Part shown: piece by piece, positions 1 to 7,202 of the stretch
Position numbering within the stretch: position 1 is the stretch's first letter
How the letters are laid out: each line of letters begins with the position of its first letter
Origin: a virus
Lineage: Duplodnaviria > Heunggongvirae > Uroviricota > Caudoviricetes
Virus record (IMG/VR): IMGVR_UViG_2706794691_000013
DNA: 7,202 bases
Direction: 5' to 3' (one strand)
Notes under the pieces: generated by a model
Databases searched by the model: none
What the model was told of the DNA's origin: nothing
What the model saw: only the letters and a program-made list of their open reading frames with translations
Program-made: the position numbers and the translations under genes

Positions 1-1
1 C

Positions 2-127
2 TCATGCCACGATCTAATCGACGGGCGGGTAAAAACCAGCGATTACACCAAAGAAGAATTGCGCCTGATGCATGCTGAAGGGGTTTTTCGCACACAAGAA
101 ATCTGGAGAAAGAAAGGTCATTTATGA
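2..127 (+). CDS. 3' end of an upstream gene (hypothetical protein, C-terminal 41 codons); start lies outside the window
   Basis: Frame 2 is open from the window edge to TGA at 125-127 (...DGRVKTSDYTKEELRLMHAEGVFRTQEIWRKKGHL*). Its stop overlaps the ATG at 124 as ATGA, a typical coupled junction. Function not recognised. Confidence 0.35.
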   Translation, partial: SCHDLIDGRVKTSDYTKEELRLMHAEGVFRTQEIWRKKGHL

Positions 128-598
128 TTTACCCAACGAATACAGGAAAAAGCGGAGAACACCTTCGCCTCACCACGCTGGAAAGTGTCTGGATTCAGGG
201 AAAACTACGTATGTGGGGGCGCTGGTCGTATATTGGCGGTGGCAGGTCAGAGAATGAAAAAAGCGGGAATAGAGAAAGCTGAGCTGGAAGCGTTTTTGCG
301 AGAGATGATCAACGGCAAGCAAAAGAGCTGGCTGGCGCATTGTACTGATGCAGAGGCGTTATGTATTGATCGAGTCATAAGTGAGGTGCTGGCAGAGCAT
401 CCAGGATTGATTTGCATTCTCCGGCAACGCTATGAAGGGCGGGGGATGACTAAGCGCAAAATGGCTGAATTGCTAAATGATGCACACCCAGAGTGGTGTT
501 TTAGCACATGCGAAAAACGGATTGCTAATTGGTTAGCTGTTGCTGAGTATGCCCTATATATTCCCATGCGTGAATCATTTGCTGAGAAAATGGCTTGA
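124..598 (+). pseudogene. Late antiterminator Q homolog (Phage_antitermQ-like), reading frame interrupted; the intact C-terminal ORF is 185/254..598
   Basis: ATG 124 with SD GGAG (104-107) opens a 52-codon frame-1 ORF (124..282) containing IQGKLRMWGRW, which resembles the N-terminal IQxxLxRWGxW motif of E. coli QuuD-type Q proteins (recalled from memory). Frame 2 (185..598) carries the conserved core CTDAEALCIDRV...RQRYEGRGMTKRKMAELL...EKRIANWLAVAEYAL. Both frames are open across 128-280; an A6 run at 257-262 is a plausible indel site. Position upstream of the lysis genes fits Q. Confidence 0.55.
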
Positions 599-678
599 TT
601 TCTTACGTATAAACTGCTTCAATTTTGCTATGCTTCGCAAAGCTGTATCGCGAGGCGGATTGCAGACATGGACATCGT

Positions 679-705
679 AAAAAAACCGCTTAATGCGGTT
701 TTTTT
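679..705 (+). terminator. Intrinsic (rho-independent) terminator, potentially bidirectional
   Basis: AAAAAAACCGC-TTAAT-GCGGTTTTTTT: stem AACCGC/GCGGTT (684-689 / 695-700), 5-nt loop, A-run upstream and 7-T run downstream; about 80 nt past the Q stop. Confidence 0.55.
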
Positions 706-1023
706 ACGTCAGGAAAGCAGGGGAGAATGCTGCTAGTTGGGCAACTGGTCTTTCTGCTCCAAATTATAACAGAGACCAGTTATAGTTTCGGTGCTGTGTT
801 TTTTTTACAATATTGTGATAACACATTGCTGGCGGGAGTTTTGATATTTCTTGGCAGGGGCTGATGATGCGTTATCCTGATGTCGTCAACTCATATAAAA
901 TGAGATGAGAGATCATTGCAGGGTGGTTTGTAATTCGCTGTTTAGCGGGACAATATGTTGTCTGATACAAGACACCCGACGCCTCAGATTACTATAATAA
1001 AGACGAAGCATCCTTTGTATTGA

Positions 1024-1051
1024 CCAACCGCCTGTTTAGGCGGTTCTTTTT
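1024..1051 (+). terminator. Intrinsic terminator (candidate tR'-like)
   Basis: Stem AACCGCC (1026-1032) / GGCGGTT (1039-1045), loop TGTTTA, followed by CTTTTT. Preceded by promoter-like hexamers AAGACA (969-974) and TATAAT (993-998). Confidence 0.5.
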
Positions 1052-1583
1052 GGGCTGGTTTATTGTATGCCAAATGATTATTAAAAAGGTTGTGTTAATA
1101 ACAAGATCCGAAATAATATGCCTGCATATTTTTATCTTGCTTATATTCTGCATATTGTGCATAGCAGGCTCATCCCTGCAATCAAAACTGTATGATGAGT
1201 ATTTTTTGTTTTCCTTTTTTCCAGTCATCTGATGATGACCTGCTTCTTTTTAATCCGGATCGACATCAGTTTTTTAAGATAATNNNNNNNNNNNNNNNNN
1301 NNNNNNNNNNNNNNNNNNNNNNNNNNNNNNNNNNNNNNNNNNNNNNNNNNNNNNNNNNNNNNNNNNNNNNNNNNNNNNNNNNNNNNNNNNNNNNNNNNNN
1401 NNNNNNNNNNNNNNNNNNNNNNNNNNNNNNNNNNNNNNNNNNNNNNNNNNNNNNNNNNNNNNNNNNNNNNNNNNNNNNNNNNNNNNNNNNNNNNNNNNNN
1501 NNNNNNNNNNNNNNNNNNNNNNNNNNNNNNNNNCTTTGTGTAAATGTTAACAAATGTGCGTTTTATTTGATCTGATTCGCTGT

Positions 1584-1613
1584 TTGAGCGTCCAAAACAA
1601 CGGTATATATAAT
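1584..1613 (+). promoter_or_regulatory. Candidate sigma70 promoter for the lipoprotein moron
   Basis: -35 TTGAGC (1584-1589), 18-nt spacer, -10 TATAAT (1608-1613) within TATATATAAT, about 30 nt upstream of ATG 1643 in an AT-rich tract. Hexamer match only. Confidence 0.3.
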
Positions 1614-1642
1614 CCTTTACTATATGACATATGTGAGGAAAA

Positions 1643-2071
1643 ATGGGTTTTCGTAGCGCATCAATTCTTACGTTGATTATTAGTGGGATTATTATCGGGT
1701 GCACTGATGCTGTATCGACAAATTATCATGACCGTACATCATATTACTCCGATAAAGCAATAGAGACACAGTATGTGAGTTCATCTGAACGTACTTCTGA
1801 TGTTAGTGAGGATATCCGTCTGTATGCCCATCAAATCAAGAGCGCCATCGAAAAACAGTTCGGGGATGCGAGTAAGTATTCAGGAAAAGAGTGTACACTG
1901 AGAATGCATATGGCCCCGAATGGCCTTCTACTGGAGGTTAAAAGAGAAAGTGGAGACCTCGATTTATGTCGTGAAGCGATGAATGCGATAAAGAATGCTG
2001 ATATACCTGCCCCCCCTTCGCCGGAAGTATATAAAGTATTTCAAAATGGGGTGCTGGATTTTAAACCCTGA
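1643..2071 (+). CDS. Lipoprotein with a TolA C-terminal (domain III)-like domain, copy 1; predicted outer-membrane lipoprotein
   Basis: Complete 142-aa ORF with SD GAGG (1635-1638). Signal peptide plus lipobox MGFRSASILTLIISGIIIG|C, with Thr at +2. The C-terminal ~80 aa (AHQIKSAIEKQFGDASKYSGKECTLRMHMAPNGLLLEVKRESGDLDLCREAMNAIKNADIPAPPSPEVYKVFQNGVLDFKP) closely matches the E. coli TolA C-terminus as I recall it (...AGQIKSAIESKFYDASSYAGKTCTLRIKLAPDGMLLDIKPEGGDPALCQAALAAAKLAKIPKPPSQAVYEVFKNAPLDFKP), including both Cys. Confidence 0.8.
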   Translation: MGFRSASILTLIISGIIIGCTDAVSTNYHDRTSYYSDKAIETQYVSSSERTSDVSEDIRLYAHQIKSAIEKQFGDASKYSGKECTLRMHMAPNGLLLEVKRESGDLDLCREAMNAIKNADIPAPPSPEVYKVFQNGVLDFKP

Positions 2072-2221
2072 TATTTATTGTTTTGTAATAAACGGTTTCG
2101 GCTTAGGTTTGTTCTGACACAGCTACGGCACTGAGCTAAATTTAGCGGATAGTCAGCTCTGAGCCAGTGGCGGACGTAACAACTACTATTGCTGAGATTT
2201 TAATGGATTGAGGAGCAAGAA

Positions 2222-2620
2222 GTGGGATTAAAGAAAATCGTTATGTTGACTTTTTGGGTCGGTTTTGTTGCGGGATGCACACCTTTACACCCTTCAGATT
2301 GCCACAAAACTACTGCTACAGGTAGTTGCAGTTCAGGACGCTGGGATGATCAGGATGAATGGGGGGCGCAAGCGCGGGGAATCAGAGCTGCAATTAATGC
2401 CAAACTTGATGAGCCGCATAACTGGAAAGGGAAAAAATGCAGGTTGCATATGGAATTCTCTCAGGATGGCACGGCGTTAAAAATATCTACCAGTAACGGT
2501 GATAAAGCCTATTGCGAAGCGATAAAGTCCGCAGCTCATAAAGCCAAATTTCCGGCCTTCAACAATCCGGAAGTCTACAGAGATTTTCAGAAATCTGGCT
2601 TTGACATGCNNNNNNNNNNN
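2222..2620 (+). CDS. Lipoprotein with a TolA domain III-like domain, copy 2 (diverged paralog); 3' end inside an N-mask, end coordinate estimated
   Basis: GTG 2222 with SD GAGGAG (2208-2213). Signal peptide plus lipobox MGLKKIVMLTFWVGFVAG|C, Thr at +2. The visible 129 aa align to copy 1 and TolA-III (KKCRLHMEFSQDGTALKIST...YCEAIKSAAHKAKFPAFNNPEVYRDFQKSGFDM), ending 2-4 codons before the expected C-terminus when masking begins at 2610. Confidence 0.7.
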
Positions 2621-2880
2621 NNNNNNNNNNNNNNNNNNNNNNNNNNNNNNNNNNNNNNNNNNNNNNNNNNNNNNNNNNNNNNNNNNNNNNNNNNNNNNNN
2701 NNNNNNNNNNNNNNNNNNNNNNNNNNNNNNNNNNNNNNNNNNNNNNNNNNNNNNNNNNNNNNNNNNNNNNNNNNNNNNNNNNNNNNNNNNNNNNNNNNNN
2801 NNNNNNNNNNNNNNNNNNNNNNNNNNNNNNNNNNNNNNNNNNNNNNNNNNNNNNNNNNNNNNNNNTGCGGAGGTGAGGCT

Positions 2881-3096
2881 ATGAAATCCATGGACAAAAT
2901 TTCAACAGGCATTGCCTACGGCACCTCCGCAGGCAGTGCTGGCTACTGGTTTTTACNNNNNNNNNNNNNNNNNNNNNNNNNNNNNNNNNNNNNNNNNNNN
3001 NNNNNNNNNNNNNNNNNNNNNNNNNNNNNNNNNNNNNNNNNNNNNNNNNNNNNNNNNNNNNNNNNNNNNNNNNNNNNNNNNNNNNNNNNNNNNNNN
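2881..3096 (+). CDS. Class II holin (phage 21 S-type pinholin) with dual-start motif; interior and 3' end masked, end estimated from the 71-aa family length
   Basis: SD GGAGG (2869-2873), 7 nt before ATG 2881. N-terminus [25 protein letters not shown] matches the phage 21 S21 / E. coli EssD-type holin N-terminus (recalled), with Met1 and Met4 as the antiholin/holin starts. Lies immediately upstream of a SAR endolysin. Confidence 0.65.
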
Positions 3097-3282
3097 NNNN
3101 NNNNNNNNNNNNNNNNNNNNNNNNNNNNNNNNNNNNNNNNNNNNNNNNNNNNNNNNNNNNNNNNNNNNNNNNNNNNNNNNNNNNNNNNNNNNNNNNNNNN
3201 NNNNNNAAACTAATACCAATAATCTTTCTGCTACAGCGATGGTTATTGGAGAGCTGGGGAAGAGAGCACCGAAGGAAATATG

Positions 3283-3780
3283 ATGCAGTCATCATTACGC
3301 AAAGCTGTCACAGCTGCTATTGGTGGCGGGGCTATTGCCATAGCGTCTATGCTCATCACTGGCCCAAGTGGTAACGATGGTCTGGAAGGTGTCAGTTACA
3401 TACCATACAAAGATATTGTTGGTGTATGGACTGTATGTCACGGGCATACAGGAAAAGACATCATGCTCGGTAAAACGTATACCAAAGCAGAATGCAAAAC
3501 ACTCTTGAATAAAGACCTTGCCACTGTCGCCAGACAAATTAACCCGTACATCAAAGTCGATATACCGGAAACAACGCGCGGCGCTCTTTACTCGTTCGTT
3601 TACAACGTGGGTGCTGGTAATTTCAGAACATCGACGCTTCTTCGCAAAATAAACCAGGGCGATATCAAAGGCGCATGTGATCAGCTACGTCGCTGGACAT
3701 ATGCTGGCGGTAAGCAATGGAAAGGTCTCATGACTCGTCGTGAGATTGAGCGTGAAATCTGTTTGTGGGGTCAGCAATGA
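3283..3780 (+). CDS. SAR (signal-arrest-release) endolysin, phage 21 R-type lysozyme (GH24)
   Basis: Complete ORF. G/A-rich weakly hydrophobic N-terminal SAR helix ([23 protein letters not shown]); E-8x-D-5x-T catalytic spacing (LEG..KD..WT) falls at E35/D44/T50 if translation starts at ATG 3283 (the adjacent ATG 3280 is an alternative); near-identical to phage 21 R as recalled. Stop TGA 3778-3780 overlaps the Rz ATG. Confidence 0.9.
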
Positions 3781-4241
3781 ACAGAGTAACCGCGATTATC
3801 TCCGCTCTGGTTATCTGCATCATCGTCTGCCTGTCATGGGCTGTTAATCATTACCGTGATAACGCCATTACCTACAAAGCCCAGCGCGACAAAAATGCCA
3901 GAGAACTGAAGCTGGCGAACGCGGCAATTACTGACATGCAGATGCGTCAGCGTGATGTTGCTGCGCTCGATGCAAAATACACGAAGGAGTTAGCTGATGC
4001 GAAAGCTGAAAATGATGCTCTGCGTGATGATGTTGCCGCTGGTCGTCGTCGGTTGCACATCAAAGCAGTCTGTCAGTCAGTGCGTGAAGCCACCACCGCC
4101 TCCGGCGTGGATAATGCAGCCTCCCCCCGACTGGCAGACACCGCTGAACGGGATTATTTCACCCTCCGGGAACGACTGGTAATGATGCAGGCCCAACTTG
4201 AAGGTGCTCAGCAATACATAACCGAGCAGTGTTTAAAGTAA
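3777..4241 (+). CDS. Rz: i-spanin Rz (inner-membrane spanin subunit)
   Basis: ATG 3777 overlaps the endolysin stop (ATGA). N-terminal TM helix ([20 protein letters not shown]) followed by a periplasmic coiled-coil-like region rich in A/E/R/D/K; stop TAA 4239-4241. Confidence 0.85.
3997..4182 (+). CDS. Rz1: o-spanin Rz1 (outer-membrane lipoprotein), embedded in the +1 frame of Rz
   Basis: SD AAGGAG (3984-3989), 7 nt before ATG 3997. 61 aa with lipobox LVVVG|C and a proline-rich mature region ([16 protein letters not shown]); fully nested within Rz in a different frame. Confidence 0.85.
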
Positions 4242-4439
4242 NNNNNNNNNNNNNNNNNNNNNNNNNNNNNNNNNNNNNNNNNNNNNNNNNNNNNNNNNNN
4301 NNNNNNNNNNNNNNNNNNNNNNNNNNNNNNNNNNNNNNNNNNNNNNNNNNNNNNNNNNNNNNNNNNNNNNNNNNNNNNNNNNNNNNNNNNNNNNNNNNNN
4401 NNNNNNNNNNNNNNNNNNNNNNNNNNNNNNNNNNNNNNN

Positions 4440-5897
4440 NNNNNNNNNNNNNNNNNNNNNNNNNNNNNNNNNNNNNNNNNNNNNNNNNNNNNNNAANNNN
4501 NNNNNNNNNNNNNNNNNNNNNNNNNNNNNNNNNNNNNNNNNNNNNNNNNNNNNNNNNNNNNNNNNNNNNNNNNNNNNNNNNNNNNNNNNNNNNNNNNNNN
4601 NNNNNNNNNNNNNNNNNNNNNNNNNNNNNNNNNNNNNNNNNNNNNNNNNNNNNNNNNNNNNNNNNNNNNNNNNNNNNNNNNNNNNNNNNNNNNNNNNNNN
4701 NNNNNNNNNNNNNNNNNNNNNNNNNNNNNNNNNNNNNNNNNNNNNNNNNNNNNNNNNNNNNNNNNNNNNNNNNNNNGTNNNNNNNNNNNNNNNNNNNNNN
4801 NNNNNNNNNNNNNNNNNNNNNNNNNNNNNNNNNNNNNNNNNNNNNNNNNNNNNNNNNNNNNNNNNNNNNNNNNNNNNNNNNNNNNNNNNNNNNNNNNNNN
4901 NNNNNNNNNNNNNNNNNNNNNNNNNNNNNNNNNNNNNNNNNNNNNNNNNNNNNNNNNNNNNNNNNNNNNNNNNNNNNNNNNNNNNNNNNNNNNNNNNNNN
5001 NNNNNNNNNNNNNNNNNNNNNNNNNNNNNNNNNNNNNNNNNNNNTTATAGACTTGCAGGAATGCCTTTGTTTGATGCTATTTGTCACGGGATTTCCACAG
5101 TTTCGCTTGGTGGTTTCTCAACTCATAGCGAGAGTATCGGATATTTTAATAACTATTTGGTTGAGCTGGTGGCTGGTTCTTTTTCCCTGCTATCGGCTTT
5201 CAACTTCACTCTTTGGTATATTGTTATTAGCAGAAAAACGATAAAACCTTTAATCAGAGATATTGAACTTCGTTTCTTTCTGTTAATAGCCTTAGGGGTG
5301 ATCATTGTTACCTCTTTCCAGGTCTGGCATATAGGTATGTATGACTTGCATGGAAGTTTTATTCATTCGTTTTTTCTTGCCAGCTCCATGCTCACTGATA
5401 ATGGTTTAGCTACGCAGGATTATGCAAACTGGCCCACGCACACGATAGTGTTTTTGCTGTTGTCAAGTTTCTTTGGGGGATGTATAGGTTCAACCTGTGG
5501 TGGAATTAAGTCACTTCGATTTCTTATACTTTTCAAACAAAGCAAACACGAGATAAATCAGCTTTCTCATCCCAGAGCGTTGTTGAGTGTAAATGTAGGA
5601 GGGAAGATAGTTACAGATCGTGTAATGAGGTCTGTATGGAGTTTCTTTTTTCTTTATACTCTCTTCACGGTGTTTTTTATACTGGTGTTAAATGGTATGG
5701 GATATGATTTTCTTACATCATTTGCAACAGTGGCTGCATGTATTAATAATATGGGATTAGGTTTTGGGGCTACTGCATCGTCATTCGGAGTGCTTAATGA
5801 CATTGCAAAATATTTAATGTGCATAGCTATGATTCTTGGTCGCCTTGAAATTTATCCTGTTATTATATTGTTTTCAGGTTTTTTTTGGCGCTCCTAA
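4440..5897 (+). CDS. trkG: Trk-system K+ uptake protein TrkG (TrkH family); N-terminal part lies in an N-mask and the start is estimated from the ~485-aa TrkG length
   Basis: Frame open from the mask edge (5046) to TAA 5895-5897; the visible 284 aa (YRLAGMPLFDAICHGISTVSLGGFSTHSESIGYF...GGIKSLRFLILFKQ...LEIYPVIILFSGFFWRS) show TrkH-family motifs and match the Rac prophage TrkG C-terminal half as recalled. Confidence 0.8.
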   Translation, partial: XXXXXXXXXXXXXXXXXXXXXXXXXXXXXXXXXXXXXXXXXXXXXXXXXXXXXXXXXXXXXXXXXXXXXXXXXXXXXXXXXXXXXXXXXXXXXXXXXXXXXXXXXXXXXXXXXXXXXXXXXXXXXXXXXXXXXXXXXXXXXXXXXXXXXXXXXXXXXXXXXXXXXXXXXXXXXXXXXXXXXXXXXXXXXXXXXXXXXXXXXXYRLAGMPLFDAICHGISTVSLGGFSTHSESIGYFNNYLVELVAGSFSLLSAFNFTLWYIVISRKTIKPLIRDIELRFFLLIALGVIIVTSFQVWHIGMYDLHGSFIHSFFLASSMLTDNGLATQDYANWPTHTIVFLLLSSFFGGCIGSTCGGIKSLRFLILFKQSKHEINQLSHPRALLSVNVGGKIVTDRVMRSVWSFFFLYTLFTVFFILVLNGMGYDFLTSFATVAACINNMGLGFGATASSFGVLNDIAKYLMCIAMILGRLEIYPVIILFSGFFWRS

Positions 5898-6034
5898 TAT
5901 ATGGCTGATTTATAATTGTGAGTTTAATATTATGTTGACTCACTCATTGATCCAATACCTAACTTTACCAGCAACACCTCCGCCCCCAGTAGCACTGGCT
6001 GCTGGGGTGCGTTTTATTCATAAAGCAAGGCTGT

Positions 6035-6823
6035 ATGAGCGAGAAATTAAAGATAGTCTATCGCCCATTACAAGAATTGTCACCGTATGCGCACAACGCC
6101 AGGACGCACAGTACTGAGCAGGTGGCACAACTGGTAGAAAGTATTAAGCAATTCGGCTGGACTAATCCGGTGCTGATTGACGAAAAGGGCGAAATTATTG
6201 CGGGTCACGGTCGTGTTATGGCGGCTGAAATGCTCAAAATGGATTCTGTTCCGGTCATTGTTCTGTCTGGCCTGACGGATGAGCAGAAAAAGGCGTACCG
6301 CCTGGCAGATAATCGCCTGCCGATGAATGCTGGCTGGGATGAAGATCTGTTGCGGATGGAGCTGTCGGACCTAATCAATGCTGATTTTGATGTCTCCCTG
6401 ACAGGCTTCATCCCGGCAGAAATTGATGAACTGTTGACGGATGTTTTGCCCGGTACAGGAAATGAGGAGGAGCCGTATACGACGAAAATTGATACGCCTG
6501 TTTATGAGCCGTCAGGCGGTAAACCGGATATCAGTGAACTGTACGACGATACGAAAACTCAGGAGCTGATCAGCCGGATACGTTCGGCGTCCCTTGATCC
6601 TGATATTGAGAAATTCCTCCTGTGTGCAGCAGAACGTCACACGGTGTTTAATTTCAGCAGAATTGCGGACTATTACGCTCATGCCCCCGCTGAAATTCAG
6701 TGCCTTTTCGAGGAGTCGGCGCTGGTGATCATTGATTATCAGCAGGCTATTGAAAATGGATTTGTCCGAATGACGCAGCGCATGGTGGAGATCATGCATG
6801 GCGGGGAGGAGGAATATGCGTGA
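6035..6823 (+). CDS. ynaK: ParB-like nuclease domain (ParB/Srx fold) protein, full-length YnaK-like
   Basis: Complete 262-aa ORF. N-terminal ParB-N-like domain with the GHGR motif (IIAGHGRVMAA) and an acidic C-terminal half; N-terminus matches E. coli K-12 Rac YnaK as recalled (that copy is truncated); sits directly downstream of trkG, as in Rac. Confidence 0.8.
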   Translation: MSEKLKIVYRPLQELSPYAHNARTHSTEQVAQLVESIKQFGWTNPVLIDEKGEIIAGHGRVMAAEMLKMDSVPVIVLSGLTDEQKKAYRLADNRLPMNAGWDEDLLRMELSDLINADFDVSLTGFIPAEIDELLTDVLPGTGNEEEPYTTKIDTPVYEPSGGKPDISELYDDTKTQELISRIRSASLDPDIEKFLLCAAERHTVFNFSRIADYYAHAPAEIQCLFEESALVIIDYQQAIENGFVRMTQRMVEIMHGGEEEYA

Positions 6824-7202
6824 TGATTTTTGCGCCTTTATTCTGACTCACGGGCGACCGGACAAAGTTCTGACTTACCGGACGTTGCGTCGTGCTGGCT
6901 ATACCGGGAAAATTTTTATCGTTGTTGATGATGAAGATAAGACACGGCATCAGTACATGGCTGAATTTGGTGAACAGGTGCTGGTATTTTCCAAAGCCGA
7001 TATTGCTAGTCGTTTTGACGAAGCCGATAATTTTAGTGACCGCCGCTCAATTTTTTACGCCCGTAATGCCTGTTTCGACCAGGCAAAACTGGTCGGGTGT
7101 AAATACTTCATTCAGCTCGATGATGATTATCACGAGTTCCAGTTTCGGGTGGATCGCAACTATGACCAGGCCTATTTCCCGATAAGGAAACTGGATGAGA
7201 TC
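6816..7202 (+). CDS. Hypothetical protein with GT-A-like glycosyltransferase motifs (partial, continues beyond the window); possibly YdaY-like
   Basis: ATG 6816 with SD GGGGAGGAGGA (6802-6812) overlaps the ParB-like stop by 8 nt (ATGCGTGA). The frame is open to the window end: MRDDFCAFILTHGRPDKVLTYRTLRRAGYTGKIFIVVDDEDKTRHQYMAEFGEQVLVF...KYFIQLDDDYHEFQF. The beta-alpha-beta start with VVDDED and the later acidic LDDDY (DxD-like) motif resemble GT2/GT-A enzymes. Motif-level inference only. Confidence 0.55.
   Translation, partial: MRDDFCAFILTHGRPDKVLTYRTLRRAGYTGKIFIVVDDEDKTRHQYMAEFGEQVLVFSKADIASRFDEADNFSDRRSIFYARNACFDQAKLVGCKYFIQLDDDYHEFQFRVDRNYDQAYFPIRKLDEI

Follow-up and report, generated by a model that had tools for sequence, protein, structure and literature searches.

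A DUF1133 gene, distantly related to the phage 21 Q antiterminator, is split by a 68-bp gap in a Shigella sonnei prophage contig

DUF1133 proteins and the phage 21 Q antiterminator

Q21, the antiterminator of phage 21, belongs to the Q21/Q933W family, which corresponds to Pfam PF06530 (Phage_antitermQ) (10.1101/651190, Yin, Kaelber and Ebright). The Q cassette runs from the gene itself through the PR' promoter, the Q-binding element (QBE), a sigma-dependent pause element (SDPE) and a terminator to the late genes, and in the protein H2 and the linkers on either side of it (H1-H2 and H2-H3) make up a torus that reaches into the RNA-exit channel of RNA polymerase (10.1101/651190). The DNA analysed here, a stretch of 7,202 nucleotides referred to as a whole as the window, carries at positions 124-598 a split gene whose intact counterpart in E. 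coli SE11 is 543 nt long, encodes 180 aa and is annotated as a DUF1133 family protein (WP_000640161.1).

The intact SE11 protein covers positions 1-175 of the DUF1133 profile (PF06576) at 356 bits and matches PHROG 753, 'anti-termination protein Q-like', at E 2e-79; an NCBIfam search gave no model for the protein. DUF1133 differs from Q21 in being a separate Pfam family, the SE11 protein scoring only at the cut-off of PF06530 (26.1 bits vs 26), with an O157-type homologue at 33.2. When the single sequence was searched against the PDB, Q21 was the top match at E 0.27, which is suggestive at most. A profile of 30 homologues matched the Q21 chains 6p18_P and 6jnx_P at E 2.4e-5, and this match is collinear in two stretches, residues 14-39 with Q21 6-31 and residues 95-178 with Q21 57-152. 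An AlphaFold model was also built from 30 close homologues and used as a Foldseek query; PDB ranks 1-10 were all Q21, with a probability of 1.00 and TM scores of 0.50-0.58 on the target, the model itself having a pLDDT of 60 overall and below 50 for residues 1-55, and being confident only in its C-terminal half. Because the model is poor in the N-terminal half, it was not used to map the segment deleted from the window onto the Q21 torus.

Q21 (PF06530; PDB 6P18, 6JNX) and DUF1133 are alike in their genomic position, in an N-terminal helix with the motif W-x-x-G-x-L-x-x-WG-x-W and in a C-terminal region that is collinear with the sigma-R4-like part of Q21. They differ in that DUF1133 has ~30 extra residues between H1 and the CxDD motif. 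It is clear from profile and fold that the DUF1133 protein is a distant homologue of the phage 21 Q antiterminator, and the Q-like label attached to the locus in the original prediction is upheld at the superfamily level by the Pfam, PHROG, profile and Foldseek results. By analogy with Q21, DUF1133 proteins would be expected to have antiterminator activity; a full-text literature search for DUF1133 and PF06576 found no papers.

In the window, and in four other prophage contexts, the Q-like gene lies between the nin region and the late/lysis genes. It follows DUF1367 and YbcO/DUF1364 in the lineage of the window, and DUF968 and RusA in O157-type prophages; in all contexts seen, tRNAs or cargo genes come next, and holin and lysin after them. 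Downstream of the gene the window again resembles the Q21 cassette (10.1101/651190), with a non-coding block, a terminator and late genes. The block that follows the stop codon directly (599-665, + strand; 65 nt) has kept its sequence better across divergent prophages than has the 3' end of the gene, and it contains TGCTTC twice (615-620 and 631-636) together with a small palindrome, GCTTCGCAAAGC. On the analogy with the Q21 cassette, the block is a candidate late promoter and Q-loading site. A sigma-70 consensus scan found no canonical promoter in 599-665, and assignments of -35/-10 elements, a QBE and an SDPE made by eye in the conserved block were dropped as unsupported. The block is followed at 676-708 (+ strand) by a strong intrinsic terminator, a candidate tR'-type element for the antiterminator to override, in which a 14-bp stem closes a loop of 5 nt and leads into a U-run; the consensus scan missed this terminator and folding confirmed it (-19.7 kcal/mol, z -6.55), and its stem is kept through base changes in other prophages.

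Two further features lie between the Q-like gene and the holin. The first is a stretch in SE11 (8414-8600 of locus L001), between the Q-like gene and two TolA-like ORFs, which matches the Rfam sRNA STnc100 (RF02076) with 86.6 bits vs a cut-off of 47; the equivalent stretch of the window, ~1346-1532, is under the first of its runs of N. The second is the pair of ORFs itself, at 1643-2071 and 2222-~2617 in the window, which give matches to the TolA C-terminal domain (PF06519) and occupy a cargo gene (moron) position; one of them is annotated 'cell envelope integrity protein TolA' in SE11.

The two reading frames and the missing segment

The locus had originally been read as one gene split between two frames, and translation of the window confirmed this reading in all its coordinates. 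The 3' end of a ybcO/DUF1364-like nin-region gene, annotated as a DUF1364 domain-containing protein in SE11 and as PF07102 (YbcO) in relatives, occupies 1-127 (+ strand, frame 2, stop TGA 125-127), and the ATG at 124 overlaps its stop codon as ATGA. From this ATG, frame 1 runs to TGA 280-282 (124-282, + strand) and reads MIYPTNTGKSGEHLRLTTLESVWIQGKLRMWGRWSYIGGGRSENEKSGNRES; the product of 52 aa, deposited as CSG27240.1, consists of the 42 native residues M1-S42 followed by 10 out-of-frame residues, ENEKSGNRES. Frame 2 is free of stops from 128 to TGA 596-598. Within it is a 114-aa ORF (254-598, + strand), deposited as CSG27242.1, whose ATG at 254 is the codon for Met67 of the intact protein and which includes the part aligned to the Q21 sigma-R4-like region.

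Each piece was compared with the Pfam profiles. The N-terminal remnant matches positions 1-44 of PF06576 (88.8 bits, E 3.7e-25) and the C-terminal remainder positions 64-175 (204.2 bits, E 1.3e-60), where the cut-off is 23.1; against PF06530 the frame-2 fragment alone scores 23.8, below the cut-off of 26, and an artificial fusion 32.3. Judged from these sequence matches, both pieces are homologous to one family, DUF1133, and a chance match is excluded. Neither frame covers profile positions 45-63, so the two halves do not adjoin in the protein. The window has no single ORF of ~174-184 aa running over PF06576 positions 1-175; what it holds is a disrupted copy and not an intact member of the family.

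Window positions 1-760 were compared by megablast with 5,426 complete E. coli genomes, of which 1,169 cover at least 80% of the query; in the best matches, the 760-nt query is spread over 828 nt of subject in two pieces. When the SE11 gene is aligned with the window, one gap of 68 nt is the sole difference within the gene, and a script comparison gave the same result exactly: window 124-598 is the SE11 gene minus nt 128-195. The missing 68 bases are GGAATATGTTCAATCAGTTGTTGGCATCCAAAAAACTGACGAAAACAGCCATTAATGAAGCCCTGCGC, that is GGAATATG...CCCTGCGC. The junction lies at 250|251 (+ strand) and reads GGTCAG|AGAATG in the window (22-mer GCAGGTCAGAGAATGAAAAAAG), where the intact allele carries GGAATATGTTC...CCCTGCGC. 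The loss amounts to 22 codons plus 2 nt, the residues removed being G43-R65, GNMFNQLLASKKLTKTAINEALR; as 68 is not divisible by three, a ribosome starting at ATG 124 reads native codons only as far as Ser42 and then runs out of frame to TGA 280-282. As far as the alignments go, the two-frame pattern is caused by a clean 68-bp deletion and not by a 1-nt slip in the A-run. The junction is blunt and without microhomology, the only adjacent repeat being an imperfect one, GGAAT after the left breakpoint and AGAAT after the right. Replication slippage between the GAAT repeats was considered as the mechanism and rejected; it predicts a G at window 251, and an A is observed.

In 30 homologues (174-184 aa, 74-92% identity) the residues M1-G43 are nearly invariant, and so are the deleted residues G43-R65. 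The homologue clusters listed, 120 of 906 found, are all of 150-184 aa, nearly all of 174-184 aa, and all are single-frame. The deleted residues appear to fall between the H1-like helix and the CxDD/H3 region and would, by collinearity alone, be the equivalent of the torus.

Alternative readings and the standing of the deletion

The original prediction attributed the split to a single 1-nt event at the A6 run, 257-262 (+ strand), either an inserted base or a homopolymer sequencing error that separates two adjacent halves. Both frames are indeed open across 128-280 and the run does lie in their overlap. However, the run has the same length in intact genes (AGAATGAAAAAAGCGGG in the window and the intact alleles alike, in the identical context AGAATGAAAAAAGCG), the sole difference from the intact gene is the 68-nt gap at 250|251, and profile positions 45-63 are missing from both frames; this reading has next to no probability. 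Removal of one A does not rescue the protein either, as had been proposed, because the 157-aa product is still without the 23 conserved residues G43-R65. The same absence of nearly invariant residues from the fused product counts against programmed +1 ribosomal frameshifting or transcriptional slippage at GAA-AAA-AGC as a route to a functional 157-aa protein. An A-run in the overlap and a required shift of +1 would suit such recoding, but the split arrangement is a singleton that none of the listed homologue clusters shares, and the relatives whose flanks are identical to those of the window have a plain intact gene, so that a recoding signal would have had too little time to evolve in it. Programmed frameshifting, which had been named as the less likely alternative from the start, is rejected as wholly improbable. 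It is equally hard to credit that the gene is naturally short and already complete in 254-598 (or 185-598), with the N-terminal WGRW match a coincidence. Several assemblies do annotate the 114-aa ORF as a protein, but where upstream DNA is present the upstream part of the gene is broken by another lesion (+1 T, +1 A or an IS1 end), the other four contigs with the ORF beginning at or within a few bases of it. Furthermore, the N-terminal 44 residues match the DUF1133 profile at the E value given above, and homologues, which on the short-gene reading should lack the frame-1 N-terminus, carry it nearly unchanged.

In the collections searched, the deletion junction is confined to one deposit. The junction sequence was not found in the 5,426 complete E. 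coli genomes, in GTDB representative genomes, in IMG/VR viral contigs, in GenBank phages or in JGI metagenome contigs. An exact look-up of the 52-aa junction peptide among ~15 billion proteins gave one contig only, CWUL01000188.1 of the Shigella sonnei assembly GCA_001261395.1, in which CSG27240.1 is named 'putative bacteriophage protein' and of which the window is the whole; a 137-aa GTG-start version was absent from the same ~15 billion proteins. The ParB-like protein of the contig, looked up in the same exact manner, gave ten contexts. Nine of these retain this part of the prophage, each with the 180-aa DUF1133 gene intact; the tenth lacks the gene and has different phage genes upstream. 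Two of the nine, CWZM01000012.1 and CP022457.1, have zero mismatches to the window over 251-1283, 1534-2609, 2866-2956 and 5045-7202. With a singleton junction and near-identical relatives that are intact, the deletion is either very recent and private, or not real.

An inactivating mutation or a sequencing/assembly error is still the right pair of causes; the original prediction had named the first and, for the second, a homopolymer sequencing error, but A6 is unchanged and the homopolymer is not the site. The second of these would now be an assembly or scaffolding artefact of a short-read draft, with the isolate itself carrying the intact 180-aa gene. The contig does have six runs of N of 250-280 nt in 7.2 kb (1284-1533, 2610-2865, 2957-3206, 4242-4494, 4497-4776 and 4779-5044), two pairs of which are only 2 nt apart, with islands of 2 nt and 91 nt between some of them, and the same runs are present in the public contig. 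The deposited gene calls respect these runs, TrkH being called as 276 aa from just after a run, and the holin and the second TolA-like gene being uncalled; the runs thus look like scaffold gaps, are most likely gaps in the deposit, and mark poor local assembly. A sister assembly of the same accession style (CWZM01000012.1) also has a 250-N run, where the other loci have none such and one of them has one single N. Gap lengths differ from those of relatives by 12 nt (256 vs 244) and 61 nt (803 vs 742), and the lysozyme region differs by 17-25 bases from otherwise identical relatives, which fits the collapse of paralogous prophage copies. The junction is, moreover, a singleton in every collection searched, and its peptide comes only from the NCBI deposit, with no Logan assembly source. 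On the other hand, when an assembler creates a deletion it normally does so between direct repeats that match or exceed the k-mer or merge overlap in length; the blunt junction here has nothing but an imperfect 5-nt repeat next to it, too short to mislead an assembler or gap closer. No other errors are seen in the flanks, which match the two relatives named above without a mismatch, and private small deletions are common in the prophage genes of Shigella. An artefact is considered unlikely, though by no means negligible, and on balance the deletion is probably real. The allele, found in one S. sonnei draft assembly, is either ordinary prophage gene decay or an assembly error.

The Rac-type prophage and the proposed consequence of the lesion

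The window has close counterparts in the Rac-type prophages. In that of SE11, whose allele is also found in ~1,000 other E. coli genomes, the DNA of the gene is identical to the window apart from the 68-bp gap, because of which the copy in the window loses its frame after codon 42. Both have the same neighbours: DUF1367, YbcO/DUF1364, two TolA-like ORFs, holin, lysozyme, Rz/Rz1, trkG and the ParB-like gene. In comparison with Rac of E. coli K-12 (the rzpR-rzoR-trkG-ynaK region), the window is 98-99% identical over the Rz remnant and trkG-ynaK, a match that identifies the window as the late region of a Rac-type prophage. The whole nin/Q-like/holin/lysozyme block, kept in the window, is gone from K-12 Rac, where a larger deletion has brought ydaW up against the rzpR pseudogene. 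At 4242-6823, with the lysis cassette on one side and the terminase genes on the other, the window has trkG and a full-length ParB-like gene of 262 aa. K-12 Rac retains trkG, but its ynaK is only 87 aa long; of the two, the window is the less decayed Rac-type late region.

The lysis cassette of the window shows some divergence of its own. Positions 3207-3289 have no match in relatives, the 17-25 mismatches across 3290-4241 (lysozyme-Rz) lie apparently for the most part before ~3713, with CWZM01000012.1 identical over 3714-4241, and the distance from the holin start to the lysozyme start is 402 nt in the window vs 215 nt in relatives. Either the lysis cassette is a mosaic at 3207-3713, or paralogous prophage copies have been assembled there into a chimera.

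The 114-aa ORF recurs among the ~15 billion proteins, behind different lesions. One E. coli assembly (locus L002, ~2995) has an extra T before AATGAAAAAAG, giving GCAG-T-AATG and a +1 frameshift, and an NCTC long-read E. coli assembly (locus L003, ~2970) has an extra A in GACGAAAAC, A4 becoming A5. In three others an IS1 end abuts the gene, before GTTGTTGGC at gene nt 144 in L008 (1-30) and before AATGAAGCC at gene nt 181 in L005 (1-98) and L007 (1-29); both IS1 positions are inside the segment deleted in the window, and the identity of the element was confirmed by matches annotated as IS1A/IS1B transposase. The junction of the window is absent from all of these. They may be independent disruptions, perhaps by neutral decay, or sequencing errors.

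The full explanation put forward here is that a prophage DUF1133 gene, a distant relative of Q21, has lost 68 bp (nt 128-195) in this assembly; we give it a probability of about 0.62. The shift of frame after Ser42 and the loss of the nearly invariant residues G43-R65 would leave no functional antiterminator, and the allele, as recorded, would be null; translation of the 114-aa C-terminal ORF from ATG 254 may or may not occur. If the Q21 paradigm applies, transcripts started in the conserved block would, for lack of the antiterminator, be expected to end at 676-708, leaving the TolA-like, holin, lysozyme and Rz/Rz1 genes silent.

A broader idea was also considered. The Q-like gene is broken separately by the 68-bp deletion, by two +1 frameshifts, by IS1 at at least two positions and by the K-12 loss, and from this it could be supposed that selection has recurrently silenced the lysis cassettes of Rac-type prophages with cargo (trkG) kept; the 114-aa fragment, which has the DNA-binding part and is without the torus region, would perhaps be dominant-negative at the Q-loading site. 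This idea is regarded as improbable.

Under the explanation favoured here, CSG27240.1 (52 aa) and CSG27242.1 (114 aa) are best annotated together as one DUF1133/Q-like antiterminator pseudogene, and the locus shows that a two-frame split can lie beside a homopolymer without being caused by it. Should the deletion be real, the late/lysis genes of the Rac-type remnant in one S. sonnei isolate would be without a dedicated antiterminator, which is the normal fate of Shigella prophage genes and would have little significance beyond annotation. For the family, the link between DUF1133 and Q21 by profile and fold, together with the conserved downstream cassette, supports the renaming of this DUF as a Q21-like antiterminator family.

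Follow-up and report, generated by a model that had tools for sequence, protein, structure and literature searches.

The DNA analysed here (the window, a single stretch of 7,202 nucleotides) comes from a Rac-like lambdoid prophage. Towards its start lies a gene for a Q-like antiterminator, and two hairpins and a long conserved block follow. The region is mostly ordinary, and its architecture is largely that of the textbook. The small ORFs of 599-1659, including a hydrophobic one at 1074-1232, were rejected as genes, since six-frame tblastn against diverged copies gave similar results in all frames and the start codons are lost. The features on which the argument turns are the following.

124-598, plus strand: gene for a DUF1133-family Q-like antiterminator, a frameshifted copy, assigned from Pfam on an intact homologue and a profile match to Q21.
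595-623, plus strand: candidate late promoter (pR' analogue), with the -35 TTGATT at 595-600, a 17-bp spacer at 601-617 and the -10 TTCAAT at 618-623.
629-657, plus strand: conserved leader box TATGCTTCGCAAAGCTGTATCGCGAGGCG, with TAnGCT at 629-634 and a 7-bp stem, from alignments, folds and a BLAST boundary at 657.
630-705, plus strand: predicted terminated leader RNA of ~75 nt, from the architecture and the slot shared with IsrJ.
676-708, not assigned to one strand: hairpin 1, an intrinsic terminator (tR' analogue), from the A7 before and T7 after it, its fold and its recurring position in relatives.
759-1051, plus strand: conserved non-coding block whose end coincides with the T-run of hairpin 2, 69% identical to the loci L013 and L014 and also present in L268 and L269.
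841-868, plus strand: promoter-like TTGATA-16-GATGAT, within 832-870, where the block is best conserved (~90% identity to L013).
874-1051, plus strand: degenerate STnc100-like sRNA element, with a putative core-hairpin remnant ACACCCGACGCCTC at 972-985, a linker that includes TATAAT (993-998), and hairpin 2 as its 3' terminator.
969-998, plus strand: promoter-like AAGACA-18-TATAAT, called by a promoter scan with a 10/12 match.
1026-1051, plus strand only: hairpin 2, an intrinsic terminator, from its 8-bp stem, T-run and fold.
1346-1532, plus strand: bona fide STnc100 copy, masked as a run of N in the window and read from the near-identical record L001 (7787-7973).

The Q gene of the window is damaged. 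A 68-nt deletion near position 255 shifts the frame and leaves two ORFs, at 124-282 and 185-598. The intact homologue (L001, 6497-7039) matches Pfam DUF1133 at 2.5e-107 and PF06530 at 8.6e-6 (26.1 bits, with a cut-off of 26), and a profile of 47 DUF1133 homologues matches the Q21 structures 6p18 and 6jnx along almost the entire protein (E 1.6e-9). On these matches the window gene encodes a DUF1133 protein that is a distant homologue of Q21, and its role as an antiterminator is assigned by homology. Lambdoid Q proteins fall into three named families, whereas Pfam DUF1133 lies outside all three. Unlike Q21, which carries a loop of ~13 residues in its DNA-binding motif, the DUF1133 Q is without that loop. 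The Pfam label of the family stands for no more than a 'domain of unknown function', and a literature search found no paper that mentions DUF1133.

Both hairpins that were noticed in the sequence-only reading are present, and both are stable. The arms of hairpin 1 are perfect over 14 nt (676-689 and 695-708; CGTAAAAAAACCGC and GCGGTTTTTTTACG) and enclose the loop TTAAT; the fold has an energy of -14.1 kcal/mol (z -4.5), and none of 200 shuffled sequences folds as well. Because a run of seven A precedes it and a run of seven T follows, hairpin 1 is terminator-like on both strands, that is, bidirectional in form. Its G+C core is limited to the 4 bp of CCGC/GCGG, and the energy without the A:U extension is -5.5 kcal/mol. 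A consensus terminator scan overlooked this hairpin because the A:T pairs were counted as stem, which consumed the T-run. Hairpin 2 consists of an 8-bp stem (1026-1045) with a 4-nt loop, followed by CTTTTT; it folds at -12.4 kcal/mol (z -4.3, again with 0 of 200 shuffles as good) and lacks a T-run on the minus strand. Judged by form, with a G+C-containing stem-loop followed by a U-run, both hairpins qualify as genuine terminators of transcription. The T8 run of 798-805 was considered as a third such site and rejected on its weak folds (z about -1). The sequences of the two hairpins gave no matches in the literature search.

The stems had been described as related. Both do carry AACCGC...GCGGTT, but the likeness is uninformative, as a CCGC core is generic in this phage group: of ~46 terminators that lie behind DUF1133 Q genes, nearly all are built on CCCGC/GCGGG or CCGC. 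It is hardly conceivable that the two hairpins, on the strength of this shared stem, are copies produced by duplication of a terminator module, given that there is no likeness outside the 6-nt core (the loop, flanks and tail all differ) and that the hairpins sit in different mosaic blocks, each with its own distribution. The locus is instead rather likely to comprise two unrelated modules: module 1, a late cassette linked to Q at 595-705, and module 2, the conserved block of ~759-1051, which ends in the terminator of a decayed STnc100-type element.

Module 1 begins before the Q gene has ended. The -35 TTGATT overlaps the Q stop codon TGA (596-598), and the same placement is found in at least 40 loci. 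On paper the promoter of the window is poor: TTGATT-17-TTCAAT matches the consensus at 8 of 12 positions, is without the A at -11 and was not called by promoter scans, and the versions in Klebsiella, Enterobacter and Citrobacter are equally weak. By position, these hexamers align with TTGACT/TTGACA-16-TAnnAT promoters in loci of Providencia, Proteus, Xenorhabdus, Yersinia, Serratia and Edwardsiella. A strict sigma-70 scan at the Q stop codon is passed by 16 of 46 loci, a near-consensus example being TTGACT-16-TATAGT, compared with 18 of 956 control windows (a background of 2%). The spacer at 601-617 is conserved from genus to genus and may be the element that Q binds. Sigma-54 and minus-strand promoters were also tried by eye on the conserved blocks and gave no fit.

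At 5-8 nt past the -10, an invariant TAnGCT (TATGCT in the window) occurs in every lineage, often as TGnTAnGCT, and this -10-like hexamer is a candidate sigma-dependent pause element. Within 632-656 a stem of 7 bp, GCTTCGC/GCGAGGC, can form, and in BLAST the homology to many relatives ends one position later; many E. coli relatives and phages have only 560-657 or only 609-657 in common with the window. RNAalifold on the leader supports the terminator alone, as the 5' stem shifts register between lineages and is not column-consistent, and as a single sequence the 5' stem-loop has a z of about -1, the exception being the Klebsiella type (-4.4). The order of promoter, TAnGCT box, A-rich spacer and terminator is found behind DUF1133 Q genes that are 31-99% identical, in Escherichia, Citrobacter, Serratia, Yersinia, Xenorhabdus, Proteus, Providencia and Edwardsiella. 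Close relatives show no variation in the promoter or the first 28 nt, and their terminator is one of at least five alternative hairpins, one of which is always present. In ~46 of 55 full-length DUF1133 Q loci, the terminator starts 45-111 nt past the stop codon.

The type of leader follows the family of the Q protein. In the IMG/VR loci, a DUF1133 Q occurs with the leader type of the window 13 times and with the isrJ type not at all, and a PF06323 AntQ occurs with the isrJ type 11 times and never with the window type, although these loci are not phylogenetically independent. Where a P1-immI-like cassette (isrK, C4 RNA and an ORF6N antirepressor) lies behind Q, module 1 is found just after the cassette. 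The co-segregation holds even across this inserted immI cassette of 840 bp, which points, indirectly, to a cis site cognate to Q.

Lambda 6S RNA is the terminated product of a lambdoid Q-dependent late cassette, and the predicted leader of module 1 would be its counterpart by position. The late cassettes of lambda, 21 and 82 have a common order, in which Q is followed by an abutting promoter, a -10-like hexamer, a short leader, an intrinsic terminator and the lysis genes. Module 1 shows this order, with a candidate promoter and a candidate pause hexamer. It differs from them in that its E. coli version has a poor -10, its predicted leader is ~75 nt long (194 nt in lambda) and its box, GCTTCGCGAAGC...CGCAAGC, is unlike the known qut sites. 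A Q cassette has been defined as a Q gene, PR', SDPE and terminator (bioRxiv 10.1101/651190).

Another comparison is offered by IsrJ of Salmonella Gifsy-1 (RF01393), an sRNA of 74 nt whose ends have been mapped by experiment (PMC2330248). Like the predicted leader of module 1, it is a terminated RNA of ~75 nt, with its promoter behind Q or the immI cassette and upstream of the late genes, and in Gifsy-1-like loci it is found in the same place, 836 nt from the 5' end of isrK. The 5' end of the predicted leader, at about A630, is transferred by position from IsrJ, and the two are unrelated in sequence: neither 580-1080 of the window nor the equivalent module of the locus L022 matches RF01393 at E up to 10 (gathering score 37), whereas a true isrJ scores 100 bits. 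The partner of IsrJ is an AntQ of PF06323 (the Q82 family), while that of module 1 is a DUF1133 Q. A proposal that AntQ is itself a DUF1133 protein was rejected, as the LT2-type AntQ belongs to PF06323. Tests of antitermination concern the Gifsy-1 AntQ, while the role of the DUF1133 Q is assigned by homology. In the literature, IsrJ is labelled as a virulence-related sRNA and not as a late leader.

IsrK of Salmonella (RF01394) also resembles module 1 in having a 5' hairpin, a spacer and a terminator within ~75 nt directly behind Q. A cmscan of 632-705 gives 21.6 bits, mostly from the terminator, and so falls short of the gathering score (50 bits), which loci with a true isrK exceed at 67-79 bits. 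In those loci the c4-a1b1 target model overlaps isrK, and C4 RNA and the ORF6N antirepressor come next; none of these occurs in the window. The notion that isrK is a pR' leader was rejected, since isrK is the leader of the P1 c4/immI-like cassette. A search for IsrK-style complementarity between the leader and downstream RNA found only short inverted repeats at chance level.

Given these parallels, module 1 might be a free-standing gene for a trans-acting sRNA of the IsrJ/IsrK kind, or hairpin 1 might terminate the early Q transcript or act as an insulator in both directions, with no loading of Q at this place in either case. IsrJ in the equivalent slot acts as an sRNA with a virulence phenotype (PMC2330248), hairpin 1 is symmetrical, the likeness to the isrK architecture in Rfam is weak but present, and the promoter hexamers in E. 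coli are poor. Such readings are unlikely, however, as the leader type tracks the Q family across the 840-bp insertion, the layout agrees with the defined Q cassette, and the transcript carries an invariant -10-like TAnGCT at its start. Action as an sRNA and a role as a Q leader are not mutually exclusive for module 1.

Module 1 bears on the claim that a unit like pR'/qut/tR', served by Q, lies around the second hairpin. Such a unit very probably exists, but the wrong hairpin was chosen for it: the cassette spans the Q stop codon to hairpin 1. The distance from Q of about 400 nt, which had seemed unusual, is removed because the Q-specific cassette starts at the stop codon. In the proposed mechanism, a sigma-70 promoter overlapping the stop codon would start transcription at ~630 and the polymerase would proceed through the conserved box. 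TAnGCT would serve as a pause site of the sigma-containing polymerase, at which Q would be loaded. When Q is absent, transcription would stop at hairpin 1 and give an RNA of ~75 nt; when Q is present, the polymerase would pass hairpins 1 and 2 and further terminators and so reach the moron, lysis and structural genes. Only the short RNA would be expected from this window, because its Q is frameshifted.

It is also possible, although doubtful, that DUF1133 proteins form a fourth branch of Q antiterminators, related to Q21 but without the minor-groove loop. Since conservation reaches ~28 nt into the transcript, with the near-palindrome GCTTCGCGAAGC and a recurring 5' stem-loop, their loading site may differ from the known qut sites, and an element in the nascent RNA or in the downstream DNA is hinted at. 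If so, terminated leaders, IsrJ among them, would be side products of late promoters, comparable to 6S, that came to serve as trans-acting sRNAs.

Module 2 has a different distribution. The block of 759-1051 shows no frame-specific conservation. In other prophages it lies directly behind the tRNA-Thr/Gly or tRNA-Ile/Thr/Gly genes of the late region; no tRNA genes were found within the window itself. The settings of the block that carries hairpin 2 include positions behind DUF1133 Qs, behind PF06323 (Q82-family) Qs, and beside iraM without a Q. In L268 and L269 the homology stops directly past the T-run of hairpin 2. The stem of hairpin 2, ACCGCC/GGCGGT, is retained, and the loop varies (TGTTTA, TGCTTA, TTAGCA, ATATCT).

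Two pairs of promoter-like hexamers had been proposed upstream of hairpin 2. The pair TTGTAA/CAATAT (929-957) finds no support, as the scan passed it over and conservation around it is poor, with ~46% identity to L013. The pair AAGACA/TATAAT (969-998) was found, with its 10/12 match, but promoter-like matches in 1-1700 are at chance level (5, with 3.3 +/- 1.8 expected), and TATAAT corresponds to TAATAACAAT in L268 and L269. From the alignments, AAGACA-18-TATAAT is probably the A/U-rich linker of an sRNA-like element rather than a promoter. For the STnc100-like element, TTGATA-16-GATGAT at 841-868 is a possible promoter.

Under the sequence-only reading, the late promoter and qut would lie at ~969-1005 and hairpin 2 would be tR'. 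A good promoter match does stand directly 5' of a good terminator, and in L268 and L269 the unit lies ~390 nt upstream of the holin gene, in a geometry like that of lambda pR'-tR'-S. Nonetheless this assignment is very unlikely. The unit occurs with two unrelated Q families and without any Q, and its TATAAT is lost in L268 and L269; for these reasons it cannot be the cognate qut site. Another cassette, specific to the Q family, adjoins Q, and no -10-like pause element lies in the 20 nt that separate the putative start from the hairpin.

STnc100/PasD (RF02076) is a family of prophage sRNAs (bioRxiv 10.64898/2026.05.13.724894). Like module 2, its members lie in the lambdoid late region and comprise, within ~180-200 nt, a core hairpin CCGGGAGGCACCCGG, an A/U-rich linker and a 3' terminator. 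Hairpin 2 provides a Rho-independent terminator ~40-60 nt past the core, in the late region of a prophage. The core itself is decayed in the window: its 5' arm has gone through a 17-nt deletion, only ACACCCGACGCC is left at 972-983, and the STnc100 pattern of CCGGG-AGGCA-CCCGG followed by CACC is not found in this copy. Against Rfam, the window copy (~874-1051) gives no STnc100 hit (gathering score 47 bits), and neither does the L007-type copy. A profile of true STnc100 copies, built from sequence without structure, matched the core motif in L013 and L268 only, and not in the window.

The evidence for kinship comes from relatives. The best-preserved homologue, L013 3116-3310, reaches 28.6 bits (E 1.7e-4), below the gathering score, in an alignment that covers the whole RF02076 model. 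The core CGGGAGGCACCCG is common to the L013-type block and true STnc100 copies, and the core TCGGGAGGCACCCGA of L013, L268 and L007 has a compensatory base-pair change. The link to STnc100 runs through the L013/L014 variant and one core motif of 12-13 nt, below threshold. A genuine copy of the family lies ~300 nt downstream of the module 2 element, and its sequence in L001 (7787-7973) scores 86.6 bits against the same gathering score; this copy and four in L007 show that true STnc100 copies are strung through the same region. Hairpin 2 is probably the terminator of a decayed STnc100-type prophage sRNA element; it would act as a Rho-independent terminator, and TATAAT would be part of the A/U-rich linker. 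The fallback suggestion of the earlier reading, that the region encodes a small RNA, comes closer for hairpin 2: the block that this hairpin closes at its 3' end can be aligned with STnc100 along its whole length, although below threshold.

A simpler form of that suggestion is an independent sRNA gene, in which the TATAAT promoter would drive an RNA of ~47 nt (~1005-1051) that ends at hairpin 2. It has a perfect -10 and a usable -35, in BLAST diverged copies share a core of exactly 970-1051, and a U-rich tail with an unstructured 5' part would resemble the sRNAs of the Hfq type. It is nevertheless rather unlikely. In L268 and L269 the -10 is gone and the terminator is kept, the putative seed is not conserved in L013, and the upstream stretch of 752-870 is better conserved than the unit itself. 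Moreover, the STnc100 linker and terminator align with this segment.

The corrected placement of promoter and terminator indicates where experimenters should look for the late switch, and it carries a warning that pairs of promoter and terminator farther downstream may be relics of sRNAs and not targets of Q. It also suggests that 'island sRNAs' of the IsrJ type may be terminated late leaders. The cassette adjacent to Q would control the expression of lysis and moron/toxin genes by the prophage, and it is found in 1,838 of 5,426 complete E. coli genomes (~1/3), in up to five copies per genome; the region of the window recurs in roughly 445 genomes.

The window comes from a Rac-like lambdoid prophage of E. 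coli and covers its late region; similarity searches place positions 560-1283 at 99.9% identity to about 445 complete genomes. In the compared genome NZ_CP021726 (L001), the genes run DUF1367, DUF1364 and a DUF1133 protein; after a gap of about 1.2 kb come two TolA-C-domain genes, then essD, rrrD, Rz, trkG and ynaK. Since the N runs of the window are masked without a change in length, the sequence beneath them can be read from L001. In the window, the genes behind the lysis cassette are trkG (5061-5897) and the ParB-like ynaK (6035-6823), an arrangement shared with Rac of E. coli K-12 that makes the window a more complete Rac relative; the ydaW gene of Rac would then be a remnant of the DUF1133 Q seen here.

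The product of the gene read as Q is a DUF1133 protein (2.5e-107) with a borderline match to PF06530. A profile of 47 Enterobacterales homologues matches the solved Q21 antiterminator (6p18, 6jnx) over nearly the whole length (E 1.6e-9), and DUF1133 Q is thus, by homology, a distant member of the Q21 family. In the window the frame is shifted by a 68-nt deletion at 251-256; L001 (6629-6691) and every top-matching complete E. coli genome retain these 68 nt. The frameshift originates either in the source genome or in an edit within the window. DUF1133 Q is also carried by contigs labelled Candidatus Nanosynbacter and Vagococcus sp. (L021 and L027; 100% and 58% identity to the E. coli protein, respectively), which are probably enterobacterial contamination of the assemblies.

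A survey of the DNA 3' of DUF1133 Q genes covered phages and 51 genomes, ranging from Escherichia to Edwardsiella, in which Q identities span 31%-99%. The same order recurs after Q: a -35 element, a spacer, a -10 element, a TAnGCT box, an A-rich spacer and an intrinsic terminator.

Features of the Q-adjoining cassette and the two hairpins (window coordinates)
124-598, plus strand: DUF1133 Q gene, carrying the frameshift
595-600: candidate -35 element TTGATT, at the Q stop codon or overlapping it; others have TTGACT or TTGACA
601-617: spacer of the candidate promoter, partly conserved, 16-17 bp in the cassette
618-623: candidate -10 element TTCAAT; TATAGT, TAGTAT, TAAATT or TATGAT in others
629-657: conserved box TATGCTTCGCAAAGCTGTATCGCGAGGCG, headed by the invariant -10-like TAnGCT, 5-8 nt after the -10
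3' part of the leader: A-rich spacer, then the intrinsic terminator
676-708: hairpin 1, perfect 14-nt arms 676-689 and 695-708, A7 before and T7 after; -14.1 kcal/mol, z -4.5
1026-1051: hairpin 2, 8-bp stem 1026-1045, then CTTTTT; -12.4 kcal/mol, z -4.3; terminator on the plus strand only

In many relatives the similarity is limited to 560-657, which is the 3' end of Q and the 59 nt that follow; in some, only 609-657 is in common, including a phage record with an ORF6N gene between Q and that piece. The terminator starts 45-111 nt past the Q stop codon in about 46 of 55 loci, and with strict sigma-70 criteria 16 of 46 distinct loci have a promoter call at the stop codon, compared with 18 of 956 control windows. 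Among 80 close relatives in IMG/VR, the promoter and the first 28 nt of the predicted transcript are near-invariant, and the remaining leader and terminator are interchanged among several unrelated hairpins, the terminator never being missing. With its candidate promoter and candidate pause element, this layout is that of the defined Q cassette, which consists of the Q gene, PR', a -10-like pause element and a terminator (bioRxiv 10.1101/651190). The sequence-only reading, which proposed a lambdoid late-promoter unit served by Q, was right in kind, but attached the unit to the wrong hairpin: it very probably belongs with hairpin 1.

The -10 element is poor (TTCAAT or TGAATT, the second position not being A) in the versions from E. 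coli, Klebsiella, Enterobacter and Citrobacter, including the window, and these fail the strict scan. Given that many of the poor versions have TGnTAnGCT, TAnGCT could itself be an extended -10, in which case transcription would start about 10 nt further downstream. A 5' stem-loop of the leader is found in most lineages, but its register shifts and it has no individual significance.

Going beyond the presence and conservation of these elements, it may be inferred that in a phage with an intact Q, polymerase would start at about 630, pause at the TAnGCT element and acquire Q there. Once loaded with Q, polymerase would pass hairpin 1, hairpin 2 and the terminators of STnc100 (RF02076) elements, transcribe the moron genes and continue into essD-rrrD-Rz and the structural genes. 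If Q is lacking, which is the case in the window, hairpin 1 would end transcription. Overall, the region is a normal lambdoid late-control region of an uncharacterised Q family.

For the leader, an Rfam scan gave only a weak isrK-like match, at 632-705 (21.6 bits against 50). A P1-immI-like cassette, made up of true isrK with the c4-a1b1 and C4 antisense models and an ORF6N antirepressor, is an insertion immediately behind DUF1133 Q in some prophages of Salmonella, E. coli and Shigella; in the Salmonella locus L022, the window-type module is found again behind this cassette. In LT2-type Gifsy-1 loci, isrJ (100 bits) fills the leader slot, at a distance of 836 nt from the 5' end of isrK; published LT2 coordinates put it at 837 nt (PMC2330248). 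The Q upstream in these loci, the AntQ studied experimentally in PMC4825925, is a PF06323 (Q82-family) protein, not DUF1133. In isrK-containing IMG/VR loci with enough flanking sequence, which are phylogenetically non-independent, DUF1133 Q is followed by the window-type leader in 13 and the isrJ-type in none, and PF06323 Q by the window-type in none and the isrJ-type in 11. Leader type thus follows Q family across an 840-bp insertion, as a cognate Q-utilisation site should.

IsrJ is a 74-nt RNA with experimentally mapped ends (PMC2330248). Moved by position onto L022, its 5' end falls on the A of TACGCT, equivalent to A630 of the window, a start that fits the distance to the -10. For the window, the predicted leader RNA (630-705) is about 75 nt long, has its 5' stem at 632-656 and would end at hairpin 1. 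Because isrJ occupies the exact slot of the Q-cognate late leader of other phages, the comparison points to IsrJ as a terminated late-promoter leader belonging to a Q82-family AntQ. In Gifsy-1-like prophages (L153 405-479 and 1239-1315; L022 2088-2268 and 2890-3000), isrK coincides with the c4-a1b1 target model, and a C4 antisense RNA and the ORF6N antirepressor come after it, so that the 'isrK-orf45-anrP' locus looks like a P1 immI-type cassette. With a start at A630 the leader opens with AUG, and a leaderless 16-residue peptide, MLRKAVSRGGLQTWTS (630-680), is possible; it is probably meaningless, since the AUG is not kept in other lineages (TACGCT, TAAGCT).

Both hairpins of the sequence-only reading are real and fold well by energy and z-score. 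Their stems do share AACCGC/GCGGTT, as it noted, but this is no signal of kinship, as CCGC/CCCGC cores dominate the terminators of this phage group. The G+C core of hairpin 1 has four pairs only, and in close relatives the hairpin is swapped for at least five others. On these comparisons the shared stems are uninformative and without meaning.

Hairpin 2 has a different distribution. Further copies of 970-1051 are found in E. coli genomes of three classes. In L007 and L267 (about 93% identity) the copy sits between iraM and a TolA-like gene, and Q is absent from the vicinity; in L013 and L014 (about 70%) it comes after tRNA-Ile/Thr/Gly in prophages with a PF06323 Q; in L268 and L269 it is preceded by DUF1133 Q with its leader module and by tRNA-Thr/Gly, and a holin gene lies about 390 nt downstream. 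Being found with two unrelated Q families or with none, the hairpin 2 unit is ruled out as a cognate qut site. Alignment of the copies shows 759-1051 to be a single conserved non-coding block, in which frame-specific conservation was not found. Homology ends immediately past the T-run of hairpin 2, whose ACCGCC/GGCGGT stem is constant and loop variable.

Genuine STnc100 copies occur throughout these late regions, with four in L007 by Rfam scan. One lies at L001 7787-7973 (RF02076, 86.6 bits), which is window 1346-1532 under the mask at 1284-1533. The L013 homologue of window 874-1051 aligns to the full STnc100 model with 28.6 bits (E 1.7e-4), short of the gathering score of 47; its terminal hairpin is the counterpart of hairpin 2, and TATAAT falls in the A/U-rich linker. 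The L013-type block and STnc100 have the core CGGGAGGCACCCG in common, with a compensatory change at the stem base. In the window, a 17-nt deletion has removed the 5' arm of the core hairpin, and the copy gave no score against the family model. STnc100 and PasD are described as a family of prophage-encoded sRNAs (bioRxiv 10.64898/2026.05.13.724894). On this basis hairpin 2 is read, with moderate confidence, as the terminator of a decayed STnc100-type element.

It is also possible that TATAAT drives an independent sRNA of about 47 nt ending at hairpin 2. The proposed promoter, AAGACA-18-TATAAT, is indeed called by the scan, but promoter-like matches in the region are at chance level (5 versus 3.3 +/- 1.8). 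Conservation of the block peaks at 752-800 and 832-870 and not at this promoter, and L268 and L269 have TAATAACAAT in place of TATAAT.

Within the block, conservation is highest in a 40-nt stretch at 832-870, TTTTGATATTTCTTGGCAGGGGCTGATGATGC, which has about 90% identity to copies that are 70% identical overall; this stretch could be the promoter of the STnc100-like element or its 5' structure. At 743-781, two perfectly complementary 9-nt arms (AACTGGTCT/AGACCAGTT) enclose a 21-nt loop, and a T8 run follows at 798-805. The region folds weakly (z about -1), and L013 does not conserve the 5' arm. The sequence TGTGTTTTTTTTAC (795-808) resembles the 3' side of hairpin 1.

In these prophages, STnc100-type elements seem to be interspersed with the moron genes. 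In the window, two TolA C-terminal-domain proteins (1643-2071 and 2222-2609; PF06519, 2.4e-23 and 1.1e-14) with lipoprotein-like N-termini are encoded between Q and the lysis genes, a moron position, and a promoter-like TTGAGC-18-TATAAT (1584-1613) lies ahead of the first.

Follow-up and report, generated by a model that had tools for sequence, protein, structure and literature searches.

The question raised by this locus is what two small genes, lodged between a Q-like antiterminator gene and the lysis genes of an E. coli prophage, do for the cell that carries them. The genes, ORF1 (positions 1643-2071, 142 amino acids) and ORF2 (2222-2617, 131 amino acids, GTG start), are located in a window of 7,202 nucleotides, which is the whole stretch of DNA that was analysed; these and all other features given below are on the plus strand. 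A previous interpretation of the DNA letters without database searches (the sequence-only reading) had taken the products for lipoproteins which imitate TolA domain III (TolA-III). This domain forms the tip of the host protein, on which many colicins and filamentous phages must dock in the periplasm on their way into the cell. The explanation favoured here, to which a probability of roughly one in two is given, is that ORF1 and ORF2 are outer-membrane-tethered, dead-end decoys for the ligands of TolA-III.

The host element is a Rac-like, defective lambdoid prophage of E. coli. Its Q-like late antiterminator gene (124..598) is frameshifted in the window by a 68-nt deletion (junction near 251-255), which was identified as a gap relative to the flank-identical locus L001 and is absent from all 68 related loci; the intact homologue in L001 encodes 180 amino acids and matches phrog_753 ('anti-termination protein Q-like', E 2e-79). 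Downstream of ORF2 are a partly masked EssD-type holin gene (2881..3096; PGAP essD; phrog_9876 and phrog_20, both holin), which forms the downstream edge of the moron slot, a place where dispensable extra genes are inserted, then an endolysin gene (3280-3780; PHROGs endolysin family) and the genes Rz (3765-4241) and, embedded within it, Rz1 (3997-4182), both of the PHROGs Rz-like spanin family. The PGAP and PHROGs assignments of these neighbours confirm that the two ORFs occupy the slot between Q and holin, as had been proposed from the sequence, with the addition that the Q-like gene itself is broken here. ORF1 and ORF2 are intact and 100% conserved in this prophage with a frameshifted Q gene, and their GC content is 42-46% compared with 49% in the flanking phage genes. 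A survey of other prophages, also suggested in the sequence-only reading, located the ORF1-ORF2 pair in the same slot of phage mEp460_ev081, with a different Q gene upstream and a partly different lysis cassette downstream, while variants of ORF1 were found without ORF2 in other Q-to-holin slots. The genes thus lie between conserved late-region genes and are present or absent among related phages, and the module is best explained as a moron of two genes inserted between Q and the lysis genes.

Several candidate regulatory elements surround the two genes. An STnc100-type sRNA element (1346..1532; Rfam RF02076, 86.6 bits against a gathering threshold of 47, E 2.5e-18) lies in a run of N in the window, and its sequence was taken from L001 (8811-8997). 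The promoter-like element which the two genes had been said to possess is present as a sigma-70-type TTGAGC-N18-TATAAT (1584..1613; 10/12 consensus positions, 30 nt 5' of the ORF1 start codon), but as a consensus match only: sites of this kind are frequent where the DNA is AT-rich, as it is here (11 sites in 2.4 kb versus 6.1 expected), and the site is therefore weak evidence of a promoter. A second, weaker element in the ORF1-ORF2 spacer (CTGACA-N17-TAAATT, 2114..2142; 9/12 positions; L001 9579-9607) may be a chance match. A terminator-like GC hairpin with a T run was located 3' of ORF2 (approximately 2743..2772; L001 10208-10225), where L001 reads AGCTCGCTACGGCGAGCT and then TTTTATATTG; this stretch is masked in the window and is 12 nt longer there than in L001.

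Both ORFs share one layout, namely a lipoprotein signal peptide, a disordered tether of 25-33 amino acids and a complete TolA-III. Signal peptides were assessed with a PROSITE-type rule (charged n-region, hydrophobic h-region, lipobox [LVI][ASTVI][GAS]C, with the cysteine at position 15-35), and both sequences conformed to it. In ORF1 (1643..1702, amino acids 1-20) the signal peptide is MGFRSASILTLIISGIIIG followed by C20-T21, with the n-region charge R4 and the lipobox IIG-C20; in ORF2 (2222..2278, amino acids 1-19) it is MGLKKIVMLTFWVGFVAG followed by C19-T20, with the n-region charges K4 and K5 and the lipobox VAG-C19. The lipobox pattern was present in 24/27 members of the ORF1 family, where it is kept down to 65% identity, and in 117/119 members of the ORF2 family. 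Threonine occupies position +2 in both proteins, and by the pattern test aspartate at +2 was absent from ORF1, ORF2, both families and 43 other short TolA-III lipoproteins, from which Lol sorting to the inner leaflet of the outer membrane is predicted. ORF1 and ORF2 are accordingly predicted to be lipidated and located at the outer membrane, and on this point the pattern test agrees with the sequence-only reading.

The start of ORF2 is placed too far downstream in the database annotation. A Shine-Dalgarno sequence, GAGGAG (2210..2215), was read directly from the sequence 6 nt 5' of the GTG codon, and the n-region VKKIV, which is encoded only from this upstream GTG, is conserved in homologues of other genera. 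Because a masked run (2610-2617) covers the final two codons of ORF2 and its stop, the end (...FDMRG and stop) was taken from L001. The ORF1 tether (1703..1801, amino acids 21-53) has many Ser, Thr, Tyr and Asp residues and is predicted to be disordered (AlphaFold2 pLDDT <50 at residues 18-50); no other part of the gene evolves as fast (dN/dS 0.49-0.78). The ORF2 tether (2279..2353, amino acids 20-44) likewise has low pLDDT in the AlphaFold2 model, and in the family alignment it bears a near-invariant motif, (T/A)PLHPSxCHKTTAxGxCxSG(R/H)W(D/E)DxDxWG, with two extra cysteines (C27 and C36).

The C-terminal domains span 1802..2071 in ORF1 (amino acids 54-142 plus stop) and 2354..2617 in ORF2 (amino acids 45-131 plus stop). 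Both matched Pfam PF06519 above the cut-off of 25 (ORF1 82.6 bits, E 2.4e-23; ORF2 54.7 bits, E 1.2e-14), and the top PDB sequence matches were E. coli TolA-III entries (E about 1e-27). By BLASTP, ORF1 was 60% identical to K-12 TolA (52/86, TolA residues 336-421) and ORF2 34% (26/77), in line with the earlier estimate of about 60% for the first copy and greater divergence for the second. AlphaFold2 modelled the domains with pLDDT values of 84-96, and the three-helix, three-strand alpha/beta fold of TolA-III was present in both models; the top Foldseek match was 2x9a_B for ORF1 (target-normalised TM 0.96, rmsd 0.6 Å) and 3qdp for ORF2 (target-normalised TM 0.93, rmsd 1.0 Å). The cysteine pair of TolA (C363 and C388) corresponds to C84 and C109 in ORF1 and to C73 and C98 in ORF2, and both columns are invariant across the two families. 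The TolA-III resemblance noticed from the sequence, including both cysteines, is therefore upheld by profile, model and alignment. A fold search of BFVD returned no viral protein with the TolA-III fold of ORF1 and ORF2.

Host TolA-III (E. coli residues about 333-421; PDB 1TOL, 1S62, 3QDP and 2X9A) belongs to the same Pfam family and has the same fold and disulfide cysteine pair; host TolA as a whole differs in possessing a transmembrane helix that contacts TolQR, a helical domain II and a place in the tol-pal operon. In ORF1 and ORF2 there is no N-terminal transmembrane anchor for coupling to TolQ-TolR, the N-terminus being a cleavable lipoprotein signal, and no long Ala/Lys-rich helical domain II, as only 25-33 disordered residues link the cysteine to the domain. 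The genes are also encoded outside the ybgC-tolQRA-tolB-pal-cpoB operon, between the prophage Q-like gene and the holin gene. The NCBIfam TolA models aligned to ORF1 and ORF2 at roughly their last 95 positions only; both proteins fell below the PRK09510 cut-off of 213 bits (107.8 and 53.4 bits), and for TIGR02794 (cut-off 59.45) ORF2 scored below (47 bits) while ORF1 passed (75.6 bits) through its C-terminal domain alone, which accounts for the PGAP label 'tolA'. The sequence matches and models fully support the assignment of both products as predicted lipoproteins with a genuine TolA-III domain rather than as bona fide TolA.

The description of the two genes as tandem paralogues was not sustained. 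ORF1 shares more of its sequence with host TolA (60%) than with ORF2 (29%), the distributions of the two families differ and each also occurs without the other, so a tandem duplication was rejected and the genes are judged, from these comparisons, to be two separately evolved families standing side by side and not recent paralogues.

The ligand-binding surfaces of the domains were compared with the contacts mapped on TolA. Strand beta3 of TolA binds g3p, colicin N and TolB via backbone hydrogen bonds of D418 and K420 (PMC4339652), and colicin A contacts L375-P380, K368, K379 and K396 (PMC3365938). Of the ligands named in the sequence-only reading, Pal is disputed as a partner of TolA-III (PMC7391070). 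The beta3 strand is LDFKP in ORF1 (within VLDFKP), as in TolA; its counterpart in ORF2 is FDMRG. Ligands no longer bind when proline is placed at either of two positions in beta3, and both proteins are free of proline there. The colicin A box changes from LLDIKP to LLEVKR in ORF1, with K379 and K396 kept and histidine at the K368 position. ORF1 retains both mapped ligand surfaces, the colicin A box for the most part, which is circumstantial support for the decoy reading. In ORF2 the colicin A contacts are changed (box ALKIST; K368E, D377K, K379S and K396H), and the loss of these residues probably gives it a different ligand range.

In the proposed mechanism, a TolA-III domain would be held by its lipid under the outer membrane without an energised link, since ORF1 and ORF2, having neither a transmembrane anchor nor domain II, would be unable to connect to the TolQ-TolR motor. 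On emerging into the periplasm, parasites of TolA-III would be intercepted, the candidates being group A colicins (A, N and relatives) with their translocation domains and filamentous phages with the N1 domain of g3p. A ligand docked on ORF1 or ORF2 would be trapped below the outer membrane in a dead-end complex that receives no energy, leaving the lysogen tolerant or resistant to group A colicins or filamentous phages. ORF1 would serve as a close mimic of E. coli TolA-III, and ORF2, which comes from a distinct and older enterobacterial family and has an altered beta2 surface, would be expected to differ in ligand range. Reported affinities for TolA are 1 µM for colicin N, 12-15 µM for g3p and 40 µM for TolB (PMC4339652), and 1.3 µM for colicin A (PMC3365938). 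The host TolA-TolB contact (Kd about 40 µM) is about 10-40x weaker than the parasite contacts (about 1-15 µM), so that a moderate dose of decoy could protect the cell without disabling Tol-Pal. Among the points against the decoy reading, ORF2 is without the residues that contact colicin A and differs from TolA in the side chains of beta3, and binding of the TolB N-terminus, which is also to be expected, could impose a cost on the cell. The lack of a PADLOC match, the presence of the genes in a single sequenced phage record and the chromosomal homologues among metabolic genes, all described below, count against it as well. Taken from sequence comparison, a function in colicin tolerance or phage exclusion is plausible.

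Related systems provide points of comparison. Levengood-Freyermuth, Click and Webster (1993, J Bacteriol 175:222) reportedly obtained group A colicin tolerance and leakiness with free periplasmic TolA-III; that construct resembles ORF1 and ORF2 in placing an uncoupled periplasmic TolA-III beside normal TolA, and its reported phenotype is the one predicted here, but it was artificial, soluble and overproduced, whereas ORF1 and ORF2 are natural, diverged, predicted to be lipid-tethered and carried on prophages and plasmids. Llp (T5) and Cor (phi80, N15 and mEp phages) are phage lipoproteins which block the outer-membrane receptor FhuA, and Bor is a late-region moron. All three are, like ORF1 and ORF2, small (pro)phage lipoproteins encoded by extra genes, and protect against phages or colicins that share an entry route; they differ in having no sequence or fold relation to ORF1 and ORF2, which copy a periplasmic host hub domain. 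Exclusion by pIII (g3p) N1 interferes with the same interaction of g3p or colicin with TolA-III: cells with pIII-N1 in the periplasm, where it sequesters TolA, resist colicin A and are infected 4 logs less by fd (PMC10424213). This finding lends the decoy reading circumstantial support. The arrangement is a mirror image, as there a phage ligand saturates the host receptor, while ORF1 and ORF2 would offer a receptor copy that saturates the incoming ligand. Relative to host TolA, the copies would sit on the opposite (outer) membrane by a lipid anchor, would transduce no force and are encoded by mobile elements.

No paper on phage- or plasmid-encoded TolA-III lipoproteins was found in a full-text literature search (thin on subscription journals), and in the sequence-only reading, too, the module had not been recognised as a described system. 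The only PHROGs family to match at E ≤ 0.01 was phrog_5772 (PHROG 5772), listed as of unknown function, and neither ORF matched any PADLOC model of known anti-phage defence systems. The database names of ORF1, ORF2 and the plasmid homologues (WP_001348108, WP_001453090 and WP_001335086, 'cell envelope integrity TolA C-terminal domain-containing protein') are automatic and domain-based, and the GO term 'bacteriocin transport' attached to them is electronically inferred. A 'TolA' link to the ciprofloxacin-induced CP-933O gene EDL933_2012 (PMC11125564) was discarded, as the table of that paper gives a tail fibre protein, and it supplies no expression evidence for the module.

The ORF1 family is limited to prophages of E. 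coli and Shigella and was found in 898/5426 complete genomes (about 1 in 6 sequenced E. coli); among sequenced phage records, 1/50,697 carried the ORF1 and ORF2 genes. The ORF2 family occurs on Enterobacteriaceae chromosomes, on plasmid pO157 and on I-complex conjugative plasmids, where it stands directly after nikA-nikB, behind the relaxase gene. The pili of I-complex plasmids are the receptor of phage IF1. The g3p of IF1 uses TolA-III as its co-receptor (title of PDB 2x9a), and a decoy function would give a reason for a TolA-III copy beside the relaxase gene of plasmids whose pili attract filamentous phages. Such an accessory, mobile distribution is as expected of protective genes. Homologues of ORF2 were also found in many genera at non-syntenic chromosomal sites, with no conserved context and unrelated metabolic or regulatory genes as neighbours; many of these chromosomal homologues lie amid ordinary metabolic genes without a link to mobile elements, so a housekeeping role in the envelope is conceivable and they may have one. 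In Klebsiella and Raoultella, a homologue adjoins a secreted protein which consists of the TonB C-terminal domain alone, and this pairing suggests decoys for both import systems.

Short TolA-III lipoproteins beyond the two families form at least 43 diverse clusters, most of which keep the beta3 motif FKNAxLDF(K/R). Only proteins with a lipobox were counted as members of this class, because a short 'TolA' match in Tatumella (P0323) turned out to be a genuine tolA in split form. It is tentatively suggested that enterobacterial mobile elements (lambdoid prophages, I-complex conjugative plasmids and pO157) and accessory chromosomal sites carry an unrecognised class of envelope defence genes. Their products would be TolA-tip receptor mimics, tethered to the outer membrane, that neutralise colicins and filamentous phages in the periplasm before the energised import machinery is reached. 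ORF1 and ORF2 would be decoys of different specificity within this class, and in some genomes the TolA tip would be accompanied by a TonB tip in secreted form.

Of the other functions considered, modulation of Tol-Pal, or assistance to lysis, fares best, and is nevertheless unlikely. ORF1 and ORF2 would here bind the TolB N-terminus (or CpoB) in competition with TolA, so that less Pal is mobilised and the outer membrane loosens; transcription with the late operon would then promote envelope breakdown and phage release, and low-level expression would raise vesicle production. That the genes belong to the late transcription unit, directly 5' of those for holin, endolysin and spanins, fits this proposal, as does the use by TolB of the beta3 strand, exactly conserved in ORF1 (PMC4339652; PMC7391070), and point mutations which block the TolA-TolB contact produce a full tol phenotype (PMC4339652). 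However, the weak TolA-TolB affinity means that much decoy would be required, the prophage already has a complete spanin pair, and the plasmid and chromosomal homologues have no lysis context. That both ORFs remain intact and identical despite the broken Q gene also points to a role that does not depend on lytic growth.

A further proposal, considered improbable, is that the domain serves as a TonB/TolA-type strand-addition module for a ligand other than those of TolA, such as the periplasmic face or TonB box of a transporter or porin in the outer membrane, and inactivates a phage or bacteriocin receptor from inside, in the manner of Llp and Cor acting on FhuA. The precedent of these two prophage lipoproteins is in its favour. 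TolA-III and the TonB C-terminal domain have the same fold, complexes of TonB with receptors appear in the Foldseek lists, and ORF1 also exceeds the Pfam TonB_2 threshold (23.6 bits; cut-off 22). A partner bound by strand addition has few sequence requirements to satisfy (PMC4339652), and ORF2 has a surface diverged from TolA and a tether with an invariant Cys/Trp motif. On the other hand, TolA-specific contact residues are kept in ORF1 and the TolA beta3 motif is kept in most members of the wider class, and ORF1 and ORF2 have no relation to Cor or Llp in sequence, phrog_5772 being the only PHROGs family matched at E ≤ 0.01.

Should the decoy reading be true, the module would defend the cell by imitating a hub protein domain of the host periplasm, unlike the known prophage exclusion lipoproteins, which block a surface receptor. 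Colicin warfare and infection by filamentous phages would then be affected in about one-sixth of sequenced E. coli, and the same would apply to the clinically important plasmids pO157, IncI1, IncK and IncB/O. A decoy function would account for the retention of intact ORF1 and ORF2 by a defective prophage, and would have a bearing on colicin- and phage-based antimicrobials and on phage display hosts. ORF1 and ORF2 also constitute natural TolA-III variants which could be used to dissect the surface employed by each ligand.

The dN/dS of ORF1 and ORF2 was about 0.1-0.4 (0.09-0.36), and within the TolA-III domain it was 0.09-0.25 for ORF1 and 0.08-0.12 for ORF2 (relative to the pO157 copy); as judged from these ratios, both genes are under purifying selection. 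This, with their intact state beside a broken Q gene, lends the decoy reading circumstantial support. PGAP notes ORF1 as a tolA pseudogene ('incomplete; missing N-terminus'), and the flag recurs in all the RefSeq annotations that were inspected. Recent capture from E. coli tolA was rejected on the basis of a nucleotide identity of 59% (41% at third codon positions), and the host tolA locus was not among the matches listed in a sensitive blastn search with ORF1. The idea that ORF1 is a decaying, functionless remnant of a captured host tolA, which the PGAP flag and rare frameshifted database variants at a C7 tract would favour, is highly improbable, given that its 142-codon frame is complete with a ribosome-binding site and canonical lipobox, that variants down to 65% identity have the same length and a lipobox, that the domain dN/dS is low, that the divergence from tolA excludes a recent fragment and that the gene is present in 898 complete genomes and in frame in 156/157 sampled copies. 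Purifying selection on ORF1 indicates that the pseudogene call is wrong, and its correction removes a systematic annotation error for a gene found in roughly 900 complete E. coli genomes. The C7 tract (2010-2016) was also considered as a site of phase variation, which was rejected as 156/157 sampled copies were C7; the frameshifted database variants are therefore taken to be rare slips or sequencing errors.

The window represents the late region of an E. coli prophage that is lambdoid and Rac-like; many E. coli chromosomes match the unmasked part at 1536-2609 with 100% identity. Parts of the window are hidden by six N runs, each 250-280 nt long, and were taken from L001, an annotated locus with identical flanks in NZ_CP033250. 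The gene order of L001 (DUF1367, DUF1364, Q-like antiterminator, approximately 1 kb of non-coding DNA, ORF1, ORF2, holin EssD, lysozyme RrrD, Rz/Rz1, trkG, ynaK, terminase), with the Q-like protein, holin, endolysin and spanins confirmed by PHROGs, agrees with the earlier placement of both genes between Q and the holin. ORF1 (1643-2071) encodes 142 amino acids. ORF2 (2222-2617; 131 amino acids) has a GTG start preceded by a GAGGAG ribosome-binding site; its final two codons and stop, and a terminator-like GC hairpin and T run 3' of it (a consensus match only), lie in a masked stretch (2610-2865) which is 12 nt longer than L001 10075-10318 despite identical flanks, so that the window coordinates of the stop and hairpin are approximate. 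The GC content of the module is 42-46%, compared to 49% in the flanking phage genes. The proposal that the pair has its own promoter-like element holds as far as the site itself (TTGAGC-N18-TATAAT, 1584-1613, 30 nt upstream of ORF1); this site and a weaker one within the 150-nt ORF1-ORF2 spacer are consensus matches only, and 11 such sites were found in the region against 6.1 expected from shuffled sequence.

In the Q-like antiterminator gene (window 124-598), 68 nt present in L001 are deleted (junction ~251-255), which shifts the frame after ~42 codons and leaves two ORFs (124-282 and 185-598). The deletion was absent from all 68 related loci compared, and through it this prophage copy has probably lost the switching-on of its late genes. 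Between the Q-like gene and ORF1, a strong match to the sRNA STnc100 (Rfam, 86.6 bits, E 2.5e-18) was found in masked DNA at 1346-1532 (L001 8811-8997). Two Rac hallmarks are also present: the 3' part of trkG (5061-5897), a prophage-borne potassium transporter of only 38% GC, and the ParB-like ynaK (6035-6823), full-length (262 aa) in the window and annotated as truncated in L001.

Both genes encode a signal peptide which conforms to the lipobox rule (MGFRSASILTLIISGIIIG ahead of C20-T in ORF1, MGLKKIVMLTFWVGFVAG ahead of C19-T in ORF2), bearing out the lipobox Cys and +2 Thr read earlier from the sequence. Pfam PF06519 matched both proteins well over its cut-off of 25 (82.6 bits for ORF1, 54.7 bits for ORF2), the NCBIfam TolA models aligned to both only over their last ~95 positions, and E. 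coli TolA-III entries ranked best in a PDB sequence search (E ~1e-27). Identity to K-12 TolA was 52/86 residues (60%) for ORF1, where roughly 60% had been estimated, and 26/77 (34%) for ORF2, recognised earlier as the more diverged copy. In AlphaFold2 models of both proteins the N-terminal third was disordered, and the domain after it, modelled with confidence (pLDDT 84-96), had the helix/strand order of TolA-III, which Foldseek ranked first for both, in the form of 2x9a_B for ORF1 (E 3e-12, target-normalised TM 0.96, rmsd 0.6 Å) and 3qdp for ORF2 (E 1.5e-8, target-normalised TM 0.93, rmsd 1.0 Å). The suspected C-terminal likeness to TolA-III is confirmed by these searches and models. The two Cys matching the disulfide pair of TolA are invariant columns, as expected from the earlier comparison. 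The products belong to the TolA_C domain family but are not TolA itself: tests for the anchor, for domain II and for the operon context found them in neither. The tether of ORF2 (window 2279-2353, aa 20-44) bears a motif, (T/A)PLHPSxCHKTTAxGxCxSG(R/H)W(D/E)DxDxWG, which is near-invariant between genera and has two extra Cys and two Trp; the AlphaFold model places a short strand at 36-38 with low confidence.

ORF1 is nearer to TolA than to ORF2 (29% identity) and the distributions of the two differ, which argues for two families; the description of the genes as adjacent paralogues stands in that they adjoin and both carry TolA-III, but not as a tandem duplication. The ORF1 family was found in E. 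coli and Shigella only, in 898 of 5426 complete genomes, with 959 of 962 places chromosomal. In further lambdoid prophages, which have other Q types and lack ORF2, diverged variants (91% and 66% identity) occupy the Q-to-holin slot. The ORF1-ORF2 pair is present in 774 genomes and more than 125 IMG/VR prophage contigs, and the survey suggested earlier located it in the same slot of phage mEp460_ev081 (the sole match among 50,697 phage records), with a different Q gene upstream and a partly different lysis cassette downstream. A fold search of BFVD found no viral protein folded in this way. The ORF2 family (370 clusters, 78-89% identity) extends to Citrobacter, Enterobacter, Klebsiella, Serratia, Raoultella and other genera, and 41 species-representative genomes each carry one copy of it, in surroundings that are not syntenic. 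It is also found in 607 plasmid records, in which two settings were seen. On I-complex plasmids (IncI1/B/O, IncK2/Z) the homologue WP_001335086 directly follows the relaxase genes nikA-nikB in 4/4 conjugative examples (~6995-7426 or 4995-5426 in L212, L213, L219 and L220); it begins 68 nt 3' of nikB on the same strand, faces trbC-trbA and might share a transcript with the relaxase operon. On pO157-type IncF plasmids a homologue follows psiB-psiA-hok.

With the ORF1 domain as query, an exhaustive HMMER search returned 311 matches, of which the best 149 were classified. Among these, 84 were of 175 aa or less, a count to be read with care because the short 'TolA' of Tatumella ptyseos (L218 4865-6366) proved to be the 3' part of a real tolA in the tol operon, cut off by a frameshift or an error of gene calling; where a lipobox is missing, a short TolA_C protein may be artefactual. 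At least 43 of the 84 had a signal peptide and lipobox, none of these with Asp at +2. The TolA C-terminal motif FKNAxLDF(K/R) is kept in most of the short lipoproteins; in Serratia fonticola and Gibbsiella, for example, a single gene on the chromosome encodes one. On a Klebsiella sp. plasmid (L202, ~5500-6393), in a Raoultella genome (L203) and in Klebsiella spallanzanii (L204, 5567-6387, between der and xseA-guaB), a secreted 125-aa protein that comprises only a TonB C-terminal domain (PF03544, E 1e-15) is encoded directly upstream (~56 nt) of an ORF2-family lipoprotein; the neighbours resemble paired tip domains, one of Ton and one of Tol, each standing alone.

The TolB N-terminus, g3p N1 and colicin N each add a strand to TolA beta3 (A415-K420); the binding relies on backbone hydrogen bonds made by D418 and K420 and, like Tol function, is lost when either residue is changed to proline (PMC4339652; PMC7391070). 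Colicin A binds the opposite sheet edge (L375-P380) and there makes cation-pi contact with K368, K379 and K396 (PMC3365938). The beta3 sequence LDFKP is identical in ORF1 and reads FDMRG in ORF2 (Asp kept, no proline), while the colicin A box LLDIKP reads LLEVKR and ALKIST, respectively; K368, K379 and K396 correspond to His, Lys and Lys in ORF1 and to Glu, Ser and His in ORF2. By this comparison ORF1 keeps both of the ligand surfaces mapped in TolA-III and ORF2 only the strand predicted to be competent for strand addition. Reported affinities for TolA-III (colicin A, 1.3 µM, PMC3365938; colicin N, 1 µM, g3p, 12-15 µM, and TolB, ~40 µM, PMC4339652) favour the parasites over the physiological partner TolB.

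We propose, with a probability of about 0.5, that both proteins are decoys for TolA-III ligands. With no membrane anchor and no domain II, neither product could be energised by TolQR. Lipoproteins of E. coli without Asp at +2 are sorted to the outer membrane, and both proteins, with Thr at +2, are predicted there. The 25-33-residue tether would hang the domain just beneath porins and pilus entry sites, and a ligand captured on it would stay stuck. Free periplasmic TolA-III itself reportedly gave tolerance to group A colicins and leakiness (Levengood-Freyermuth 1993). In a published experiment that reverses the decoy roles, periplasmic pIII-N1 sequestered TolA, with resistance to colicin A and a drop in fd infection of 4 logs (PMC10424213). 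The context fits host benefit rather than a lytic role, as the Q-like gene is frameshifted here yet ORF1 and ORF2 are intact, and as a TolA-tip protein is paired with a TonB-tip protein in some genomes. The presence of ORF2 relatives on I-complex plasmids, whose pili are the receptor of phage IF1, points the same way. The g3p of this phage has TolA-III as co-receptor, going by the title of PDB entry 2x9a. The sequence-only reading of the pair as TolA-III mimics and a candidate decoy or superinfection-exclusion module is partly supported: what was observed is confirmed and the structure has been shown, while the function is an inference.

A different role, in which the domains titrate TolB and so perturb Tol-Pal or help lysis, is unlikely: the genes adjoin lysis genes and beta3 is conserved, but affinity for TolB is weak, spanins are already present, homologues occur outside phages and the Q gene is broken. 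Somewhat more doubtful still is a strand-addition module blocking another envelope protein in the manner of Llp and Cor, which would suit the diverged surface of ORF2 and the invariant Cys/Trp motif of its tether but not the TolA-specific contacts retained in ORF1. Prophage exclusion lipoproteins are alike in form to the decoys proposed here but unrelated to them in sequence and fold. Both proteins match phrog_5772 (unknown function in PHROGs), neither matched a PADLOC model and no description of them was found by full-text searches of the literature; they are therefore known to databases only under automatic names, in line with the earlier remark that no described system was recognised. If true, the proposed mechanism, in which mobile elements carry a mimic of a periplasmic receptor domain, would add a new variant to exclusion and tolerance functions; the genes are common yet unstudied.

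That ORF1 is a pseudogene is highly improbable, given its kept length and lipobox, low dN/dS and the lack of a recent tolA capture, which also contradict the label given to ORF1 by PGAP, the NCBI annotation pipeline (tolA pseudogene 'missing N-terminus', L001 9276-9536). Relatives of ORF1 down to 65% identity are all of 142 aa with the lipobox kept, and dN/dS (Nei-Gojobori) was 0.26-0.36 for the whole gene and 0.09-0.25 for the domain, compared to 0.12 for ORF2 against its pO157 homologue. Recent capture of host tolA was rejected, as ORF1 has 59% nucleotide identity to K-12 domain III and 41% at third codon positions; a sensitive blastn search of ORF1 against the 5426 genomes listed no match at the host tolA locus. 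ORF1 is a complete, conserved lipoprotein gene whose flag in RefSeq/PGAP looks wrong, and both ORFs are, judged by their sequences, functional genes and not debris. The PGAP start of ORF2, an internal Met (window 2243; L001 9708-10082), also looks wrong, because it strips a charged n-region that homologues conserve. A C7 run lies at 2010-2016 in ORF1, just upstream of the last helix and beta3 strand. Phase variation at this run is not clear, as it was C7 in 156 of 157 sampled copies and C8 in one, which points to rare slips or sequencing errors; frameshifts at the run occur in several database proteins (P0010-P0017), which end in a hydrophobic +1-frame tail (ORF 1995-2117).

Follow-up and report, generated by a model that had tools for sequence, protein, structure and literature searches.

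The locus studied here raised the question of what lies between the holin and endolysin genes of a prophage lysis cassette, found in a stretch of 7,202 nucleotides (the window) that corresponds to contig CWUL01000188.1 of the Shigella sonnei assembly GCA_001261395.1. The start of a holin gene could be read on one side and a whole endolysin gene on the other, with a run of Ns and a short open frame between them. The first-pass annotation had suggested that this frame was either an extra small gene inserted between S and R or the frameshifted or extended C-terminus of the holin.

The S21-type holin gene started at 2881, and 25 codons plus 1 nt were readable up to position 2956. This fragment (2881..2956, plus strand) corresponded to the 5' part of a class II holin (pinholin) with a dual start at M1/M4, and was 100% identical to the S genes of the Rac-/Qin-type of E. 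coli and S. sonnei. The N run covered positions 2957..3206. After it, frame 2 contained 24 codons followed by a TGA at 3281-3283, and this stop codon was localised inside an ATGATG that provides the endolysin ATGs at 3280 and 3283. Taken on its own, an open frame of 24 codons is unremarkable, its chance of occurrence being ~30%; the frame is significant because the fragment 3207-3330 was 100% identical to an annotated holin/endolysin junction, with the identity reaching 3396. Nominally, 2881-3283 spanned 403 nt, which is no multiple of 3. The visible tail had no hydrophobic segment and corresponded, in the native protein, to the stretch after the second transmembrane segment.

Downstream of this frame we found an intact mosaic gene for a SAR-type endolysin of 165 aa (3283..3780, plus strand; PF00959, 154.8 bits; GenBank CSG27251.1), followed by a Rac-type Rz (i-spanin) gene at 3777..4241 on the same strand (PF03245, 179.6 bits), identical to that of the clone-mates described below, and by Rz1 (o-spanin), which the list of open reading frames placed at 3997-4182, embedded in Rz. 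Besides the phage_lysozyme domain (PF00959), the Gly/Ala-rich N-terminal signal-anchor-release segment typical of an R21-type SAR endolysin was present, the N-terminus being directly readable, and release from the membrane is predicted. Phage 21 achieves lysis with a pinholin that depolarises the membrane, a SAR endolysin that is released, and the spanins Rz/Rz1, which disrupt the outer membrane.

Judged by its sequence, the frame-2 peptide is codons 67-90 of a known 90-aa phage holin and no independent new gene. Its source is RefSeq WP_001542477, annotated as 'phage holin family protein' and, in phage PhiR46_1, as 'holin protein'. The visible DNA at 3207..3283 (plus strand) was the 3' end of a PhiR46_1/YDC107_1-type holin gene, from the second base of codon 66 to codon 90 plus the TGA, and it also held a Shine-Dalgarno-like AAGGA located 5-9 nt upstream of the endolysin ATG. 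The sequence bore out the frame-2 peptide and the overlap of its stop codon with the endolysin start, as reported in the first-pass annotation, but the proposed extra small gene between S and R gave way to the end of this known holin. The other proposal, a frameshifted or extended holin C-terminus, was correct in that the peptide is natively the long C-terminal end of a holin, but this holin is of a second type and the tail is no in-frame extension of the one that starts at 2881.

Several comparisons localised the origin of the tail in phage-plasmids. The fragment 3207-3396 was 100% identical to temperate phage-plasmids of ~46 kb (PhiR46_1/YDC107_1 type) as well as to one Shigella sonnei plasmid, and 3207-3283 was 100% identical to one locus (L001:4001-4077) and to more than 10 phage-plasmids, while in all the top database matches to rrrD-type endolysin loci the similarity started only at 3290. 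Among 5,426 complete E. coli genomes, the 83 nt upstream of the endolysin similarity (3207-3289) were found only on plasmids of ~46 kb and on no chromosome; within the same genome set the fragment 3207-3330 matched seven ~46-kb plasmids at 100% and one at 99.2%. PLSDB plasmids matched at 100% through 3420. On the ~46-kb plasmids the matching stretch formed the last part of a 273-nt gene with the annotation 'phage holin family protein' or 'hypothetical protein', the stop of which overlaps the rrrD start in ATGATG, as in the window (L001, L002, L015 and L060). The 90-aa holin gene is the annotated holin of PhiR46_1, is present in YDC107_1 and was also found on a Shigella sonnei plasmid. The PhiR46_1/YDC107_1 phage-plasmids thus share with the window, at 100% identity, the 77 visible nt together with the 113 nt of the endolysin gene that follow, as well as the TGA/ATG overlap in ATGATG and a SAR-type endolysin as the downstream partner. 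In contrast, they have a complete 90-aa gene located behind a DNA methyltransferase gene, whereas in the window the start of a different holin lies ~250 nt upstream, in a Rac-type prophage next to trkG, and the holin may be incomplete.

When the tail alone was scanned, 17 further metagenome and viral loci were recovered, in which the tail was downstream of phage-plasmid-type holin sequence. It was collinear with a full-length holin gene in 16 of the 17, the remaining one being a low-coverage contig with a frameshifted copy, and an S21-type start was present within 1 kb upstream of the tail in none of the 17. The tail alone had no match in species-representative genomes, and exact-pattern scans for an S21 start, 245-255 nt and the tail found no match in species-representative genomes or IMG/VR.

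The C-terminal tail was kept in homologues of the 90-aa holin from seven genera (Yokenella, Hafnia, Serratia, Yersinia and Rahnella among the sources of these homologues), and its conservation indicates that it is genuine coding sequence in its native context. The 90-aa holin showed 34% identity to S21 of phage 21 across both transmembrane segments and shared with it a dual start of the form M-K-x-M. The full-length donor holin was below the Pfam gathering thresholds, with 25.3 vs 28.8 bits for PF16080 (HP1 holin) and 22.0 vs 26 bits for PF04971 (P21 holin S); a precomputed protein-database table assigned PF16080 to many members of the family. Given these features, the donor protein is best described as a distant relative of class II holins and a distant homologue of S21. 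Chromosomal lambdoid prophages (L048:6001-6276 and L049) carried a holin gene of the same type in which codon 53 was an in-frame TAA. Its product of 52 aa (P0105) was found on more than 50 contigs, and the tail codons still followed in frame up to the lysozyme start; this gene could be a functional tail-less holin or a common pseudogene.

The phage-plasmid-type patch was visible from 3207 to 3396 (plus strand) and was donor-type at all the sites that tell the two parents apart, the donor bases being present at 18/18 informative positions from 3287 to 3396. The right crossover interval was localised inside R, at 3397..3422 (plus strand), where 26 nt are common to both parents, between a donor-type base at 3396 and a Rac-type base at 3423. 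After this junction R was Rac-type from 3423 to 3543, donor-type at 3594 and 3618, and Rac-type from 3698 on. All 14 Rac-type relatives differed from the donor-type bases of the window at 3594 and 3618, and, taking the S. sonnei plasmid as donor, the Rac-type site 3612 separated these two positions; the 3594/3618 patch may reflect conversion over a very short tract, or else an artefact of the consensus. The mosaic endolysin allele (CSG27251.1) was found on no other contig in all indexed assemblies, and the right junction (3397-3422) was not found in the 5,426 complete E. coli genomes or in PLSDB plasmids. A search for a plasmid allele already carrying the endolysin mosaic of the window gave none, the best match having at most 97.8% identity.

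Outside the tail and the first part of R, the window corresponded to a Rac-type cryptic prophage, with a DUF1133 gene, two tolA-like genes, S, R, Rz/Rz1, trkG and ynaK. The holin start, most of R and Rz/Rz1 were of the same type as the S21, R21 and Rz-Rz1 genes of phage 21 and their Rac-/DLP12-type copies (essD-rrrD-rzpD). Two clone-mates, the complete chromosome CP022457 and the sibling assembly CWZM01000012 (L054 and L051), were identical to the window at every visible base except for the tail/R patch and a 68-nt deletion. Both had a 71-aa S; in CP022457 the S stop overlapped the start of a 165-aa R, and in CWZM01000012 R was interrupted by an N run. The clone-mate S-R junction contained …GGTGAATAATGCCTCC…, and about 30 Rac-type loci, clone-mates included, all showed a tight S-R pair with invariant spacing. 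A full-length 71-aa S relative scored 118.6 bits on PF04971 (P21 holin S). The first 25 codons of the S21 ORF in the window were identical to those of the 71-aa relatives, with the remainder in the gap; foreign tail DNA separates this ORF from the R start, where it therefore cannot end.

The 68-nt deletion was localised at 251-255 of the window (2409-2481 of L054), where it distinguished the window from all relatives, and lay between the imperfect direct repeats CAGGGAAT / CAGAGAAT (imperfect CAGrGAAT). It split the gene for the DUF1133 protein, a Q-like late regulator, into ORFs of 52 aa and 114 aa, the 52-aa product being present only on this contig, and it looks like a genuine private change of the isolate. 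Upstream of the holin, tandem genes for proteins with a TolA C-terminal domain (1643-2071 and 2222-2617 of the window) were conserved in the Rac- and Qin-type late regions. In one E. coli genome (L014:5546-6774) we found a truncated R separated from S by an IS3-family element, and in another assembly (L047:1-282) a transposase fragment that abutted trkG exactly at the start of a 276-aa product.

Tight S-R junctions had been taken as the normal condition, and this was the case in phage 21 and the ~30 Rac-type loci, but the premise was too strong, because the Qin-type cassettes carry ydfR (103 aa). The Qin-type cassette (essQ-ydfR-rrrQ-rzpQ) has in ydfR (DUF1327) a true small gene between holin and endolysin, and has in common with the window the upstream tolA-like genes and the S start. 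In two Qin-type loci (L005:5227-6288 and L016:1216-2277), identity to the Rac-type was ~100% across the tolA-like genes and over the initial 78 nt of S, and the sequence diverged after this point. Unlike the window, where a piece of a holin gene intervenes, the Qin-type cassette has ydfR in this position, and its endolysin (177 aa) and Rz (DUF2514) belong to other families. An independent gene of the ydfR/DUF1327 type was considered for the window and rejected: the visible end of the ORF was a holin 3' end, the 312 nt of ydfR would not fit, and no start codon was visible.

The N block at 2957-3206, which conceals the left junction between the two lysis cassettes, is an assembly gap of the public record and no base-for-base mask. 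The stored source record (GCA_001261395.1, CWUL01000188.1) had identical Ns, and the GenBank proteins deposited for this contig stopped at the N blocks, a 276-aa TrkG (CSG27256.1) starting right after one of them. Sibling assemblies of the same project showed equivalent truncated proteins, with N runs of 250-257 nt at other positions. A mask faithful in length was rejected on these grounds, the proteins stopping at the N blocks, the siblings having similar runs elsewhere and the lengths being off by 0-20 nt. N blocks were located in the window at 1284-1533, 2610-2865, 2957-3206 and 4242-5044, and others in L044, L045 and L051. In the project as a whole N runs measured 250-280 nt, 5 of 12 being exactly 250, and the number of real bases that they replaced was strikingly constant (241-250); their positions differed between siblings, and islands of 2 nt (AA, GT) separated adjacent runs. 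The blocks lay at branch points of a 1.6-kb module common to the Rac-type locus and the Qin-type loci, and the S-R gap started 2 nt ahead of position 2959, where Rac and Qin first differ.

The gap lengths were calibrated by comparing N runs of the project with gap-free clone-mates and relatives. An N run of 257 corresponded to 241 real nt, and three runs of 250 to 246, 241 and 244 nt, the last in a sibling/clone-mate comparison; within the window, runs of 250 and 256 corresponded to 250 and 244 nt, and a triple run of 799 to about 738 nt. The N runs are therefore estimates, 0 to about 20 nt too long per run, and every testable join of this contig and its siblings was collinear with gap-free relatives. 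With this calibration the S-R gap probably hides ~230-250 real nt. In contrast to phage 21 and all the Rac-type relatives examined, where a 71-aa S has its stop overlapping the R start, the window probably contains ~165-187 extra nt, with the foreign tail, between the two genes. The earlier argument from about 185 spare nt and from the reading frame is insecure, because both of its figures rest on an estimated N-run length. The first-pass annotation was right in stating that the block 2957-3206 prevents full resolution.

The hidden sequence was modelled as a simple join of two parents at varied positions. According to the model, a join within ~40 nt of 2956 would give a complete 90-aa second holin from near 3011, with its codons 1-65 inside the gap, behind a short S21 stub; a join at or beyond 3097 would leave the S21 holin whole and place a 3' remnant of the second holin behind it; and any join between ~40 nt past 2956 and 3097 would leave both holin genes broken. 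Both holins cannot be complete, because only ~230-250 nt are hidden. Weighed by geometry alone, a complete S21-type holin (ending near 3096) with a dead 3' stub of the second holin would have close to an even chance, the loss of both holin genes would be possible if somewhat doubtful, and an S21 5' stub in front of a complete second holin from near 3011 would be unlikely. No junction microhomology of 7 nt or more was found on the diagonals for hidden lengths of 150-261 nt, and on the nominal diagonal the longest shared run was of 6 nt and fell outside the gap; because there is no usable homology at the left junction, the left join would be illegitimate.

A Citrobacter prophage ORF of 124 aa (P0111) resembled the window in that the 3' part of this holin, with the second transmembrane segment and the tail, persisted as a stub before the lysozyme gene, and the stop/start overlap was kept. 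In contrast with the window, this stub was fused in frame to an upstream late-region ORF through a visible deletion, whereas the window would have an S21-type holin as the partner, joined inside the gap. No Rz gene was called downstream of the Citrobacter fusion ORF (L061:3001-3375).

Taken together, these results point to a real recombination between a Rac-type prophage and a phage-plasmid of the PhiR46_1/YDC107_1 type, to which we assign a probability of about 0.55. In such an event, a patch of at least 190 nt of the Rac-type lysis cassette would have been replaced by phage-plasmid DNA, bringing in the 3' part of the donor 90-aa class II holin gene and the first ~115-140 nt of the SAR-endolysin gene. 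The right junction would be a homologous crossover inside R (3397-3422), with a second short conversion tract at 3594-3618, and the left junction would be illegitimate and located within the assembly gap. The overlap seen in the donor between the holin TGA and the endolysin ATG may couple the translation of holin and endolysin. The tail DNA with its AAGGA, a plausible Shine-Dalgarno sequence, would serve as the translation initiation region of the endolysin in every scenario, and the peptide itself would be produced only if the second holin is complete.

Recombination was favoured by the location of the donor/Rac switches in contiguous sequence free of gaps, by the size of the S-R gap, which fitted the very regular behaviour of the N runs of the project, by the presence of another genuine-looking private change in the isolate, the 68-nt deletion, and by the Citrobacter ORF, a precedent for the retention of a 3' stub of the same holin. 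A physical join across the gap was also suggested by the 1,035 nt from R to Rz, which contained no gap although N blocks mark repeat branch points, and this argues against a second R copy in the isolate that could have confused the assembly. On the other hand, the arrangement was a singleton, the endolysin allele being present on this contig only among all indexed assemblies and the right junction missing from the complete E. coli genomes and PLSDB, the left junction fell exactly in the gap, and the patchy R mosaic (donor/Rac/donor/Rac) could also come from the consensus of a collapsed repeat. Phage and plasmid collections contained no record of an S21-type start followed by the tail; a search for independent assemblies of the same isolate through the mosaic endolysin and the 52-aa deletion product recovered this contig only; and literature searches on the accession and the phage names gave no matches.

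The same singletons, of arrangement and of endolysin allele, are what would be expected of a chimera of assembly or scaffolding, in which the isolate would carry an ordinary Rac-type cassette together with a PhiR46_1-like phage-plasmid, and no space between S and R would exist in the cell. By this route, which we regard as unlikely, the reads of two ~96%-identical endolysin genes would have been merged, with an overhang into the plasmid holin that was scaffolded behind the chromosomal S21 start. The contig is indeed a scaffold with many gaps that covers a repeated region of the genome, its sole hidden junction sits in a gap, R is patchy, and S. sonnei is known to carry a plasmid of the PhiR46_1 type; moreover, the N runs of the project seem floored at 250 nt (5/12 exactly 250), so that a true estimate of ~63 nt could be printed as 250. 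However, the calibrated gaps hide 241-250 nt and have collinear joins, whereas a chimera requires an outlier of 187 nt. The switch from 3396 to 3423 over 26 shared nt, and the Rac-type 3612 between 3594 and 3618, could come from a de Bruijn path only if k were at most ~26, and none of the known plasmid alleles makes the donor/Rac switches unnecessary. With a co-resident R copy, gaps should also interrupt R-Rz, a single Rac/Qin SNP having apparently sufficed for this elsewhere, and a contig end derived from the plasmid should continue into the plasmid instead of stopping at 3207.

Two further explanations were considered. One is a functional chimeric holin of ~97 aa, in which the N-terminus and first transmembrane segment of S21 would be joined in register to the C-terminal part of the second holin, for example at the shared ATCGGTGT of the second transmembrane segment. 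In its favour, the homologous holins align with each other, the N-run lengths are only estimates, and such a fusion would keep a working holin coupled to R; nevertheless, it would need only ~141 hidden nt against 250 Ns, an error of ~109 nt compared with 0-20 nt in the calibrated gaps, and the nominal distance of 403 nt from 2881 to 3283 is out of frame. A search of 5.8 billion proteins for an S21 N-terminus with this tail found none, the Citrobacter fusion ORF and variants with a frameshift or truncation matching in part, and we consider an in-frame fusion very improbable. Equally poor are the prospects of a genuine extra small gene, encoding an N-terminally truncated holin (second transmembrane segment plus tail, ~37-73 aa according to the start codon used) between a complete S21 and R that would act as an antiholin-like modulator of lysis timing. 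With a complete S21 and the nominal gap, the model opens frame 2 at an ATG at 3062 or at an internal GTG/ATG and continues it to 3283, and this ORF would be translationally coupled to R. It is, however, purely hypothetical, with no base of the putative start visible and no such protein on record in the protein search; the patch was 100% identical to the donor and gave no sign of selection as a new gene, the clone-mates lack it, and the setting is a cryptic prophage. An even slimmer chance was given to a complete S21 pinholin accompanied by an expressed truncated second holin that, coupled to the endolysin, would tune or block the triggering of the pinholin, and to the naturally evolved two-holin or antiholin-like module that this pair would constitute as a product of recombination between prophage and phage-plasmid.

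The finding at this locus is explained by a known gene together with ordinary phage mosaicism, or by an assembly artefact, and not by a new small gene. For the scanning of genomes, it indicates that an N run in a draft assembly stands for a gap whose size is only an estimate, that arguments from frame and spacing across such runs are unsafe, and that singleton mosaics beside them call for a check against the reads before any interpretation. The biological weight of the observation is small, the peptide coming from an annotated holin family and mosaic joints in lysis cassettes being a normal part of lambdoid phage evolution. If the join is real, it would represent a small, datable case in which a phage-plasmid and a cryptic prophage exchanged DNA within a very clonal species, S. 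sonnei, and it would mean that the translation start region of the endolysin travels with the 3' end of the upstream holin.

What the first reader, a model, noticed from the sequence alone, without database searches (positions are those of the whole stretch)
6035..7202. Translationally coupled ParB-like nuclease-domain protein and GT-A-like protein between trkG and the packaging region
A full-length 262-aa ParB/Srx-domain protein (GHGR motif), present only as a truncated remnant in K-12 Rac as I recall, overlaps by 8 nt an ORF with a glycosyltransferase-like N-terminal Rossmann start and an acidic DDD motif. Such a pair could be a DNA or protein modification or anti-defense module rather than a structural gene, but the downstream gene is cut by the window end and its assignment rests on motifs only.
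Basis: inference. Interest (0 to 1): 0.55.

Follow-up and report, generated by a model that had tools for sequence, protein, structure and literature searches.

The report
Prophage ParB-like partner plus DNA-type glycosyltransferase
Just upstream of the DNA-packaging genes of an E. coli Rac-type prophage lie two overlapping genes, a ParB-like nucleotide-binding partner protein and a glycosyltransferase of the phage DNA-sugar-modifying TAGT family; the pair is conserved from bacteria to archaeal viruses, yet nothing in these phages supplies the hydroxymethylated base that such enzymes normally glycosylate.

Summary
ORF 6035-6823 (+, 262 aa) has a ParB/Srx nucleotide-binding domain with GHGR at 6203-6214. 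It overlaps by 8 nt (6816-6823) an ORF that runs off the window. In 100%-identical E. coli genomes that ORF is a 310-aa protein. It matches Pfam PF20691 (TET-associated glycosyltransferase, TAGT) at 119 bits and keeps the R...DDD...ED motif of GT-A DNA glycosyltransferases. TerS and TerL follow. The K-12 Rac copy is an 87-aa remnant.

The pair is an ancient two-gene module. In 73 of 76 species-level loci the TAGT gene is preceded by a homologue of this partner. Seventy-one of 77 pairs overlap, mostly by 8 or 11 nt. The module usually sits directly upstream of terminases of several unrelated families. The invariant core is a previously undefined C-terminal domain of the partner plus TAGT. The ParB domain is sometimes missing, and those pairs sit in replication modules, in four loci directly upstream of a sliding-clamp gene.

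Most likely this is a late-expressed, ParB-assisted DNA glycosylation module. No 5-methylpyrimidine dioxygenase or hydroxymethylase accompanies it, so the acceptor is unknown. I rate it a new variant of a known kind, of moderate to high interest, and easy to test in E. coli.

The parts
5984..6017 (+). Terminator-like hairpin with a T-run after the trkG moron, 18-50 nt upstream of the ParB-like start codon. Context only: the pair must be read through from the late operon or from trkG.
   Evidence: Consensus scan. GC rises from 32-40% in trkG to 48-51% in the pair. Function not tested.
6035..6823 (+). Gene for the 262-aa ParB-like partner protein. It is the full-length form of the K-12 ynaK remnant.
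   Evidence: PHROG_620 1.7e-90. AlphaFold2 model built with a 90-sequence alignment, mean pLDDT 80. K-12 remnant shown.
6035..6439 (+). Nucleotide-binding domain of the ParB/Srx fold (residues 1-135). It includes NARTH (box I-like), GHGR at 6203-6214 (box II-like) and ADN (box III-like).
6476..6526 (+). Invariant linear motif Y148-T-x-K-I-x-x-P-x-Y157-E-P-x-G-x-x-P164 in the otherwise disordered acidic linker. Proposed docking peptide for TAGT; alternatively an acceptor site.
   Evidence: The motif residues Y148 and Y157 are invariant, and P155 nearly so, across 36 partners from bacteria, an archaeon and an archaeal virus, and the motif is kept in partners that have only the C-terminal domain. 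pLDDT is below 50 for residues 137-153. The proposed role is inference.
6527..6754 (+). Conserved C-terminal domain (about residues 165-240), a four-helix domain. This is the part of the partner that always accompanies TAGT.
   Evidence: It is better conserved than the ParB domain. It occurs alone as proteins of about 130-150 aa directly upstream of TAGT. It is always C-terminal in 1,189 clusters at 50% identity. pLDDT is about 87-94. It has no specific PDB match and no Pfam or PHROG family of its own.
6803..6823 (+). Coupling junction: the Shine-Dalgarno-like run GGGGAGGAGGAA (6803-6814), the TAGT start ATG 6816, and the partner stop TGA 6821-6823, giving an 8-nt overlap.
   Evidence: Read directly from the sequence. 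The same geometry recurs in 71 of 77 pairs elsewhere: 8 nt in 25 pairs and 11 nt in 35.
6816..7202 (+). First 129 codons of the TAGT-family GT-A glycosyltransferase gene, cut by the window end (310 aa in identical genomes). Motifs inside the window are R14 (6855-6857), DDEDK (6927-6941) and DDD102-104 (7119-7127).
   Evidence: PF20691 at 75 bits on the fragment and 118.9 bits on the full protein. PHROG_842 7.5e-104. Invariant R14, D102-D104 and E188-D189 in an alignment of 14 diverse homologues.

Best explanation
This is a two-protein DNA sugar-modification module of a temperate phage, expressed with the late (lysis and packaging) genes. The downstream protein is the enzyme, a nucleotide-sugar-dependent GT-A glycosyltransferase of the TAGT family. 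The upstream protein is not a partition protein and probably not a nuclease. It is an accessory subunit with three parts. (i) A ParB-type nucleotide-binding domain of the same subfamily that phages fuse directly to DNA methyltransferases. (ii) An invariant linker peptide. (iii) A small helical C-terminal domain that is specific to TAGT. The two genes are translationally coupled, so the proteins are made together and presumably form a complex. The partner then activates TAGT or holds it on double-stranded DNA, as the ParB-like activators of phage thymine dioxygenases do. Progeny DNA would be glycosylated after replication, around the time of packaging, and would be protected from restriction in the next host. 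Shown here: family memberships, catalytic motifs, fold of the ParB domain, gene overlap, conservation of the pair and its position. Inferred: complex formation, DNA as the acceptor, timing, and the anti-restriction role. Unknown: the acceptor atom. No enzyme that makes 5-hydroxymethyl-pyrimidines was found with the module.
For: TAGT membership is well above threshold and covers the full Pfam model. The motifs R14, D102-D104 and E188-D189 are invariant from E. coli to a haloarchaeal virus; they correspond to the R...DDD...ED[Y/F] active-site motif described for phage GT-A DNA glycosyltransferases and trypanosome JGT (bioRxiv 10.1101/2023.12.21.572611). The family founder, the T2/T6 beta-glucosyl-HMC-alpha-glucosyltransferase, acts on DNA (PMC13216743). 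The partner's N-domain has the CTP-binding ParB/PadC/KorB fold. The residues that align with the phosphate-binding ones are kept: R23, R60, N93. The closest sequence relatives of that domain are N-termini of DNA methyltransferases. The pair is conserved in 73 of 76 species-level loci, and 71 of 77 pairs overlap. It lies directly upstream of TerS/TerL of at least four unrelated TerL families. That is the 'ParB-terminase locus' which Aravind's group predicted modifies phage DNA during packaging (PMC4738411; PMC8256090). Where the ParB domain is missing, the C-terminal-domain-plus-TAGT pair sits in replication modules, in four loci directly upstream of a DNA polymerase III beta clamp gene and elsewhere beside a DNA polymerase or helicase, which is again a DNA-centred context. 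There is a precedent for ParB-like proteins without a DNA-binding domain activating a DNA-modifying enzyme specifically on dsDNA (PMC13229309). TAGT residues 223-290 are basic, pI 9.6.
Against: Every characterised relative glycosylates a hydroxyl on 5hmC, on 5hmU, or on a sugar already attached to them. No TET/JBP dioxygenase or ThyA-type hydroxymethylase was found in the whole Rac-type prophage. None was found within 10 kb of the pair in five unrelated contigs. None is among the common neighbours in about 60 species. Canonical E. coli DNA therefore offers no known acceptor. One TAGT-family member, GREB1, glycosylates a protein (PMC7968844). The partner is uniformly acidic (median pI 4.55) and has no recognisable DNA-binding helix-turn-helix. 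The residues that align with the CTP-hydrolysis Q and E of ParB are N21 and H58. No complex, activity or modified base was observed here. The GT-A fold of this particular protein was not modelled.
Confidence: 0.5

Rival explanations
1. Protein glycosylation. TAGT glycosylates a protein rather than DNA. The target could be its own partner, on the invariant Tyr/Thr of the linker motif in a glycogenin-like manner, or a packaging or virion protein, or a host protein.
For: GREB1, a TAGT-family domain, O-GlcNAcylates a protein. No hydroxymethyl-base supply was found. The motif YTxKIxxPxYEP has invariant Tyr in a disordered segment next to the enzyme's gene. Additional GT2 genes lie near capsid genes in one related contig.
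Against: The ParB nucleotide-binding domain is otherwise fused to DNA methyltransferases. The variant without that domain sits beside sliding clamp, DNA polymerase and helicase genes. All characterised prokaryotic and viral TAGT or GT-A relatives act on DNA. No structural protein is consistently adjacent.
Confidence: 0.2
2. Packaging accessory. The ParB-like protein is a nuclease or a pac/cos-site accessory of the terminase, and the glycosyltransferase is an unrelated passenger (moron).
For: The module is constantly adjacent to TerS/TerL. Database names such as 'ParB-like nuclease' are attached to it. In Nocardia phage NTR1 the pair directly precedes TerL with no annotated TerS.
Against: The best-conserved part of the partner is the TAGT-specific C-terminal domain, not the ParB domain. 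The two genes overlap in 71 of 77 pairs. The C-terminal-domain-plus-TAGT pair also occurs away from terminases, in replication modules. The associated terminases belong to unrelated families with different packaging chemistries. Most loci have a separate TerS.
Confidence: 0.1
3. Small-molecule or RNA glycosylation for counter-defence, for example inactivating a nucleotide-derived immune signal or modifying a tRNA. The ParB-like domain would act as a nucleotide-binding or kinase-like subunit, since Srx and SerK share this fold.
Against: Top structural and sequence matches are CTP-binding ParB, PadC and KorB, not the kinases. Expression in the late operon next to the terminase is a poor fit for early counter-defence. 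The PADLOC library gave no hit other than the methyltransferase-type N-domain.
Confidence: 0.1
4. Decaying remnant. The pair is what is left of a former dioxygenase-ParB-GT pathway and no longer has a function in E. coli.
For: ParB, GT and terminase commonly co-occur with phage 5mYOX dioxygenases. Rac-type prophages are often defective: K-12 has a deletion, and the EC2 copy has several pseudogenes.
Against: Both ORFs are intact in hundreds of genomes. Of 5,426 complete E. coli genomes, 914 carry at least 80% of the region at 90-100% identity. Catalytic and motif residues are invariant. The dioxygenase-less arrangement is the rule in about 75 species from many phyla. Inducible E. coli and Salmonella phages carry it.
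Confidence: 0.05

Closest known systems
T2/T6 beta-glucosyl-HMC-alpha-glucosyltransferase (founding member of Pfam PF20691 TAGT; PHROG_842)
   Same: Same Pfam and PHROG family. Phage-encoded. The family is assigned to the GT-A fold and acts on DNA (PMC13216743).
   Different: The T-even enzyme adds a second glucose to glucosyl-5hmC made by a pre-replicative dCMP hydroxymethylase pathway plus alpha-GT. Here there is no hydroxymethylase, no alpha- or beta-GT, and an obligatory overlapping partner gene. Similarity is too low for tblastn: no T-even phage is among the 36 phage records hit.
ParB-dependent phage thymine dioxygenases (5mYOX/ParB pairs; O'Toole et al., PNAS 2026, PMC13229309)
   Same: A ParB-like protein with a nucleotide-binding domain and a C-terminal domain but no DNA-binding domain, encoded next to a post-replicative DNA-modifying enzyme and often near a terminase. 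The activator works with its cognate enzyme.
   Different: The client enzyme here is a glycosyltransferase, not a dioxygenase. No dioxygenase is present. Whether the C-terminal domains are homologous was not tested, because no sequences from that paper were available to me.
ParB-N-domain/DNA methyltransferase fusions of phage 'ParB-terminase' loci (Iyer, Zhang and Aravind; PMC4738411)
   Same: The N-domain (residues about 3-144) is most similar to the N-termini of these methylases (PHROG_498 6e-51, PADLOC MTase_II 1.5e-38). The position upstream of the terminase is the same.
   Different: There the ParB domain is covalently fused to the enzyme. Here it is fused to an adaptor domain and the enzyme is a separate, translationally coupled protein with different chemistry.
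5mYOX/TET-associated GT-A DNA glycosyltransferases and trypanosome base-J glucosyltransferase JGT
   Same: The R...DDD...ED active-site motif. The acceptor is DNA.
   Different: Those enzymes use 5hmC or 5hmU produced by a neighbouring dioxygenase. No such neighbour is found here.
GREB1 (animal TAGT-family domain)
   Same: Same glycosyltransferase family. PGAP names the E. coli protein 'GREB1-related'.
   Different: GREB1 is a 1,949-aa eukaryotic protein that O-GlcNAcylates the oestrogen receptor (PMC7968844). It has no ParB partner.
Chromosomal/plasmid ParB, Noc, KorB and PadC CTPase clamps
   Same: The fold of the N-domain, and conservation of the residues that align with the phosphate-binding ones.
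   Different: No helix-turn-helix DNA-binding domain was detected. There is no ParA and no parS-like palindrome nearby. The residues aligning with the CTP-hydrolysis Q and E are N and H. The protein is acidic throughout.

Membership tests
Pfam PF20691 TAGT (TET-associated glycosyltransferase) | Profile match above the curated gathering score over the whole domain | tested here: met
   118.9 bits against a cut-off of 27.5, model positions 4-205 of 205. The fragment inside the window alone scores 75.1 bits.
Pfam PF20691 TAGT / phage GT-A DNA glycosyltransferases | Active-site motif R...DDD...ED[Y/F] | tested here: met
   R14, D102-D103-D104 and E188-D189 (followed by V190) are invariant in 14 homologues from E. 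coli to HHTV-2. The motif is as described in bioRxiv 10.1101/2023.12.21.572611. The third position is V rather than Y/F.
Pfam PF20691 TAGT / phage GT-A DNA glycosyltransferases | GT-A fold | not tested
The fold is taken from the literature on the family (PMC13216743). The PDB holds no sequence relative.
Pfam PF20691 TAGT / phage GT-A DNA glycosyltransferases | Genomic association with an enzyme that makes the hydroxymethyl acceptor (TET/JBP dioxygenase or ThyA-type hydroxymethylase) | tested here: not met
   None is annotated or detected in the whole EC2 prophage. None lies within 10 kb of the pair in 5 contigs with Pfam labels. None is among the 25 commonest families of 149 upstream neighbours. 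Caveat: divergent dioxygenases can escape PF12851.
Pfam PF20691 TAGT / phage GT-A DNA glycosyltransferases | Transfer of a sugar from a nucleotide sugar to DNA | not testable with these tools
   Needs biochemistry or LC-MS of DNA.
ParB/Srx N-terminal domain (PF02195) CTP-binding proteins | Profile match and fold | tested here: met
ParB/Srx N-terminal domain (PF02195) CTP-binding proteins | Nucleotide-binding and hydrolysis residues (box I QPR, box II GERR, box III ENxxR) | tested here: inconclusive
   The alignment to Noc/ParB places NAR(T) on QPR(T), GHGR on GERR and ADN on EN. The residues that align with the phosphate-binding ones (R23, R60, N93) are kept. Those aligning with the hydrolysis Q and E are N21 and H58. 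Residue roles are taken from PMC13229309. Binding was not tested.
Canonical partition ParB | Helix-turn-helix DNA-binding domain, parS site and ParA partner | tested here: not met
   No HTH hit for residues 140-262. No ParA gene in the locus. No parS-like palindrome near the genes. The protein is acidic, pI about 4.5.
Phage 'ParB-terminase (Tls)' DNA-modification locus (Aravind group) | ParB-domain gene plus a DNA-modifying enzyme immediately upstream of the terminase genes | tested here: met
   E. coli locus. The same order is seen in Lactobacillus, Porphyromonas and Nocardia phages, in a haloarchaeal virus, and in most of the roughly 60 species-level loci examined. The definition is from PMC4738411.
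ParB-dependent DNA-modifying enzyme pairs (PMC13229309) | Enzyme activity on dsDNA requires the cognate ParB-like protein | not testable with these tools
   Only the genetic coupling is shown: 71 of 77 pairs overlap.

The most novel reading that the evidence does not exclude
The module glycosylates DNA that contains only canonical bases. That could be N-glycosylation of an exocyclic amine or capping of a DNA hydroxyl. The sugar transferase would be tethered through a dedicated adaptor domain to a ParB-type CTP clamp, or to the replicative beta clamp in the variants that lack the ParB domain. This would be a new chemical class of DNA modification, and at least 17% of complete E. coli genomes carry the genes for it.
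Probability: 0.2. Interest if true: 0.85.

Novelty: new variant of a known kind. Interest (0 to 1): 0.6.

Why it matters
Phage DNA glycosylation is known almost only from lytic phages that first make hydroxymethylated pyrimidines. A 2026 survey noted that 288 of 753 TAGT-encoding phage genomes carry 'solitary' TAGT homologues of undefined function (PMC13216743). This locus is a tractable example of that open problem. It is a two-gene cassette in an inducible E. coli prophage type and is absent from K-12, so K-12 is a natural null background.

The analysis adds three things. TAGT of this clade comes with an obligatory, translationally coupled partner. The partner's conserved core is an undescribed C-terminal domain plus a linear motif, not the ParB domain. 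The pair is conserved across bacterial phyla and archaeal viruses without any dioxygenase.

If the product is glycosylated DNA, the module would extend ParB-assisted DNA modification from oxidation and methylation to glycosylation. It would also point either to a new acceptor chemistry or to a hidden source of acceptor. It could matter for restriction evasion, for phage therapy host range, and for sequencing artefacts in E. coli prophage DNA. If the target is a protein, the module would be a prokaryotic counterpart of GREB1.

Tried and rejected
(1) Single-sequence AlphaFold2 of the partner gave pLDDT 36 and was useless. It was repeated with a 90-sequence alignment.

(3) Profile searches of PDB sequences found no relative of the C-terminal domain and none of TAGT.

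(4) Pfam gave only a marginal Phage_Gene47 hit (E 0.1) in the C-terminal domain, which I disregard. PHROGs has no separate family for that domain.

(5) I looked for a Rosetta-stone fusion of the C-terminal domain to TAGT among longer homologues. None was found, only N-terminal extensions, one of them weakly methyltransferase-like.

(6) I looked for a parS-like palindrome around the genes and found nothing convincing.

(7) I tried to read Iyer et al. 2013 (NAR), which defined TAGT. It is not held in the library, so its views are cited only through later papers.

(8) I searched the literature for a characterised ParB-TAGT pair, for ynaK function, and for HHTV-2 DNA modification. Nothing relevant turned up except an over-expression screen of the K-12 remnant.

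(9) I checked whether a large lytic Vibrio phage carrying the short variant encodes a hydroxymethylase. Only the first 50 kb of the genome was read. It holds a thymidylate synthase next to DHFR, which is probably a genuine TS. The check is inconclusive and was not pursued.

(10) Readings considered and rejected: partition system (no ParA, no parS, no HTH); serotype-converting Gtr-type glycosyltransferase (no membrane segments, wrong family); anti-phage defence system (PADLOC hit only to the methyltransferase-type N-domain).
Full report
**Observation**

The window holds an ATG-initiated ORF at 6035-6823 on the + strand, encoding 262 aa. GHGR is residues 57-60 (6203-6214). A second ORF starts at ATG 6816, eight bases before the end of the first ORF's stop codon (TGA 6821-6823). 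It is preceded by a purine-rich run GGGGAGGAGGAA (6803-6814) and stays open to the window end, 129 codons in all. Its DDD motif is residues 102-104 (7119-7127).

Both are real genes. The first passes Pfam ParB_N (29.3 bits, cut-off 26.3) and matches PHROG_620 over its whole length (1.7e-90). The second matches Pfam PF20691, 'TET-associated glycosyltransferase' (TAGT), at 75 bits on the fragment.

The 1,303 bases from 5900 to 7202 are 100% identical to several complete E. coli chromosomes. Of 5,426 complete E. coli genomes, 1,590 have a match and 914 carry at least 80% of the stretch.

**Extending the cut gene**

In E. coli EC2 (locus L001, 100% identical) the downstream gene encodes 310 aa. 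PGAP names it 'GREB1-related protein'. It scores 118.9 bits against PF20691 over model positions 4-205 of 205 and 7.5e-104 against PHROG_842, which is annotated beta-glucosyl-HMC-alpha-glucosyltransferase.

The gene order is essD, rrrD, rzpD, trkG, ParB-like, TAGT, a 69-aa ORF with TerS-like similarity, TerS, TerL, portal and head genes. The element is a Rac-type prophage integrated next to ttcA, with intR, recET, kilR and sieB and lambda-like tail genes.

In K-12 MG1655, ynaK is 87 aa and abuts ydaY. The rest of the partner gene, TAGT, the terminase and the head genes are deleted. PGAP's label 'incomplete ynaK' on the intact EC2 gene is carried over from that remnant.

**The enzyme**

Fourteen homologues were aligned. 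They came from enterobacteria, other bacteria, Lactobacillus phage phi jlb1, Nocardia phage NTR1 and the haloarchaeal virus HHTV-2. They are 41-81% identical to the E. coli protein. Invariant residues include R14, D41, D68, D71, R83, D102-D103-D104, Q149, G151, D152, R166, K167, N187-E188-D189 and H260-H261.

R14, the DDD triplet and E188-D189 correspond to the R...DDD...ED[Y/F] active-site motif reported for phage GT-A DNA glycosylases-of-sugar-transfer type enzymes, that is phage GT-A DNA glycosyltransferases, and for trypanosome JGT. The literature places TAGT in the GT-A fold and identifies the T2/T6 enzyme, which adds a second glucose to glucosyl-5hmC, as a member. The same paper notes that 288 of 753 GT-encoding phage genomes have 'solitary' TAGT homologues of undefined function.

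I did not model the fold of this protein. No PDB entry is a sequence relative.

**The partner protein**

An AlphaFold2 model built with 90 homologues has mean pLDDT 80. It divides into four parts:

- a confident N-domain (residues 1-135);
- a disordered acidic linker (137-153);
- a confident four-helix C-terminal domain (about 165-235);
- a disordered acidic tail.

A profile alignment to Noc/ParB puts GHGR on the box II GERR, NAR(T) on box I QPR(T), and ADN on box III EN. Using the residue roles given in PMC13229309, the residues that align with the phosphate-binding ones are retained (R23, R60, N93). Those that align with the hydrolysis Gln and Glu are Asn and His.

The closest sequence relatives of residues about 3-144 are the N-termini of DNA methyltransferases: PHROG_498 at 6e-51, PADLOC MTase_II at 1.5e-38, and several methylases in the viral structure library.

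Nothing resembling a ParB helix-turn-helix was detected. The locus has no ParA and no parS-like palindrome. The protein is acidic in every segment, and the median pI of 90 homologues is 4.55.

**The conserved core is the C-terminal domain plus TAGT**

I scanned one genome per GTDB species with TAGT patterns and obtained 76 loci from many phyla, including an archaeon, Saccharibacteria, Bacteroidota, Firmicutes, Proteobacteria and Planctomycetes. In 73 of them, and in all 80 IMG/VR loci, the ORF immediately upstream on the same strand is a phmmer homologue of the window's partner protein. The three exceptions are a locus where the contig end cuts TAGT itself (L068) and two that hold only part of TAGT (L078, L082).

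With TAGT starts placed by homology, 71 of 77 pairs overlap. The overlap is 8 nt in 25 pairs and 11 nt in 35.

The alignment of 36 partners shows that the ParB domain is only moderately conserved. The linker motif YTxKIxxPxYEPxGxxP and the C-terminal domain are much better conserved. The domain consensus reads FLxxAAxRHxVFNYxKIAEYYAHAxxExQxLMExSALVIID. Invariant residues are Y148, Y157, L195, R201, F205, A211, Y214, Q222, E226, L230, I232, D234 and A238.

In about ten loci, and in 190-kb lytic Vibrio phages, the upstream gene encodes only the motif plus the C-terminal domain, in proteins of about 130-150 aa.

A search of 1.8 billion representative proteins with this domain found 1,189 clusters. 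In all 150 best-scoring clusters that were listed, the domain lies at or near the C-terminus. Typical hosts are proteins of 250-300 aa or of 130-200 aa. The domain has no Pfam or PHROG family of its own and no PDB relative.

**Genomic context**

The two genes downstream of TAGT in about 60 diverse loci are dominated by TerS and TerL. The TerL proteins belong to several unrelated families: Terminase_6N in 20 loci, Terminase_3 in 16, GpA in 3-4, TerL_ATPase in 4, and T7-type in 4.

Annotated phages show the same order: Lactobacillus phi jlb1, Porphyromonas phage005b, Nocardia NTR1 and HHTV-2. So do contigs with precomputed Pfam labels.

The loci with the short partner are different. Their pair sits in replication modules. 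In four loci it lies directly upstream of a DNA polymerase III beta clamp gene, and in others it lies beside a family A or B DNA polymerase or a helicase.

Upstream neighbours are heterogeneous. DNA methylases occur occasionally: N6/N4 in 5 cases and C5 in 4, out of 149 proteins.

No TET/JBP dioxygenase or ThyA-type hydroxymethylase was seen in any of the following:

- among the common neighbour families;
- within 10 kb of the pair in five independent contigs;
- anywhere in the EC2 prophage, including its unannotated ORFs.

The caveat is that divergent dioxygenases can escape the Pfam model.

**Interpretation**

The arrangement fits the 'ParB-terminase locus', which Aravind's group predicted modifies phage DNA in connection with packaging. 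It also parallels the recent demonstration that ParB-like proteins lacking a DNA-binding domain activate cognate phage thymine dioxygenases specifically on dsDNA.

My best explanation is a late-expressed, two-subunit DNA glycosylation module. TAGT is the catalytic subunit. The partner's motif and C-terminal domain bind it. The ParB nucleotide-binding domain, or a sliding clamp in the replication-module variants, provides the link to DNA. The module lies in the late operon downstream of the lysis genes. The trkG moron lies between them and has its own terminator-like hairpin at 5984-6007. This placement would limit modification to the end of the lytic cycle, as with other late anti-restriction functions.

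The steps actually shown are family membership, motifs, the fold of the N-domain, gene overlap, and conservation of the pair and its position. Complex formation, DNA as the acceptor, and the biological role are inferred.

The main weakness is chemical. Known relatives need a hydroxymethyl-pyrimidine or a sugar already attached to one, and none is provided here. That leaves two possibilities open. One is a protein acceptor: GREB1 is a precedent, and the invariant Tyr/Thr motif is a candidate site. The other, more interesting, is direct glycosylation of canonical DNA.

**Comparison and novelty**

Both proteins fall into catalogued families: PF20691/PHROG_842 and PF02195/PHROG_620. The general idea of ParB-associated DNA modification next to terminases is published.

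In the held library I found no paper that describes or tests the following points:

- the obligatory, overlapping ParB-like/TAGT pair without a dioxygenase;
- the C-terminal domain and linear motif as the true TAGT partner;
- the alternative architecture with only the C-terminal domain, located in replication modules.

I therefore rate the finding as a new variant of a known kind. Interest is moderate to high. The finding does not overturn expectations, but it turns the open question of 'solitary TAGTs' into a two-gene experiment in E. coli K-12, which naturally lacks the module.

Noticed in passing
window 1284-1533, 2610-2865, 2957-3206, 4242-4494, 4497-4776, 4779-5044: Six runs of 250-280 N mask parts of the window, including parts of the holin region and most of the 5' half of trkG. 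ORFs listed across them contain long X stretches.
   Followed up: partly
window 1643-2071 and 2222-2884: Two paralogous ORFs carry a TolA C-terminal-domain-like sequence upstream of the lysis cassette. PGAP calls the equivalents in EC2 'TolA' (partial) and 'TolA C-terminal domain-containing protein'. They may be prophage morons that mimic TolA domain III, for example to block colicin or filamentous-phage entry.
   Followed up: no
window 3765-4241 with embedded 3997-4182: This is an Rz-like spanin gene with an embedded Rz1-like lipoprotein ORF ([20 protein letters not shown]...) in another frame. It follows lysozyme rrrD (3280-3780) and is an ordinary lambdoid lysis cassette.
   Followed up: no
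window 5061-5897 and 5984-6017: The trkG moron has much lower GC (32-40%) than the flanking phage genes (48-51%). It is followed by a terminator-like hairpin with a T-run that ends 18 nt before the ParB-like start codon.
   Followed up: partly
L001 12136-12393 (corresponds to window 6035-6292): PGAP annotates the intact 262-aa gene as an 'incomplete, missing C-terminus' ynaK pseudogene in EC2 and leaves 12394-12916 unannotated, although the ORF is open. This is an annotation artefact inherited from the 87-aa K-12 remnant.
   Followed up: yes
K-12 MG1655 ynaK (L163 4378-4641): An over-expression screen reported that the 87-aa YnaK remnant, a truncated ParB nucleotide-binding domain, raised MICs of six antibiotics by 3- to 6-fold (PMC12924614). 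The mechanism is unknown.
   Followed up: no
L036 (T291-P134-T302), L067 (P113-T269-P132-T301), L072 (P191-T282-T281): Some genomes carry two TAGT genes or two partner/TAGT pairs in tandem. This suggests stepwise building of a glycan or two acceptor specificities.
   Followed up: no
L164 7905-8960; L175 17837-20316: Additional GT2-family glycosyltransferase genes lie near the pair. One is two genes upstream in L164. A run of four follows the capsid gene in L175.
   Followed up: no
L001 14176-14241 (inside terS): Three 15-nt direct repeats, AAAAA[GT][TC]TGCGCAGA, lie in the low-complexity Lys/Gln/Ala-rich part of the 364-aa TerS gene. They could be a pac-like recognition array or simply reflect the repetitive coding sequence.
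   Followed up: no
L001 13786-13849 / 13827-14036: The E. coli TAGT has an extra C-terminal tail of about 20 aa that is absent from most homologues (about 285-290 aa). The tail overlaps the next 69-aa ORF by 23 nt. That ORF resembles part of a TerS (PHROG_309).
   Followed up: partly
L035 189-1739: One partner homologue is 516 aa and has a weak N-terminal SAM-methyltransferase-like region ahead of the ParB domain. This would be a methyltransferase/ParB/C-terminal-domain fusion sitting upstream of TAGT.
   Followed up: partly
L001 1778-2740 and 2756-3758: Two poorly annotated ORFs lie in the early region of the EC2 prophage. One has a weak HEPN/RES N-terminal domain hit. The other is frameshifted and has a weak GNAT hit. 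They may be defence or toxin morons and are unrelated to the finding.
   Followed up: partly
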